Position numbers and translations under genes: made by a program. From an uncultured Verrucomicrobiae bacterium (GTDB lineage Bacteria > Verrucomicrobiota > Verrucomicrobiia > Chthoniobacterales > UBA10450), in the NCBI GenBank assembly GCA_963756875.1, contig CAVWPA010000003.1, positions 1,248,001-1,312,000 of the forward strand: a DNA stretch of 64,000 nucleotides, read 5' to 3'. Positions within the stretch are counted from its first letter, which is position 1, and each line of letters begins with the position of its first letter. Positions 1 to 64,000 of the stretch are shown in pieces. A model generated the notes under the pieces. That model was not told the origin of the DNA. It made no database searches and saw nothing but the letters and a program-made list of their open reading frames with translations.

Positions 1-1201
1 AAATCACATCCGCCGTGTAGTAGTTAAAGGCGGTCAGCCATTCTTCCTTTTGTTTCTCCGGCCAATTGCTCTCCGGCGGCGTGACATAATAATACGCTTC
101 GGTTGCGCGCTTTTCGAACGCGCCCGGCGCGTCCATTGAGGCGAACGAAGTCGCGCGGCGATACAAGGGCGTCTCCTTCACGTGGGCGCGCACTTCGGAA
201 GGAATCGTGACCAGCTTATGGCTGGTAACGAATTTTCGGATCTGCTCGAGATCCTTCGCGATGTCGGGCAATAAAGTTTGCGCCGTTGGATGCTCGGTTT
301 GGATCTGTTTGAAAACTTCAACAGGCGACTTGGTCGGATCGATAATTTTGGCTGCGGCGGCAAAAGCGTCCTGCTCCTTCTTTAGCTCGCTCATTCCAAG
401 CTCGAGGATTTTTTCGGGGGGCAAATTGACAAGTTCCGTTTCCGAAAGCAGGCGACGGAATTTTTCTTCGCCCAGAGCGAAGTCGGCCGTCGCCTTTGGC
501 AATCTTTCGCGCTCCAGCCAGCCGGCATAATCAGAAAGCGCGGCTGCTGCCTTGCGGTTGGATTCTTGAAACTCGCCGTTGAGGCGATCGTCTTTCAATC
601 CGGCAATCGCTTCGACCAGATTCTTTCGCAGAAAATCGGCCGAAGCTTTTGCGATCTGGATGGCGAGCTGGACGTACGGCCGGGGGAGCACTGGATCGAG
701 ATTGGTCTTGGCCGCAATCACGATATTGGGCACCTGCGATTCGATCGCTACGATGCCGCGAACGCGGTCCTCAAGCGGAGCGAAGTTGCGTTTGACGTAA
801 ATATTCACGTCCGCGGCGCGCGCATAGACCATGGGATTGCGCTCGTAGATCGCCATGTCCTGGCGTTGAAAAATTTCCTTTTCAATTGCGGCTCGCAGGA
901 TTCGGAGGTCGATGGACTGGCGCTGGCTCAATTTACTGAGATCGAATTTTGCGAGCCGGTCATCAAAGCGTTTCAACCGGAAAAGCTCGGCTTCGAGAGC
1001 GAGCCGATTGTAATCGGTGATTTTGCCGTCGTATTCATGAAGTCCGATGGCGGTGCCAAGCAGCGGACGCGCTGCGAAATAACCCTTGATGTATTCTTCG
1101 GCTACCGCTTCGTATTCCGAATCCGGGGTTTGCAGCGCAAAGTTGACCGCTCCCGGCAGAAAGATGACGGCGGTGATAAGAAACAGGCGAACAAACTTCA
1201 T
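1..1201 (-). CDS. DUF885 family protein (3' end runs off the window)
   Basis: Manual translation from ATG at 1201: MKFVRLFLITAVIFLPG signal peptide, ...GTAIGLHEYDG..., ...DFALGEEKF..., ...ASMDAPGAFE...AYYYVT. Open to the window edge, so absent from the ORF track. Confidence 0.8.
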   Translation of the reverse strand, partial: MKFVRLFLITAVIFLPGAVNFALQTPDSEYEAVAEEYIKGYFAARPLLGTAIGLHEYDGKITDYNRLALEAELFRLKRFDDRLAKFDLSKLSQRQSIDLRILRAAIEKEIFQRQDMAIYERNPMVYARAADVNIYVKRNFAPLEDRVRGIVAIESQVPNIVIAAKTNLDPVLPRPYVQLAIQIAKASADFLRKNLVEAIAGLKDDRLNGEFQESNRKAAAALSDYAGWLERERLPKATADFALGEEKFRRLLSETELVNLPPEKILELGMSELKKEQDAFAAAAKIIDPTKSPVEVFKQIQTEHPTAQTLLPDIAKDLEQIRKFVTSHKLVTIPSEVRAHVKETPLYRRATSFASMDAPGAFEKRATEAYYYVTPPESNWPEKQKEEWLTAFNYYTADVI

Positions 1202-1270
1202 ATGCGTCTCTTAGCTTGATTGCGCGGCGCGAAACTTAGCCGACGGTTTGCGTATTGCCAAAAATTTCCG

Positions 1271-2605
1271 ATGAGCGATTGTCCCATTCGGGCCAGACTC
1301 ATGAGATCGTTTCTTTTTCGCGTCTTGGTTTGCCTTCTTCTTTCGGTCGCTGTTGGGCGCGGCCAATCGCAAGCCGAACAAACCGACCAGACCAGGGACC
1401 AGCAGGATGACGGCTACTCGCAGATATCCATTTTCGCCAAAGCGATCGAGCTCCTTCGTCAGGATTATGTGGATGCAAATAAGACCAGTTATCACGACCT
1501 GATTGAGGCAGCAATGAAAGGCATGCTCTCCTCTCTGGATCCGCACAGCCAATACATGGATCCGAACGATTTCCGCGACATGCAGGACGACACCCGCAGT
1601 CGTTTTAACGGCCTGGGCATCGAAGTTTCGACGAAAAACGGCCTGCCCACCATCGTCGCGCCAATGGAGGACACGCCCGCCGCAAGGGCCGGTATTCTTG
1701 CCGGCGACCAAATCCTCAAGATTAACGGAGTTTCTACAGAGAAGATGGATTTGCAGGGAGTGATCGATCATTTGCGCGGGCCTTTGGGCCAGAAGATCAC
1801 GCTCACGTTGTTGCGGCCATCGACCAAGGAGATCAGGGATTTCACGATTGAGCGGGCTGAAATCAAAATCCAGAGCGTGAAAGATGCGCGGTTGCTCGAT
1901 CCCGATCTGACCGGCGCATTCAAAATTGGGTACGTTCGATTGATTCAGTTTAACGAGCCGACGGCCGACGATCTGTCGAAGGCGCTCGATGGATTGCAGA
2001 AGCAAGGAATGCAGGCGCTGATTCTCGATCTGCGTAACAACCCCGGTGGGTTGTTGAGCAGCGCCGTGGACGTCTGCGCGCAGTTTGTTCCGCGAAGCAC
2101 CAAGGTGGTTTCCACGCAGGGCCGGGTGACCTCTCAGGAACGCGTCTATTCGACATCCGGCGCCAGCGAGGAACGTCCGCGTTTTCCCATGGCGGTTCTG
2201 GTTAACGAAGGGAGCGCCAGCGGTGCCGAAATCGTCGCCGGCGCGCTGAAGGATTTGCATCGTGCCGTTTTGGTTGGTGAGACAACGTTCGGAAAGGGCT
2301 CCGTGCAAAACGTGATGCAGCTGCCTGACGGCTCGGCGCTCCGGTTTACGACCGCAAAATATTATACGCCCGGCAAGCAGGTCATTCAGGGAAACGGCGT
2401 GACGCCGAACATTCGTGTCCCCATGACTCCGGAGCAGGAGCGTGCGCTTTTTATGTTGCGTAACGCGGGAAGCATTTCCGCCAGGGACGAGACCAGGTTT
2501 ATCAAGACCAAAGATCCCCAAATGCTGCGCGCTATCGACGCACTGAAGGGCGTGATGATCTACGCGGAAAGAAACGCGCCGAAAACAGGCGCGATAAAGA
2601 AGTAA
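1271..2605 (+). CDS. S41 family carboxyl-terminal processing protease (PDZ + peptidase S41)
   Basis: LDPHSQY, GLGI, DLRNNPGG, SASGAEI, GETTFGKGSVQ and TTAKYYTP motifs. Start could be 1271 or 1301. Confidence 0.92.
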   Translation: MSDCPIRARLMRSFLFRVLVCLLLSVAVGRGQSQAEQTDQTRDQQDDGYSQISIFAKAIELLRQDYVDANKTSYHDLIEAAMKGMLSSLDPHSQYMDPNDFRDMQDDTRSRFNGLGIEVSTKNGLPTIVAPMEDTPAARAGILAGDQILKINGVSTEKMDLQGVIDHLRGPLGQKITLTLLRPSTKEIRDFTIERAEIKIQSVKDARLLDPDLTGAFKIGYVRLIQFNEPTADDLSKALDGLQKQGMQALILDLRNNPGGLLSSAVDVCAQFVPRSTKVVSTQGRVTSQERVYSTSGASEERPRFPMAVLVNEGSASGAEIVAGALKDLHRAVLVGETTFGKGSVQNVMQLPDGSALRFTTAKYYTPGKQVIQGNGVTPNIRVPMTPEQERALFMLRNAGSISARDETRFIKTKDPQMLRAIDALKGVMIYAERNAPKTGAIKK

Positions 2606-2613
2606 TGTGGATC

Positions 2614-2674
2614 TGGAGGGACGACCTCCGTGTCGTCCCAAAACTAATGGGACGCGACAGAGCGCATCCCTCCA
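2614..2674. repeat. REP-like inverted doublet
   Basis: tggagggacgacctccgtgtcgtccca ... tgggacgcgacagagcgcatccctcca, with outer tggaggga/tccctcca inverted ends. Confidence 0.6.
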
Positions 2675-2677
2675 TTC

Positions 2678-3748
2678 GTGATGACAATCCTCGCTCTCGA
2701 AACCTCCTGTGACGAAACCGCGGTCGCAATTCTGCGCGACGCGGGCGGCCCGTCTGCGCCGGAGCTGCTTGCCAGCGAAGTCGCGTCGCAAGTCTCCGAG
2801 CACGAGAAATACGGTGGCGTGGTTCCGGAGATTGCCTCGCGCAACCATCTCGTGCACGCCCCGCGTCTGCTCGAACGAGTGACCCAGACGGCAGGAGTCG
2901 ACCTGGCAAATGTCGATGCATTCGCGGCGACGAGCGGACCGGGGCTGGCCAGCTCGCTCATGATTGGCGCCTCCATCGCCAAAGGTCTCTCCATCGGTTT
3001 TGGCAAACATTACCTTGCCATCAACCATCTTGAGGGCCATTTGCTCTCGCCGTTTTTCGGAAGTGGCATCGGCTTCCAGCCGATGTCCGGAAGATCGGCT
3101 GGAAGCCGATGCCACGTGTCGCTGATCGCAAGCGGCGGACATACCATGTCGATCTTGGTTCGTGGCGTCTGTGATTACGAAGTGATCGGCCGGACTGTGG
3201 ACGACGCCGCGGGAGAAGCCTTTGATAAAGTGGCCAAGCTTCTCGGGCTCGGTTATCCGGGCGGCCCGGAGATTGAAAGACTCGCGCGCGATGGCGACTC
3301 AAAGCGCTTCGATCTTCCGCGCAGTATGCTCGATTCGCAGAATTTCAGCTTCAGCGGACTAAAAACAGCGGTGCGATATCTGTTGCCGAAAATTGTGGGG
3401 CGTCCGTGGCGGACGCCCTACAAACTGGCAGAGAAGGACCTTGCTGATCTCTGCGCGTCATTTCAACAAGCGATCGTGGACGTGCTCGTGCGCAAAACAA
3501 TTGCCGCGGCTAAAAAATGTGGCGTCGATCTCGTAACGGTGAGCGGCGGCGTCAGTTGCAATCAGGAACTGCGCCGGCAAATGCACGACGCTTGCAAACG
3601 TGAAGGGTTCGAATTCAAAAGCGCGGAACCATGGCTCTGCACGGATAACGCCGCGATGATTGCTTTCGCCGCGTGGCTGCGAGTGCAAAACGGCTTCGAG
3701 TCGAGTGTGACCGACGAAATCGATCCGAATCTCGCGCTGGCGCTGTAG
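2678..3748 (+). CDS. tsaD: tRNA N6-adenosine threonylcarbamoyltransferase TsaD
   Basis: ILALETSCDETAVA, GGVVPEIASRNH, NHLEGH, SGGHT, DDAAGEAFDK, FSFSGLKT and CTDNAAMIA motifs. Confidence 0.97.
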   Translation: MMTILALETSCDETAVAILRDAGGPSAPELLASEVASQVSEHEKYGGVVPEIASRNHLVHAPRLLERVTQTAGVDLANVDAFAATSGPGLASSLMIGASIAKGLSIGFGKHYLAINHLEGHLLSPFFGSGIGFQPMSGRSAGSRCHVSLIASGGHTMSILVRGVCDYEVIGRTVDDAAGEAFDKVAKLLGLGYPGGPEIERLARDGDSKRFDLPRSMLDSQNFSFSGLKTAVRYLLPKIVGRPWRTPYKLAEKDLADLCASFQQAIVDVLVRKTIAAAKKCGVDLVTVSGGVSCNQELRRQMHDACKREGFEFKSAEPWLCTDNAAMIAFAAWLRVQNGFESSVTDEIDPNLALAL

Positions 3749-3859
3749 CGGTTTTGCTTCGCGAAACGCAACGTCTGCAACTGGCACTCCGTGGTTGCGG
3801 TGGGGTAGGGACGCCGCGCTGCGGCGTCCGGGTGGCGCAGCGCGCCGCCCCTGCCATTT

Positions 3860-4742
3860 TCAGGTACTCGCGCTCGAGGAGATAATTTGCCAGCGCATGC
3901 AGCGGTTCGGCTTTCGGTCCGAAGATCGACAACGCGTTGTGCGCCCGCTTTGTTAGGCGACGCGCCTCAGCGCGCGATTTTTCCAGGCCAATCACGGCCG
4001 GGTAGGTTGCCTTTTTCGCTGCAATATCTTTTCCCGCGCTCTTCCCAAGCTTCTCACTCGTTTGCGTAACATCGAGAATGTCGTCGATGACCTGGAATGC
4101 GAGGCCCAGCGCCCGGCCAAATCTCGTAATCGCGCCGAGCTTTTTTTGGCTGGCGTTGGCGCTCATCGCTCCGAGCCGGACTGACGTTGTTAGAATAGCA
4201 GCCGTCTTATTTTCGTGAATATAGCGAAGCTGCGCGCGGTTCGCGTGGCCCCCTTCCGCTTCGAGATCGGCCACCTGGCCGGCAATCAGTTTTTGGCTGC
4301 CTGCGGCGATTGCGACTTCGCGCAGCAGGATCTGCATGTTGTAGCGCGGCGCGGGCTGGGCGCGCGAGACAATCTCGAACGCAATCGTCAACAATGCGTC
4401 GCCGGCAAGCACAGCGATGCCGTCGCCGAATACCTTGTGGCAGGTCGGGCGACCGCGCCGGAAATCGTCGTTGTCCATGCTTGGGAGGTCATCGTGGACA
4501 AGCGAATAGGTATGAATGCATTCCATGGCACAGGCGAGCGGCATCGCCTTGTCGGTTTTGCCGCCGCAGGTTTCGGCTGCCGCGAGACAGAGGATGGGCC
4601 GCAACCGTTTTCCGCCGGCGAACAAGCTGTAGCGCATCGCCTTGTGGATCGTTGCGGGCCTGGTCTTTTCTTTTGGCAGATAACGGTCCAGAGCGCGATC
4701 GATCAGTTTCTGGCGCGAGCGGAGATAGGTTTTGAGATTCAT
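3860..4742 (-). CDS. ispA: Polyprenyl (farnesyl/geranylgeranyl) diphosphate synthase
   Basis: GGKRLRP, HTYSLVHDDLPSMDNDDFRRG and FQVIDDILD motifs. The likely true end is ...LEREY then TGA at 3860-3862 (one extra base); the ORF track reads through to 3615. Confidence 0.9.
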
Positions 4743-4748
4743 GAACCC

Positions 4749-4830
4749 GACACTGGATACTTGATTCTAGATGCTGGATAACGGAAATCGCGCGCCAATA
4801 TCAAGCATCCAGTATCCGGAATCCAGTATC
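4749..4830. repeat. Inverted arrays of degenerate heptamers (GATRCTG/CAGYATC) forming a hairpin
   Basis: gacactggatacttgattctagatgctggata ... tatcaagcatccagtatccggaatccagtatc. Confidence 0.7.
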
Positions 4831-4836
4831 TGCGCC

Positions 4837-5809
4837 TCAGATATTCTCCGCCGTTTCGGCTGTCGCCACCGGCTTGGTCCGCATCGCCAAAAAGGCGCCG
4901 AGGAGCAAAATCGCCGCGCTCCAAATTTGTGCGCGGGATAGGTGTTCGTGAAAGATCCAGGCGGAAAGTGCGACGGCTCCCAGTGGGCAAAGCAGTTGCA
5001 GCGTTTGGGAGAGCGCGACGCCGATCTCCTGGATCGCCACATAATATAAGACATGAGCAAGGGTGATACAGCTGACGGCGGAAATGATCAGGATCACGTT
5101 GACGTGGAGTCCCACTTGAAGCGGCGCGCCGATATTTCCAAAGGCAACCGTGAGCGGGAGCAACAAAGCCGATGTGATGAAACTGATCAGCCCGAAACTA
5201 CGGATGGGGCCGAGTTGAGCGGAAGGCCGCTTGACCAGGACACCGTAAAGCGCCCAACAAAACGTGGCGGTGAAGGCAATGAAGAGTCCGGGCAGGGCGA
5301 TGTGTTTCTCTTGCCCGTTGGATTGGAACCAGATCACACCGAAAGCGCCAACCAGGCCGAGAAAGGTTCCAGCTTGAAACTGCCACTGCCGGATGATGCG
5401 GCGTTCTTCAGGAAAAAAGGCAAGCGCGAGCAGGGAGGTAAAAATTACAGATGAGCGGGTGAAGACGGCATAGACACCGGGGCCCACGTAAAAAAGAGCG
5501 ACCACCTGGGTGACCTGGTGCACGACATTGGGCAAACACGGCCAGAGACAGGCGAGAAACGCGGCTCGATTGAGTGGTGGTCCGCCGCGATGAAGACGAT
5601 AAAAAAACAAAGGCGCGATGGCGAGGCAGGCGACGGAGTAACGATAAAAATTTTGCGCCCAGGGATCGTAATAACGAATGAGATAGAATTGAAAGAGCGA
5701 CGGCAGGGACCAGAGTGACGATGGTGCCGGAAAGAGCTGCGTATCCTCTGGAACGGCTGGCGCCGGAGTCCGGCGCAACGGCGGTTCGTACGGGATCTGG
5801 TTGTTTCAT
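4837..5809 (-). CDS. DMT/EamA family transporter (frameshift near 5715)
   Basis: About 10 hydrophobic segments in two EamA-like halves. The N-terminus from ATG 5809 (MKQPD...RGYAALSGTI) joins the 4837..5778 frame. Confidence 0.8.
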
Positions 5810-5900
5810 GAAGCCGGGTCTGGTATGACTGGACGTATTAATTTGCTGGCTTACCAGCGATTAATTGCGCAAAAAGCATGTGAGCAAGGAGAAAAGCGAT

Positions 5901-6842
5901 ATGACTACGACACGAATAATTATCCTCATGGTGGCCGTCGCATTTGTCGGCCTGCCTAGCGACGCCCCGGCGAAAAAGCGAAGGGGTGGCGGAGGGGGCG
6001 GCGGCGGTGAAGGGGGAGGAGCAAGCGAATTCAACAAGGGCAACAAGCTTTTCGAACAACAGCAATACGAAAAGGCGCTGGAGGAGTACACAAAAGCAAT
6101 TCAAGCCGGCGGTAATCAGGCTGGGTATTACGAAAACCGCGGGATGACCTATTTGGCGCTGGAAAGAGGATCGGATGCGGTGGCTGATTTTTTCAAAGCC
6201 ATTGATCTGGCACCGAACGACGAGCGCGGTTACATCGGACGCGCCCAGGCCTACCTGTTGCAAAGGAAATACGAGCAAGCGCTGGCCGATGCGGACAAAG
6301 CAATCCAGCTCAAGCCGGAAGACGCATTTGCCTACAAATTCCGGGGTTTTGCTGATCTTGGACTCGCCCAGTGGGACAGGGCTATTGCAGATTTCAACGC
6401 GGCGATCCAAAGAAACCCAAACGACCCGCAGCTTTACGAGCGGCAGGCATGGGCCTACCGCAATTTGAAAAACAACGAGGCGGCCATTGCCAATTACACG
6501 ACAGCGATTGCGAAAAAACCGAACGACGGCGACCTCTGGACCAAGCGTGGCTACACCTACAGCTTAACGGGCCAGTTTCAGAAGGCGATCGCCGATTATG
6601 GACAGGCGATGAAGCTGAATCCAAACGACACCGAGACGCCGGAACGGTTGCAATATGCCCGCAACATGCTGGCTGCCCAAAATGCGCCGCCGCCTACGCC
6701 TACGCCTACGCCGGTGCCAGCCCCGAGCATATTTTCTCCGGTCAACATTGGAATTGGGATCGTCGTGATAATTATTATCGCGGTGGTGGTCCGGCTGATG
6801 ACCCGGGGCAAAGCCGAGGTGACAAGCTCGCGTATCCGGTAA
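5901..6842 (+). CDS. Tetratricopeptide repeat protein with signal peptide, Pro/Thr linker and C-terminal TM anchor
   Basis: Repeated A..DF..AI...P units, PPPTPTPTP linker and hydrophobic IGIGIVVIIIIAVVV. Confidence 0.85.
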   Translation: MTTTRIIILMVAVAFVGLPSDAPAKKRRGGGGGGGGEGGGASEFNKGNKLFEQQQYEKALEEYTKAIQAGGNQAGYYENRGMTYLALERGSDAVADFFKAIDLAPNDERGYIGRAQAYLLQRKYEQALADADKAIQLKPEDAFAYKFRGFADLGLAQWDRAIADFNAAIQRNPNDPQLYERQAWAYRNLKNNEAAIANYTTAIAKKPNDGDLWTKRGYTYSLTGQFQKAIADYGQAMKLNPNDTETPERLQYARNMLAAQNAPPPTPTPTPVPAPSIFSPVNIGIGIVVIIIIAVVVRLMTRGKAEVTSSRIR

Positions 6843-7036
6843 ATGGGGAGCGCCGATCCTGCGGAGATGCCTCGGCGATCTGTAATTTGACGTTGAACGT
6901 TGAGCGCCTGCTCGCGAAGGCCGTCGGAGTCGAGCGCCTGTTCGCGAAGGCCTTCGGCGTCGGGCGTTTGCCGTTGGATCCAATAGCTGGTTCGGCCTCT
7001 CTCCCAGCGTGGCGCTTCTTTCGGAAAGAAATTTCT

Positions 7037-7064
7037 TTGACAGGCCTCGGGCCGCTGTTAGCTT
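7037..7064 (+). promoter_or_regulatory. Putative sigma70 promoter of the tRNA-Thr-tuf operon
   Basis: TTGACA at 7037-7042, 16-nt spacer, extended TGn-TAGCTT. Confidence 0.45.
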
Positions 7065-7175
7065 GCGGACGCTTTTTGCTGGACGAGGCGGTCCCATGGT
7101 CGTTCAAATGCAAATTTGACGCGGCTCTGGGACTTTTGGCTCTCTAACGAAAGGCGAAAACCGGGCCGTCGGGCC

Positions 7176-7251
<76 letters not shown>

Positions 7252-7310
7252 AAGCTTGCGACCGGTTATTACATGGTAAAGATGCAGTTTAATTAAAAAG
7301 AAAGATCGAC

Positions 7311-8495
7311 ATGGCAAAGGAAGCATTTAAACGCGACAAGCCGCACTTGAACGTCGGCACGATCGGTCACGTGGACCACGGCAAGACCACGCTTACGGCT
7401 GCAATCACCAGCGTGCTTGCCAAAAAAGGCATGGCCGAAGTTCGTGCGTACGAATCAATCGATAACGCGCCCGAGGAGAAAGAGCGCGGCATTACCATTA
7501 ACACGGCGCACGTGGAGTACCAGAGCGACAAGCGTCATTACGCGCACGTCGATTGTCCGGGCCACGCCGATTACGTGAAGAACATGATCACCGGTGCCGC
7601 GCAAATGGACGGTGCCATTCTGGTCGTCTCGGCCGCCGATGGCCCCATGCCCCAGACTCGCGAACATATTCTGCTCGCGCGCCAGGTCGGTGTGCCGTCG
7701 ATTGTTGTTTTCCTTAACAAAACGGACATGGTCGACGACCCGGAGCTTCTGGATCTTGTGGAGATGGAAGTTCGCGATCTGCTCACGCAATATGAATTTC
7801 CGGGAGATAAAATCCCGATCGTCAAAGGCAGCGCGCTCAAGGCGTTGAACGGCGATGCCGAGGCGGAGAAGCAGATTCTCGCGCTGGTGCAAGCCATCGA
7901 CGATTACATTCCGGTGCCGGAACGTCCCATCGATCAGCCGTTCCTGATGCCGGTCGAAGACGTATTCAACATTGAAGGCCGTGGCACGGTGGCCACTGGA
8001 CGCGTCGAGCGCGGCGTCCTCAAGAAAATGGAGGAAGTGGAGATTGTCGGCATCAAACCGACGGCCAAGACGGTTGCCACCGACATCGAAATGTTTCGCA
8101 AGCTTCTTGATGAAGCGCGCGCCGGCGACAACGTTGGCGTGCTGCTGCGCGGTGTGAAGAAGGAAGATGTCGAGCGCGGTCAGGTCATCGCAAAGCCGGG
8201 TTCGATCACTCCGCACAAGAAATTCAAGGCGGAAGTCTACGTGTTGAGTAAGGAGGAAGGCGGCCGTCACACGCCGTTCTTCAGCAACTACCGGCCGCAA
8301 TTTTATTTTCGTACCACCGATGTTACTGGCACGGTGAAATTGCCCGCCGGCGTGGAAATGGTCATGCCGGGCGACAACGTTTCCATCGAAGTGGAGTTGA
8401 TTACTCCCATTGCGATGGAAAAAACAATTCGTTTCGCTATTCGCGAAGGAGGCAAGACCGTCGGCGCGGGTCGCGTCGCCGAGATCTTGGATTAA
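7311..8495 (+). CDS. tuf: Elongation factor Tu
   Basis: [28 protein letters not shown] and [13 protein letters not shown] motifs. Confidence 0.99.
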
Positions 8496-8503
8496 GTTAA
8501 ATC

Positions 8504-8572
8504 TTACTCTTTCTCATGCTCATGCTCTTGATCGACAAGAGGTGAGCAAGATTAGGAGCAGGAGCAGGAGTT
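8504..8572. repeat. Inverted hexamer arrays (CTCWTG/GAGCAR) forming a hairpin after tuf
   Basis: ctcatgctcatgctcttgatc ... gagcaagattaggagcaggagcaggagt. Confidence 0.6.
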
Positions 8573-8581
8573 TAAAAGCTT

Positions 8582-8654
8582 ACGCCAGTAGCTCAATTGG
8601 TAGAGTAGCGGTCTCCAAAACCGTCGGTTGGGGGTTCGAGTCCCTCCTGGCGTG
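8582..8654 (+). tRNA. tRNA-Trp(CCA)
   Basis: ACGCCAG/CTGGCGT acceptor stem, ctCCAaa anticodon loop, GGTTCGAGTCC T-arm; canonical position before secE. Confidence 0.96.
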
Positions 8655-8668
8655 TTCAAAAATATGCA

Positions 8669-8749
8669 AACGCCGAACGCCCAACGCCGAATTTCGAACC
8701 CAGCCCAAACAATTGGACGTTGGGCGTTGAGCGTTGGATGTTGGACGTT
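8669..8749. repeat. Inverted heptamer arrays (AACGYCS/TTGRRCG)
   Basis: aacgccgaacgcccaacgccgaa ... ttggacgttgggcgttgagcgttggatgttggacgtt. Confidence 0.7.
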
Positions 8750-8767
8750 GTCTTAATGTAAATGTAA

Positions 8768-8986
8768 ATGATCGCACAGACGAAGAAGTTCTTTAACGAG
8801 GTGATGGTCGAGTTGCGCAAAGCTTCCTGGCCGTGGGATCCCAAGGAAAAGGGCTTTCGCCGCTACAGAGAGCTGTTCGACGACACCGTGCTGGTCGTCA
8901 TCGCCATGCTCCTCCTTGGCGGGTACGTGGCGCTCTTCGATTTTGTTTTGATCAACGTCATCCATTTCTTTACCAAGCTGCACTGA
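8768..8986 (+). CDS. secE: Preprotein translocase subunit SecE
   Basis: EVMVELRKASWP motif plus one TM segment; lies between tRNA-Trp and nusG. Confidence 0.93.
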   Translation: MIAQTKKFFNEVMVELRKASWPWDPKEKGFRRYRELFDDTVLVVIAMLLLGGYVALFDFVLINVIHFFTKLH

Positions 8987-8988
8987 TT

Positions 8989-9558
8989 ATGGCACAGACA
9001 CTCGCGGGAAAAGATCAATGGTTCGTGGTCCATGTGCTTTCCGGCCAGGAAAACAAGGTGCGCGACAACATTCTGAAACGCATCAAGACCGAGGAGATGG
9101 GCGATCTGGTTTACGAAGTGCTCGTGCCGACCGAGCGCGTCTCCGAAATCAAGAAGGGCAAGAAAAGCGAAACGACGCGGAAGTTTTTCCCCGGTTATCT
9201 GATTGTGAACATGCACCTGCTCGATGAGAACAACCAGCTCGTCGGCCGCACCTGGTATTTCGTTCGTGATACACCCGGTGTGATCGGCTTCGCCGGCACA
9301 AAGGATAAGCCGATCCCGATGCGCCAGTCGGAAGTAGACAGCATGCTCGCGCAAATGAAGGAGCGCGAAGAGAAAGTAAAACCGAAGGTCAGCTTCGAAG
9401 TTGGCGAGACGGTGAAAGTCGCCGACGGCCCATTCCAGAACCAAAACGGGATCGTTGAAGAAATCGATCCCGAGCGCGGCAAACTGCGCGTCTCCGTTAC
9501 GATTTTCGGCCGCGCCACTCCGGTCGAGCTTGAATACTGGCAGGTGGAACGCGGCTAA
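8989..9558 (+). CDS. nusG: Transcription termination/antitermination factor NusG
   Basis: [21 protein letters not shown] motif [11 protein letters not shown] and [13 protein letters not shown] at 8989. Confidence 0.97.
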
Positions 9559-9599
9559 ACAGTCTCTCAACTCTCAACCAAGAACTCTCAACTTTTCCA

Positions 9600-10025
9600 A
9601 TGGCCAAAGAAATCGTCGCACATGTTAAGCTGCAAATTCCAGCAGGGCAGGCGAACCCTGCGCCCCCGGTTGGCACCGCACTCGGACCGCGCGGTGTGAA
9701 CATCATGGCGTTCTGCAAGGAATTTAACGCGGCTACCCAGAAACAAGCCGGCGACATTCTGCCGGTCGTGATCACGGTTTTTAAAGACAAGTCGTTTACC
9801 TTTATCACCAAAAGCCCGCCTGCCGCGATCCTGTTGAAGAAAGCGGCCAACATCGCCGCCGGTTCAAAGGAACCCAACAAAACGAAGGTGGGCACGGTCA
9901 CGCGCAAACAGGTCATGGACATCGTAAAAACGAAGGCCAAAGACCTGAACGCGCGTAACGACGAAGCCGCTTTCCGCATCATCGCCGGCACCGCCCGCCA
10001 AATGGGCCTCGAAATCGTCGACTGA
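9600..10025 (+). CDS. rplK: 50S ribosomal protein L11
   Basis: [20 protein letters not shown]...FCKEFNA...IAGTARQMG. Confidence 0.98.
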
Positions 10026-10027
10026 TT

Positions 10028-10222
10028 TCAACCGCGGATTACGCGGATTTCCCGGATGGGGAGCGCACGCTCCTGAGTGCGGTTTCGGCGCCTCGCGAAT
10101 CACGCGAATTTACGCGAAAGATTCAGAGCCGCCGGACATGCTTTGCATTAGCGTCAATTGGCGTGTTTAGCGGATCCTCTTCCCTCCATTTTCCGCGTCA
10201 GCATTCGCGTGATTCGCGGGCC
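10028..10222. repeat. Cluster of short palindromic and 9-mer repeats between convergent genes
   Basis: aaccgcggattacgcggattt, ggggagcgcacgc and cacgcgaatttacgcgaa...attcgcgtgattcgcg. Related units occur near 18950, 20335 and 48010. Confidence 0.55.
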
Positions 10223-10227
10223 GAGAA

Positions 10228-11919
10228 CTACTTCGGAAGCTCGTTAGTCTTTCCGAAGTACTCCCACTGCTGCAACGCGATCGGGATGTTCCCGTTCTTC
10301 CAGAGGAAATCGTGGAAGTTGCGGAGACTGAATTTGTCGCCCTGCTGCATCCGCGCTTCGGCGAGAAACTTCAAGATTTGGAGTTTTCCGATCTGATAGG
10401 TGAAGGCCTGGCCAGGCCCGGTTGAGAAGGCGATGGCTTCGCTGCGCGCGGTCTGTGCGTCCATTGGCACCTTGTCCCGTAAGTATTTTGCAGCCTGCTC
10501 GAGCGTGAACTGGCCGAGGGCGAGTTTTACGTCTACCTCCACGCGCAGCGCGCGCAGGCGCATGAAGTTGTAAATGATCTCGCGCGTGTGCGGGCTGTCG
10601 TCGAACAAACCGGCTTGCAACATCATCTCCTCGGCGTAGAAACCGATCCCTTCGTTCGCAGTCGAGTCGTAGTAATGACGCCGGATCGGGTCCTCCTGTT
10701 TCCAGGAAAGACAGAGCTGGAAGTAATGTCCGGGAATTCCTTCATGAACGGTGAGCGGCCGCGGGTCCTGCGCGGTGGCCCTGAAAAAGTAACCGAGCTT
10801 TGGTGAAGGTTCAGTGACGTATCGGACGCAATTTTCATTCAGCCGCGATGGCGAAGTAAAGTCGTCCATCTCGCCGAAGCCTTGCAAGACCTGCAAATAT
10901 TCCGGCATCGGCCGTAAGATGTAATGCCGAAGCCAGTCCGGGACGGTGAGAATGCGTTGCGTTGTGAGAAAGTCGCGGATCTGCAGTTCTTTCGCCGCTG
11001 CGTCCTTGATCCATTCATCGATGCTGGTCGCGAACTTCAATGGCGGCACATTTCGGTTTCGCTGCTTCTCGATCGCCTCGAACGCCACGGCGCGGTTCCA
11101 TTCCTGGCGGCCCATCGCCAAAAGTTCTTCAGGCGAATAGGGGAGGAGTGCGACATGCTTTATAAAGAAGAGATAGGCGTCGCGGCCGAGCGCTGTTTCT
11201 TGCGGTAGCGCCGGTAATTTCTTCTGAAGCCACTGTCGAAATTTCTCGAGCGCATCTGCCGCCCGATCGGTTGCAGCATTCAACTCCTCTGCTTTGAGAG
11301 TTGTCGACGGCTGCAACGCGGCGGCCATCTGGTGCAGGCGCGGCCGAATGTTTTCCAGCGCCTGGATCGCTACGCTCGCGAACGGGGCAGGCGGGTTCGT
11401 GAGGTTGCCTTCGGCTTCCTTCAGAATCGCCGGGATATTTTCAATGCGCGTCAAAATCTCGCGACTGCTTTGGTCGTTGTAAGGTCCGGGCACGTCGAGC
11501 GCTTCGACGATTGGCGTGAGGGTCTGTTCGATGTAAAAATTCGGGTCGCGCTTCCAGCGCGGGTTGACCTGCAATTCCCATTGCACCCGCGCCAGGGCCG
11601 AGCCGATCAGCCGGTAATCGACCTGCTTTGGAACAGGCCATTTGCTGGAATCGATCTTTTTCCAGCGCGCTTCGAATTCCTCCAGATCTGTTCGGCGCTT
11701 CTCGATGCTGGCCAACGACCAGTCGCGAACTCCGCCGGGACGCTCCATTCTATTCACATCGTCCCCAGTGAATGGTGCATTTGCCGCGCGCCAGCTCCAA
11801 AAATCAGCGGCCAGTTTTTCCAGCGGTTCCGTCGCCGACTTCCCGGGTTGCGTCTGGCAATGAATGTTCGCCGGCAAGGCAAGCAGAACGAAAAGAAGCG
11901 TTCTCTGGAAATTTTTCAT
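10228..11919 (-). CDS. DUF885 family protein
   Basis: Signal peptide, HEGIPGHYFQ, NEGIGFYAE, RLRALRVEVDV and PGQAFTYQIG motifs. Confidence 0.88.
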   Translation of the reverse strand: MKNFQRTLLFVLLALPANIHCQTQPGKSATEPLEKLAADFWSWRAANAPFTGDDVNRMERPGGVRDWSLASIEKRRTDLEEFEARWKKIDSSKWPVPKQVDYRLIGSALARVQWELQVNPRWKRDPNFYIEQTLTPIVEALDVPGPYNDQSSREILTRIENIPAILKEAEGNLTNPPAPFASVAIQALENIRPRLHQMAAALQPSTTLKAEELNAATDRAADALEKFRQWLQKKLPALPQETALGRDAYLFFIKHVALLPYSPEELLAMGRQEWNRAVAFEAIEKQRNRNVPPLKFATSIDEWIKDAAAKELQIRDFLTTQRILTVPDWLRHYILRPMPEYLQVLQGFGEMDDFTSPSRLNENCVRYVTEPSPKLGYFFRATAQDPRPLTVHEGIPGHYFQLCLSWKQEDPIRRHYYDSTANEGIGFYAEEMMLQAGLFDDSPHTREIIYNFMRLRALRVEVDVKLALGQFTLEQAAKYLRDKVPMDAQTARSEAIAFSTGPGQAFTYQIGKLQILKFLAEARMQQGDKFSLRNFHDFLWKNGNIPIALQQWEYFGKTNELPK

Positions 11920-11929
11920 CGCGATACGA

Positions 11930-12964
11930 TCAATCCGCGGTTTGCTTGATCGTGACGGCCACCGGTGTGCGGCCGGGCCGATACATCGACGCGCCGTAGC
12001 AAATCGCGGCGGTATTCGACCGCGCGTAGCGAACTTCGTTTAACTCCGCGTCCCAATGCTCCATGTAAGAGCAGTTCGCCGTCTTTTTACTGCCGGGGAT
12101 GGGGACATAACGATTTTCAACCAGCGAAAGAAAAGCCGATTCGCCAGGCAACGGAATCGGCGCGGCCCAGTTCGGCGAGAGCCGCACCAGTTTCGGTCCA
12201 TTCAGGTCGAGTGCAAAACAGGTATCGCCGTCGGTGCTGTTCAGATGCAATCCAAAGAACGCAAGGCGCAGCAGGCCGTCGAAAAGAAAGTGTCGATCGT
12301 TGTTCAGACTTTCATGCAGTAGCTCAAATACGCCGAAAAACCCGGGCAATTTACCGAACTCGGTTTCTGTGCCCGATTTCGGATAGCGCACCAGATAATG
12401 TTTGCCGTGGCCAGGACCGTCGACCTGATCGTCCGGATCGGATGCATCCTCGCGCAAAACCAATTCCACCGAGCCATCCGGCGCGGCGTAGCTCTTCGAT
12501 TCCGCGGAATTCTCGGGCGTCGAGCCCGGCGTTGGAGATCCTTCCGGCGAAGCACCGGCAGTCGGCGACGGCGATTGTTCCGGTGGCTTTTCGGGTTCGC
12601 GATTTGTAAAATAGCGCGAGTTTTTTGTTGCCGTGTACCAATCCGGCGCTGCATCCAGTTTCTTCAAGCCGCTCCCGAGCGGACTCACGCTCCAGAACTC
12701 GAGCGGATTTCCGCTCTTTTCGCGCGTGAAAACGATCGTCTCGCCGTCCGGCGCGAAGATCGGATCGACATCCTGCCCCTCGTTTACATTGGTGAGCTGT
12801 CGCAAAAATTTGCCGTCTTCGCGATACAAATAAAGATGCGAATGACTTGCTCCTTCCGCTTGCAGATAACGGATGGCGAGAACGATCTCCGAGGCAGCCA
12901 GCATCTGCGAGGCGGTCGATAGGAGCACCGCAAGGAAAATCAAGCTTCCGAACATCTGTCGCAT
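11930..12964 (-). CDS. Secreted protein with TolB/PD40-like repeat
   Basis: Signal peptide, then RQLTN...DVDPIFAPDGETIVFTR. Confidence 0.65.
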   Translation of the reverse strand: MRQMFGSLIFLAVLLSTASQMLAASEIVLAIRYLQAEGASHSHLYLYREDGKFLRQLTNVNEGQDVDPIFAPDGETIVFTREKSGNPLEFWSVSPLGSGLKKLDAAPDWYTATKNSRYFTNREPEKPPEQSPSPTAGASPEGSPTPGSTPENSAESKSYAAPDGSVELVLREDASDPDDQVDGPGHGKHYLVRYPKSGTETEFGKLPGFFGVFELLHESLNNDRHFLFDGLLRLAFFGLHLNSTDGDTCFALDLNGPKLVRLSPNWAAPIPLPGESAFLSLVENRYVPIPGSKKTANCSYMEHWDAELNEVRYARSNTAAICYGASMYRPGRTPVAVTIKQTAD

Positions 12965-12996
12965 GATGGCCGGTTTGCCGGAAATAATTCGCGTTG

Positions 12997-14376
12997 TCAA
13001 TTTCTGGTTCTGCGGATTCGCCAAAACAGATACGCCGGCAAACCGGTCAGCATGATGCCGAGGCCGATCAGGCTGTTGTGCGGGTAACGGCGCACCGTGC
13101 TGAAGACCACGGCGCAACAGGCGACAATGAAGAAGAGCGTGGTATATGGGTGGCCCGGCACGCGAAAGATATCGGCCTTGTCCTGGGCCGCCTCTTTCCG
13201 GCGTCTGAACACGAAGATGCAGGCCGCAGTGAGCGCGAAGAAGAGCGCGTCCACGGACTCGACGTAGTTTAGAATCTGTTCGTAGCGGCCCCAGAGCGCG
13301 ATGACGATGGCCAGCGCGCCTTGCAGCGCGATCGCAAACGCCGGCACATGTGCGCGGTTTACGCGCGCCAGCCGGGCAAAGAACAAGCCGTCCTCAGCCA
13401 TGGCAAAATAAACCCGCGGCGCGGTCAGCATGCTTTGGCTGAGAAATCCCAGAGTGGAGACGGCAATGCCGGCCGCAATAATTCGCGCGCCGTTCTCGCC
13501 GAGCGCCAGGCGCATCACCGCCGAGGCCGGCGTTTTCGTTTCTGCCAGACCTTGTGGTCCCAACCCGTGCACACAAACGAAATTCACCGACAGATAAACC
13601 AGAATTACGCCGAGCACTCCCAGCAATAACCCCCGCGGGAGATTTTTGCGCGGTTCGCGCACTTCGCCGGCCACGAAACAGGCCGTCTGCCAGCCGCCGT
13701 AAGCGAACGCGACAGGAATGAGCGCCGCGCCGAAAGCGGTCAACGAATTCCAAATTGTCGGCGGCAACGCTTCCGGGATTGCGGCTTGAGAGCTTTGCGG
13801 CGCACCGGTTAGCCTCAGCCCGAACACGACCAGGACCGCAATTGCGACCAACTTTAGGATCATAAACAAGTTTTGGGTCGTGCTGCCGGCGCGCACTCCG
13901 AGGCAATTGATGGCCGTCAACAGCGCGAGTGCGATCGCTGCGAGCCCCGCCGCGGCGGTGTCGCTGGCCTGTCCCCCGCCGATCGCGCAGACGTACTTGG
14001 CAAATGTCACTGCGACGGCCGCCATTCCGCCGGTTTGGATGACAAGCAGCAGCGCCCAGCCGTAAACGAACGCGAGTGACGGATGGAAAGCGTCGCGCAG
14101 ATAAACGTATTGCCCGCCGCTAACCGACGTTTGCGACGAAAGCTCCGCGTAAATGAAAGCTCCCGCCAATGCAATCAATCCGCCAGCCGCCCACGCGCCG
14201 AGAATCAACGCAGTCGAAGGCACCTCTTGCGCGACCACGTACGGATTGATGAAAATGCCCGAGCCGATGATCCCGCCCATCACGATCATCGTGGTGTCGA
14301 ACAACCCAAGCCGCCGCGCCAGCTGCGACTCCGCCGATTTGTCAGGAGCGTTGCTAATGCGTGTTAGAATCAGCAA
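12997..14376 (-). CDS. APC family amino acid permease
   Basis: LARRLGL, GGIIGSGIF, YAEL, GGQYVYL, FAYGGW and AGEVREPRKNLP motifs; about 12 TM segments. Confidence 0.92.
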   Translation of the reverse strand: MLILTRISNAPDKSAESQLARRLGLFDTTMIVMGGIIGSGIFINPYVVAQEVPSTALILGAWAAGGLIALAGAFIYAELSSQTSVSGGQYVYLRDAFHPSLAFVYGWALLLVIQTGGMAAVAVTFAKYVCAIGGGQASDTAAAGLAAIALALLTAINCLGVRAGSTTQNLFMILKLVAIAVLVVFGLRLTGAPQSSQAAIPEALPPTIWNSLTAFGAALIPVAFAYGGWQTACFVAGEVREPRKNLPRGLLLGVLGVILVYLSVNFVCVHGLGPQGLAETKTPASAVMRLALGENGARIIAAGIAVSTLGFLSQSMLTAPRVYFAMAEDGLFFARLARVNRAHVPAFAIALQGALAIVIALWGRYEQILNYVESVDALFFALTAACIFVFRRRKEAAQDKADIFRVPGHPYTTLFFIVACCAVVFSTVRRYPHNSLIGLGIMLTGLPAYLFWRIRRTRN

Positions 14377-14474
14377 TCGCGGTGGCCATTATCAATCCCA
14401 AAGCCAACCTTACCCTCTGCCCGGCGCAGCCTTTGGCGAAGGCGAGACCTCCGATCGCTGATCTTCGTGGCGAT

Positions 14475-14546
14475 CGTTCCCGGGGAGAATCGAACTCCCA
14501 TTTAAGGTTTAGGAAACCTCCGTTCTATCCGTTGAACTACGGGGAC
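14475..14546 (-). tRNA. tRNA-Arg(CCT), reconstituted at the element junction (C3-A70 acceptor mismatch)
   Basis: Reverse complement GTCCCCG-TA-GTTC-AACGGATA-GAAC-G-GAGGT-TTCCTAA-ACCTT-AAAT-GGGAG-TTCGATT-CTCCC-CGGGAAC-G. Confidence 0.92.
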
Positions 14547-14565
14547 AAATGGCGATTTTTCTTGG

Positions 14566-14589
14566 TTGTGTCACCCGTTTGTGTCACCC
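14566..14589 (+). repeat. Tandem TTGTGTCACCC pair (putative integrase arm-type sites, left)
   Basis: ttgtgtcaccc at 14566-14576 and 14579-14589; an identical pair lies near the other end. Confidence 0.7.
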
Positions 14590-14599
14590 TGGCTTTCCG

Positions 14600-15725
14600 A
14601 TGGCCAAAAAGGCGGCGAGTCATAACGGGAAAAACGGTTCAAGAAGGTCGGGCCGAATCTATATCGAGATGCAGCCGGTCGTTATTATCTGCTCGTCAAA
14701 AAGAGCGGCAAGCAGTTTCGCCGGAGCCTAAAGACGAAGGACCCTGCGCTAGCGAAACGGCGATTGCGGGAATTTCAGGACCGGGCGGGCCGACTAAATA
14801 CGGATGGAACCAATAGTTCGATCCGATTTGATGACTTCGCAGAGATGGCTCGCAGCCAAGACGGCTGAACTTAAAGCATCCTCAGCGTATCGACGTGCAA
14901 GCGTACTTAAAGCAACTCGGCCGTTTTTCAACGGCCGTTTGGTGCGAGCGATCGGCGCGAAGGAGATCGAAGCATGGAAGATTAAACGTGGAGCAACGAT
15001 TTCCGCTCGCAGTTGGAATATCGAAGTCGAGACGCTGAAACAAATTTTCGCGTACGCAAAGGACACGTTGCGAATTATCCTGGATAATCCTGCACGATTG
15101 TTGAAGCGAAAGAAAGAACCGAAAGCGGGAATTGTTATTCCGTCGAAAGAACAATTCCGCGCTTTGGTGAATGAGCTGCGGACCGGCCATCGGCAACTGG
15201 AGAAGCGGCGGATTCGTGGAATTCCTGGCATACTCGGGATGTCGGCAAGGCAAGCGAAACACGTCCGGTGGCGCGATATCAAACGAACTTGGGACGTTGC
15301 TAATTACAGGCGGCGAAACTGGAACAAAGAATTATGAGGCGCGAACGATTCCATTATTCGCTCCTCTTGCGTCGACTTGTTGGAGTCAATGAGGACGCGA
15401 AAAACGATTGGACACTGATGACGCATGAATTTTCCAGATTGGAGATGCACGGCTTCAAATCATCCGAGCATGTGAACGTCTCGGATTGCCTCGCTTTGGT
15501 CATCATACAATGCGCCATTTTTTTTGTTCGAACGCAATCGAAGCGGGATGTGATTTCAAGGTTATTGCCGGTTGGCTTGGACATAAAGACGGGGGAGTGC
15601 TGGTCGCGATGACATACGGTCACCTTCGAAGCGAACACAGTGCTGCGATGGCGAAGCGAATTACCTTCGACGCCGTATCAGACGAACCTGACACCGATCG
15701 TTCGATCATTCCTCTGCCCGTATGA
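14600..15725 (+). pseudogene. Tyrosine recombinase/integrase with several frameshifts (decay or consensus errors)
   Basis: Pieces in different frames: arm-binding-like GRYYLLVKKSGKQFRRSLKTKD, core-binding ...DNPA, and catalytic FLAYSGCR, TKN, HTMRH, WLGH, TYGH. Confidence 0.88.
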
Positions 15726-16563
15726 GTGAAGGCAGGGAGTTGATGGAGTGGATTCGCGGCAAGTGGTATGAGCCGATCATCCGACGCGTTGAGACGTTCG
15801 AGGACGAATCGGAGGTTTTTCAGGAAGTCGAGTCGGTAACTCGAGACCTGACTCTGCGGAATGGGCTTTCGAATGCGTTATAAGGGGAGTGCGTCCATTT
15901 GGCGAAGCTAGCGGGGATTCCCTTTAGCGGCACCTTCGGCGCGAAGGAAGTGGGGGCCATTAATTGGTTCAAAGACTGCGATCTGTAAAGCGATGGCGGA
16001 AATCATAGGGTGACTCAAAGCTGGACGCCCGCAGATTGGGAGAAGTTCGTAGATGCTTGGGAGAAAGGAGGTCGATTGAATACGCGCAAAGGACGTGGAA
16101 GAGGTTCGCCGACAAATTGCATCCGGAGTTTGAGGCAATTCGGAAGTTCGCCGTGACTGAGGCGGCTAAGCAAAGCTATCTCGAAGACCTTCAATTCATC
16201 ACTGGGTTGCAAAAGGGAATGACGCTCATGGTTGAGCTGCGGAAGACAATACGTAAAGCCGTAACGAAGAGCTGGAATTCGACACCCAGAAACGGATGGC
16301 GGTTTATCTGTTTGCGATGTGCGAATGGGAGGCTATCGAAGCGAGGACGTGGGGAGTTTAGTTGGCCGGAACTGTCGGAAGCCTTCTCTGAGGCTTTCGA
16401 TCATCGGATCGAAATCGACGAAGACGCGTTCAAGAAGATACTGCAACGGTGCGGCCTTGGCGTGGGCAAAGCCTGGGCGGAAGATTCCTCTGAGGTAGTA
16501 AATCGGGACAGCGGACCGGCGTCCATGTCCTTAGTGCGCCTGCAAAGATGGGCGCATGAATGA
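15722..16563 (+). pseudogene. Hypothetical element protein, frameshifted
   Basis: ATG 15722 overlaps the integrase stop (ATGA). Coding-like pieces continue into ORF 16036..16563 (WPELSEAF...EDAFKKILQRCGL). Confidence 0.45.
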
Positions 16564-16763
16564 ACAGACAAAACTAATACAAACTCCGAAGTTCGCGCTT
16601 AATCGCGTGGAAGCGGCGGAGGCGCTAAGCGTAAGTCCGGCGACATTAGATCGCTTGGCGAATCGAGGTCTGATCCTGCCGTGTCGAGCGACAGGGCGGC
16701 CTCGTATCGATCAAGGAGATCGAAAGGTTCCTCAGCTCAACAACGCTCTTGGGCGAACTGTGA
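16556..16763 (+). CDS. Excisionase-like helix-turn-helix protein (one frameshift near 16705)
   Basis: LNRVEAAEALSVSPATLDRLANRGLI; the alternative frame gives the typical tail IKEIERFL...GEL, with a TGA overlapping the next GTG. Confidence 0.75.
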
Positions 16764-17746
16764 GCGCGGAACAGGGGCCAGTTGGAAGGCGGGAGAGCTC
16801 GGATGCCGCCGCGTCAGCGGCGGCGCCGAGCCTTCCTTGTCTTAAGAAGGATAACTGCATCGTTAATGGCAGATATCGAGCTGTCTTTGTGGCACAGGAA
16901 AACATTCGTCTCTACATCTGGAAGTTCGGAGAGCAGAACGTTGGGTCATTGACTGTTACAGCTGCGGACTGCTTGGAGTCTTCAGAGTTTCAAGAAAAAT
17001 GGCATTCGTATCTGAATCCGTTGAAAAAACTGTTTCCAACGGGCATGTGGACACGGGAGCGGCAGCCGCGAAGCGGTAACTGGCACGCGCACGCGATTGT
17101 AAATGTCGGATGGGATATCAAGACGAATTTTCCGCGGGACCAGGTTGAGCGGCGGTTCTATGCGAACGTCAATCCGCGGTTGAGGGAATTGTGGAAGGAT
17201 CTGCGAAAGACCGCGCTATCACATGGCCTCGGTCGCGTGGAGTTGTTACCGTTGAAATACGGCGGCGATGCTTGCGCTCGTTATTTTACCAAATACCTAA
17301 CAAAAGCTCTCGGTTCGGAAAAAGCGGTTGGAGAAGAGAAGTGCAGGCTTTTCAGTGTTTGGGGCGGCGTTCGGTTTGTTCATTCGCGGTTCAGCTTTCT
17401 TTCGTCGCGCATTATTCAAAAGCGAAAGCAATGGCTCACCGAGCAGTTGGGATATTCTGATACATCGGAGTTAAAAAAGCTTTCGCAGCATTGGTGGTTT
17501 CATTACGGCAAGGCTTTGTGCGACGTGATTATGCCGGAGGATTTTTACAAAGTTGGACCGCCGGGCAATCGCCAGTTTGATGATGTGGGGTTGCGTGCCT
17601 GGGAGCGCGATTGGGCGGCTTGGCCCGGAGAACCTTCAGCGGACGTGGTGACGCGATCACAATTCAACTTGTTCTATGATATTGGTTTGCGTCTGTTCGG
17701 CCGGAAATCCAGGCAGGCTTTGCAATTACGCGATGTATTTCTTTGA
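16760..17746 (+). CDS. Rolling-circle replication initiator, HUH endonuclease with YxxKY
   Basis: Motif 1 GSLTVT, motif 2 ERQPRSGNWHAHAIV, motif 3 ARYFTKYLTK. Confidence 0.85.
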   Translation: MSAEQGPVGRRESSDAAASAAAPSLPCLKKDNCIVNGRYRAVFVAQENIRLYIWKFGEQNVGSLTVTAADCLESSEFQEKWHSYLNPLKKLFPTGMWTRERQPRSGNWHAHAIVNVGWDIKTNFPRDQVERRFYANVNPRLRELWKDLRKTALSHGLGRVELLPLKYGGDACARYFTKYLTKALGSEKAVGEEKCRLFSVWGGVRFVHSRFSFLSSRIIQKRKQWLTEQLGYSDTSELKKLSQHWWFHYGKALCDVIMPEDFYKVGPPGNRQFDDVGLRAWERDWAAWPGEPSADVVTRSQFNLFYDIGLRLFGRKSRQALQLRDVFL

Positions 17747-17895
17747 GAAGCGGTAGCCCGGCAAATGAATGAGGCGCATGTTATAGAGCGTGAGGTCAAC
17801 GCATCTGAACAGCTGTTCCCGCCTAGATTTTTTGGCTACACCTTCTTTGGGCGATGCCAAAAAGGTGTTTTTATTACGGCTCGCTTACGCTTTTT

Positions 17896-18093
17896 TTAAA
17901 GTTCTAGCACTTTCTTAGCTTTCGCTACATCAGCGTCTGAGCCTTCAATCACCAATGTTGAGTCGCGGTTGATCGCGATTTTTAGATTGCTTAATCCAGC
18001 GCCGGTGAGCTGAGAGCGAATTTGTTCTTCCAACTGTTCGTACATTGCCCGCTCAAAATCGCCGGAGTTAAAATCCATTGAGAACGTAATCAT
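17896..18093 (-). CDS. Small hypothetical protein (element cargo)
   Basis: 65-aa ORF starting 8 nt after the stop of 18102..18575. Confidence 0.55.
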   Translation of the reverse strand: MITFSMDFNSGDFERAMYEQLEEQIRSQLTGAGLSNLKIAINRDSTLVIEGSDADVAKAKKVLEL

Positions 18094-18101
18094 GGACAGG
18101 A

Positions 18102-18575
18102 TTACCTTTTCTTCGCTTCCCGCACAAGTTCCCGCACAGCCGGAAGACGCGGAACCTTTCCAGTGGATTCAAGTATCTTTTCCACCTTCCGACGAACTTT
18201 GTCTCGCTTGCGCTCATCGGGAATCGACAAAATTTCCTCGGCATGCGAATCGGGTATGCGATCTAGGCGTTCTCCTTTGGTATAGTACTTGGCAAAACTA
18301 CGCGCGTTGTCGCAACTCTTACGACTCGCCAAGCCTTTCAAGGCTAGGGTGCTGACCAGTCCGTTGAGCAATCTAGATTTTCCAAATTTCTTTTCGTATT
18401 CAATCAGCAGATCCCCTAGGCGGCTTCGGGTGTGGTCTTTTGCGCGACAGAACTCACATACAGCTTCGATAAAGTCGCCCTCCGAAATCGACTGATCGTG
18501 GAGCTGAATGAAGGTGTTCGCTACAATAAACTTGGACCACAGTATGTTTTTGACTGGCGGGTTGTTGTTTTTCAT
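18102..18575 (-). CDS. Hypothetical basic protein, possibly LmbU-like DNA-binding
   Basis: LGDLLIEYEKKFG...DNARSFAKYY...ERLDRIPDSHAEEI...VRELVRE resembles LmbU-type motifs, judged by eye. Confidence 0.5.
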   Translation of the reverse strand: MKNNNPPVKNILWSKFIVANTFIQLHDQSISEGDFIEAVCEFCRAKDHTRSRLGDLLIEYEKKFGKSRLLNGLVSTLALKGLASRKSCDNARSFAKYYTKGERLDRIPDSHAEEILSIPDERKRDKVRRKVEKILESTGKVPRLPAVRELVREAKKR

Positions 18576-18663
18576 TTCCCGGTAACGGTATCCCGTTGAC
18601 GGGGAAACGTCAAGTGGGCTTTCGGGATTCGGTTACATATCACAAATTCTTTGCGCCGTAGTT

Positions 18664-18686
18664 TTGTGTCACCCTTTGTGTCACCC
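18664..18686 (+). repeat. Tandem TTGTGTCACCC pair (putative arm-type sites, right)
   Basis: ttgtgtcaccc at 18664-18674 and 18676-18686. Confidence 0.7.
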
Positions 18687-18813
18687 GGTGGGAAAAAACA
18701 GCCGATTCCTGATTATTGCTGAGGACGCTGATCGGTTTGTAAGTGTCAAGCGAGTGCGGGCTTGCGTATGCATGATGATGCCTAACGAATCCTGCAAAAA
18801 CGGCCGTTTCGCC

Positions 18814-18851
18814 TTAGGAAACCTCCGTTCTATCCGTTGAACTACGGGAAC
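18814..18851 (-). repeat. att repeat: displaced native 5' half of tRNA-Arg(CCT)
   Basis: Reverse complement GTTCCCGTAGTTCAACGGATAGAACGGAGGTTTCCTAA, ending just after the anticodon. Confidence 0.9.
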
Positions 18852-18997
18852 TGTTCCAGTTATCGGTTATCAGTTATCAGATATCGGAGGTCGGATTTCA
18901 AATTCGGATTGCGGATTCGCAATTGTCGATCTTAGCAGCGCAGGAAACAATCCGCGAAATCCGTGTAATCCGCGGTTAAGCTTCTGATCTCTGAACT

Positions 18998-19721
18998 ATG
19001 CGCGTTTTCGTAATTACCGGCGCGGGCGTTTCCGCTGAAAGCGGGATCCCGACTTTTCGCGGCAAGGACGGTTACTGGCGGAATCTCGATCCGATGACAA
19101 CTGGCAACGCCGGAAGCGTTTGCGCGCGATCCGCAACTAGTCTGGGAATGGTACAGCGAACGCCGCGACAAAATTCGCGCGGCGAAACCGAATGCCGCGC
19201 ATCAGGCGATCGTGAGATTATCGACTCTCGCGCGCGAGTTCCTGCTTTTGACGCAGAACGTTGATGATCTGCACGCGCGCGCTGGGTTCGAAGGCAAAAA
19301 GATTCCGAAAGAACAGATCGTGCAGATTCATGGCGATATTTTTGTCACTCGATGTTCGCGATGTGAATTGGAGAGGGAGGATCATGATCATGATCATGAG
19401 CAAGATCATGAGGGGGTGCCGACGTGCTCCGAGTGCGGAGGGGTGATGAGGCCGGGAGTGGTTTGGTTTGGCGAGCAATTGGATCCTAAAAAGATTGGGA
19501 GGGTGGAAACTTATCTGGGCCGGGGTCCATGTGATCTGGTGATGGTCATCGGCACGACGGCGCTTTTTGGTTACATTGTCGATTGGGCGATGCGGGCGCG
19601 CGGGAAACATGGCGAGCTCATTGAAGTAAATCCGAGCGAGACACCGATATCGTCGTTCGCGACGCGACTGGTGCGCGAACCTGCGGCAGTGGCGTTGCCG
19701 CGTATCGTTTCCGAATTGTAG
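18998..19721 (+). CDS. cobB: Sir2/CobB family NAD-dependent deacylase (frameshift near 19095)
   Basis: [26 protein letters not shown], two CxxC pairs and RPGVVWFGE. Confidence 0.9.
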
Positions 19722-19786
19722 GGCAAGCGCATCGCTTGTCGCTTGCCACATTCTGGTTCGGCAACCGGAGCGGTCGCCCTACAATT
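19714..19786. repeat. GTAG-type REP inverted doublet
   Basis: aattgtagggcaagcgcatcgcttg ... ggcaaccggagcggtcgccctacaatt; one arm matches the arm ending at 29929 in reverse complement. Confidence 0.8.
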
Positions 19787-20207
19787 CGCGTCGATTTGTT
19801 AATTCGCGAAAATATTCCGCGACATTCGGTTTTAAATAAAAATACCAGGCCGAAAGGCAGCCGGCGACGGTCGCGTTCACGATGGCGCGCCACATGATAA
19901 TTGGCCGAATTAGATTCAACGCGCCCATTGCGATGCCATAAACCGCGATCAGACCAAACATCGTAATTACGAGATGACGCGACCATGTTTTTTGTGTGGC
20001 GAATCCGTACGAAATGAGCGCCATCAGGATTCCAATGACAGCGACGAGCGGCGCGGCAATATGCAGCCATTCCGCACGCGTGACGCGTTCGCCGCCCATG
20101 ATCGCCGGGCCAGTTCCGGAATAGACGAGCAGGATCGAGAAATACATTCCGGCGGACGCGAGGGTGGCAAGCCAGATCAGGATTCGGATCACGAACGGTT
20201 TCTTCAT
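19779..20207 (-). CDS. Hypothetical membrane protein (about 4 TM)
   Basis: Hydrophobic segments, C-terminal YFYLKPNVAEYF. Confidence 0.7.
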   Translation of the reverse strand: MKKPFVIRILIWLATLASAGMYFSILLVYSGTGPAIMGGERVTRAEWLHIAAPLVAVIGILMALISYGFATQKTWSRHLVITMFGLIAVYGIAMGALNLIRPIIMWRAIVNATVAGCLSAWYFYLKPNVAEYFRELTNRREL

Positions 20208-20330
20208 CTCGGAATCAAGATCTCACGTGACAGAGTTTTTTACAGGGGAAAGCAGTTTGCTTTCATCCGAGCTGGACTGGCATTGCGAGACCCTGGTGCG
20301 TGAGTAGTCCCCCACGTGAACCGCGAGGCT

Positions 20331-20501
20331 CTCTGGGGAGCGCACGCGCCTCGCGTGCTAACGCGAGTCCGGCTCGGACCGATGGCGCCCTCGCCGTCGC
20401 GAACTTTCCCCCCTTTTCCGCTCGAGTCTTGCAGGTATCCCGCAGAGTTCGTTGCGGCGAGGCGCCGCAACCAGCACGCGAGGCGCGTGCGCTCCCCGGA
20501 G
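20331..20501. repeat. 171-bp MITE/REPIN-like element with 29-bp terminal inverted repeats
   Basis: ctctggggagcgcacgcgcctcgcgtgct / agcacgcgaggcgcgtgcgctccccggag (1 mismatch). Confidence 0.75.
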
Positions 20502-20675
20502 CTGAGCCGCTTTGCCTCGCTCTGTGGATGCGCTCCCTCGGGCGCCTAATCCATCACGGCGACAGCGCCTTTGCCTCGGCTACGGCGCGCCATGGACCGA
20601 CGTGGCTACAGCCGCAGCTAGGCCGACACCGCGTTCGAAATGATTACCCAGAGGATGAGGAACAGTGACATAACC

Positions 20676-21326
20676 TTACTCCTTTTGCCGGATCGATCCG
20701 GCGCCGCTGATATGTTTCTCGATGGTAGGCGGGTTGCCCGTGTAAGTGACCTTGCCCGCACCGGTGATGGAAACCTTTAAAGTCTCGGAAACCGCAACAT
20801 CGGCTTTGGCCGCGCCGCTGGTCGAAATTTGGACGGTCCTGGTTTGCAGATTGGCCGCGCTCAGTTTGCTGGCGCCGGTCGTTTCGGCCAGGAGCTCATC
20901 GACGTGCCCGTCGAGCGTCACCTTGGCCGCCCCTGTGCATTCCAAGGCGAACCTCGCACCCGTAAGCTGGCTCGCGGTCAACCGGCACGCGCCGGTGAGC
21001 TCAGCGGCGGACCGCGTCGGGCTGGAAATCACGACTTTGATGCTATCTGTCGGCCGCAGGTTATCGTGGGAACGCAGCCGCAGCCGATGATCGACGATTT
21101 TGTTGTCGATATGCTGCAGAAGATTCTCGTCGGTCGTAATGCTGAGAGCCGGCGGGCCACTGCGCCATTCGATATCAAACATGCCGTGTGCCTCAATTTC
21201 GGAGAAGTCCCCGACCGCCCGGTTGTTGGTGACAATGTGCCCGTTGCCCCGGATGCCCATCCAGTGTCCGCAACCGGTGAGAAAAAGGGCCGAAGCTGCA
21301 AGCGCTGCGATCGTGATTCTGTTCAT
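20676..21326 (-). CDS. Head GIN domain (DUF2807) lipoprotein
   Basis: LTGC lipobox, IRGNG, DENLL and repeated [TS]GA.KV beta-helix units. Confidence 0.85.
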   Translation of the reverse strand: MNRITIAALAASALFLTGCGHWMGIRGNGHIVTNNRAVGDFSEIEAHGMFDIEWRSGPPALSITTDENLLQHIDNKIVDHRLRLRSHDNLRPTDSIKVVISSPTRSAAELTGACRLTASQLTGARFALECTGAAKVTLDGHVDELLAETTGASKLSAANLQTRTVQISTSGAAKADVAVSETLKVSITGAGKVTYTGNPPTIEKHISGAGSIRQKE

Positions 21327-21479
21327 AATAACTGGTTCCTTTGATGAGATGCGTTGATTGGCGTGTTTGGATTCAATTTTTTGAGGTTTTACCGGCGTAC
21401 GACTTTGGGCTCGGCCGGAAGCCCATACCAGGAGGGGCCTTCGGGAGAGCAAAGATGCTGACCGACGGCGAATTGTGAC

Positions 21480-21971
21480 CTAGTCGCCGGTCTTCACGGC
21501 ATCTTCCCAGTGTTGCTGCCAGGCATCGAAATCAAAATCACTGTCGGGAGGAAGAATCGCCTCGACCATCTCTCCTACCTTGTCGGTGAGATCTTCTGTG
21601 ATCCTGCCTGGCACGTACAACCGGCCAATCGTCCCTTCGTCTTCACCGGTCGGGTTATCCAGCACTTGTTCGTCACGCGCCACTTTGTCGAGATCGTCAA
21701 AATATTGATCCAGGGCCTTTAAAGCTGCCGGTTTGTCCTTGTAGTAAGCTTTGACCAAATCGCGGAGCATTCCTTTGATTTGGTCGTTTAACTGGCCCGT
21801 CGCTTCGACCATGTTCGAGGTAACCCCGGTGTCCGCTTTTGAATGGAACTCCTTTTTGATTGCGGTCATTCGCTCCGGGAGCGCATTGATGAGTTGGAAA
21901 TCATCGGCAAGCGCGCTCAGGCCGGAGATTAGAAGCAACAGTGCGATCGATAGGTTCAATCTCATACGCAT
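21480..21971 (-). CDS. Secreted hypothetical protein
   Basis: Signal peptide and acidic helical body. Confidence 0.65.
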   Translation of the reverse strand: MRMRLNLSIALLLLISGLSALADDFQLINALPERMTAIKKEFHSKADTGVTSNMVEATGQLNDQIKGMLRDLVKAYYKDKPAALKALDQYFDDLDKVARDEQVLDNPTGEDEGTIGRLYVPGRITEDLTDKVGEMVEAILPPDSDFDFDAWQQHWEDAVKTGD

Positions 21972-22184
21972 ATGCTAACCGGACGAAGTCTGTTCGACGA
22001 GAACTTTGGCTTTTTGCCTTACTTCCTTTACCTGCCTCGCCGGCATCACGGCTTATGCTGGGGTTGTCGATCAAGCGGGGAGGTGCGCCAACGCACCCTT
22101 AAGCTGAGCGGTCGGCACTTTGAATGAATACCGTGGGATCGGCCACTTCGATTGCCGCGAATTCAAATCAGCGATGATTGAAAC

Positions 22185-23192
22185 CTACTTTGCGATTTTA
22201 ACCTTTACGGTCTCGGTGAGCGCGTCGTCGACGTAGAATTCCGCGCGGTAATTTCCCGGCAGCCAGCCATCTTTGGGGCGGGCCAGAGTAAAGATGCCGT
22301 GCGAGCCTGGCGTTTCGGCGACAGTAGAGGCTTCGTCGATCTGGTAGTCGGCCACGACGCCGGGAACGTTTTCCGCAATCCACACCATGCGAATATCCGC
22401 CTGTTTGCGCAGACCGCGCCCCTGCCACCGCGCATAAATGTTTGGCGTATCCGATGCAAAGATCGTGTTGAACTCTCCAATCGGGTTCTTCGATAGCCCG
22501 ACCGAGAGCTTTGGAGATTCGACTACCGGTTTCAGCCCGGGTGCAGCTGCGATTTTTGGCAATTGCTTGAGCTCCAGCGACGTTCGTTGCAACAAACCGC
22601 CCGCGGGCGCGCGGATGGTTGTCACGACTTTGACAAACCCGGTCCCGGGCACGAACCAGCGATCGATGCTGGCAGCGGTCGGCGCCGTTTGGTCGCAATG
22701 AATTCGCCATGCGCGAAATTTTCCGGCTGGTACATTCACGTTTTCCTGGCCGGTAACCTGGTATTGCTGACTTACCTTTGTATCGCCGATTTTTCCGGCG
22801 AAGCTCCAATTCGTTCCGATTTTCACCGGAGCTGCAAGCATCGTTTGCGGCGGATCGAACTTTACGATCGCGCCTTTTTCATTCATTCGCGCTGAGCAAA
22901 TCATTCCGCGCTTGTCGAACGTGATGAAGTCGGTGCTTGCAAGGGCATCGCCGCGGTACAGCTCGAGTTTCAGAAAATCTTTGCCGTCGAGCAATGCTTT
23001 GCCACCCATGCGATAGCTGACATCGAACCGACTCTTGTCAGGGCTCTCTTCCAAATCGAGCGTGGCATTGGCGGCGTTCTCCTGCGTCATCTGGTAAATC
23101 CAACTCATCCCTGCGTCTGTCGGGATCAGCGGCGCCGCCGCGAAGCAAATCAGCGGTGAGAGTGTGAACGCGACAGCGAGCGCGATTTTCAT
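22185..23192 (-). CDS. Secreted hypothetical protein (DUF3108/TapB-like N-terminal domain)
   Basis: Signal peptide and ENVNVPAGKF...WFVPGTGFVK motif. Confidence 0.65.
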   Translation of the reverse strand: MKIALAVAFTLSPLICFAAAPLIPTDAGMSWIYQMTQENAANATLDLEESPDKSRFDVSYRMGGKALLDGKDFLKLELYRGDALASTDFITFDKRGMICSARMNEKGAIVKFDPPQTMLAAPVKIGTNWSFAGKIGDTKVSQQYQVTGQENVNVPAGKFRAWRIHCDQTAPTAASIDRWFVPGTGFVKVVTTIRAPAGGLLQRTSLELKQLPKIAAAPGLKPVVESPKLSVGLSKNPIGEFNTIFASDTPNIYARWQGRGLRKQADIRMVWIAENVPGVVADYQIDEASTVAETPGSHGIFTLARPKDGWLPGNYRAEFYVDDALTETVKVKIAK

Positions 23193-23300
23193 CTTCGGTC
23201 AGACCAAAAGTTTGCCGCAAACGTTCAAAAAGCTACGGCTCGACAAGCAGCCGCCTACGCTCATGCTACGGCGCGCCAAGGGGCGGGCGACGGCCACACC

Positions 23301-24896
23301 ATGACAAATTTTACTCAGACACCCTGTGATGAGCCGATGATCCGCTTCAAAGCGCCGTCAGCACCCTGTGCCAGGGCGTCGGGCCCATGGATTCTCGCGG
23401 CTACGATTCTCGGTTCGAGCATGGCGTTTATCGACGGGACCGTTGTGAACGTGGCGCTTCCCGCGTTGCAAAAAAGTCTGAATGCCAGCGTTGTCGATGT
23501 TCAATGGGTCGTTGAAGCCTATTCGCTGTTGCTCGCCGCCTTGCTGCTCGTGGGTGGTTCGTTAGGCGATCGCTATGGTCGGCGGCGCATCTTCATTCTT
23601 GGCGTGGCACTGTTTTCTCTCGCGTCGGCCTGGTGCGGATTTGCATCCGGCATTCGCCAGCTCGTTTTCGCGCGGGCACTGCAGGGCGCAGGTGGCGCGT
23701 TGCTCGTGCCGGGTAGCCTGGCCATCATCAGCGCGTCGTTCCGCGATGAAGATCGTGGCCGGGCGATTGGCACCTGGTCCGGCTTTACTGCCATCACCGC
23801 GGCGATCGGGCCGGTCGTTGGCGGTTGGTTGATCGAAACAATTTCCTGGCGCGCAGTGTTCTTCCTCAATCTGCCTCTGGCGATCGCCGTGTTGCTGATT
23901 TGTTTTCGCTTTGTGCCGGAGAGCCGGGATGAAGGCGAAAACGCGCGTCTCGATTGGTTCGGCGCCGCGCTGATCACCGTCGGCCTTGGATCGCTGGTGT
24001 ACGGTTTGATTGAATCGTCACAACTCGGCTTTGGTCATTCGACCGTACTGGCGACGCTAATCGCCGGGTCCATGGTGCTGATCGTGTTCCTGTTTGTTGA
24101 AACGCGCGTCCACAATCCCATGTTGCCACTCGAACTATTTCGCTCGCGTGACTTTTTCGGCGCGAATTTGCTGACACTGCTTCTTTACGGCGCACTGGGT
24201 GGAACGTTTTTTTTCCTGCCATTGAATTTGATTCAGGTGCAAGGCTACACGGCGACAGCTGCTGGAGCGGCGTTACTCCCGTTTATCCTGCTCATGTTTT
24301 TCCTTTCTCGCTGGTCGGGCGGCCTGGTGGATCGATATGGCGCGAAGCGTCCACTGATCATCGGTCCGATCGTCGCTGCCGTCGGATTCGCTCTTTTTGC
24401 TGTGCCGGGAGTGGGAGCCGGCTACTGGACGAAATTTTTTCCGGCAACGGTCGTGCTCGGCCTGGGCATGGCCGTGAGCGTCGCTCCGCTCACCACCGCA
24501 GTCATGAACGCCGTTCCCGAAAATCGTGTCGGGATCGCCTCCGGAATTAACAATGCGGTGTCGCGCGCCGCGGGGCTGCTTGCGATCGCCGTGCTTGGTA
24601 TTGTGATGCTTGATGCGTTCAATCGCTCGCTCGATCGAAGTTTGTCTTCCGTAACATTGCCGGCCGCGTTGCGACAATCGGTGGAGGACCAACAGATCAA
24701 GTTGGCGGCGATCGAGCTTCCGAAAGATGTTGCGCCGGCGCAGCGCGAAGTGGTGAGGCAGGCGATCGACAAATCCTTCGTGGCCGGCTTTCGCCGCGTC
24801 ATGTTGATTGGCTCTGCACTCGCCTTAGCGAGCGGAATTGCGTCGTTAACATTTATCGGTGGTCGCAATCGCGCTTCACGATTTCGACAAACCTAA
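23301..24896 (+). CDS. DHA2 family MFS efflux transporter
   Basis: DGTVVNVALP, GGSLGDRYGRR and RALQGAG motifs; about 14 TM segments. Confidence 0.92.
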   Translation: MTNFTQTPCDEPMIRFKAPSAPCARASGPWILAATILGSSMAFIDGTVVNVALPALQKSLNASVVDVQWVVEAYSLLLAALLLVGGSLGDRYGRRRIFILGVALFSLASAWCGFASGIRQLVFARALQGAGGALLVPGSLAIISASFRDEDRGRAIGTWSGFTAITAAIGPVVGGWLIETISWRAVFFLNLPLAIAVLLICFRFVPESRDEGENARLDWFGAALITVGLGSLVYGLIESSQLGFGHSTVLATLIAGSMVLIVFLFVETRVHNPMLPLELFRSRDFFGANLLTLLLYGALGGTFFFLPLNLIQVQGYTATAAGAALLPFILLMFFLSRWSGGLVDRYGAKRPLIIGPIVAAVGFALFAVPGVGAGYWTKFFPATVVLGLGMAVSVAPLTTAVMNAVPENRVGIASGINNAVSRAAGLLAIAVLGIVMLDAFNRSLDRSLSSVTLPAALRQSVEDQQIKLAAIELPKDVAPAQREVVRQAIDKSFVAGFRRVMLIGSALALASGIASLTFIGGRNRASRFRQT

Positions 24897-24902
24897 AATT
24901 CC

Positions 24903-26609
24903 ATGCAACTTCCGCGCATGCCCAAAGCGTGTATCGCGACTCTGTCGCCGCTCCTTCTGGTGTGTTCGATACATTGCTGTCTGGCGACGGGGCCGGCGGT
25001 AGATCGGCATATTGTCATCGTGGCGTGGGATGGAATGCGTCCCGATTTTGTCAGCGAAGAGAATACGCCCACGCTTTGGAAGCTTGCGAGGGAAGGGGTC
25101 ATGTTTCGTAACCATCACGCGGTCTACTTGAGCGCGACCAATGTGAACGGCACGGCGATCGCGACCGGAGTTTACCCGGATCACAGCGGCATCATCGCCA
25201 ATCACGAATATCGCCCCGGGATCGACAGCAAGAAGCCGGTCGATATCGAAGCTGCGCCGGTCGTAACGAAGGGCGACAAAATTTCGAATGGAGAGTATAT
25301 CGCGGCACCGACGGTCTCAGAGCTGGTGCAGAAATCCGGCGGCCGCACCGTGATTGCTGCCAGCAAAACGGTCGGGCTCCTCGAAGATCGGGATGTGGAT
25401 GCTGGCAACGAACCACCCTCACCCGGCGCTTCGCGCTTGCCGAGCCGTAGGTCGCCGCGGCGACCGAAGGCTGGTCCTCCTCTCCCTCAGGGAGAGGGTA
25501 GGGTGAGGGTTCCGGACCGTGGCCAGACTAAAGGTTGCGTCACGTTATTTGCCGGCGTGGCTAAACCCGACGGCGCCCTTGCGCCAATTATTGCCGCGCG
25601 CGGCCCGTTTCCCGCCTCCTTTTTGCAGAGGGACTATTGGACAACGAAGGCTCTGACCGACGTGCTATGGAAGAATGGCGTCCCGGAATTTTCGCTTCTT
25701 TGGCTGGGTGAACCCGACCTGACGCAGCACGAGACCGCGCCGGGGGCGCCGGCGGCGCTAGATGCGATTAAATCCTCCGATTCAAACCTGGGGATCGTTT
25801 TGGCTGCGCTCGATCGAGAACATGCGCGCGAAACGACAGATGTGTTCGTCGTTTCCGATCATGGCTTTTCGACAATCTCACGGGAAGTGAATTTGCCGAA
25901 AATACTGGCTGCCGCGGGATTCGATGTCAGAACAGAATTCAAATCCAAGCCGAAACCGGGCGAAATCATGATGGTCGGTGGCGGCGGCAGTGTCCTTTTT
26001 TATGTGACAGGAAATGAACCGGCGGTAATTCGCCGCCTCGTTGAGTTTCTTCAGCAATCCGATTACGCGGGCGTGATTTTCACGAAGAGCGCGATGCCGG
26101 GAACGTTCACGCTCGAGCAGGCGAAGATCGACAGTAAAGACGCGCCGGATGTGGTGATGTCGTTTCGCTGGAAAGGCGCGCTAAATCAGTTTGGCGTTCC
26201 GGGAATGATCGATGCCGACTGGCAGCGCGCGGCGGGGAAGGGGACGCACGCCACGCTAAGCCGATTTGACATGCACAACACGTTGATCGCAGCCGGCCCG
26301 GATTTTCGCCGCGGCGCGATGGACGATTTGCCGACCGGAAACGTCGATCTGGCGCCGACGATCCTCAAGATTCTTGAAATCCAAAACCCTCATCCGATGG
26401 ATGGCCGTGTTTTGTCAGAAGCGATGGTTGGGACAGATAAGGCAACGCCGGAATCGCAAACGACCACGATCGAAGCGACGAAAGAATTTCCATCGGTAAC
26501 CTGGCGTCAGACACTCCAGATCTCGCGTGTTGGATCCACGATCTATCTTGACGAAGGGAATGGCGAACCGCTTCCGGTCGAGAGAGTGGCGGCTGCGTCG
26601 CGTGATTGA
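24903..26609 (+). CDS. Alkaline phosphatase superfamily (nucleotide pyrophosphatase/phosphodiesterase) protein
   Basis: WDGMRPD, ATG.YP..SGI, EPDLTQH, SDHGF, GTH and NVDLAPT motifs. Confidence 0.88.
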   Translation: MQLPRMPKACIATLSPLLLVCSIHCCLATGPAVDRHIVIVAWDGMRPDFVSEENTPTLWKLAREGVMFRNHHAVYLSATNVNGTAIATGVYPDHSGIIANHEYRPGIDSKKPVDIEAAPVVTKGDKISNGEYIAAPTVSELVQKSGGRTVIAASKTVGLLEDRDVDAGNEPPSPGASRLPSRRSPRRPKAGPPLPQGEGRVRVPDRGQTKGCVTLFAGVAKPDGALAPIIAARGPFPASFLQRDYWTTKALTDVLWKNGVPEFSLLWLGEPDLTQHETAPGAPAALDAIKSSDSNLGIVLAALDREHARETTDVFVVSDHGFSTISREVNLPKILAAAGFDVRTEFKSKPKPGEIMMVGGGGSVLFYVTGNEPAVIRRLVEFLQQSDYAGVIFTKSAMPGTFTLEQAKIDSKDAPDVVMSFRWKGALNQFGVPGMIDADWQRAAGKGTHATLSRFDMHNTLIAAGPDFRRGAMDDLPTGNVDLAPTILKILEIQNPHPMDGRVLSEAMVGTDKATPESQTTTIEATKEFPSVTWRQTLQISRVGSTIYLDEGNGEPLPVERVAAASRD

Positions 26610-26698
26610 CGGTTCAATTACGGAAATTATAACGGCAGGCTACTCGCTTGGGGATGAAATAGCTTGACCCTTTTGCCGATTTCGCTGAAAAGGGCGCA

Positions 26699-27472
26699 AT
26701 GAAACAGCTGTCTGGCCTAACCATCGCTTTGTTTGCTTGTATCGGACTGGCAATTACCGCCGTGGCCGGTCCTGAGGCGCTCCCGAGCGGCAAGGAAATG
26801 AAGGAAGTGGCCCCGTTGCCGCCGCCGCCGTCCTGTTGCAATTGGACAGGCTTTTATCTCGGTCTGCACGCCGGCGGTCAGTTTGGTCACAGCGAGGACA
26901 AAGATCTCGATTATTGGGATTATCCGGATCAGCCGTGGGGCTATAGCGAATCGGGTTTTGTAGGAGGCGGACAAGCCGGCTACAACTTTCAGTGGCGCTG
27001 GCTCGTTCTCGGACCCGAGTTTGATGCCGGCTACATGAACCTGAATGGACGCGGCTTGCAAAAAGGCACACCAAGCCTGATACAGACTCCCGACTACGGA
27101 TCGAGCGATAGCGATTTTTATACGACGTTTCGCGGACGCATCGGTGTTGCCTACGACTGCTGGTTGTTCTATGGCACGGCCGGCGGCATTGGCGTGAATT
27201 ACGAAACCCGGGATACCCAGTCATACCCTGCCATGGTTCCCAGCGGCACCTTTGATTTTGACGCCAACAAACAAGCTTTTGACTGGGGCTATACCGTTGG
27301 CGGAGGGATCGAACGCAAAATCGGCTGCCACTGGTCACTGAAGGTCGAATATCTTTATTTTGCTTTGGGTACTCAAAGATTCAGCGGTCTTGACGATCGA
27401 GAAAGTCGATATCGTTTCGACGCTGAAACCGCAGGGCATATCGTGCGAGGCGGTTTGAACTACCACTTCTAA
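26699..27472 (+). CDS. Outer membrane beta-barrel protein (Omp25/Omp31-like), copy 1
   Basis: Signal peptide, NWTGFYLG, GGQAGYNFQ, WSLKVEYLY and terminal GLNYHF. Confidence 0.88.
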   Translation: MKQLSGLTIALFACIGLAITAVAGPEALPSGKEMKEVAPLPPPPSCCNWTGFYLGLHAGGQFGHSEDKDLDYWDYPDQPWGYSESGFVGGGQAGYNFQWRWLVLGPEFDAGYMNLNGRGLQKGTPSLIQTPDYGSSDSDFYTTFRGRIGVAYDCWLFYGTAGGIGVNYETRDTQSYPAMVPSGTFDFDANKQAFDWGYTVGGGIERKIGCHWSLKVEYLYFALGTQRFSGLDDRESRYRFDAETAGHIVRGGLNYHF

Positions 27473-27633
27473 ACGCACCACACTCGAAAAGAGCTTGGGA
27501 CTTTCTCCGCCGAGGTTGGGTTTACCTGGCCTCGGTGGATTAGCGTACGGGCGTTCTGTCGATGGCTTACTTTGGAGAAAGGGCGTTGATTTGGCGCTTG
27601 ACGAGTCCGCCCTTTTTTAAGAGGAAGCTATTT

Positions 27634-28437
27634 ATGAAGTCCTTAACTCGCCTAACCATCGCAATTTTCGCGAGCGCCTTGCTCGCGCTCACGGCTGTCG
27701 CCGGGACTGAGTCGCTCCCGAGTGGCAAGGAAATGAAGGAGGTGGCGCCGCTTCCGCCTCCGCCACTTTGCGACTGGGCAGGCTTTTACATTGGTGTCCA
27801 CGGTGGCGGCCAGTTCGGCCACAGCGAGACAAACGATTTGGATGAGTATTATTTCTTTGCTCACCATCACTTCGGTTACAGCGAGTCCGGCTTCATCGGC
27901 GGCGGCCAGGCCGGCTACAATTTTCAGTTCCGCAAAATTGTTTTTGGGCCGGAATTCGACCTTGGATACATGAACCTCGACGGCAGCGGCGACGAGCCAC
28001 AGCGTCAAATGTCTATCGGCACCGCGAGTGGAGAAACCGACAGTGATTTTTATGTCACCTTGAGAGGACGCGTCGGATACGCCCTGGATTGGCACGGGTG
28101 CTGGCTGCTTTACGCGACCGGCGGCGCAATTGGAGTCAATTACCACACCCGGTTCGTTGCCGAGCAACTAGGCATGGTCAACGGAACCGACGCATCGAAC
28201 AAGGAGTTTAATTGGGGTCCCACCGTTGGCGGCGGCATTGAGCGCCAGATTGGCCGGCGCTGGTCGATCAAGATTGAGTATCTTTATTTCACTCTCGGCG
28301 AACAGTCATTCAGCGGCGCCGAGGAACGGTTGCGGGTTCCCAACGCCGCCCTGCGACTTCCTTTGAGCGAAGTATATCGATTTGAAGGTGAAACCGCCGG
28401 CCACATCGTGCGCGCCGGCTTGAATTTCCATTTCTAA
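27634..28437 (+). CDS. Outer membrane beta-barrel protein, copy 2
   Basis: Paralogue of copy 1; terminal GLNFHF. Confidence 0.88.
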   Translation: MKSLTRLTIAIFASALLALTAVAGTESLPSGKEMKEVAPLPPPPLCDWAGFYIGVHGGGQFGHSETNDLDEYYFFAHHHFGYSESGFIGGGQAGYNFQFRKIVFGPEFDLGYMNLDGSGDEPQRQMSIGTASGETDSDFYVTLRGRVGYALDWHGCWLLYATGGAIGVNYHTRFVAEQLGMVNGTDASNKEFNWGPTVGGGIERQIGRRWSIKIEYLYFTLGEQSFSGAEERLRVPNAALRLPLSEVYRFEGETAGHIVRAGLNFHF

Positions 28438-28555
28438 ATTAGACTTGGCAACGCGTTGAGGACAACGTGTTCCGCTTTGTTAACGGCCCGGTGGTCGAGC
28501 GCGATTTAGTGAGAACGCACTTGACGAGCCTGCATTTCTCATCCAAAACGAGCCC

Positions 28556-29335
28556 ATGAAACAGCTGTCCATTTTTGCCGTAGCCTTTTTAACTTGTTGC
28601 CTGCTGGCGCTCACCGTGGTCGCCGGGCCTGAGCCGCTTCCCAGCGGCAAGGAAATGAAGGAAGTCGTGCCACCGCCGCCTGAGTGCAATTGGACGGGCT
28701 TTTATCTTGGCTTAAACGCAGGCGGTCAGTTTGGTCATAGTGAAAATACCGACCTGGATGGATACAACACGGCCCCGGGACGTTCCTGGGGATATAGTGA
28801 ATCGGGCTTTAGCGGCGGCGCGCAAGTCGGTTACAACTGGCAATGGCGCTGGCTTGTTCTTGGGCCTGAGTTCGATGGCGGCTACATGAATTTGCATGGG
28901 AGCGGTCTCCAGACTGGTTCTCCTGGTGACACGCATGGAGAAAGCGACAGCGATCTTTTTACTACCTTGCGCGGGCGCATAGGTGTGGCGGTCGGCTGGC
29001 ATGGCCCGTGGTTACTCTATGCGACTGGTGGCGCCATTGGCGTTCACTATACGACCAGAGTGATCGACAACATCGCAATCAGTCCCCCGACCTCGGCCCT
29101 CGAAGATGGCCGGACGACAGATTTTAACTGGGGCTATACTGTTGGCGGCGGCATTGAAAGAAGGTTGGGCTGTCATTGGTCGCTCAAGTTGGAATATCTC
29201 TATTATAGTTTGGGCGATCAATCATTCACCGGACATGAAGCAGACGTCTTCTTCCATGAGGGGACCTTTACCACCGATTGGAGTGGCGAAACAACTGGTC
29301 ACATGGTCCGCGCCGGTTTGAATTTCCATTTCTAG
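28556..29335 (+). CDS. Outer membrane beta-barrel protein, copy 3
   Basis: Paralogue of copy 1; terminal GLNFHF. Confidence 0.88.
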   Translation: MKQLSIFAVAFLTCCLLALTVVAGPEPLPSGKEMKEVVPPPPECNWTGFYLGLNAGGQFGHSENTDLDGYNTAPGRSWGYSESGFSGGAQVGYNWQWRWLVLGPEFDGGYMNLHGSGLQTGSPGDTHGESDSDLFTTLRGRIGVAVGWHGPWLLYATGGAIGVHYTTRVIDNIAISPPTSALEDGRTTDFNWGYTVGGGIERRLGCHWSLKLEYLYYSLGDQSFTGHEADVFFHEGTFTTDWSGETTGHMVRAGLNFHF

Positions 29336-29431
29336 GCGGGTCACGCGCCAGGATCTATTCCAGCGAAGTCGGGCCGGTGACCTGGTTCCGCTGGATTGAC
29401 GTACGGGCGATCTTTCTCTAGCCTCATAGGC

Positions 29432-29812
29432 GTGTTTCGAATTGCCGGTCGCGCGGTCACAATCTTCGCGCTTTGCTGCGCGATCGGGTTGCACTGGATC
29501 GCGCTTCAGTCGCTGGCATGGACCACCATGGTAGTTAAGTACGCGAAACAGGTGCCATTGCAGGAAGCGATCGCGAAAACGTTTGATGGCGCGCATCCCT
29601 GTTCGCTTTGTCATGCTGTGAACAAGGCGAGGAATTCCGAGAAGAAATCGAACTTGAAAATGCCTGCACCAAGGCTCGACATGATTTGTGTCGCGCGGAA
29701 ACCCCGCCTCGGTCCGCCTTTTGTTCCATTTCGTTATCCGGTTGCGAGTTTCTCAATTCTCTTTAGCGGCACGTCGCCGCCCGCGCCTCCTCCACGTTTG
29801 CTGCCGGGATAA
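29432..29812 (+). CDS. Hypothetical protein with HPCSLCH motif and Pro-rich tail (DUF2946-like)
   Basis: GLHW...QSLAW...TFDGAHPCSLC...PPAPPPR. Confidence 0.65.
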   Translation: MFRIAGRAVTIFALCCAIGLHWIALQSLAWTTMVVKYAKQVPLQEAIAKTFDGAHPCSLCHAVNKARNSEKKSNLKMPAPRLDMICVARKPRLGPPFVPFRYPVASFSILFSGTSPPAPPPRLLPG

Positions 29813-29861
29813 TTCGCGCAAGTTAACCGCTGCTACTGTGGCTGCGGCACCGCGCGATTTC

Positions 29862-29930
29862 GAATTGTAGGGCGGGCGCTTCGCCTGCCAGACCAATTAG
29901 ACGGCAAGCGATGCGCTTGCCCTACAATTC
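29862..29930. repeat. GTAG-type REP inverted doublet
   Basis: gaattgtagggcgggcgcttcgcctgcc ... ggcaagcgatgcgcttgccctacaattc. Confidence 0.8.
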
Positions 29931-29980
29931 CACGGCTACAGGTCAAATCGTCGTCGTTGTTATTATTTTTGAAGGAACCA

Positions 29981-30898
29981 ATGAAATATTTGCCTCTAGT
30001 TTTCTGGCTCGTTTGCGCCGTGTGCGCGCTGGGCGCGAGTAGCCGGGCTTACGGTCACGGCTTCGCCGGTCCACGCTTTTTTCCGGCCACCCTCTCCACC
30101 GACGACCCGTTTGTCGCCGACGAGCTTTCATTGCCAACCGTTTCCAGCATCGTCACGCCGGACGACGGCGGTACGCGCGACACGGAAATTTCGTCCGATA
30201 TCGCGCTGCGCATCACGCCGAACTGGGATATCGAGTTTGGCGAGACGTTCATCACGCTCAATCCTTCACAGGGCAGGGCGACGAACGGTTTCGACAATCT
30301 CTCCATCGGATCGAAATACGAGTTCTATAAGAACGACGACCACGAAGCCGTGGTCTCAATTGGCCTCGACATAGACGTTGGCGGCACCGGAAGCGATCAA
30401 GTAGCAGATCCTTTTACAACGTGGACGCCGGGCCTGTTCTTTGGCAAAGGCCTGGGCGATTTGCCGCAGGAATTGTCGTTGGTGAGACCGGTTGCAATCA
30501 CTGGTCTGGTTGGCGTCGCTATCCCGAGCAGTGCGAGCACGGATGGATCGCCAAACCCTGCTTCGTTGCAATTGGGCTTTGCCTTCGAATACAGCCTGAT
30601 TTACTTACAGGAACAGGTCAAAGACATCGGCCTGCGCGCCCCATTCGACCGCTTGATTCCACTCGTAGAGGTTGCCCTGGACGATCCAGTCAACCGCGGA
30701 CAGGACGGCCTCGTTACGGGCACGGTTAATCCAGGCGTTATCTGGTCTGGCAAATACTTTCAAGTCGGCGCCGAAGCGGTGATTCCCATCAATTCGCGCA
30801 CTGGCAACGACGTCGGATTTATTGCACAGCTGCACTTTTATCTGGACGACCTTTTCCCGCACAGCCTGGGCCGTCCGTTCTTCGAAGGAAACAAATGA
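29981..30898 (+). CDS. Putative outer membrane protein, probably copper-related
   Basis: Signal peptide then HGFAGPRFFPATL..DDPFVADE; alternating beta-strand pattern; overlaps the copC start. Confidence 0.65.
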   Translation: MKYLPLVFWLVCAVCALGASSRAYGHGFAGPRFFPATLSTDDPFVADELSLPTVSSIVTPDDGGTRDTEISSDIALRITPNWDIEFGETFITLNPSQGRATNGFDNLSIGSKYEFYKNDDHEAVVSIGLDIDVGGTGSDQVADPFTTWTPGLFFGKGLGDLPQELSLVRPVAITGLVGVAIPSSASTDGSPNPASLQLGFAFEYSLIYLQEQVKDIGLRAPFDRLIPLVEVALDDPVNRGQDGLVTGTVNPGVIWSGKYFQVGAEAVIPINSRTGNDVGFIAQLHFYLDDLFPHSLGRPFFEGNK

Positions 30899-31254
30899 AA
30901 CGGATTATCCTTAGCTTGTTTCTAATTATTCTCGCTGGCTCAGTTCGGCTTGAAGCGCACGCTTTTCTTAAAAGCGCGGAACCGCGGGTAGGCAGCAGGG
31001 TGCAGACATCGCCGAAAGAGATTCGAATTCGATTTACAGAAAATCTCAAACCAGCGTCAAGCAGGATCCGGGTCTTCAACGCTTCTGGGAATGAAGTGGA
31101 CAAGCGTGACGTGCATCTGGACCCGTCGGACCGCGCCCTGCTGCGCGTTTCTCTGCCACGTCTCGAAGCGGGAACTTACAAAGTCATCTGGCGGGCAGTC
31201 TCGATCGACGCGCACGTGACAAAAGGAAGCTTTACATTCCGGATCGTTCGTTAG
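30895..31254 (+). CDS. copC: Copper resistance protein CopC
   Basis: Signal peptide, mature N-terminal HAFL...P and GTYKVIWRAVSIDAH motif. Confidence 0.88.
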   Translation: MKRIILSLFLIILAGSVRLEAHAFLKSAEPRVGSRVQTSPKEIRIRFTENLKPASSRIRVFNASGNEVDKRDVHLDPSDRALLRVSLPRLEAGTYKVIWRAVSIDAHVTKGSFTFRIVR

Positions 31255-31304
31255 GCTCCGGTGCTGGGTGGAACCAATGGGGGCGCCATTCAACGCTCGC
31301 GTCG

Positions 31305-34300
31305 CTACGGCGTGGTGACCTTCAGCCGCATGAAGCGAGCCTGTCCGGGACTGTTGGGATCGTATGGAACGGTGTCGCGCACTTCGACGGAGAAATTCGG
31401 CGCCACGCCGGTTTCACCGACAAAGCCGAGGCCTGTGGTCGGCGCACCATGGATACTCGTGCCCACGTCTGTCCATGAAAGAAGATCGCTTGAGACCTGC
31501 ACAGTATATGTCAGATCGATGGCGAGCGATGAGCGGTAGAACGTCATCGATAAATATTTCGTTCCGCTGTAATCCTTCAACGTCACCACCGGCAGCCCAT
31601 TCAAACTTGCGACCGTTGGATCCAGCCCGAGCGCGTATTCCATCAGATTGGTCAACCCGTCGTGATCGTAATCGTAGTTGAGCGCGGCGTCGCCTCCAGT
31701 CAGTCCGAAGCTTGCAATGTAATTGTCCGCGTGGGTTGCAGTCGTTAGGGAGAAAGTCTGCATCGCGTCCGGCAAGACGCCGTTGGTGGCAGTGACGGTA
31801 ATGTTCGAAAAGGTTCCCGTGCCGCCCGATTTTGCCGTTCCGGAGAGAACGCCAGCCGCCGAGAGAGAAAGACCGGATGGAAGAGATACCACCCGTTAGG
31901 CCGAAGATCGGTGTCGGATTGCCACCCGCAATAAACGTGAAACTATATGGTGAACCGACGATCACCGGAGATGGAGGCGGCCCGTTGAGAATGGCCGGCG
32001 CCCCGTTGGCGCAAACTACTGATGACGCGCTGGTGGTGATCGAGTCGATACGAATGCCGCTGACGCCTGCTGCCGTCGAGTTGCTATCGGTCCCCACGCG
32101 CCAACGCAATTTAAAGCTCTGTGTCGCTGTCTGTGACGGGAGGTTGACTGTTGTCGTTATGTAAGCGGGCGAGCTAGTGGTCCCGGCCGAGAGCGCGCTC
32201 CATGCCTGACGGCCGCCGAGCGGATTGCCGGAACTGCTACTGATGGTGCGGTTGTAGCCGCCCGAGGCAAAACTGCCGCCCGCCGTAATGATGTCGGTAA
32301 AGTTGGCGCCGCCATCGAAACTGATCTCGAGCACCATCCCGTCATATCCGACCGTGGCGTCCTGCACCTCGAGGTTGAACAGGTTCCGGAACGTGAGTTT
32401 CTGCGCCGGCTGAAAAATCGCCGACACAAGATCGACGGTGCCCGCTGTGGCATTGTCGGGGCCAAAGGCATCGTTAGGCGACGAATCGGGCGTGGCCGTG
32501 GATGTGACAAAGTTGACAGAGCCCACCGTATGCGCCGAGGTCCAGCCGCTTGGGAGAGCGGGCGCGGACTACCCCATCGAAATTCTGTGTGTCAACTGTC
32601 GCTAACCCGCCGGGTGCGCCCAGTTGCATGGTAAACGTGACCGTGCCGAGATTCGTCGCGCCATCCTGCAGTCAAGCGTGAGCGTGATGTTGTTGCCGCA
32701 CGCGCCGGTCGCGGTGAAAGTAAACGAGCGCGCGGCGGAGCCGCCGTTTCCCGGAATTACTCCGTAGTTTTGCGGACCGTTTGGATTGGTGACGCCGCCG
32801 GTTGCATCAGTGTCGCAATCAGATTGCTCGTGTCGCTGCCGCCATTGTTTATCAATGGCAGGCTGACGGTGACAGTTTCTCCCGGGTCTACCGCGTTGTT
32901 GGCCGGCGCGTAGCTTTCAGCCGTCAAAATGGCCGGGGGAGCCGCCGCGATCAGCGCACCGCAGCAAACAAAACCATTAGAGACGCGAACGCCGTCAATG
33001 CTCCAACCGCTGAGACCGACGCTGGTATCAGATCCCATTCGGAACTGCAGTTTGATGGTTTGTCCGGCGACATGTGGACCCAGGTTTGCCACTGTCGTGA
33101 CGTAGCCGCCCGAACTGCCGCTCCAGGCCTGGCGTCCTGCCAACGGATTGCTGTAGTGCGTGTCGATCGTGGCGGTGTAACCGCCACTGACAAAACTGCC
33201 GCCGACAGTTGGATCGGTGATATCGGTAAACGCGCCGCCGTTGATGTTGGGAGAAGAAACTTCAAGCACGCCGCCGTCGTACGTGCTCTCCAGGTTATAG
33301 CTGTTTCGGAAGCTCACCTGCGCCGCGCTCGACGTGATCGCGATACTGGGTGTGTCGAGCCGCTTGTCACTTACGCTTGTCGGATCGTCAACGAACGCGT
33401 CGTTCGGCACGGTGTCAGCGCTGGTGGTTGAAGTAACCCAAAGCGGGGCTGCACCGGCAGCGTTGGTTGCCACCCAGTTCGCAGGCAAGGCCGGCGCCGC
33501 CACGCCGTCGAAATTTTCCGAAAGCGCTACGTTCATCATGCCCGTGGTGAAATTGTAAGTGACTGTGCCGAGATCGGTGCCGCCGTCCTGTAACTGCAGC
33601 GTGGCCACCAACGTCGAGCCGCATGCAAGATTGTCGGCGGTGAACGTGAACGATCTGTACACCGTCGCGCCGCCGGCAACGACTACGCCGTAATTCTGCG
33701 GTGCGCTCGGGCTGGTTACGCCGCCCGTGGCTTGCAAAGTCGCCGTGAGGTTGCTCGTATTGGCGGACCCGGTGTTTTTAATGCCAAAGCTCACCGTCAC
33801 AGTCTCGTTAGGATCAATGACCCCGTTCGAGTTGCAGTTGTCCGTGGTCACAGTCGCGTTGTCCGCGACGACAACCGGCACTCCCATCAGGCAGGCATTG
33901 AACGTTGCCGTTCCGCCATTGGTCACTACCAGATTGCCCGATGTGACTGTGCCGAGATTGGGGCCGCTTACCGTGGCAGTATAAGTGCCGGGCGCCACAG
34001 TCGCACTGTAATTGCCGCTGGCATCGGTCATCCGGAAATAGCCACCCGTAATCTGCACGGTCGCATTGGAAATCGGCACCCCGGATGCGCAATCAGTTAC
34101 CGTCCCGGAAATCGTTCCGCGCGGTGAGACTGCCAGCGTGCCAGGCACGATTTTGGCGATGCGCGTATGCCAACTGGAGCTGCCCGACGACGGATAATAC
34201 TCCTGCGTGTACCAAAACGAACAATCGTCGGCCGGATCGACGGTCATATCGCTGTAGTCGCCCCAGCGCCCCGAGGTGCTGGTTTGCGAACCGGAGCCAC

Positions 34301-36008
34301 TGATGATCGTTTGTTCGCCCTGAGCAAGGCCGCTCCCGGCCGGATCGGTGCCTAACTTTGCGGCATAACGAATCGAAGGGAACACCGTGCTGCTCGATAC
34401 GCTGTAACCCACGGCAATGTCGCCTTGGAAATTCATCGCGCCGCTGCCCATCCAGCGCTGTGCAGTATCGCCCGGCGTGCCCGCCCAGGTCTGTTGCTCC
34501 GCAATCGTGAACGGCGCACTTGGCGATGTGCGGGTCAGTTCATAGAAACGGACGCCCGCGCGGTAAGCCGGATTCGTTGCAGCGTTAACCGTGTGGTTGA
34601 GGATCAATGTTTCGCTTGTGCCGAGGTTGCGGTACGCGAGCCGAAACATCAGCCGGTCGTTGATGGCATCGAGATAACTGCTGCTGCTCACCGAAGGTTC
34701 CGGAATAACATTTCTGGAGTTTGGTACCGTTACTGGATCGAACGCGGCAACCGTCAACGGGCTGCCGGTCCTTTCAACGAACGTCGAATTTGCCGGCGTC
34801 GTGAAATCGACGTGAAAATCGAAGATCCGCAGCCGATCCCCGGGATCGCCGAACTCATTCGCTTCAAAATATGCGAACGGACATGGCGCGCCGACCGGCG
34901 GCGGCGTCAAACCATCCACACACGCCGGTAACATCCCGCCGATGCCGTCCGGGCCGGTGTTGCCGGTTGACGGCGGATAAAGCACGGCCGTGTCGAAGTA
35001 CACGTAACTGGCCGTGGGATCGCCTGCGAGCATCTTCGCTCGGTCGAACGCAAAAACCCCGGCTTGTTCGAATAGGTTACCCGCCTGATTGAACTGGTTA
35101 TCGGTCATGTAGTAACCGTCCGGCCACACGCTTAACTTCGGATAATCGTTAAACTTGATGTTCGGCATCATAAAGTCGTAGAGATAATATGCGCCGGTCG
35201 GGTCGCCTGTTTTCGAAACGGCAATCAGTTGATGATTGTTCGGATTGATGACGCTCACGCAGAACTGGCTGATGATCCAACGATCGGCCAATTGATCGTA
35301 AAGAACGACTGGGTCGCCGTCGTTTGTGGTAGCGCACGGTCCTCCGAGTGGAGCGAACAGGCTGCTCAGCGCCGCCGTGTTGGTGAGCGGACTGCCTGTT
35401 TTGTTCCAGACGCGAAATGTCACGTTGACCGTCTGAACGTAATGGTTCGGGCCGACTGCACCGTTGGTATCGGGCGGCAGATAACCCTGGCCCAGCGAGA
35501 TCGTGTCGGCCTGCGAGGTGCCTTCGAAGCTCACCGCGGGAGTCGGCAAAGCCTGCGGCGTCGCCGCGCTCGCCGTCCCAACTCCCGGCCGAATCCTCTT
35601 CGCGTTGTTTGACGAAACCACTTTGTCCAGGCTGGGCGTGACTTTCGGGTCCACGTGACGAATGATTTCGCGGTTCTCCTCGTTGATTTCCTTCCCAGCT
35701 CCAACCGCACCACCGGCCATCGCGGGCGGCAGTTGATAAACCGACAACGACTCGGTGAACCCGGACGCTCGTACAACAATCGGTTTACCGGGACTCTTGG
35801 TCTGGCCGGTGGCGGACACGATCGTCAGTGCGAAACCGATTGCGCCGAGCAAACTGGCGGCAATTTGGGGGCTTGCTGTCCTGCTGTGGTTCCTGGTTCG
35901 GATAATCGTGGTTTCCAAAAAAGCTAATTCCTGGCGGCTTTTCCCTGACCGGTCCCTGCTGGAGAGCCTCTTACTTGTGCCAAAAAACCGAGTCAAAGTC
36001 GAGCCCAA
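31305..36008 (-). CDS. Very large secreted Ser/Thr/Gly-rich multidomain protein, split by several frameshifts
   Basis: ORFs 32757..36008, 31414..32526 and 31305..31892 are contiguous in content: PPDTNGAVGPNHYVQ...RWGDYS domain, carboxypeptidase-regulatory-like domain, duplicated DP.ETVTV...NFDG module, and tail DYDHDGLTNLMEYALGLDP...RFMRLKVT. Confidence 0.75.
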
Positions 36009-36110
36009 AATCCTCCCTGTAGAGGCGGCCGTGTCGGCCGCGAAGCAGTTAGGCCGACGACTGCATATATATTAAGAGTACCGGCGGCAGGCGTTGAATA
36101 TTGGACCTTT

Positions 36111-36180
36111 GCTTCTCTGCTTCTCTGCTTCTCTGCTTTCTCTGTCCTCTGTCCTCTGTCCTCTGTCCTCTGACTTCTGC
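36111..36180. repeat. Tandem octamer (GCTTCTCT) and heptamer (TCTGTCC) repeats
   Basis: gcttctctgcttctctgcttctctgctttctctgtcctctgtcctctgtcctctgtcctctg. Confidence 0.85.
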
Positions 36181-36197
36181 CGGCCAGCGGCCGTCCG

Positions 36198-36839
36198 CTA
36201 GCTCCGCGCCGGGGTGCGAAATTTGCGAGGTCGCCGTTGCTGTTGCTGCTGTTGCCGCGGACTTGCCCGCTGTTCATCCGGAATCTTTATCTCGAACGAG
36301 CGGAAAAGGGGCGCCAGATCGATCACCTCGTTGGCGGCGGATCTTAATATGTTGCCGAGATTTTGCGCGACGGACGCCACTTCCACCCGGATGCCGCGCC
36401 GCCGCAGCTTGGTAGCGAGATAAGCGAAATCGGTATCGCCGGTCACAAGAATGACGACATCCGGTTGCATCTCGACAGATAGTTCCAGCGCGTCGATCGC
36501 CATCATCACGTCGACGTTCGCTTTGTAATGACCCTCCTCGGCGGGCGACCCATCTTTGGTGACGGCCATGAATCCGTTAGAACGGAGCCAATGCACAAAC
36601 TTGTTCTTTTTGTCGCGCTCTTCCTGCCAAATCGGTATCGCCGGTGGGAGCCCGGCATACACCACCATCTCGACCAGTTCTCGTCCGGTGCTGGGCCCCG
36701 CCAAAAATTCGCGTAGCTTCAGCCAATCCAGGCCGCGCCCGGCGGTGCGCACGGAGCTGCCAATATTCGATTCATCCACCAGCACCAATAACCTCGGCCG
36801 TGCCGGTTCTTCGTGACTTTTCCCTCGCATGTTTGGCAC
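36198..36839 (-). CDS. NYN domain (LabA/DUF88) protein
   Basis: LVDESN, KANVDVMMAID, LVTGDTDF and RRRGIRVEV motifs. Confidence 0.88.
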   Translation of the reverse strand: MPNMRGKSHEEPARPRLLVLVDESNIGSSVRTAGRGLDWLKLREFLAGPSTGRELVEMVVYAGLPPAIPIWQEERDKKNKFVHWLRSNGFMAVTKDGSPAEEGHYKANVDVMMAIDALELSVEMQPDVVILVTGDTDFAYLATKLRRRGIRVEVASVAQNLGNILRSAANEVIDLAPLFRSFEIKIPDEQRASPRQQQQQQRRPRKFRTPARS

Positions 36840-36982
36840 TGGCTTTATCGCTCGTTCCTAACAACTCTCAACTAAGATTCGTGAATCGAGCGGCTCTCCT
36901 CTGTGGCTGCAGGCGTGCCGCCTGCGCGGTCCGGCCTCTGACCGAAGTTTACCCGCCGTGGCAGGACTTCCGACTTCAGTGC

Positions 36983-37270
36983 TTAGGCTGCTTTTTTCTT
37001 CGCCGCGACCTTTTTTTCGACGATGATGCCTGGAAATTGCACAACCGGCGCAGGCTCGCTATTCCCATTCTGGCCGAAGGTCGACTCGAACGCGAGCTTG
37101 CCATTGGCGATCTCAGTGAGGGCGATATCGGCATGACCGAGCCCGGGGATATATTCTACTAGCGGGCGATGCCCCAGACAGAGTTGCCGCACGCGGCGTG
37201 AGACCATGTTCACGAGAATTTGCTGATTGGGAATAATTTCGGAGGCGGCTTTAACGAGATCGGCTTTCAT
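36983..37270 (-). CDS. rpoZ: RNA polymerase subunit omega
   Basis: ILVNMVSRRVRQL...PLV...DIALTEIANGKL. Confidence 0.8.
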   Translation of the reverse strand: MKADLVKAASEIIPNQQILVNMVSRRVRQLCLGHRPLVEYIPGLGHADIALTEIANGKLAFESTFGQNGNSEPAPVVQFPGIIVEKKVAAKKKAA

Positions 37271-37484
37271 AATTAATAACTGACTTCTGCACGGCACCAA
37301 TATCGCACCGCAGTCGTGTGGCTTTGGCGCGCAGGAGGACATCCCCTGACTTTTAATTTCAGCCTTTCTGCTCTTTACTTCCGAAAAGCCGGTCTAACTA
37401 TCGCCCATAACACGCGATTCACAACCTCGAATCTCACTCCGACATTGAGCGCCTGCTACCGAGGAGTTTCGGACTTGGACGCCC

Positions 37485-37925
37485 TCACTCCTTCGCTTCC
37501 TGGTTCTTGCTCCCTGCCGTCCGCACCGTCAGCATCAGTCGGCCATACACTCTGCGGCACGTTGCTTTGGCTTGATGATCGCCGCGCTCAAATCTCCGTT
37601 CCGTCGAATGGCTTTGACCAACACGCGTCCAGGTGGTTTCTCTTGCGGCATTCGCTTTTAGAAATCTGGCGATCTCTTTTTCCGAAAGATCTGTACGATC
37701 GAATCGAGAATACCTTTCCAAAACGCTCCGGCGATTGACGAAAACTACAAAATAAAGATACCGGCCCCTGTGATAAAGCACGCTGACGCTTCCGTCGTCG
37801 CGCAAGTGCCGCTCGACAATGTTGCCATAGGACTCCTCAATTCTCTCGTCATTATCGCCCAGATTAGCGCGGACCGAGCTGGCACCGGTCAAAACTATTG
37901 CAAACAGGAGCAGATATCGCTTCAT
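37485..37925 (-). CDS. Secreted hypothetical protein
   Basis: Signal peptide MKRYLLLFAIV...VRA. Confidence 0.6.
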   Translation of the reverse strand: MKRYLLLFAIVLTGASSVRANLGDNDERIEESYGNIVERHLRDDGSVSVLYHRGRYLYFVVFVNRRSVLERYSRFDRTDLSEKEIARFLKANAARETTWTRVGQSHSTERRFERGDHQAKATCRRVYGRLMLTVRTAGSKNQEAKE

Positions 37926-38074
37926 GATGATTCATCCCACAGTTTTCGTTTTCTATCCTCTGACTTTTAGCTCAACCCTTTGCTCTTCGCGCCCTCATAT
38001 TTGTTCTTGTGTGGCGGCGGCGCGCCTCTACGATCATGCCCGCCCGACGCAAACATTTACCGGAGATCATAGCC

Positions 38075-38719
38075 ATGAAAACATCTCAAAAACTTTCGAC
38101 GTTCGCCGGCGGAATCGCCGCGTTCTGTTTATCCGGACTAATGCTGTTCGCAGCGGAACCGACCGAGAACTGCTGGCCGTTCACGGTAGGCAACACGTGG
38201 ACGGTGGAAACCAAGGTCAACGACAAGTCCATTACCCAGGTGCTCACCGTCACAAAAGTGACTCCTGGCGAAGCGGGGGCATCGGACGCCACGATCGAGT
38301 ACAAGGTGGGTGACAACGTTGTCCAGACGGAGATTTACCGGTTCGACGCCAAGGGTATCACGCGCGTAAGCAGTGGAGCCAGTGGCGGGAATACCATTAC
38401 CCCGCCGATTCCAGTGGTGCAATACCCCATGGTGGCGGGCAAGAAATGGAGTTGGAAGGGAACGGTCAAGAGCGGCGATCAGGAAATGCAGGCGACTGCG
38501 GATTTTTCGACCAGCGGCCCCGAATTGCTCAAGCTTGCGTCGGGAGAATTTCAGGCGATGCGCGTCCATTCGAACCTTGTGGTGACACAACCCGGCGGCG
38601 AGAAGGCGGAGTTCCCAAATGACTACTGGTTTGCGCCGGGGGTCGGCATGGTGCAACAGTCGGCGAAGTTTGGCGACATCTTTGTCAAAGGTGAGCTGAC
38701 CAGTTACAAGGTGAAATAA
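38075..38719 (+). CDS. Secreted hypothetical protein (DUF3108/TapB-like)
   Basis: WPFTVGNTW and ASGEFQAMRV...WFAPGVGMVQ; similar to the 22185..23192 product. Confidence 0.65.
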   Translation: MKTSQKLSTFAGGIAAFCLSGLMLFAAEPTENCWPFTVGNTWTVETKVNDKSITQVLTVTKVTPGEAGASDATIEYKVGDNVVQTEIYRFDAKGITRVSSGASGGNTITPPIPVVQYPMVAGKKWSWKGTVKSGDQEMQATADFSTSGPELLKLASGEFQAMRVHSNLVVTQPGGEKAEFPNDYWFAPGVGMVQQSAKFGDIFVKGELTSYKVK

Positions 38720-38800
38720 GAAGAGCGCCGGGATCAGGGACTCGTTTTTGCAGATATTGAGTCAACTCGCTCACACCTAATGCGAGCGCGAGCCCGGATC

Positions 38801-39277
38801 TTATTTTGCCTCGAGCAACGTGCCGCGGCAATTCGCAGCACCGCAGTGACAGGGGGATTCCTGCTCGATCTCTTCCGTGCGCGGTTCGTCCACCTGCAAG
38901 GCGTAATCGTAAAACAGTTCTTCGCCTGGTTGAATATCGCGCAATGCATGGATGAAAACGCGATCGTTTTCGTCCTCGATCGCTTCGCAGTTCGGCTCGC
39001 AGGAATGGTTGATCCAGCGCGCTTCATTTCCGCCGATCTCCGGGTCGATAACGTGAACGCCATCATCGAGTCCAAACAAAAACGTGTGCGAATCATCGAC
39101 ATCCTTCGGAACGTTTTTCCACAGCACTCGTTTGCCCGTGTATTCAATGATACAGGTATCCTTCGGAATGCGGCGCGTGGCATAGACGCCGAGACCGTGC
39201 ACGCCGGAAGCGCGGACTTCAATGCACGTTAGAGGTCGATCGCTGACTGTTGAGAGCTCGGCTGTTTCAGTAGTCAT
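38801..39277 (-). CDS. SET domain protein-lysine methyltransferase with post-SET
   Basis: HGLGVYA, IEYTG, RWINHSCEPN, ELFYDY and CHCGAANCRG motifs. Confidence 0.93.
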   Translation of the reverse strand: MTTETAELSTVSDRPLTCIEVRASGVHGLGVYATRRIPKDTCIIEYTGKRVLWKNVPKDVDDSHTFLFGLDDGVHVIDPEIGGNEARWINHSCEPNCEAIEDENDRVFIHALRDIQPGEELFYDYALQVDEPRTEEIEQESPCHCGAANCRGTLLEAK

Positions 39278-39428
39278 ACTAGTACAGAATTAATCGGAGT
39301 TCGAATGCCAAACGGCCGCCGGATCAGGCTGACGCCATCGCAATCTGCGTATGTAACCGTGAGTTCGGGGCAACGCAAACAGGCCGGTCTTTGGACGACT
39401 CCATGTCGATCCACGATTTAAAGTAATG

Positions 39429-39533
39429 CTATTTCGCCGGCTTCTTTTTCTTTTTAGCGAGCGCGAGGCGCTCCGTCTTTTTACGGCGTGCCGCGCGTTT
39501 CTTAACGTTGTCTCGGCCTTGGCTGTGTCCCAT
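39429..39533 (-). CDS. Small Lys/Arg-rich peptide (34 aa)
   Basis: Manual translation MGHSQGRDNVKKRAARRKKTERLALAKKKKKPAK*; below the ORF-track size cutoff. Confidence 0.6.
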   Translation of the reverse strand: MGHSQGRDNVKKRAARRKKTERLALAKKKKKPAK

Positions 39534-39689
39534 AAGGCCTTACACTCGCCCACCTGTCGCCCCGTAGCAATGGCACGGGCGGTTCCGCGCTTTCCAAAAC
39601 TTTCGCCCGTAGTGTATCCAGGGCGCGACTTGAGAACTTGACTGCTTTATTCCGCATTCAGTCGGTCCATTTTCCCATCTGCTTCGAGA

Positions 39690-41111
39690 CTAGGTCAGCG
39701 GGCCCAGCGGGCGGACCATGCTTTCCTTCCATCGCTGCCAGCGCGAGCGGCGGGCAAATTCCTCCGGAACGATGCGACGGGAGCTTTCCATGTCTTTCGT
39801 CAATACTCTTTCAAGAACAATCGCCGTCGCCGGATCGCGCACGAGTGCGTTCAGTTCGAAGTTTAACCGCATGGAACGCACATCGAGATTCGCGGATCCT
39901 ACCATCAGCCATTCTTCATCCACGAGCGCGACCTTGGCGTGATTAAAACCCGCCTCGTATTCGTAAATCCTCACACCGTAACGCAACAGCTCCTCGTAAT
40001 ACGAACGTCCGATATTGACCAGCATCGGATGATCCGATTTGCCCGCGACCAGCATTCGCACATCGACGCCGCGTGCCGCGGCCAGCTGCAGCGCCGTTAG
40101 AAGAGGCTCGTTCGGACCGAAATAACCCGCCGTTAGCCAGACCCTGCGCTGCGCCGTGTTCAGCATCCAAACCAGCGACATCTCGATCGGATCGTCGGGA
40201 TCGTCCGGGCCATCGGTCATCGGTTGGACGATCAGACACTGCTCGCACTCCGGTGGAGGGTAGTATTCCGGCGCGAGCAGTTTTTCCTGCGTCGCGAAAA
40301 ACCAGTCGTCGGCGAAAATCATCTGGAACTTGCGCACCGCGCCGCCGCGGATCTCGATCTGACGATCGCGCCATGGTCCAATGGCCGGATCTTCGCCCGC
40401 GTAGTCGCGCCCCATGTTCATCCCGCCGACGAAACATCGGTGGCAATCGATAATCTGAAGCTTGCGATGATTTCGAAGCGTAAAGGTCCACTGATTACGG
40501 AATGGATGTGCCGTACGGAACCAGGCGAACTTGCCACCTGCCTCGGTCAGGCGCGTGAAATGGGAACGCCGCAACCCGAAACAGCCGATTGGATCGAGCA
40601 ACAACCGCACTTCCACGCCGCGCTGTGCCGCGGCCACAAGCCGCTCGAGCATGGCATTTCCCCGGGCATCGTCGCGCCAGATATAGAACTCGATGTGTAC
40701 ATGATGTCGCGCCTCGTCGATGCGTTGAGACAGGGCGGCATAAAATTCGACGCCGTCCGCAAGAAGGCGCGTCTCGTCCGCGCAGGATATCGCATACTCA
40801 TTCACTTCCGAAAGCAGCTCGACTTCCGTCCGCTCCTGCTGAGGCAAACTCTCGAGTAACGTCCGGGTGTCGGCGTTAATCCGGCGCTCGCCCCGCCCTC
40901 CGGAGGCATCCATTTCCCGCGTCGCGCGCAACTTTTGTCTGACCAGACGGTCCGTTCCAAAAGCGAAATAGAAAATCGCGCCGCCAAACGGAAACAAAAT
41001 GACGGCCCAGATCCACGCCAGCGTCGAGGCTGGCGGTTTATTGCGCGTTAGAATATGCGGAATGGTCGCCCACGTGAGCAGATATCCAATCCAGAGGTAC
41101 GACCAATGCAT
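39690..41111 (-). CDS. cls: Cardiolipin synthase
   Basis: Two N-terminal TM segments and two HKD motifs (NHRKLQIID, NHAKVALVD). Confidence 0.92.
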   Translation of the reverse strand: MHWSYLWIGYLLTWATIPHILTRNKPPASTLAWIWAVILFPFGGAIFYFAFGTDRLVRQKLRATREMDASGGRGERRINADTRTLLESLPQQERTEVELLSEVNEYAISCADETRLLADGVEFYAALSQRIDEARHHVHIEFYIWRDDARGNAMLERLVAAAQRGVEVRLLLDPIGCFGLRRSHFTRLTEAGGKFAWFRTAHPFRNQWTFTLRNHRKLQIIDCHRCFVGGMNMGRDYAGEDPAIGPWRDRQIEIRGGAVRKFQMIFADDWFFATQEKLLAPEYYPPPECEQCLIVQPMTDGPDDPDDPIEMSLVWMLNTAQRRVWLTAGYFGPNEPLLTALQLAAARGVDVRMLVAGKSDHPMLVNIGRSYYEELLRYGVRIYEYEAGFNHAKVALVDEEWLMVGSANLDVRSMRLNFELNALVRDPATAIVLERVLTKDMESSRRIVPEEFARRSRWQRWKESMVRPLGPLT

Positions 41112-41369
41112 CGGCGCCGAGCATCGCCTACTGCCCCGCTGTCATCCAGTCCATAAAAGAATGAGGTCAGGGCCGTTCGAACGGCCGGTAACCAACAACG
41201 AATATCTTCGTCAACCTCTCCTCTATATAAAGAACTGAAAATCTTAGTATTCTCAGGCGTGTCCGCCAGGGATTTCGAAACTATTTCGCGGCTAAGCCGG
41301 CGCCTGATAACTCAATTAGACGGATCGCTTGCGTAGCCGGTACAAACGCTGCTGCCTTTTAGGTGCAGC

Positions 41370-41741
41370 ATGAACGCGCCTGTCAGAATTTTGGCCGTCG
41401 ACAACGAACCGTCGGTCACCCTTTCCCTGAGATATGTTTTTGACGGGCCGCGATATGAAGTGCTCTGCGTAGACAACGGCAACGCTGCGCTGGCAAAACT
41501 AGGTGCCAGTGTGGATCCGTACGACCTGATTATCGTCGATGAAAAAATGCCGGACCTCACAGGTGTCGAGCTGGTCGGCGCGATGAGGGAACGCCACATT
41601 CCTGGCAAGATCATGGTATTGTCGGCATACCTTTCGCCGGAAATTCGCGAAGCATACGAGCGGATGGATGTGCGCGTCATGTTTGGTAAACCGTTTAACA
41701 TCGACCAACTGCGCTCCGCGGTAGATCGCCTCACCGCCTGA
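41370..41741 (+). CDS. Single-domain response regulator
   Basis: ILAVDNE, DLIIVDEKMPDLTG and KPF motifs. Confidence 0.88.
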   Translation: MNAPVRILAVDNEPSVTLSLRYVFDGPRYEVLCVDNGNAALAKLGASVDPYDLIIVDEKMPDLTGVELVGAMRERHIPGKIMVLSAYLSPEIREAYERMDVRVMFGKPFNIDQLRSAVDRLTA

Positions 41742-41829
41742 CCGAAAATTCTCAGCATTCGTGTCTGCACCGGGACGCGGTTGCTTCAATCTTCGATCTT
41801 CTGGCTTCCATCTGCAGATTTCTCCGTGT

Positions 41830-42780
41830 TCACTCGCCCGCTACAAGCGCGGTAGCCTTCGTCTCATCGCTCACCGCGACGCTGAAATGTTTTCCAATTC
41901 CCGCTGTTCCATCGACCGGCGTCTGGTCGTATATAATCGACCAGGTTCGGTAAGCCGGATCGTACTGCGGATCCGAATGTTCGTATTCGGCAGGATCGTA
42001 GCCGCGCGAGCGAGCGATTGCGTCGGCAAGATTAAGAACGTCCTGTTTCGTTAGGCGCACATTGGCGGTTAGCGACGATCTCATGTGCAATGACCGCGGC
42101 GGCCAAACCAGTAGCCGTAGAGAATTATCGATACCAATCCTGGGCTCGCCTGCGGTTGTCGCACGCCGAGGGCTTGTCACCGCGGACCCTCGCTTGGGCA
42201 GGTTGAGAGCCAAAGGTTGAGACGATTCTGTGATTGTGGATTTGGAACTTGGACCCTGGGCTTTCTCGGCCTCGGCCGAGACCGGTCCTTCTGCCGGTGT
42301 TTCCGGAACGGCTGGCGCGGCCGGTCGATTAGCGATCTCTGACCTCTCGGCTCTGATTTCGGACCTCTGGACTATGGCGCGCCAATGAGCATTTGCGCGG
42401 TAAGGCGCCGGGCCGGTTACCCACCGCGTCATTCGAACGCCGTCGACGAAAATGGCGTGATCCGTTTTGCCCCTCGAATGAACGTTTACCGGTCCGTTAA
42501 ATTTTCCTCGCTCCATGTGACCCCAGTAGCGGGCATAAAGCGCCGGCTCGCCGGAGCCGGTTTCGGTCGGCTCGATTGTGTACCAAGTGAGCGTGCCAAA
42601 CCCGTGGGCATAGCCTTCACCGTCTCGACTACCCGACCATGTCGCTTCGTCACCGGGCTTGGGATAGTTGTTCCAGACGAGCGTCCTGCCATCTTTGGTG
42701 CGTTGATAGGGACCGTTGCCGAACGCCAGATTGGCGAAGGCCAGCAGCATGGCGCAGAAAAAGAGGGGGCGCGCGGCCAC
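41830..42780 (-). CDS. Secreted hypothetical protein
   Basis: Signal peptide and WSG...GYAHGFGTLTW (MORN-like) N-terminal region; start may be near 42750. Confidence 0.6.
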   Translation of the reverse strand: MAARPLFFCAMLLAFANLAFGNGPYQRTKDGRTLVWNNYPKPGDEATWSGSRDGEGYAHGFGTLTWYTIEPTETGSGEPALYARYWGHMERGKFNGPVNVHSRGKTDHAIFVDGVRMTRWVTGPAPYRANAHWRAIVQRSEIRAERSEIANRPAAPAVPETPAEGPVSAEAEKAQGPSSKSTITESSQPLALNLPKRGSAVTSPRRATTAGEPRIGIDNSLRLLVWPPRSLHMRSSLTANVRLTKQDVLNLADAIARSRGYDPAEYEHSDPQYDPAYRTWSIIYDQTPVDGTAGIGKHFSVAVSDETKATALVAGE

Positions 42781-42843
42781 AGCGATGATTGTGACGGAAC
42801 TATCACAAATGACAACTGTCGCGAAGTAACCGAGCGGTGCCGT

Positions 42844-44508
42844 TTACGGAGCAAGTACCGCTTGATAGAAACGCTTGGCGAAATTGCCTGCGTTCGTATC
42901 CACAAATTCCCAGATCGTGCCGGTAAACGTGTGCGTTTGGAGAGGAACCCAATTCACCAGGTCGGTCGACGCCATGACAGTTACATCCTGGCCGGGAAAG
43001 GCGTGGACGTCGAAGTCCAGCACGCCGCCGCTGAGCATGAGCGAAGCCGCGTCGATGGACGGCGCCTGGAGGCTGGGCGTAACGGTCAGCGGTTGCGGAG
43101 CGTAAAGGTAGCGTGTGCGTCCGCCGTCGTTTACTCGTGCGAAAACCGAATAGGTGCCGGGCGGCACGGCGGCCGCGTTTACGGTCGCATTTGGCGCATT
43201 GAGCGAGACCGCGCTGGTTCCCGTCTTCGGCAGCGTCTGTTCATCCACTTCGATTTCGTTGCCGTTGTACGGATTGTAATCCACATCGAGAAAAATCCCG
43301 AGATCAATCTCCCCGGTTGGGCTTGCCCCCGCTTGATAGTAGAGCGTGGCGTCAAAAGATTCGCCCGCGGAGATCGTATTCGTGTTCCCGAGCCCAAAAA
43401 GAATTGCGTCCGGCCACAAGCCTGCATTCGCCGGTAACGCCATGCGGTTGGCCGCCACGCCGCCGCCCAGATCCCAGTTCGTGTTGAAACCGTCACTGAT
43501 CCTTCCGTTGCCGGCGCCGGCGGGCGCCACGTTGCTGAGCCGATCGCCTCCGCCGATCAAGCTATAATAAAAACCGGCGGCCGCGCCCGACATCTCCGTC
43601 GATGTCCACCACGTGCTGCGTTGGGTCGCGGTGATCGTCGCCTGCGTATCGCTCGCCGGCGTGGCCAGATCGATCGTGCCATGATACCAGAGATGAACGT
43701 CGCTGTGGCTGGACGAATAGCCGCCGTTCAGATCCAGCAACTTCCGGTTGTAAGCGCCGAAGACCGATTGGCCGTTAGGCACGATGATGCCGTCACCCAT
43801 GTCCTGCCAAAAATTGTCCGCGTAGAGCACGTTCGTCCAGCTCGTCACGGCAGGGTCACCGAACGCTGCAACCGGCCGCGGATCAAGCGTCGTAACCTGG
43901 TCAACCCAGATCCCTTCGGCCCCGAGCAATCGGGCCATTTCCGTCACAACCGACCCGCCGCGACTGTGACCGATCAAATGGAGGGGTAGCTCTACGAGCG
44001 GCCGGCCGCCCATTTCCGGAATCAAATTCGTCGCGAGCAGCGCATTCACCGCCGTTTGTGCAACCGTCGTCGTAGAGGCCCCGCCAAAGCTCGATAGCGT
44101 GGACCAATCCAGCTTCACGACAATCTCTCCGGAATCGCTCAGCAGAGGAGGCACTCCGGAAAGAAAAGTCGCCGCGGCGACGTATTGCCTGGAACCATTC
44201 CGCGTGATGGAAATCTCGTAGCAAGTGTAGGTGGTGCCGGGAAATCCCGGATACGCTCCAATTTTTCCCGCCATCGGAATGATCCAGTCGGTTACGTTCG
44301 AGTTGAAACCGTGCGTGATCACCGTAACGCCGCCCGCAGTGACAAAGCCGCTCGAACAAAGTGCCAGCAGGAGCGCGCCGAAGAAGCAGCGCAACTGCTT
44401 GTTGAATGCTAACGCCTCCCCAGCGGTGAATATTTTATTCGAGGAGAAGCCAGCGCAATCCACAACTGCGCAAGTTGTAACAGAACGGCGAAAGAAAAAT
44501 CGAGGCAA
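42844..44508 (-). CDS. Secreted alpha/beta-hydrolase-like protein with C-terminal sorting-like domain
   Basis: ITHGF, HLIGHSRGG (GxSxG), TTLDP; tail ASTDLVNW...FVD...RFYQA. True start probably further downstream. Confidence 0.7.
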   Translation of the reverse strand: MPRFFFRRSVTTCAVVDCAGFSSNKIFTAGEALAFNKQLRCFFGALLLALCSSGFVTAGGVTVITHGFNSNVTDWIIPMAGKIGAYPGFPGTTYTCYEISITRNGSRQYVAAATFLSGVPPLLSDSGEIVVKLDWSTLSSFGGASTTTVAQTAVNALLATNLIPEMGGRPLVELPLHLIGHSRGGSVVTEMARLLGAEGIWVDQVTTLDPRPVAAFGDPAVTSWTNVLYADNFWQDMGDGIIVPNGQSVFGAYNRKLLDLNGGYSSSHSDVHLWYHGTIDLATPASDTQATITATQRSTWWTSTEMSGAAAGFYYSLIGGGDRLSNVAPAGAGNGRISDGFNTNWDLGGGVAANRMALPANAGLWPDAILFGLGNTNTISAGESFDATLYYQAGASPTGEIDLGIFLDVDYNPYNGNEIEVDEQTLPKTGTSAVSLNAPNATVNAAAVPPGTYSVFARVNDGGRTRYLYAPQPLTVTPSLQAPSIDAASLMLSGGVLDFDVHAFPGQDVTVMASTDLVNWVPLQTHTFTGTIWEFVDTNAGNFAKRFYQAVLAP

Positions 44509-44607
44509 AAGCAGTCGGCGCTTGCTTAAAACTCACGGCCCCCCCGTGACGTCTGACATCCGACCTCTGACTTGGGAGTTGGGCGTTAGCTTAAACCTGC
44601 CGTTCGA

Positions 44608-45210
44608 TCAGGCCGGACGCACCATTTCGAATCGATCGCGAGTGCGGCAATACCAGTTCGGACCGGCCATGCGCCCAATCACATGGAAACGCTCGGTTCG
44701 AATGCGCAATTTGGCCGGGTCGATCAATTCGTCGCGCACGTGCACGCGTCTGACCAATCCGATGACAACTCGATTCCCACCGATTTCGAGCGTGCCCCAT
44801 TCCTTACATTCGAGGCTGGCTGGAGCTTCCCCGATCCGCGGCGGCCCCACGACTGATGATGCTACTGCGGTTAGTTGCGCGTTCTCCAGTTCGCTCGCCC
44901 CATACGGAAGCGACGCCGCGGTTCGGTTCATTGCCTCCGCTGTTGCTTCATCGACGAGGTTCACCACGAATTCGTGCGTTCGGCGGATGTTACGCGCCGT
45001 GTCTTTCGGCGATCCGTCGTCGCGGTCGCCGGGAGCGAATCCGATGATCGGTGGATTTCCGCCCAGCGCATTAAAAAAACTGAACGGCGCCGCGTTAACC
45101 GCGCCGTTTTCATTCAGCGTCGTCACCCACGCGATAGGTCGCGGGGTAATGAGAGAGACGAGCATCGCATAACCGCGGCTGGCATGTTTGCCTTCCATGT
45201 CGAGTTCCAT
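44608..45210 (-). CDS. Flavin reductase family protein
   Basis: PRPIAWVTT, NAAPFSFFN and KDTARNI motifs. Confidence 0.9.
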   Translation of the reverse strand: MELDMEGKHASRGYAMLVSLITPRPIAWVTTLNENGAVNAAPFSFFNALGGNPPIIGFAPGDRDDGSPKDTARNIRRTHEFVVNLVDEATAEAMNRTAASLPYGASELENAQLTAVASSVVGPPRIGEAPASLECKEWGTLEIGGNRVVIGLVRRVHVRDELIDPAKLRIRTERFHVIGRMAGPNWYCRTRDRFEMVRPA

Positions 45211-45438
45211 CCAAATAGATACGTGAACAAACGGATTTGAAAACAGGCCGAGTTGCGATTCAAGCAAATCGCCTCAACAGAGCGAGGCAGCTTGTATCTA
45301 CAGCCGACTTCTGATTCCGGCGTTCGACGTTGAGTGCCTGCTCGCGAAAGCTTTCGGGTTCGGCGGTTTCTTCTGCTCTTACACTTCGCTCTTCGCCGTC
45401 CCAGCCGGCAGCCGCATTCAGTTCTGCTATGTTCCCAT

Positions 45439-46635
45439 ATGCGGTTCATCCTCGCGTTGATTGGAATTATGTTCGCACTCGACGCCCTGTTTTGGGTGGC
45501 CGCCGCGCGAATTGCCAGGCCCGTTGCCGCGCGCATCGCCATAGCCGTTTTCAGCCTGGCTCAATTAACGGGCCTGGCCTGGCTGCTGACTCAACGCTTT
45601 TCTCATGCGGAATCGACTGCAGTATTCCTCAAGTTCGCGATCGCGGCCGTGTTTATCTGGCACATGATCATCCTGCCTCTGCTTCTTCTGCTGGCAGTTG
45701 CGCTGCTGCCGATTCTCGCCGCGGCGGCTGTCCTCCGGATAGCTCGACGTCGCCAGAGAAATTCCAGCGCGGTTCCACCCGATACGAGCGGAGCACTAAG
45801 TCGGCGGCGATTTCTCGGGGTCGCTCTCGCCACGGCGCCGCCATTGCTGGACCTGAGCCTTGCTACGATTGCGGTGCGGCAACTCAATCATTTTCGCGTT
45901 CGCCGGTTCATCCTGCCCATTGCTGGTTTGCCGGGCGATCTTCACGGGTTAACCATCGCCCAGGTCAGCGATATGCATGTGGGCCGGTTTACGTCCGGCC
46001 GCGTTCTGCGCGAGATGGTCCGGCTCGTTAACGATTTCCGCGCCGATCTCGTCCTGCTTACCGGTGACTTGATTAACGACGCCCTCGCTGACCTGGCCGA
46101 TGGTCTTGAGCTGGTAAGGTCAATGGAAGCCCGGTTCGGTCTTTACCTGATCGAAGGGAATCACGACCTGATCGAGAACGGTGCGGAATTCGAACGTCGG
46201 GTGAAACAATCGGGCATTCCGTTTCTCCTGGACGAGTCGGCCATCCTGACGGTTCGTGGGATGCCGGTGCAGCTGCTTGGACTAAGCTGGACACGCGCGT
46301 GGAAAAATAGAGATGCGGCGATTGCCGCCGCGGTGCACCGGCTCATGATCCAGCGGCAGCCGGAGACTTTTCCCATCCTTCTGGCACATCATCCGCATGC
46401 CTTCGATGCAGCAGCGGAGTCGTTGGTCCCGCTGACGCTTTCCGGCCATACGCATGGCGGGCAGTTGATGTTAAACGATCAATGCGGGTTTGGACCGGCG
46501 CTGTTTCGGTATTGGTCTGGCCTTTACACCAGAGGCGCGAGCAAACTGATCGTTTCAAACGGAGTAGGCAATTGGTTTCCGCTACGGGTGCGCGCGCCGG
46601 CGGAACTCGTGCATCTCACGTTAGTGCGAACGTAG
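45439..46635 (+). CDS. Membrane-bound metallophosphoesterase
   Basis: SDMH, TGD, GNHD, LAHHP and SGHTHGGQ motifs. Confidence 0.9.
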   Translation: MRFILALIGIMFALDALFWVAAARIARPVAARIAIAVFSLAQLTGLAWLLTQRFSHAESTAVFLKFAIAAVFIWHMIILPLLLLLAVALLPILAAAAVLRIARRRQRNSSAVPPDTSGALSRRRFLGVALATAPPLLDLSLATIAVRQLNHFRVRRFILPIAGLPGDLHGLTIAQVSDMHVGRFTSGRVLREMVRLVNDFRADLVLLTGDLINDALADLADGLELVRSMEARFGLYLIEGNHDLIENGAEFERRVKQSGIPFLLDESAILTVRGMPVQLLGLSWTRAWKNRDAAIAAAVHRLMIQRQPETFPILLAHHPHAFDAAAESLVPLTLSGHTHGGQLMLNDQCGFGPALFRYWSGLYTRGASKLIVSNGVGNWFPLRVRAPAELVHLTLVRT

Positions 46636-46732
46636 ATTGCCGCCTGCATCTTCCGACATCTGACATCAGATCTCTGACTTCGCCGTTCGGCGTTTTCTTT
46701 GCCGTTTTCCCTTCGCTCTTACCGCTTAGCTC

Positions 46733-47845
46733 CTAGCTCCCGAATGCTTCCTTATTCACCACATACGGCATCTTCGTCGGATCCCCGCCGTAATTCCCTT
46801 CCAGCACATCGATCACTCCCTGCACCGTGCGTCCCGCCATGCCTTTGTCGGGATCGACTGAAAGCCGCGTAATCTTCCCGCCACTGGCGAAATGATGGAA
46901 CAGCCGCGTGCGATCTGCAATTTCCGGATCGAGCAGCGGCGAATCCGGTGGCAGCGGTTCTCTTTCGAAGACGTCCAGCGCCGCTCCGGCGATGACTTTG
47001 TCTTTCAACGCTTTGGCCAGCGCCTTCTCGTCCACAACCGGGCCGCGCGAGGTATTCACCAGGTACGCCGTCGGCTTCATCAGTTTGAGCGTCTTCTCGT
47101 TGATAAAGTGGTATGTCGGCTTGTCGGTTTCGATCTCGAGCAACAACGGCACGTGGATACTCACGTAATCGGCGCCGCGCAGTGCTTCCTCGAGCTCCAC
47201 GTACTTGATCCAGGTCCTTTCCTTCTGAATTCCCCTGGCGTGACGCAGGTCCATCACTTCCTGGATGGCGGCAATGTACTGGTCATTATGATATGCCGGG
47301 TCGTAGCACAGGATGTTCATATCCAAACCCGAGCACTTCTTGATCATCGCCAGGCCGATGCGTCCGGTGCCGATGATGCCGATGGTCTTGCCCGTGACTT
47401 CGTCGCCAAGGAACGGCAGGAACGGGTGCCACGATGGCCATTTTTGTTCCCGCACCAGACGCTCACTCGCAAACATCTTGCGCGCCAGCACGCCGAGCAT
47501 GAAAAAACCGAACTCGGCCGTCGCTTCGGTGAGCACGTCGGCCGTGTGCGTGAATGGGACTTTGTACTTGTTGGCGGCGGCGCGATCAATGTTGTCGAAC
47601 CCGACCGCGATCTGCGCCACGACCTTTAGCGTGCCTTTACCCGCTTCGAAACTCTCCGCGTCGATGGGATCGCGGAGCGTAGTGATCAAGGCGTCGATGC
47701 CACTCTTCACTTTCTCGATGATCAATTTCTTCGGCGGCGCCTCCGGCCCTTCGAAGACCTCGAGCTCGTAACCGCGCTCGCGAAGACGGTTCTCCGCAGG
47801 ATCCCCAATGTGCGCGGTGGCAAAGATTCGTTTCTTGTCAGTCAT
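46733..47845 (-). CDS. D-2-hydroxyacid (glycerate/glyoxylate) dehydrogenase
   Basis: AVGFDNID, GIIGTGRIG, NTSRGPVVDE and LDVFEREP motifs. Confidence 0.9.
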   Translation of the reverse strand: MTDKKRIFATAHIGDPAENRLRERGYELEVFEGPEAPPKKLIIEKVKSGIDALITTLRDPIDAESFEAGKGTLKVVAQIAVGFDNIDRAAANKYKVPFTHTADVLTEATAEFGFFMLGVLARKMFASERLVREQKWPSWHPFLPFLGDEVTGKTIGIIGTGRIGLAMIKKCSGLDMNILCYDPAYHNDQYIAAIQEVMDLRHARGIQKERTWIKYVELEEALRGADYVSIHVPLLLEIETDKPTYHFINEKTLKLMKPTAYLVNTSRGPVVDEKALAKALKDKVIAGAALDVFEREPLPPDSPLLDPEIADRTRLFHHFASGGKITRLSVDPDKGMAGRTVQGVIDVLEGNYGGDPTKMPYVVNKEAFGS

Positions 47846-48087
47846 GATTTAAGAAATGGAATCGACAGAATAGACGCGGCTTTCGCATTTTGGCTATTCG
47901 ATTGAAACCGATTCCCCGGTCATCTCTCAACTCTCAACTAAATATCCTTATCCGTTATCCGTTATCAGCTATTGGCTATTAGTAAACGCGGCTCCGCGAT
48001 TTTGGCCAACAGAACCGCGGATTTCGCGGATGACAACACTCGCAATGGAGGCCGATCAAGACGGATCCGCAATCCGCACTCCGCAAT

Positions 48088-49273
48088 TTACAAATGTTTC
48101 TTCGTCCAGTCGTCGACGCGATCAAGCGCTTTCTCGATGTTTTCGATCGAATTCGCAACGCTGAAGCGCACATAGCCCTCGCCGAAGGCGCCGAAAGAAG
48201 TCCCGGACAGCGCGGCGACACCCACGTCGTCGAGCAACGCGTTCGCCAGTTTCTGCGATGGCCAACCGGTACCGGTGATGTTCGGGAAAACGTAGAACGC
48301 GCCCTTGGGCAAACGGCAGGAGAAACCTTTTATCTTATTAAGACCCGCCACCATGATGTCGCGCCGTTTCTTGAACTCGGCGCACATCGCTTCGACCGAG
48401 CCCTGCGGTCCGCGGAGCGCCTCGACGCCCGCGACCTGCGTGAAGCTCGCTGTGCAGGAATTGGAGTTCGTCATCAGCCGGGAGATGTGCGTCGCCAGAT
48501 CGGCGCGCATCACGCCGTATCCCATCCGCCAACCGGTCATGGCATACGTCTTGGAAAAACCGTCGAGCAAAATGCAGCGGTCCTTCATCCCGTCGAGCGA
48601 CATGATGGACTGATGCTCGCCCTCGAAGATGAGCCGGCTGTAGATCTCGTCAGTGAGATACCATGATGTCGCGATCGCCGATCGCGCGCGCGATCTCTTC
48701 CAGATCCTTTTTCGTCAACACGCCGCCGGTGGGATTTTGCGGCGAATTCAGGATGATCAGTTTTGTGCGGTCGTTGATCAACCCGGCGAGCTCGCCGACG
48801 TCGAGCCGGAAATCCATCTCCTCGCGCAACCGAATCGGCACCGGTTTCGCGCCGAGGAAATTAATCATCGACTCGTAAATCGGGAATCCGGGATTGGGAT
48901 AAATGACCTCATCTCCTTCCTCGACCAGCGCGAGGATGGTGAAAAAGATGATCGGCTTACCGCCCGGGACAACGACCACTTCTTCGGGCGTCGCGTTTAC
49001 CCGGCGCGTCTCACTCACGTATTGAGCGATGGTCTCGCGCAGTTTCGGCATGCCGGCCGAAGGCCCGTAATGGGTGAATCCCTTGTGCAACGCGTCGCAA
49101 GCTGCGTCGATAATGTTGCCCGGCGTATCGAAATCGGGCTCACCGATCTCCAGATGAACGATGTCGCGCCCCTTCGCCTCCAGCGCTTTCGCTTTCACCA
49201 GCACTTCGAAAGCGGTCTCGGTGCCGAGACGCGCCATGCGCCTGGCGAGGTGGAGTTCCGAAGCCTTGTTCAT
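48088..49273 (-). CDS. PLP-dependent aminotransferase class I/II (frameshift near 48655)
   Basis: GEPDF, NSPQNPTG, DEIY and GFSKTYAMTGWRMG, spread over two frames. Confidence 0.9.
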
Positions 49274-49417
49274 AATGGTGAGACCAGCAACAGACCACAT
49301 GGATCAGCCATGATCAAAACCTTTCAGATTCCTGCTCTTTTCAACCTCCCCGCTTTATCCTTTCCAAAGTTGCAGCGAAGATGCGGCCGCGCGCGCAGAT
49401 CCCGTCCATCTCCGCGA

Positions 49418-49795
49418 CTAGACGGAGGCATCTGCCTGCAGAAGCCAGTCGCGAGCCGCCTCCGCCTCCGCGTTGGCGAAAAAGCGCACCCGATGATGCA
49501 AAAGCGGCACGATCAGCCGCATTCCGTCGGCGATCCATGGGACATCGGAAACCATGGCAATGCGTCGCCAGGCATTCCAATTAGAAATATCAAGTTTGGT
49601 GTCCTCCCACATCGCTGCCACGCTGATCCCGGTGAAATCCGGGCCGAGTTGATAATAGAGGCTGAGATGCTTGTGCTTCTTGAGCTTCGCTTCGATGGCC
49701 GGCCACACCACGGAACGGAAATCGTCAGCCATTACTTTCCCCACTCCTGAAATAGCCAGTATCTCTTCCGGGAAACCTGAAAGTATTCGTATCAT
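49418..49795 (-). CDS. STAS/SEC14 (SpoIIAA-like) domain protein
   Basis: GKVMADDF, AMWED, RIAMVSDVPW and ARDWL. Confidence 0.8.
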   Translation of the reverse strand: MIRILSGFPEEILAISGVGKVMADDFRSVVWPAIEAKLKKHKHLSLYYQLGPDFTGISVAAMWEDTKLDISNWNAWRRIAMVSDVPWIADGMRLIVPLLHHRVRFFANAEAEAARDWLLQADASV

Positions 49796-49883
49796 GGTAT
49801 TCTCCCTCTGAAAAATAACCGCTTTCTGCCCTGCGGGCCAGTTTGGCTGACTAGTTTGGAGTATATGAAACTGCGCCGAAACG

Positions 49884-50579
49884 TCAGCCGCCGAGCCAGC
49901 TGAACGCGCGGGCGACGTATGGCTTTGCATCTTTTCCGACGCAGACGCCATGAGCGAGGATCAGCTTATCGAAATCCCATGACAGCAACCTTTCGAGTGA
50001 TCGCCTTGCCAGGTCACGGTTGGTGAAAGAAAGCCGAATATCCAATGGCACGCCTCCCTGCGGATAGGCGACTCCGGCCAGTTTGAGGAGCGCATTGCGC
50101 AGCGGCCTGCCCTTCGCCAACGGATGATTTTGGATGAAATCACCGAAGATAACCGTGCGCGACTTTTTGTGAAAAAAATAGACCTCCTCAACGAAACAGT
50201 TACCTCTGAAAACGAGTTGATCGAAGTCATCCGCCCAGCCTGCAGGCGGTTTATCCCCCAGGGTACCAGCGAAGGGCAAGCGCTTGAACTCATTTGGTAT
50301 CTGAGGAGGCGACCACAGTTCTGCGTCGGGAAATAGCTGGTGCCACGATTTCAGTCGCCAGACGTGCAGCTTGGTGGGAGCGACAAGGTATCTCACCGGC
50401 CCCGACCCCGTAATGCGATCGAGCACATCGGACGGCACGGACACAGGCGAATTCACCCAGATTGACCGGTCGCCGAGCTGTACGACGATCATGCGAGTGG
50501 GAAACGGAATACCGACGGCGCGAACAGTGGCACCGTCAACGATCCAAACATTTTCGGCAAAAGGCTGGAGCCAAACCAT
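49884..50579 (-). CDS. DUF4336 domain protein
   Basis: TRMIVVQL, YLVAPTKLH, EVYFFH and WDFDKLILAHG. Confidence 0.8.
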   Translation of the reverse strand: MVWLQPFAENVWIVDGATVRAVGIPFPTRMIVVQLGDRSIWVNSPVSVPSDVLDRITGSGPVRYLVAPTKLHVWRLKSWHQLFPDAELWSPPQIPNEFKRLPFAGTLGDKPPAGWADDFDQLVFRGNCFVEEVYFFHKKSRTVIFGDFIQNHPLAKGRPLRNALLKLAGVAYPQGGVPLDIRLSFTNRDLARRSLERLLSWDFDKLILAHGVCVGKDAKPYVARAFSWLGG

Positions 50580-50809
50580 AGACGCTTTTCTTTCTGATGT
50601 TATTACATCCTGCGCGCAGTGACGTCGAATCGGAACTCAGCACTGGGAATTTGCGCATGGGCCCAAGATTCGTCTGGGCTGGGTCGTGGCGCTCTAACAA
50701 CTTCTCGCAAATTTCGTGCAGCCATTCTGGATGCTGCCGGTTTTCGTTGTGCATGATCGTAAGTCGCTTGCGAGGCACGAGACAGACGATATCGGAGAAT
50801 CGGCGTGGG

Positions 50810-51319
50810 TCAGATGGCGAACACTTTCGCCTCCGGGCCATCGGGCGTCAGTCGAGCCAGGCGTTCAAAGCGAAATCCAAGTTTCTGGAGAAGCTTCGCC
50901 GATACCTCATTGTCTTGCGACGTGACCGCGAGCAACCGCGACAGCCCAAAGGTTCGTCGTCCGTATTCGATCACCGCCGTGGCAGATTCAAACGCGTACC
51001 CTTTACTCCGGAACGCCGGTAGAAACGCAAACCCGAGATCGACGTGCTCCAGCGAATCACGCTTGATCAGGCCGCACATGCCAATCGGCTCACCGCTTTC
51101 TTTGAGTTCAACCAGGTACAGGCCAAACCCGAAACGGCGATACATCGCCACCGGCCCTTTCCCAATGTAATTGCGAGCGTCATCGATCGTGTACACGCCC
51201 TTGTCACCGATAAAGCGCAACCACGCCGGCTCATTAACCAGGTGAAGTATAAAAGCCGCGTCGGAATCGTCTTCTTCGAGCCAACGTAGCGCAAGCCGCG
51301 CCGTTTCCAGGACTTTCAC
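50810..51319 (-). CDS. GNAT (RimJ/RimL-like) N-acetyltransferase
   Basis: LETARL, GMCGL, DLGFAF...GYAFE and N..S..LLQKLGF. Confidence 0.9.
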   Translation of the reverse strand: MKVLETARLALRWLEEDDSDAAFILHLVNEPAWLRFIGDKGVYTIDDARNYIGKGPVAMYRRFGFGLYLVELKESGEPIGMCGLIKRDSLEHVDLGFAFLPAFRSKGYAFESATAVIEYGRRTFGLSRLLAVTSQDNEVSAKLLQKLGFRFERLARLTPDGPEAKVFAI

Positions 51320-51392
51320 AGTGTCAGAAAGATTTAGAACTCTGCCCTCTGAGTTCGACGTTGAGCGTTTGCTTTAAGTTCCGTATTCCTCC

Positions 51393-51719
51393 CTATGTTC
51401 CTCCGACAACGGCGTAACCCTGGACGCGCAGATCATCAGCGAGATCTTTCTCCATTTGAGCCGCGTGTTCATACGGCATCGGATTCAAATGCTCGTAAAG
51501 CTGCGGCAGAAGTCGAACTCCAAATTTCTTCACCCAAAACGACGACTTATACCCGTCCACATGATTACGAAACCGATCGGCAACCGGTAGACCGGTCATT
51601 CCAACGTACACCGCCGGCTTGGAACGATGCCATTTAGGATTTAGGCGCTTGACCCTGGGATGTTTAACGGCCTCTCGGTCGAGCAAAATCACGTAAACGT
51701 TGTGATGAAATTGATCCAT
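51393..51719 (-). CDS. Small GIY-YIG-like nuclease-fold protein
   Basis: VYVILL...VYVGMT...RFRNH..G...ME. Confidence 0.6.
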   Translation of the reverse strand: MDQFHHNVYVILLDREAVKHPRVKRLNPKWHRSKPAVYVGMTGLPVADRFRNHVDGYKSSFWVKKFGVRLLPQLYEHLNPMPYEHAAQMEKDLADDLRVQGYAVVGGT

Positions 51720-51952
51720 CGGCCGATTACGAAGCAGAACCTCCCCTGAAACGATTGGTTCGGCTATTGGCGTCAGCGATTGTCTCTCCTTGGACGAATT
51801 GTTAGGCGTCCGTGCTATCGACATTTAGGCCCTAACCTGCTGAAGAAAAAGGAACCCGCAAAGATAGAGCATGCCCTCCGATCTGCTGCCCGCTCCGCAA
51901 TCCGCAGTTCGAGAATTTCGACGGCGACGCTGCCGGGTTAATCCGTTTTCGT

Positions 51953-52375
51953 TCAGGGGCTCTCTGTCGCGAGAGGATGGAAGGTCAGGAGCAGATCCTT
52001 CGCGGTCACTTTGCCGTCGCCAGGCAGGATCGGTTCGTCCTGTAACACTGTCGACCACGCTCGCGGCAAGCTCCACGTGTCGGAGACACGCTCGAATCCC
52101 ATCGTCCATTGCGGAAACGAGCGCTCCTCGACTTCTTCGGTCAGTAGCACTTTGATGTCGTGATGCCTCGGGTCGCGCTGGATGACGTCGAAACAGGCAC
52201 GGACTGCTTCTTCGGGCCCTTCGAGCAGCTGCAGGAATTGGTTTTTATGAAAGACAAGCATGCCGGTGATGGCGCGTGCTGCGTTTTTGGTGCGCGACTT
52301 TTCCACCAACCCGAAAAGATCATTCGGCCAAAACTCCTGGCTGGCCGTGCTACGGTAGAGGAGTTGAAAGATCAT
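51953..52375 (-). CDS. Stand-alone BLUF blue-light sensor protein
   Basis: LLYRS, SRTKN...ITGML, FLQLLEG, DPRH and RSFPQWTM (conserved Tyr/Gln/Met). Confidence 0.92.
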   Translation of the reverse strand: MIFQLLYRSTASQEFWPNDLFGLVEKSRTKNAARAITGMLVFHKNQFLQLLEGPEEAVRACFDVIQRDPRHHDIKVLLTEEVEERSFPQWTMGFERVSDTWSLPRAWSTVLQDEPILPGDGKVTAKDLLLTFHPLATESP

Positions 52376-52682
52376 GCCACAATTGAAGCACCACCCATGC
52401 CGGGTCCGCGGCCTGTTTGGTTTCCAGCCCCCCTAACTTCCCGCGCATCTCGCGCAGCTTATTCAAAAAGCTTTGGGAACGGAATTTGGGGTGAAGTCAT
52501 AATGGTTTCCCGCCTGAAGTCTCCGATTTGTTCCGGCAGGCACGACTGTTTCGCGGCCGGAGCTTCTTGGGGATGGCGATAATCGAGCAGCCGCGGAAAG
52601 GCAGTCCGGCTTCTTTCGGCCCTTTCAGGGTCCAAGCTATGCTCTATCTCGAGAGAACAGTGGTGGCAAACGAGTTACTTCG

Positions 52683-53054
52683 GTGAAAAAGAAACTGCGA
52701 ATCTTGGGGGTCGACGACGAGCCATTCATTGGCGAATCGATCGCGTGTGTCCTGGAAGCCCCGCATCGGAAGATCGTTATCGCCAAAGACGGGCGGGAGG
52801 CGCTTGCCCTGGCGACGAAAGAGAAGTTCGACGTCGTGATTACGGACCATCGGATGCCTCGATCCGGCGGGCTGGAGTTGGTGAAAAAACTTCGGGCGCG
52901 CAACTACGCCGGCAAAATCGTGGTCCTCTCAGGTCATCTTTCGCCGGAAAACATCGGCCCTTACGAGGAACTGGCCGTGGACGAAGTCGTTGGCAAACCG
53001 ATCGATTCGACCGAGCTCCGCGGAATCATCGCCGATCTCGAAGACGAAGTGTAG
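52683..53054 (+). CDS. Single-domain response regulator
   Basis: ILGVDDE, DVVITDHRMP and KP motifs. Confidence 0.88.
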   Translation: MKKKLRILGVDDEPFIGESIACVLEAPHRKIVIAKDGREALALATKEKFDVVITDHRMPRSGGLELVKKLRARNYAGKIVVLSGHLSPENIGPYEELAVDEVVGKPIDSTELRGIIADLEDEV

Positions 53055-53424
53055 AGGCGATTGTTCCGGAATCATAAGCCGCTTACGATGCGCGCTTTCA
53101 AGCGTCAGCCGTCGCCACATCTTTGGGACAGAAGGGCGCCAACCGCTTGACAGGCTGATCAAAAAGCGTCCTCGATTCTCAGTGTCGGTGGCCACGTTCG
53201 GCCTGAATGCGCTTGAGCAGCTCGATGTGAGTTCGTTCGAGCTCATTGGCAAACTCGACAGTGGCTTGCAGAGCTTCGGGATATCCGGCGGCGTTGCTTG
53301 CTTCTTCCAGACCGCAACGGGCATGCTCGTCGCTCGCGTCTTGCCATCCGCCCTAAATTGCTCTTGCGCGGCCAACCCCATTTATGAGATGGCTTCTAAC
53401 TAAACAAAAGCCCGGTCCGCATTT

Positions 53425-54069
53425 TTGAAGAAACATCAAGGAAAAGGAATCCTTCGGCACCGCTTTGTGATCGGTGTCGCGCTTTTTGGTGTCGCAATCG
53501 GCATTTCGAGCACATTCGCCGGAGATGCGGTGTCACCCGACAAACAATGGGAATACCGGTGCGCTGACGGTCACTGGCCGGAAATCGTTAGGGCAGGCAC
53601 GACGCAAGTGGTGTTGGATCTTTCCACGCAGCTGGACGTGCCGCATGGGAACGACGCGGAGATCGTCTGGGCGCCGGACTCGAAACGGTTTGCTTTCAAT
53701 TACAGCCCGCCGCACGCGCCTCACACCAGCTACGAAACGATCGCGTTTTATGAGTTGCGCGGCGACAAATGGGTGGCGTTGTCTTTGCCCGTGGACGAGA
53801 CATCGGAGCGCGCGCAGTTGGCGCAGTTGGCCAAAAAGCAATTGCCGAAAAACGCTTACCCGCCTGGTGCCGACATAATTCGCGACATCTTGAAGGTGCG
53901 CAAATGGACGGACGCGAATACCGCGGTCCTCTATGCTCATGCTGCCTGGGAAGGAAGCGAATCGCGCAGCCCGGAAGCGAGTTTTCTTTTCACATTAAAG
54001 TTCGATGCGGAAGGCAACCCGAAGATCATCAAAACTCAACGCGTGCCGGACAACAGCGCAAAAGACTAG
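53425..54069 (+). CDS. Secreted hypothetical protein
   Basis: Signal-like N-terminus, SPDKQW and WAPDSKRFAFN. Confidence 0.6.
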   Translation: MKKHQGKGILRHRFVIGVALFGVAIGISSTFAGDAVSPDKQWEYRCADGHWPEIVRAGTTQVVLDLSTQLDVPHGNDAEIVWAPDSKRFAFNYSPPHAPHTSYETIAFYELRGDKWVALSLPVDETSERAQLAQLAKKQLPKNAYPPGADIIRDILKVRKWTDANTAVLYAHAAWEGSESRSPEASFLFTLKFDAEGNPKIIKTQRVPDNSAKD

Positions 54070-54105
54070 CCCGCCGCTTCAGTTCGGCGAAGAAGTTGTC
54101 GATCT

Positions 54106-56379
54106 TCACTGTTTTGGGCCAAAGACTTTCTGCACCAGCGTCTGGAAGCGCGGCTCGTTGCGCACGCTGTCGTAAATTTGGTCGATCTTCAGATACCAAC
54201 AGGCGCTATCCTGCTGCTCATAGGCCCTTTCCAGCCAATCCAACGTTTTCTCCTTTTCGCCAAGTCCCAGATAGATCGTCGCGAACGCTGTCGGACTGAC
54301 GTATTGCTGTTTCGCAAGATCTTCGAGTTCGCCCAACGCTTGCTCGGCTTTCGCTCGATCTCCGGAGATGGCATAAGCGTAGCCGAGGTACCCTTGGTAC
54401 CAAGCACCGGGATTCGGCGTTTTAGCTTTTTGCAATTCCACGATCGCGTCGGCCGCGTCGCCCTTTTTAAGGAAAGAGAGGCCTATCAAAACGTGGTTGA
54501 TCGTTGAATTCGGATCCATTTCCAGCGTCTTTCTGGCCTGCGCGATCGCATCGTCGTATCGGCCCGCCCAATACTGGTAAAAACTCAGACTCATTTGAAA
54601 AAACGGATTCAGCGGATCGAGTTCGATCGCTTTCCTGGTCTTCGAGATCGCCTCGTCGAATCTGCCAAGTCCATTCACAGTCCAGGCTTGTGTCTCGTAG
54701 GCGAATGCCAGATTTGGATTTAGTTTGAGCGCACGATCGAATTCTTTCAGGCCGTTTCGCCAGTCGTAAGCGGCGACGAGTGCAAGCGCTAGCGACATAT
54801 GCGCTTCCGCCAGTTCCGGATCGAGCGCCAGCGCCTTCTGCGCAAATTCTTTTTCCTTTCCGATAGCTTCTCTCTCCGGCATCACCACGCTTCCCATGTA
54901 CGCGTAGTTGTCAGCCAGTCCGCAGTAGGCTAACGCGTAATTCGGATCCAGTCTCAGCGCCTGCTCGTAATAACGGATCGCATTATTCCAGCCAGCCTGC
55001 GTGTACTTGGCGAACTCGTAGCGCCCCAGCAGATAAAGCCGGTGCGCTTCCGGATTGTCGGTCGGCTTCTTCGTCAAAAGGCGCGTCTCTTGGACACCTA
55101 ATTTCCCCTGCAACGCCTTCACTACCTGTTCGGCCACGTTGCTCTCGAAGTTGAGAATGTCCTTCATATCGCCGTCATAATCCTTCGACCAGAGATGGTA
55201 GCCGTCGGCGACGTTGATCAGCTGTGCGGTGACGCGAAGCTTGTTGCCGGCTTTGCGAACGCTTCCTTCCAGCACCGTATTGACATGCAACTCGTCGCCG
55301 ACTTTTCGGAAAATGTCCTCTCCCGTTTTGCCCTTGAAAGCGAAACAAGATGTTCGTCCCGGCACGCGCAGCCCTGGCACCGTGGCCAGTGCGTTAATCA
55401 GTTCCTCCGTCATGCCGTCACTCAAATATTCGTCGTTCTTGTCTCCGCTCATGTTTACGAAAGGCAGGACGGCGACGCTCTTCTCCGGGATCGCCGAATC
55501 GGTAGGGGACGGCTCGGGTGCGGCGGTTTTCTTGTCGGAAAGATCTTTCTTTAATTCCTGGGTGATTTTCTTGGCGACTTCGCTCTTAATAGTATCGACT
55601 AACGAAGGGGACCCGGTGGCGGTCGGTTGAGGTACTGTCGCTGATCGGCGTTGGCCGAGCGTGCGCACAATCGCGGGAGCGAAAATCACCGACACGATGG
55701 CAAGCGCGATCAGCAAGACGGCGACAATGAAGATCGCCCGGGCGAGCGGAGAGAGGGCTTTGTGCGTCCCGGCTTTAGAGCGGGGGATGCTGCGACGCGC
55801 TTTCCCGATTCGCGTCGGTGGCGCGGGATTGCCAATTGTCTCGGCATAAAGATTAACCAACGAGACAACAAGTCCGTGTTTCATTTCCACGTCGCCCAGT
55901 TCGTGAAGATACGGCTGCCAACGACGCTGTTGTGCGAGATCGTCACCCACGCGTTTACTAATGAGAATGTGGCCGGCGTCGCCGCAATCCATCACTCGTT
56001 GCGCGATATTGATCCCTACGCCGGCAATGTTTTCCCGCTCGTTTGCGTCCTTCACGTGATGGACCGGGCCGCTGTGGATTCCTATTCTCACCGGCAGGCT
56101 CGGCTGCGCGCGCAAAGCGTGGCTGATTTCCAGGGCGCATTCAACCGGCTCCTCCACGGATCCGCTGAAAACCAGCGCCATGCCATCGCCGGTCGGCAAA
56201 ATCGTAAGTGTCCCCGCAGTCTCGGCCTCGTGGACCGCCTCGGTGTTGCGCACAATCTGATTCAACTCCTGAAGCGCTTCCGATTGTTCGTCGGTCAGGA
56301 GCTTGGAATACCCGACGATGTCCATGAAGAGCACGTGCGCGATCTCCAAACGCAGCTTGGTCTTATCGTCCTCTGCCAT
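54106..56379 (-). CDS. Class III adenylate/guanylate cyclase-like + TM + TolB-N + TPR protein
   Basis: LFMDIVGYS, TGDG, RIGIHSG, GINIAQR, KSVAVLPFVNMS, LEGSVR and TPR repeats. Confidence 0.88.
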   Translation of the reverse strand: MAEDDKTKLRLEIAHVLFMDIVGYSKLLTDEQSEALQELNQIVRNTEAVHEAETAGTLTILPTGDGMALVFSGSVEEPVECALEISHALRAQPSLPVRIGIHSGPVHHVKDANERENIAGVGINIAQRVMDCGDAGHILISKRVGDDLAQQRRWQPYLHELGDVEMKHGLVVSLVNLYAETIGNPAPPTRIGKARRSIPRSKAGTHKALSPLARAIFIVAVLLIALAIVSVIFAPAIVRTLGQRRSATVPQPTATGSPSLVDTIKSEVAKKITQELKKDLSDKKTAAPEPSPTDSAIPEKSVAVLPFVNMSGDKNDEYLSDGMTEELINALATVPGLRVPGRTSCFAFKGKTGEDIFRKVGDELHVNTVLEGSVRKAGNKLRVTAQLINVADGYHLWSKDYDGDMKDILNFESNVAEQVVKALQGKLGVQETRLLTKKPTDNPEAHRLYLLGRYEFAKYTQAGWNNAIRYYEQALRLDPNYALAYCGLADNYAYMGSVVMPEREAIGKEKEFAQKALALDPELAEAHMSLALALVAAYDWRNGLKEFDRALKLNPNLAFAYETQAWTVNGLGRFDEAISKTRKAIELDPLNPFFQMSLSFYQYWAGRYDDAIAQARKTLEMDPNSTINHVLIGLSFLKKGDAADAIVELQKAKTPNPGAWYQGYLGYAYAISGDRAKAEQALGELEDLAKQQYVSPTAFATIYLGLGEKEKTLDWLERAYEQQDSACWYLKIDQIYDSVRNEPRFQTLVQKVFGPKQ

Positions 56380-56768
56380 GAGCCTCTGAATTTAGGCGTT
56401 TGCCCCGGCAACAACTACAACATTCTTTCGGCGCGTTCCAGCCGCAGCGCTGGATCGGTTCGCCGGGCGTATCGAAGTAGCGATCTGGAGCCTGTCAAAG
56501 CGGAGCGTAACAAGTGGTTCGCAGCGAGTGCCGGGAGCGGTTCGATCACGGATCGCCAATCGAACTGATGACCGAGCTCCCTATCGATTGCCTAACAAGT
56601 AATTTTTGTAATACAAAAATCCCGAAGCCTGCGGGGTCCGGTACTCCCGGCAGCTGTCGGAGCATTTGCGGCTTTTGTTCAACCGAAACGGAAAATCTAA
56701 AAAGGTGATTTCTTCTGGGTCGCGTGCCGCGCCATAGTTGCAGTAATGAGCAGGCATTGTGGCGATGG

Positions 56769-57353
56769 TCAGTGCCCGCGCTTCTTTAGAGCCTTCTCGA
56801 TTCGAGGATCGGGAATCAACCACAAGAGCGCGGCGAACACATACAGTGCGCTGGCGATCCAGGAGCTCACAAACGCGAGCGGGATCCCGGCGAGGTAGAG
56901 CGCGAGAGAAAGTTTGGCTTTCCAATCTTTGCCAACAGCCAGCTCGAGAAACGATTCGCGGCCTTGTTTGGCGATGATGGCGCGCTCGAGAATATAGTAG
57001 GCAAGCCCCGCCATCAGCAATACGAAGCCGTAAATAGCGGTCGGGATCGCAGCAAGGTGATTTTCACCCATCCACGCCGTAGTGAATGGGAAGAGCGACA
57101 ACCAGAACAGGAGATGAAGGTTGGCCCAGAGAATCCCGCCGCTGACCTGCTCAGTCGCCTGGAACAAGTGATGATGATTGTTCCAATAGATGCCGAGGTA
57201 TATGAAACTTAGGACGTAGCTCAACAATACCGGCAAGACCGGCTTCAACGCGGCAAGTTCAACCGCATGTGGCACCTTCAATTCCAGCACCATAATCGTG
57301 ATGATGATGGCAACGACACCGTCGCTGAAGGCTTCGAGTCGGGTTGTTTTCAT
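56769..57353 (-). CDS. TMEM175 family potassium channel
   Basis: RLEAFSDGVVAIIITIMVLE and YWNNHHH motifs. Confidence 0.92.
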   Translation of the reverse strand: MKTTRLEAFSDGVVAIIITIMVLELKVPHAVELAALKPVLPVLLSYVLSFIYLGIYWNNHHHLFQATEQVSGGILWANLHLLFWLSLFPFTTAWMGENHLAAIPTAIYGFVLLMAGLAYYILERAIIAKQGRESFLELAVGKDWKAKLSLALYLAGIPLAFVSSWIASALYVFAALLWLIPDPRIEKALKKRGH

Positions 57354-57397
57354 TTTCGCACGCCTGACTGCCGATTCATTTAAGGCTACAATGCAAA

Positions 57398-58579
57398 TCA
57401 AGCCGCGCTGGGGCGGTCGTGTTTTGGAATCAGAACAATGAGTCCAATGCTACCGGCGAAAGCGAACGCTGCTCCATAATAGAACACAGCGGCGTGGCCT
57501 ACTCGGTCCCAAAGCACTCCGGCTACGACGCTCGCCACCAGTTCCAACAACCCGACGGTGCTGCTGTACCATCCGACTCCGCTTGCGCGTAAATTTTCGG
57601 GAACAAAATCTGATGCGAATGCTTTTCCGACTGCCCGGAATATTCCCTGATATAGACCGTAGAAGATAAACAGTGCAGCGAAAAATAGGACAGTCTGTGC
57701 ATGCGCAAAGCCAATATAGGCGAACATAAAAATGATAAACGAGGCGAGCAGGACATTTTTTCTTCCCAATTTGTCGGAGAAGGAGCCTGCGGGATAGGAA
57801 ATGAGTGCCGCGGCAAGGTTAAACAGAGCATACATCAAAATCGTCGTCTCCAAGGGGGCGCCAATATCCTGTGTCCGCAAAATCAAAAATGAATTGCTGG
57901 AATTGCCCAATCCGAAAAGAGCGATCACCGAAAGGTATTTCCAATACCCGCTCGGGAATTGGCGCAGGCTCACATCCATCTTTGATTTTACCGTCACTGC
58001 TGCGCGGCGCTCCGTTACGAGCAGAACCATGACAAAGGCGAGCAAGCCGGGAATGAGCGCTAGATAGAAAATAGCGCGCATTCCAACATGCAACGAATAC
58101 AGAAGAAAGATCGCGAAGAGCGGCCCGACGAAAGCGCCGGTGTTATCGCCAATACCTTCAAGTCCAAAGGCTTTTCCCCGCACGTTTTCGTTCACCGAAG
58201 ATGCAATGAGTGCATCGCGCGGAGGCGACCGTGTCCCAGCGCCTACTCGGTCCAGCAACCGTGCACCGAAGACGCCCTGCCAGACCGTCGAAATACCCAT
58301 CAAAGGCTTGCCTATTGCCGCCGCGAGATAACCGGCCAGCGCGATACCTTTCCTTTTTTGCAACCTGTCGGAAAGTGCGCCGGAGAAGCCCTGCACAATG
58401 TTCTGCGCTGCTTGGGCAAAACCCTCTACCAACCCGACGATACTGCCGCTCGCCTTCAACGTTCGGGTCAGAAATACCGGCAAAACCGGATAGAGCATTT
58501 CCGTAGAGGTATCGGCAAAGAAACTCGCCGCGGCGAGCAGGAACGAATTCCTCGAGAGCCCGGCGAAGTATCGCTTCAT
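57398..58579 (-). CDS. MFS transporter
   Basis: GALSDRL, DRVGAGTRSPPRDAL and GSFSDKLGRK; about 12 TM segments. Confidence 0.9.
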   Translation of the reverse strand: MKRYFAGLSRNSFLLAAASFFADTSTEMLYPVLPVFLTRTLKASGSIVGLVEGFAQAAQNIVQGFSGALSDRLQKRKGIALAGYLAAAIGKPLMGISTVWQGVFGARLLDRVGAGTRSPPRDALIASSVNENVRGKAFGLEGIGDNTGAFVGPLFAIFLLYSLHVGMRAIFYLALIPGLLAFVMVLLVTERRAAVTVKSKMDVSLRQFPSGYWKYLSVIALFGLGNSSNSFLILRTQDIGAPLETTILMYALFNLAAALISYPAGSFSDKLGRKNVLLASFIIFMFAYIGFAHAQTVLFFAALFIFYGLYQGIFRAVGKAFASDFVPENLRASGVGWYSSTVGLLELVASVVAGVLWDRVGHAAVFYYGAAFAFAGSIGLIVLIPKHDRPSAA

Positions 58580-59186
58580 GCTTCGCTAGTCCTCTAGTTT
58601 AAACGTAGACGCTGTTACGTGCGGCCTGGTATCGTTCCAAATCCAATCCCGAATCTCAGGCGGATCCGATACCGAAACAAGCTTGGGAAGGTGAACAGTC
58701 ATGGACGTTGAGTATCTGCAGTAAATGGAAGAAGAGCCCAGGTTCAGATCTACACTTCGTTGAAGTTCCGGCCTATAATGCATGAGCTAACATGGGAATA
58801 TTTCTCCGCCGCTCTTCCCGAACCACTCAACATTCGATTGTTTCAGAATGCTGTGTCGCCGATTTTCAGGAGCTTTGTTTCCGTTGATTGTCACTGAGAA
58901 GAGATTTTTTGAAAAGGAGTTTCTAACAAGGCTGCGGCGCGACAGCTCAACGTTTTGCCTTGTAAAGCTCGATGTCCGTAGCTGATTCGTTAGGGATTAA
59001 ATGTGATACAAAATCCTCGGAGCCTACGGAGACAGACTCAAGCAGAGACGATTACGAGCAGGATTCCCGTGACACCCGGAGCCTACTGATACCTTTTTGA
59101 CACCAGCAGCTTTTGGCTTTGCAGCGGCGTGTTCCGCATCGTTTCGTCTCGACATTTCGTTCGATTTGCGTATAAAGGCGCCGGTC

Positions 59187-59993
59187 ATGATGGTCAGGCG
59201 TTTTGTCGGGATAATCGTTTTCGCATTTTTGTTTTCTTCCGCTCGCGCGGCTTCAAATGCATTCGATAGTGCTGCTGACCCGACGTACGCGAGCGGCTGG
59301 ACCGATGGCAGCAATGGTGGGTTTGGGTTTGGACCGTGGTCGATCACGGCGAATCCGCCGGGCACCACTTCGGCGGGAACTTTTCTTGGAGATTCGACGA
59401 CGCTGGCGCCTGGAAACACCGGCGGCAATATCAATACCGCCGGCGTTTCGTTCGGACTCTTCGGCTACGACAATGCATACGTGAATGCAATTCGCGCCTT
59501 CAACGCTCCTCTTTCGGTTGGGCAGACCTTCTCCATGCAGATCGCGGTCAATTACCGGAATGGAAACAAAGGGTTCGACGTGACGGACCCGAGCGGTAAC
59601 AACATCTTCGATTTAAACATCGGGGGCGATGACTACAGCGTGAACGATACCGGTGGAGGGACGACCAACTTGTTTAATATGGCTTACGATCCGAACACTG
59701 TTTTCACTGTTTACATCACACAAACAAGCGCCACAGAAGGCTCATGGACGATAGTTCGAAGCGGCGGAATGAGTGGAACTGCGTCATCGGGAGGATTTCC
59801 ATACCAGGGAGTCGCCGCGGGAATTAACATTTACAATGTGCAAACTGTCGACGGCAACTTGGCCCAAGACTACCTGTTTGTGAACAATATGCAGATCGTC
59901 CCCGAGCCGTCGACCTTCGCCTTGCTCGGTGGCTCCGTTCTCCTCGGAGCGTTACTCCACGTCCGTCGCCGTCGATCCGCTCAAATCCGCTAA
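59187..59993 (+). CDS. PEP-CTERM sorting domain protein
   Basis: Signal peptide; C-terminal VPEPST + TM + RRRR. Confidence 0.9.
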   Translation: MMVRRFVGIIVFAFLFSSARAASNAFDSAADPTYASGWTDGSNGGFGFGPWSITANPPGTTSAGTFLGDSTTLAPGNTGGNINTAGVSFGLFGYDNAYVNAIRAFNAPLSVGQTFSMQIAVNYRNGNKGFDVTDPSGNNIFDLNIGGDDYSVNDTGGGTTNLFNMAYDPNTVFTVYITQTSATEGSWTIVRSGGMSGTASSGGFPYQGVAAGINIYNVQTVDGNLAQDYLFVNNMQIVPEPSTFALLGGSVLLGALLHVRRRRSAQIR

Positions 59994-60296
59994 AGTTTTA
60001 CAGGTGGCTAAAACTGGTAATCACTATTCACGTCTTGCCGTGAGGCCAGGTTACGGACCCTTGGTTTTGACCAAAACCAAGTCGCCGGCTGCCCTAGGCG
60101 GATCGTAAAAAACTGACCGCCTCCCGAAATTCCAGATTCGGTGCCTGGCCTCCCTCCCGAGCACGTCCCCGTCCAGCCGTAAAGTTGGCTCCCGCCAACG
60201 CCGCCGTAAAGTTCGCGCCTGCGAACCGTTGACCTCCGACCTCCGTTTTCTGAGCTTACACTTGTAAACTCGATGAACCTGAGACAAAGATGATTT

Positions 60297-60617
60297 ATGG
60301 CACATGTCGTTACCAATAAGTGTGTGGGGTGCAAATACACCGATTGCGTGTTGGTCTGTCCCGTGGCCTGCTTTTACGAGATGGAGAAGCAACTGGTCAT
60401 TCACCCGGAGGAATGCATCGATTGCATGGCTTGCGTGGATGAATGTCCGGTGCACGCCATCTACGCCGAGGGGGACGTACCGCCGGAGTTTCAGGCGGAC
60501 ATTGCGTTCAACGCGACGGAGGGCAGACGGATACAAGAGTCGGGGCAGGCTGCCATCGAGACGAAAAAGGATCCCTTGCCGACCGCCGCCCAAAGAAAAG
60601 CGGAATTGGGATACTAG
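60297..60617 (+). CDS. Ferredoxin (FdxA-like, 7Fe type)
   Basis: [18 protein letters not shown] and [12 protein letters not shown] motifs. Confidence 0.92.
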
Positions 60618-60873
60618 AAGGAAGAAGAACGCTTTCGCTTTAGCTGAGAGAACCCCGAAGAAGTTCGGGGTCGAGAGCTTTTTGGAATTTGTAGCTTGGA
60701 GCTTCCCTGGTGCTTGGGGTTTGGAATTTGGTGCTTCTAATTCCCCTTCGCTCTTACCCCTTACCTCTTCGCCTACGCTCCGCAATCCAGCATCTAGTAT
60801 CCGGTATCCAGCAGCGTCCCCACTTCGCGCTCCGCCTGCTCCGGCCCGCGTCCTGCTAATTCAATGCGGGAAC

Positions 60874-61272
60874 ATGACCCATCCCTTACAGATCCTGGTT
60901 GTCGAGGATGAAAAAGCCCTCGCGCACATGATTGCAATGGTGCTTGGAGGTCCAACGGCCAAGGTGGTTAAGGCGAGGAACGGCTGGGAGGCACTCATCA
61001 GGATCGGCGTTGCGCCCCGGCCCTTTGACGTGGTTATCACCGACCATCGCATGCCGCGCATGACGGGCCTCCAATTGGTGCGCCGTCTAAGGGCGCAAAA
61101 CTTTGCCGGCAAGATTCTTGTTCTGTCAGGTTACCTGTCGGACGAGGACATTTCCGCTTACGAAGAGCTGCGTGTGGACATGATGATGTCCAAGCCGTTC
61201 GACTTTGACGAGCTGCAACAAGCGATGGCCGTTCTGGACAAGAAACCATCGGTGCTCGCTGGAGCAGCCTGA
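60874..61272 (+). CDS. Single-domain response regulator
   Basis: ILVVEDE, DVVITDHRMP and KPF; ATG at 60874. Confidence 0.88.
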   Translation: MTHPLQILVVEDEKALAHMIAMVLGGPTAKVVKARNGWEALIRIGVAPRPFDVVITDHRMPRMTGLQLVRRLRAQNFAGKILVLSGYLSDEDISAYEELRVDMMMSKPFDFDELQQAMAVLDKKPSVLAGAA

Positions 61273-61519
61273 TTGTCAGTCCGGTCGAAGACTCGCCATG
61301 GACCGCTCGGACTTGTAGCCGCTGCCGTCGGCTGCGGCATTGTTCCCGGTATTATCTCCCAAACTTGACTGCTTAAAGCAGTCAAGTTCGAAGAACGCTG
61401 GCTAACAGCCGGCACCAGCACGCGGGCCGCGCGCGAATACGAAACGAGATTAGAAGCCGCAACTTTTTGCTCGCTTTAGCAGTCCAATTCGGGTTTTCTG
61501 GATCCGGAGGATTCGGCGT

Positions 61520-62068
61520 ATGGATGAAGGTGTAGAGAAGCTCATCACCGGCTGGTTCGAACGGGCGCGCGACAACCAGCTGACACACGATGAATGCGGC
61601 ATCCGGCTCAACCGCTGGCATTATCGTTTGGGAATACCAATCATTGTCCTGACGACTGGTGTGGCAGCGGCCATTTTCTATTGGTTAGGCCGTCCGGATC
61701 TAAGCGACCCGATCAAGATGGCGATTGGAGTCGCCAGCGGTGCGGCGGCTCTCCTGGCCTGTTTGCAAACCTTCCTCGGCTTATCGCAGCGGGCCGACCA
61801 GCATAAGATTGCCTCCTCACGGTACGATGCGTTACGGCGAGCGCTCGAAATCTTGAAAACGTTTTCGCCGTCGGACCCGATCGAGCTGCGTCGCGCCGTC
61901 ACCGATATTCAACGAGGGATGGACCGGCTGGCCGAAACATCGCCGGCTGTTCCGGCGCGCTGGAAGGAAAAAATCGATAAGGAATTGGACAGCCGAGGCC
62001 AGGAACGCATTTTTCATCTTCCGGCTGCCGATCGCTCACCGGAAAAAATCGAACTCGGCGCCGCTTAA
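61520..62068 (+). CDS. SLATT-like two-TM domain protein
   Basis: H...LGIP TM1, TM2 ending LQTFL, then RADQH..AS.RYDALRR. Confidence 0.75.
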   Translation: MDEGVEKLITGWFERARDNQLTHDECGIRLNRWHYRLGIPIIVLTTGVAAAIFYWLGRPDLSDPIKMAIGVASGAAALLACLQTFLGLSQRADQHKIASSRYDALRRALEILKTFSPSDPIELRRAVTDIQRGMDRLAETSPAVPARWKEKIDKELDSRGQERIFHLPAADRSPEKIELGAA

Positions 62069-62740
62069 AGCACTGACCACCGTGGAGCTTCCCAAAGTTT
62101 ACTCGCCGGGGCGAGCGCGCGAATACCAAGCCAAACTCAAAGCCGAAAAGGAACAAAAAGCCCGCGCCTCCGTCCCGCAGTTCTGACCGCTGATCGCCGT
62201 TCTCTGATAACCAATAACAGATAACTGCGGGCACCCCCGCCGCTGCCAATGTCGAAAGTTTAGATCTGACCACCATTCCCCCCGCACTCGTAAAGGACCT
62301 GACCGCACTCCTTTTTAGAACTGGCAAGCTGACAAACTGAATGGAGCGACTGGGTGAGCGCGACATGGCCGGTAAAGCCGCGAGGTAGCGGTCGAGCGCT
62401 GCGGGGCAGCCGAGATACAAATTCAGATCGCTCTCAAATACACACCTTTCCGAAAGAATTAGGGAAAGGGCTTTTACGCTGTAGATTGACACGGTTACTC
62501 AATCCCTTTCCCCGGATTGAACCAGATATGGAATTAACACGAACTCTGTCTCAAAGCGGCGCACTTTACTTCGCGCAACTACACACAACGGAGCGGCGGG
62601 CTGCTCTTTTTCGGCGGTTCGCTGCCGCAGCCAGGCTGCAGCCACCGGATGTGCGGCGACGGACTTTTGCCGACTCGCACGTCTCGAGGCGATTTCGTCC
62701 CGATAACGGGCGGTAATCGATTAACGAATTTAAGATCGAC

Positions 62741-62983
62741 ATGTCCAAAAAGTCCCGAGTATTAAATCGCCACCGAAGCAAGTGGATCGGATTTATTATA
62801 GCCGAAGGCTCGGCGATCGGTGTTCTTCTTCTGGCGGGGACATTTGCCTGGTCGTCACACCTGACCAATTCCACGCTGGGTTTTTTGATCAACATCGTGA
62901 TCCTCGCTGCCGCCGTGGCCATCGCTTTTATCCCAATCGTCCTCTTCGCGATCTCCCCCATTCTTCCACGCGCAGATCGTTAG
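62741..62983 (+). CDS. Small two-TM membrane protein
   Basis: Basic N-terminus and two hydrophobic helices. Confidence 0.6.
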   Translation: MSKKSRVLNRHRSKWIGFIIAEGSAIGVLLLAGTFAWSSHLTNSTLGFLINIVILAAAVAIAFIPIVLFAISPILPRADR

Positions 62984-63073
62984 CGAAAGCCGACCTCCGG
63001 CCTTGGCCAATGTCCTTTCGTTCGTACCACCGATAGATCTCGCAATTGGTTCGATGTCTGCGATTGGTGTCAT

Positions 63074-63258
63074 GTGCCGCTTGAATCCTGCCCCGTCTGT
63101 GGCCATGCGCTTTCCGTCCTTGAGCGCCATTGCCGTCATTGCGCTGTCTCATCTGGGGCCGCGCGGTCGTCTTGGCGGTTTAACGTGAAGCATCTGCGAA
63201 AGCGGATCGTCGCGTGGTGGCGATGGGCGTTCTCGTCTACTTGATATTTCTCCGCTAA
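63074..63258 (+). CDS. Small zinc-ribbon protein, probably with C-terminal TM (possible frameshift)
   Basis: VPLESCPVCGHALSVLERHCRHC...; in-frame stop at 63244, alternative-frame tail VVAMGVLVYLIFLR* ending at 63258. Confidence 0.5.
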
Positions 63259-63321
63259 CGCAAGGCGCGGCGCGATCCGGGCGCGTTGACTTTACGCATT
63301 GCCGGACGAGCCTCTCTCATT

Positions 63322-63447
63322 ATGGGCGACAAATCTCCGAAAGCGAACCAGAAGCACAAGGCGCAGCAACAGGCGAAAGCCAACAGCGCGTCCCAGAAGA
63401 AAGCGCAACAAGCCTTAACCGCCAGGGCGGCGCCGGGAAAGAAGTAG
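63322..63447 (+). CDS. Small basic Lys/Gln/Ala-rich protein (41 aa)
   Basis: MGDKSPKANQKHKAQQQAKANSASQKKAQQALTARAAPGKK*; TTGACT lies 36 nt upstream. Confidence 0.6.
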   Translation: MGDKSPKANQKHKAQQQAKANSASQKKAQQALTARAAPGKK

Positions 63448-63555
63448 GATCTCGCTGGCAGGCGGCGGGCGCTTGTTTTTCACAAAACGTCTACCCCGAA
63501 AGGTGAAGACGCGTTCCTGGTTCAGGCCTAAGTTGGGGGCAGAAAACAAAAGATA

Positions 63556-63711
63556 ATGCGCAAAGAAAAACCCAAAGCCAATTTCAAGAGTAACCCTTCA
63601 ATCCCCGGCCGCGAAACCTTGCGGCCAAAGAATGTGTCGACAAAACATAACAAACAAATCGCACATCACGCGCCGGTACGCCGGGCTGCGAACAAAGGCC
63701 GCGGCTTCTGA
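63556..63711 (+). CDS. Small basic protein (51 aa)
   Basis: MRKEKPKANFKSNPSIPGRETLRPKNVSTKHNKQIAHHAPVRRAANKGRGF*. Confidence 0.5.
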   Translation: MRKEKPKANFKSNPSIPGRETLRPKNVSTKHNKQIAHHAPVRRAANKGRGF

Positions 63712-64000
63712 GCAACATTGAGCGCCGGTCAGCGTTGTAATGGCCTTGTGTTTGCCGCCACGATCGCTTGCAGCTCGTAGTCTTTTATCGTCGGATGAAC
63801 CGCTGCCGCCGAAATTTGGCCGGAAAAGAACAAAAAGCCCGCGCGTCAGTGCCGCAGTTCTGAGCGCTGACTGGAGTTTACCCGTCCTGGTCGCCGTGGC
63901 GACCGCGTCGGGACCTCCGGCCACTGATCCCTATTTCCCGATCTCCTGACCCCCGAGCTGCTGCGAATTGCCGTTAGGAAAGGCGCGCTCGAAACCGAAT

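Follow-up and report, generated by a model that had tools for sequence, protein, structure and literature searches.

We consider it likely that positions 14509–18851 of the window, the 64-kb stretch of DNA analyzed here, are a decayed and probably immobile copy (4.3 kb) of a small integrative element that replicates by a rolling-circle route. Its family is common and widespread in soil Verrucomicrobiota (Chthoniobacterales and relatives), where it is apparently undescribed.

Integration into the tRNA-Arg(CCT) gene

The element is delimited by a 38-nt direct repeat (attL core, 14509–14546, and attR core, 18814–18851; no strand assigned) with 37 of 38 positions identical, as the earlier note had recognized; the same repeat also delimits the relatives. 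The tRNA-Arg(CCT) gene that the same note named was confirmed with ARAGORN and Rfam (61.4 bits) on the minus strand at 14474–14547, and it is the single copy in the assembly. The attL core is the 5' half of this tRNA up to the anticodon loop, and the attR core is the 5' fragment that the host tRNA originally had and that integration displaced. The gene is a hybrid, that is, a check of acceptor-stem pairing identifies the 3' half as that of the host and the 5' half as supplied by the element: the stem contains a C3:A70 mismatch between the element-type 5' strand and the host 3' strand, the GTTCCCG of attR pairs perfectly with the CGGGAAC of the tRNA 3' strand, and the remaining tRNA-Arg genes that were checked (7 of 7) pair at all 7 acceptor-stem positions. 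Because the tRNA is a hybrid, the direction of integration is established.

The G+C content is 0.48–0.55 within the element and 0.56–0.62 in the flanks. A repeat search also located a feature that is not in the earlier note: 11-nt repeats, TTGTGTCACCC, paired near both ends on the plus strand (four exact copies; 0.03 expected). The left pair (14566–14589) precedes the int ATG by 11 nt and the right pair is at 18664–18686; both are candidate arm-binding sites for the integrase, and in the relatives at tRNA-Arg they are kept at both ends in the same places.

Genes of the element and their lesions

On the plus strand, the tyrosine integrase is a pseudogene (14600–15725). Its fragments match Pfam and PHROG integrase families, but, unlike in the earlier note, there is no open gene: the homology is spread over three frames with in-frame stops and is interrupted by nine window-specific, frameshifting indels (14632, 14843, 15192, 15212, 15244, 15282, 15369, 15386, and 15400). 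The integrases of the relatives are uninterrupted (366–391 aa). The adjacent "unknown ORF" of that note (16036–16563, 175 aa) is present but is merely the 3' part of orf256, a family-specific 256-aa gene that is broken in the window (15722–16563, plus strand); the 5' piece (15722–15883, 53 aa) is in a different frame, with stops between the two. The orf256 homologues have 252–266 aa in 24 of 25 near-full-length sequences (192 aa in the remaining one), and the AF2 model is all-helical (pLDDT 70.9). The HTH_17 excisionase-like gene, xis (16556–16763, plus strand), has lost 2 nt near 16701 and is thereby frameshifted, with its conserved C-terminal part (..IKEIERFL..) in the +1 frame ending at the TGA at 16761–16763. 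In the relatives xis is a separate gene (67–76 aa); in the window the deletion shifts xis into the frame of rep, so the excisionase-like and HUH homologies, both correctly noted before, are read as one fused 396-aa ORF (16556–17746). Because int, orf256, and xis are all disrupted, self-excision of the window copy is very unlikely; judged from these lesions it is probably stuck in the chromosome, and the earlier proposal that the element can excise and replicate is not supported for this copy.

The frameshifts could instead be consensus errors of the assembly in an intact and active element, as could occur in a long-read MAG that is poorly polished where numerous related elements in the community confuse read mapping. 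The nine int indels (1–2 nt) are accompanied by just 20 lineage-specific substitutions, fewer than the 31–49 lineage-specific int changes in four intact relatives; such a ratio is unexpected under natural decay, so consensus errors keep some plausibility. Each frame piece also keeps 66–94% protein identity to the relative L013, the neighboring host Sir2 gene likewise has one frameshift, and the genome consists of 3 contigs with 87.6% completeness. However, 88% of the rest of the window is in long open stretches, with ORFs that include 1104, 761, 695, 603, 578, 570, and 562 aa; 963 nt of rep have no indels as compared with nine in 1.1 kb of int (the int density predicts ~7.7 in rep, P(0) ~5e-4); homopolymer runs hold only 2–3 of the nine indels; and decayed copies of the family occur elsewhere (L020, L024, and L081). 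We therefore regard consensus error as an improbable explanation. That the segment is what deletions have left of a larger known prophage or ICE is far less credible still: the window copy is clearly degraded, and tandem and partial modules are found in two relatives, but all 12 relatives delimited by repeats are small (2.7–6.8 kb), most relatives keep int and rep intact, and families for capsid, Zot, terminase, and transfer proteins were unmatched in all proteins scanned. The size of the delimited relatives and the lack of capsid, Zot, or transfer matches in those proteins thus contradict an origin from a larger element, and we retain decay of a small integrative element as the explanation.

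The next gene of the core is rep (16760–17746, plus strand), a two-tyrosine HUH rolling-circle initiator. In the window its ATG is lost, and a GTG occupies the position of the ATG of the relatives; its body (321 codons, 16760 to 17722) has zero indels, and an insertion of 1 nt at 17723, together with deletions farther downstream, removes the C-terminal tail (~20–60 aa). The HUH motifs that the earlier note had read in the 396-aa ORF are all present (LTVT, aa 132–135; WHAH, aa 176–179; YFTKY, aa 243–247), and the residues T133, T135, H177, H179, Y243, and Y247 are invariant across 87 homologues. PF23343 matches 81 of these 87 family members (the window Rep itself scores 25.3 bits, under the Pfam cut-off of 27.8), and phrog_3419, "rolling circle DNA replication initiation", matches 23 of 24 distant relatives. 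The AF2 model (pLDDT 78.7) has 72 matches in BFVD at E<=1e-3, with Microvirus and CRESS Reps at the top. The best match among solved structures is SIRV1 ORF119 (Z 7.8, rmsd 3.5, 111 aligned), and RepB and AAV5 Rep come next (Z 6.1); these matches are middling (Z<8) and intermixed with ferredoxin-like folds that are not Reps. By its sequence relationships Rep is of the replication-initiator type. Assignment to the Y1/IS91 transposases or to a canonical relaxase family is rejected, given the PF23343 and phrog_3419 matches and the homology to Arp described below.

Downstream of rep, and not in the earlier note, is a strongly conserved ~60-nt motif (17811–17870, plus strand) with an imperfect 12-bp hairpin. 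It is a candidate for the origin of replication or the nick site, and in the relatives the rep stop codon marks its start. In the hairpin, the left arm varies without compensation, and the fold is not better than that of shuffles (z -0.95). All listed exact copies of the motif are on the rep strand (36 of 124 loci, some of them the window's own or duplicate records). A role as origin is our guess; since in many relatives the motif and the rep stop codon overlap, its role could also be in termination or regulation.

The two small opposite-strand genes of the earlier note are indeed present as minus-strand cargo ORFs of 65 aa (17896–18093) and 157 aa (18102–18575, intact), both without a family match; the latter has 7 homologues at 56–82% identity and falls in unnamed clusters only in the Atlas. 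In the relatives, the cargo includes CAP12/Pycsar TIR, PemK+RelB, DUF5343, and Trypsin_2 family matches as well as candidate defense genes identified with PADLOC (PDC-S35, PDC-M34A, and PDC-S31). Profile scans agree with the earlier reading that no virion, Zot, or conjugation gene is recognizable: capsid, Zot, terminase, and conjugation/transfer families have no match among the proteins scanned from the window element and its relatives.

The family in Verrucomicrobiota and its relation to known systems

The family comprises 173 protein matches; species genomes contain 15 of its loci, and tblastn confirmed 218 places in contigs from metagenomes, mostly of soil Verrucomicrobiota. The int-orf-xis-rep synteny at tRNA-Arg(CCT) that the earlier note proposed to look for occurs at 6 of the 15 genome loci. 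The tRNA-Arg relatives share a common layout, that is, int, orf256, xis, rep, the ~60-nt motif, variable cargo, and, at each end, a pair of arm-type sites. Among the 26 loci that have both the int and rep cores inside the contig, both genes are intact in 22, int alone is broken in two (the window and L020), rep alone in one, and both in one. Tandem and partial modules are seen in relatives L014 and L028. One metagenome contig (1,795 nt with a 127-nt terminal overlap) represents a 1,668-nt circle that contains just an HTH ORF and a family Rep. No attP (arm-core-arm) arrangement and no element-sized circular contig, and so no excised form, was found among 80 metagenome loci.

The closest likeness of Rep is to the phasyl-type mini-plasmids (0.7–2.1 kb) of Enterobacteria, Pasteurella, and Aeromonas, whose replication protein, Arp, is homologous to it. 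Using tblastn, Rep matches 25 plasmid records of 0.7–2.1 kb with 28–36% identity across the catalytic 170–180 aa, some of them annotated "phasyl DNA replicon protein arp"; in a BLASTP comparison with one Arp, motifs I, II, and YxxKY all align and identity is 29% across 220 aa (E 2e-21), and both proteins match PF23343. The 1.67-kb circle with only HTH and Rep extends this likeness to the verrucomicrobial family. The phasyl origin is reportedly phiX174-like. Unlike the element, phasyl-type replicons are free plasmids without integrase, excisionase, att site, or cargo.

The pSAM2-type AICEs are described as tRNA-integrated by a tyrosine integrase, with rep, xis, and int as one module and rolling-circle replication of pSAM2 after excision (PMC2440964). 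They share with the element the tRNA site, the tyrosine integrase, and the int-xis-RCR Rep core; however, they are larger (9–24 kb), occur in a different phylum, and have a TraSA/FtsK-like gene for transfer as well as Kor/Pra regulators and Nudix genes; the scanned proteins of the element and its relatives matched none of these. The RepSA family is touched only by the plasmid Arp, and weakly (17 bits), and the gene order int-orf-xis-rep is that of the element. Streptococcal IMEs are likewise described as small integrated elements with an RCR-type HUH protein, an excisionase, and a tyrosine integrase (PMC5357655); the likeness is in gene set, with relaxases of the RCR-initiator type (Rel_PHA00330, Rel_PF01719, and MobT), but their hosts are Firmicutes, and most carry a TcpA coupling protein, with the HUH protein read as a relaxase. 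The element has no coupling protein, and no T4SS was found in the verrucomicrobial host genomes searched. The int-xis-RCR Rep module is, then, the known core of both systems, and the novelty claimed in the earlier note narrows to the family in Verrucomicrobiota, which appears to be undescribed.

Prochlorococcus tycheposons, as presented in bioRxiv 10.1101/2020.12.28.424599, have a tyrosine recombinase that targets tRNAs, a small module for replication, and cargo that varies. Tandem arrays of them and degenerate remnants share the same tRNA, and capsid or conjugation genes are lacking. The element and its family resemble them in tRNA targeting, replication module, variable cargo, tandem and degenerate copies, and the lack of capsid and conjugation genes, but the replication modules of tycheposons consist of primases, helicases, or polymerases instead of an HUH Rep, and tycheposons are larger (cargo up to 10 kb or more). 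The configuration of the tDNA islands identified by Islander is also that of the element: a full tDNA and a displaced fragment, correctly arranged with an integrase gene between, and a crossover centered on the anticodon loop.

Transfer and proposed life cycle

Because the family has no capsid, morphogenesis, or conjugation gene, movement between cells would need an outside route. Intact members may be integrative mobilizable elements in which the HUH protein works mainly as a non-canonical relaxase, the ~60-nt motif is the oriT that it nicks, and the excised circle moves through the conjugation pore of another element, as proposed for streptococcal IMEs. The same compact gene set in those IMEs (PMC5357655), the lack of transfer genes in the element, and the strand specificity of the motif are consistent with this scheme, but we consider it unlikely: a coupling protein (TcpA or VirD4) is absent from all elements scanned, VirD4 and VirB4 (PF02534 and PF03135) were found neither in the window's own genome nor in 5 genomes with intact elements (completeness, given for two of these genomes, is 87.6% for the former and 98% for one of the latter), and Rep has its nearest characterized-type relatives among the replication proteins of mini-plasmids that are not mobilizable. 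Alternatively, the family may be satellites of a single-stranded DNA phage (microvirus or inovirus), with Rep making single-stranded circles and the ~60-nt motif serving as the packaging/origin signal for the capsid machinery of a helper. This scheme resembles that of RS1 or TLC with CTXphi. Microviridae Reps are the best structural matches of Rep (E 1.7e-5), the Pfam description of PF23343 unites microvirus and inovirus Reps, the element length is in the range of virus genomes, and the cargo resembles phage defense or interference. However, neither a search of IMG/VR with two peptide patterns nor tblastn against 50,697 phage records yielded a relative, and Zot is absent from the same six genomes; Phage_F is absent from the window's own genome, a weak blank because no control genome matched either. 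We judge a satellite role to be quite unlikely.

For intact members of the family as small integrative rolling-circle elements, our preferred reading, we propose the following cycle. A lambda-type tyrosine integrase would bind the paired TTGTGTCACCC sites flanking attP with its N-terminal arm-binding region and recombine the attP core, a copy of the tRNA-Arg(CCT) 5' half, with the tRNA gene of the chromosome; the crossover would fall in the anticodon loop or close to it. The integrase and the HTH excisionase would release a circle of 4–7 kb, which the two-tyrosine HUH Rep would nick at an origin, probably the conserved motif at the rep 3' end, and copy by the rolling-circle route. The variable cargo (TIR effector, toxin-antitoxin, candidate defense genes, or the two ORFs in the window) would be carried along. 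With this crossover, the element lies upstream of the tRNA and provides a new 5' half. A 5' fragment is reported for just 159 of 3,919 islands in the Islander set (PMC4383910); the orientation of the family is this rarer one, and the element must therefore provide the 5' half of the host tRNA and probably its promoter, too.

The tRNA gene and the direction of integration

The element is present once in its own genome (2.69 Mb in three contigs, 87.6% complete) and is bounded by the direct repeats that the earlier note had recognized, two 38-nt copies at 14509-14546 and 18814-18851 that agree at 37/38 positions. The left copy is contained in a tRNA-Arg(CCT) gene (14474-14547, minus strand; Rfam 61.4 bits), and the repeat extends from position 2 of the tRNA through the end of the anticodon loop; as the gene reads on the minus strand, this stretch corresponds to its 5' half, which places the element upstream of the tRNA. 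The G+C content is 0.48-0.55 within the element vs 0.56-0.62 in the flanks. As in islands recognized by Islander, a full tDNA and a displaced end fragment have the same orientation and the correct configuration with an integrase between them, here a pseudogene; displaced 5' fragments are a minority in the table of PMC4383910 (159 of 3,919 islands). An Rfam scan of 14400-19000 identified nothing beyond the tRNA, and a promoter and terminator scan returned no more sites than shuffled sequences.

In the present tRNA-Arg, GTCCCCG on the 5' side of the acceptor stem is mismatched at 3:70 (C3:A70) with CGGGAAC on the 3' side; the displaced fragment at attR (GTTCCCG) pairs fully with the same 3' strand. 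All seven acceptor positions are paired in seven other tRNA-Arg(CCT) genes that we examined (six beside related elements and one in a relative's genome). Since the attR fragment pairs perfectly and the present tRNA does not, the attR copy is the original chromosomal 5' half. The element supplied a 5' half that came from a lineage with C3-G70, and the crossover fell 3' of position 3 and no further than the anticodon loop. To the right of attR, the native promoter of the tRNA would now face the minus-strand cargo genes, and transcription of the tRNA would have to come from the left end of the element. No tRNA-Arg(CCT) other than this hybrid was found in the assembly; the host apparently relies on the C3:A70 tRNA for reading AGG.

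An empty attB was sought via the flanking permease gene, and none of the six closest orthologue loci is a true empty site: five have no adjoining tRNA and in the sixth (genome G006) the tRNA is inverted. On the other side, the Sir2-family (CobB-like) gene directly right of attR (18998-19721) has one frameshift near 19090, and both of its pieces match PF02146 (profile positions 1-28 and 74-175); this gene is either a true pseudogene beside the element or the site of a sporadic assembly indel.

Gene lesions in the window copy

Lesions were read from three-frame translation, tblastn with the proteins of intact relatives and a five-way DNA alignment. The gene that the earlier note took for a tyrosine integrase is a pseudogene (ATG at 14600 to 15725, plus strand): its homology crosses all three frames with in-frame stops, and nine frameshifting indels are specific to the window (14632, 14843, 15192, 15212, 15244, 15282, 15369, 15386 and 15400). 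Integrase models match fragments only; no single open frame contains the PF00589 catalytic domain, which is matched by the last 79 aa only (25.6 bits, cut-off 27.1) vs 60.3 bits for the integrase of L013, an intact relative. The 'unknown ORF' is present as 175 aa (16036-16563, plus strand) and proves to be only the 3' part of a broken gene, orf256, the first 53 codons of which are found in a different frame at 15722-15883 (plus strand), with stops in between; 24 of 25 near-full-length homologues have 252-266 aa and the remaining one has 192 aa. The HTH excisionase-like gene (xis) does begin at 16556 (plus strand), and its frame is lost after codon 49: a 2-nt deletion puts the conserved ..IKEIERFL.. 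into the +1 frame, so the main frame continues into rep and the assembly displays one 396-aa ORF. In the relatives, xis is a separate gene of 67-76 aa with a stop that overlaps the rep ATG.

The rep gene of the window starts with GTG at 16760 where the relatives have ATG; 16760-17722 aligns without gaps to the L013 Rep (79% identity over 335 aa, tblastn), and the C-terminal part is lost via a 1-nt insertion at 17723 and further deletions. The two small opposite-strand genes (65 and 157 aa, minus strand) are both open, as originally described; neither matches a known family, and the 157-aa protein has seven homologues (56-82% identity), all unnamed. Two metagenome proteins, P0004 and P0005 (422 and 432 aa), also have an HTH excisionase-like part joined in frame to Rep; these could be natural fusions or the products of a like frameshift in short contigs.

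With int, orf256 and xis broken, the self-excision proposed for this copy is very unlikely, provided that the lesions are real. Consensus errors would account for an indel-to-substitution ratio in int that is high for natural decay, that is, only 20 lineage-specific substitutions in the window vs 31-49 in four intact relatives, with third codon positions too saturated for a codon-position test of these substitutions to be of use. However, long open stretches cover 88% of the window outside the element, many of its ORFs being 400-1100 aa in length, the remaining window looks like a good assembly, and the only other clear frameshift is that in the Sir2 gene adjoining attR. The indels are also concentrated, nine in the 1.1 kb of int and zero in 963 nt of rep; at the density of int, ~7.7 would be expected in rep (P(0) ~5e-4 by our arithmetic). 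We regard consensus errors in int, orf256 and xis as unlikely. The Rep differs from the consensus at 2/94 highly conserved columns, as does the median family member, and the tail frameshift accounts for one of these two departures; the terminal branch of the Rep in a quick tree is 0.16 vs a median of 0.17. By these comparisons, Rep appears free of decay except at both ends.

The integrity of the family was scored on gene cores in the 26 loci with both int and rep inside the contig: both genes are intact in 22, int alone is broken in two (the window and L020), rep alone in one (L081) and both in one (L024). Apparent breaks in int at L028, L039, L050, L056 and L086 were rejected because the stop codons are upstream of the real start. 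By this measure the family is mostly intact, and the window copy belongs to a decayed minority.

The Rep protein

The HUH motifs that had been read from the sequence (LTVT / WHAH / YFTKY) are confirmed, with LTVT at 132-135, HAH at 177-179 and YFTKY at 243-247 in the order I, II and III with two tyrosines; T133, T135, H177, H179, Y243 and Y247 are invariant across 87 sequences. The three motifs line up with those of Arp, the Rep of phasyl mini-plasmids. The PF23343 (REP_ORF2-G2P) model is matched at E<=1e-3 by 81/87 family members; the window ORF and the L013 Rep score 25.3 and 26.6 bits, below the gathering cut-off of 27.8, and Arp scores 42.5 bits, above it. The sub-cut-off score marks a divergent branch and does not in itself exclude homology. 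In addition, 23/24 distant relatives match phrog_3419 ('rolling circle DNA replication initiation').

The AF2 model of Rep (pLDDT 78.7, confident core residues 100-396) has 72 matches at E<=1e-3 in BFVD with Microvirus and CRESS-virus Reps on top, at TM scores of 0.2-0.3. Among solved structures in the PDB, SIRV1 ORF119 is the best (Z 7.8, rmsd 3.5, 111 aligned), and RepB and AAV5 Rep (Z 6.1) are interleaved with ACT, S6 and other ferredoxin-like folds; Foldseek against the PDB returned nothing at E<=0.001, and the best match of the Rep profile to PDB sequences (E 0.18) is at chance level. An HUH transposase (IS200/IS605 Y1 or IS91 Y2), the alternative that the earlier note had raised, was rejected: there is no Y1_Tnp or Y2_Tnp Pfam match at E<=0.1, and the element is delimited not by transposon-type ends but by a tRNA-derived repeat, accompanied by arm sites and an integrase. 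The Foldseek match to a REP-associated Y1 transposase is weak (E 0.058) and not better than those to other HUH proteins.

Most informative for the nature of Rep was a tblastn search of plasmids, which identified 25 records, all of 0.7-2.1 kb and all typed non-mobilizable, several of which are annotated 'phasyl DNA replicon protein arp'; in BLASTP, the window Rep aligns with one Arp over 220 aa at 29% identity (E 2e-21), and motifs I, II and III coincide. The phasyl itself is a hybrid of phage and plasmid whose origin resembles that of phiX174; our literature search found nothing under this name. One metagenome contig (L106; 1,795 nt) has an exact 127-nt terminal overlap that gives a 1,668-nt circle encoding only a small HTH ORF and a family Rep; it may represent a free mini-replicon akin to the elements found integrated, although its tree position is unsure because of a long branch. 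Thus, from the homology to plasmid Arp and from L106, Rep belongs to a family that runs tiny autonomous replicons.

The family and its relation to known elements

The Rep ORF has 173 matches at E<=0.001, mostly proteins of ~350 aa from soil metagenomes and from MAGs of Verrucomicrobia / Chthoniobacterales; searching 1.84 billion representatives with a profile gave 1,358 matches at E<=0.001, 159 of them at E<=1e-30. A Rep match occurs in 9/61 genomes of relatives, own genome included, and is full-length only in G026 and G001; G002, G007 and G014, which are unpublished, contribute only to the genome tallies. The species-genome collection yielded 15 loci, and the metagenome collection 218 confirmed places of which 80 were retained; some loci are duplicates (e.g., L029 = L013 and L073 = L021), so the locus counts are not independent. 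The arrangement for which the earlier note suggested looking, int-ORF-xis-rep at tRNA-Arg(CCT), is found in 6/15 genome loci, with the tRNA on the minus strand ahead of the four genes as in the window. Two others use tRNA-Ser(GCT), and in five rep directly follows tRNA-Phe or tRNA-Lys, with another integrase at the far end in three of the five (L022, L023 and L026). Twelve elements of 2,720-6,821 bp are bounded by tRNA-derived repeats (4,305 bp, start to start, in the window). None of the 80 metagenome loci has an attP-type (arm-core-arm) arrangement or is an element-sized circular contig. An integrated copy, L019 (DATHEW010000489.1), is on a contig binned as Candidatus Acidoferrum (Acidobacteriota), and all other named hosts are Verrucomicrobiota; L019 represents either mis-binning or cross-phylum spread.

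Two kinds of cis site recur. The 11-mer TTGTGTCACCC occurs as pairs at 14566-14589 and 18664-18686, that is, four exact copies vs 0.03 expected, and at equivalent positions in the tRNA-Arg relatives; the paired 11-mers fit arm-type integrase sites flanking attP. A ~60-nt motif (17811-17870) is 88-97% identical among elements with Reps that are only ~50% identical; its 16-nt core is exact in 36/124 loci, every time on the rep strand, and in many relatives the motif starts at the rep stop codon. A 12-bp hairpin can be drawn within the motif, but its fold is not above shuffles (z -0.95) and its left arm varies without compensation. The motif is the best candidate for the Rep origin; it may instead be a terminator or regulatory site.

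Duplicate motifs flank cargo in L013 (6701-6753 and 8077-8137), L014, L030 (1244 and 1944) and L070 (2620 and 3314), with inserts of 0.7-1.4 kb in L013, L030 and L070 and a TIR-domain gene in that of L013. The second copy in L013 is preceded by the remnant of another rep 3' end, which points to tandem integration and then deletion as a route of cargo accumulation. Extra modules without int and rep, bounded by arm repeats and a tRNA-core copy, are found in tandem behind the full element in L014 (12581-14106) and L028 (6164-9270); they are either cargo-only derivatives movable in trans or leftovers of tandem integrations. In L042 (1332-1420) and L076 (3844-3930), a degenerate tRNA 5' half is located only ~20 nt after the motif, with neither arm repeats nor cargo between them; this arrangement could reflect either an ancient att scar or a form without cargo.

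The cargo of the relatives includes a CAP12/Pycsar TIR protein in L013 (PADLOC PDC-S35, E 4.8e-54), DUF5343 in L014 (PDC-M34A, E 3.2e-43), a trypsin-like protease with a GrlR-like protein in L015, PemK with RelB in L017 and a weak match to PDC-S31 in L020. The orf256 protein has 29 matches, one of which is the fragment in the window itself; none is named or has a Pfam domain, and searches of Pfam, PHROG, NCBIfam and PADLOC identified nothing. Its AF2 model is all-helical (pLDDT 70.9) and best resembles TenA-like helical bundles (VIA-align, Z 7.0), with no BFVD match below E 1; the C-terminal 70 aa give winged-helix-like matches (Z 6-7, within noise for a helical protein). None of these structural matches is convincing, and a role as a DNA-binding accessory is only a lead from the winged-helix-like ones.

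As the earlier note had stated, no capsid or transfer gene is recognizable: capsid, Zot, terminase, coupling protein and T4SS models have no match in the window ORFs or in 27 proteins of relatives. With the models used, Zot (PF05707), VirD4 and VirB4 were not found in the own genome, and VirD4, Zot and VirB4 were not found in five genomes that hold intact elements; Phage_F (PF02305) was not found in the own genome, and the control genomes are equally silent. An Inoviridae or Microviridae prophage was rejected because neither a morphogenesis ATPase (Zot/pI) nor a major capsid protein F was found in the element or in the relatives' proteins. Among satellites of filamentous phages, RS1 and TLC carry a Rep. 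The L013 Rep has no tblastn match in 50,697 phage records, and two Rep peptide patterns gave 81 matches in IMG/VR, 0 of them confirmed by tblastn.

The family shares a common logic with AICEs, IMEs and tycheposons. In pSAM2-type AICEs, which insert into tRNA genes, rep, xis and int form one operon and replication is by rolling circle; these are conjugative elements of 9-24 kb (PMC2440964). Assignment of the present element to the AICEs was rejected because TraSA/FtsK-like and Kor/Pra proteins were not found in nine window ORFs (E<=0.1) or 27 relatives' proteins (E<=0.01). Streptococcal IMEs, as described in PMC5357655, compactly combine an RCR-type 'relaxase', excisionase and integrase, usually with a TcpA coupling protein. 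An RCR-type HUH protein, an excisionase and a tyrosine integrase in one compact element, the combination in the IMEs of Coluzzi et al. 2017, are all present here; the gene order is int-orf256-xis-rep, no coupling protein was found in the elements and VirD4/VirB4 were not found in six genomes. Tycheposons combine a tRNA-targeting integrase, a small replication module (primases or helicases) and cargo, with tandem arrays and remnants (bioRxiv 10.1101/2020.12.28.424599). Beyond these three classes, the family is distinguished by its phasyl-type Rep, very small size, integration on the 5' side of the tRNA and Verrucomicrobial host. The literature searched returned only AICE, IME and unrelated papers and no description of such a Verrucomicrobial family, in agreement with the earlier note. 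We conclude that the element is a decayed copy from a genuine family of minimal integrative rolling-circle elements, most members of which are intact and which is apparently undescribed.

Read jointly, these observations might define an undescribed class of minimal self-replicating integrative elements, in which a phasyl-like HUH replicon is joined to a lambda-type int/xis and moves cassettes for defence and toxin-antitoxin systems between soil Verrucomicrobiota with no dedicated transfer or packaging gene; the ~60-nt motif, more conserved than the proteins, would be the Rep nick site where cargo modules swap or stack, and selection would have maintained the Rep, motif and cargo of the window after the inactivation of int, orf256 and xis. 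We offer this combined reading tentatively and, taken whole, consider it rather unlikely; if true, Rep would be useful while the element is integrated, for example for in-situ cargo amplification.

The window copy is less important in itself because it is a decaying relic; it serves as a natural experiment, in that the hybrid tRNA reveals the direction of integration and the rep body, motif and cargo are retained after loss of the recombination genes. The homology of Rep connects free phasyl-type mini-plasmids with integrated int-xis-rep elements. If the family works as we infer, its members, with ~3.3 kb of core genes, would rank with the smallest bacterial elements known to integrate, excise and replicate unaided, and they appear to move candidate anti-phage genes in soil Verrucomicrobiota, a phylum whose mobile elements are almost uncharted.
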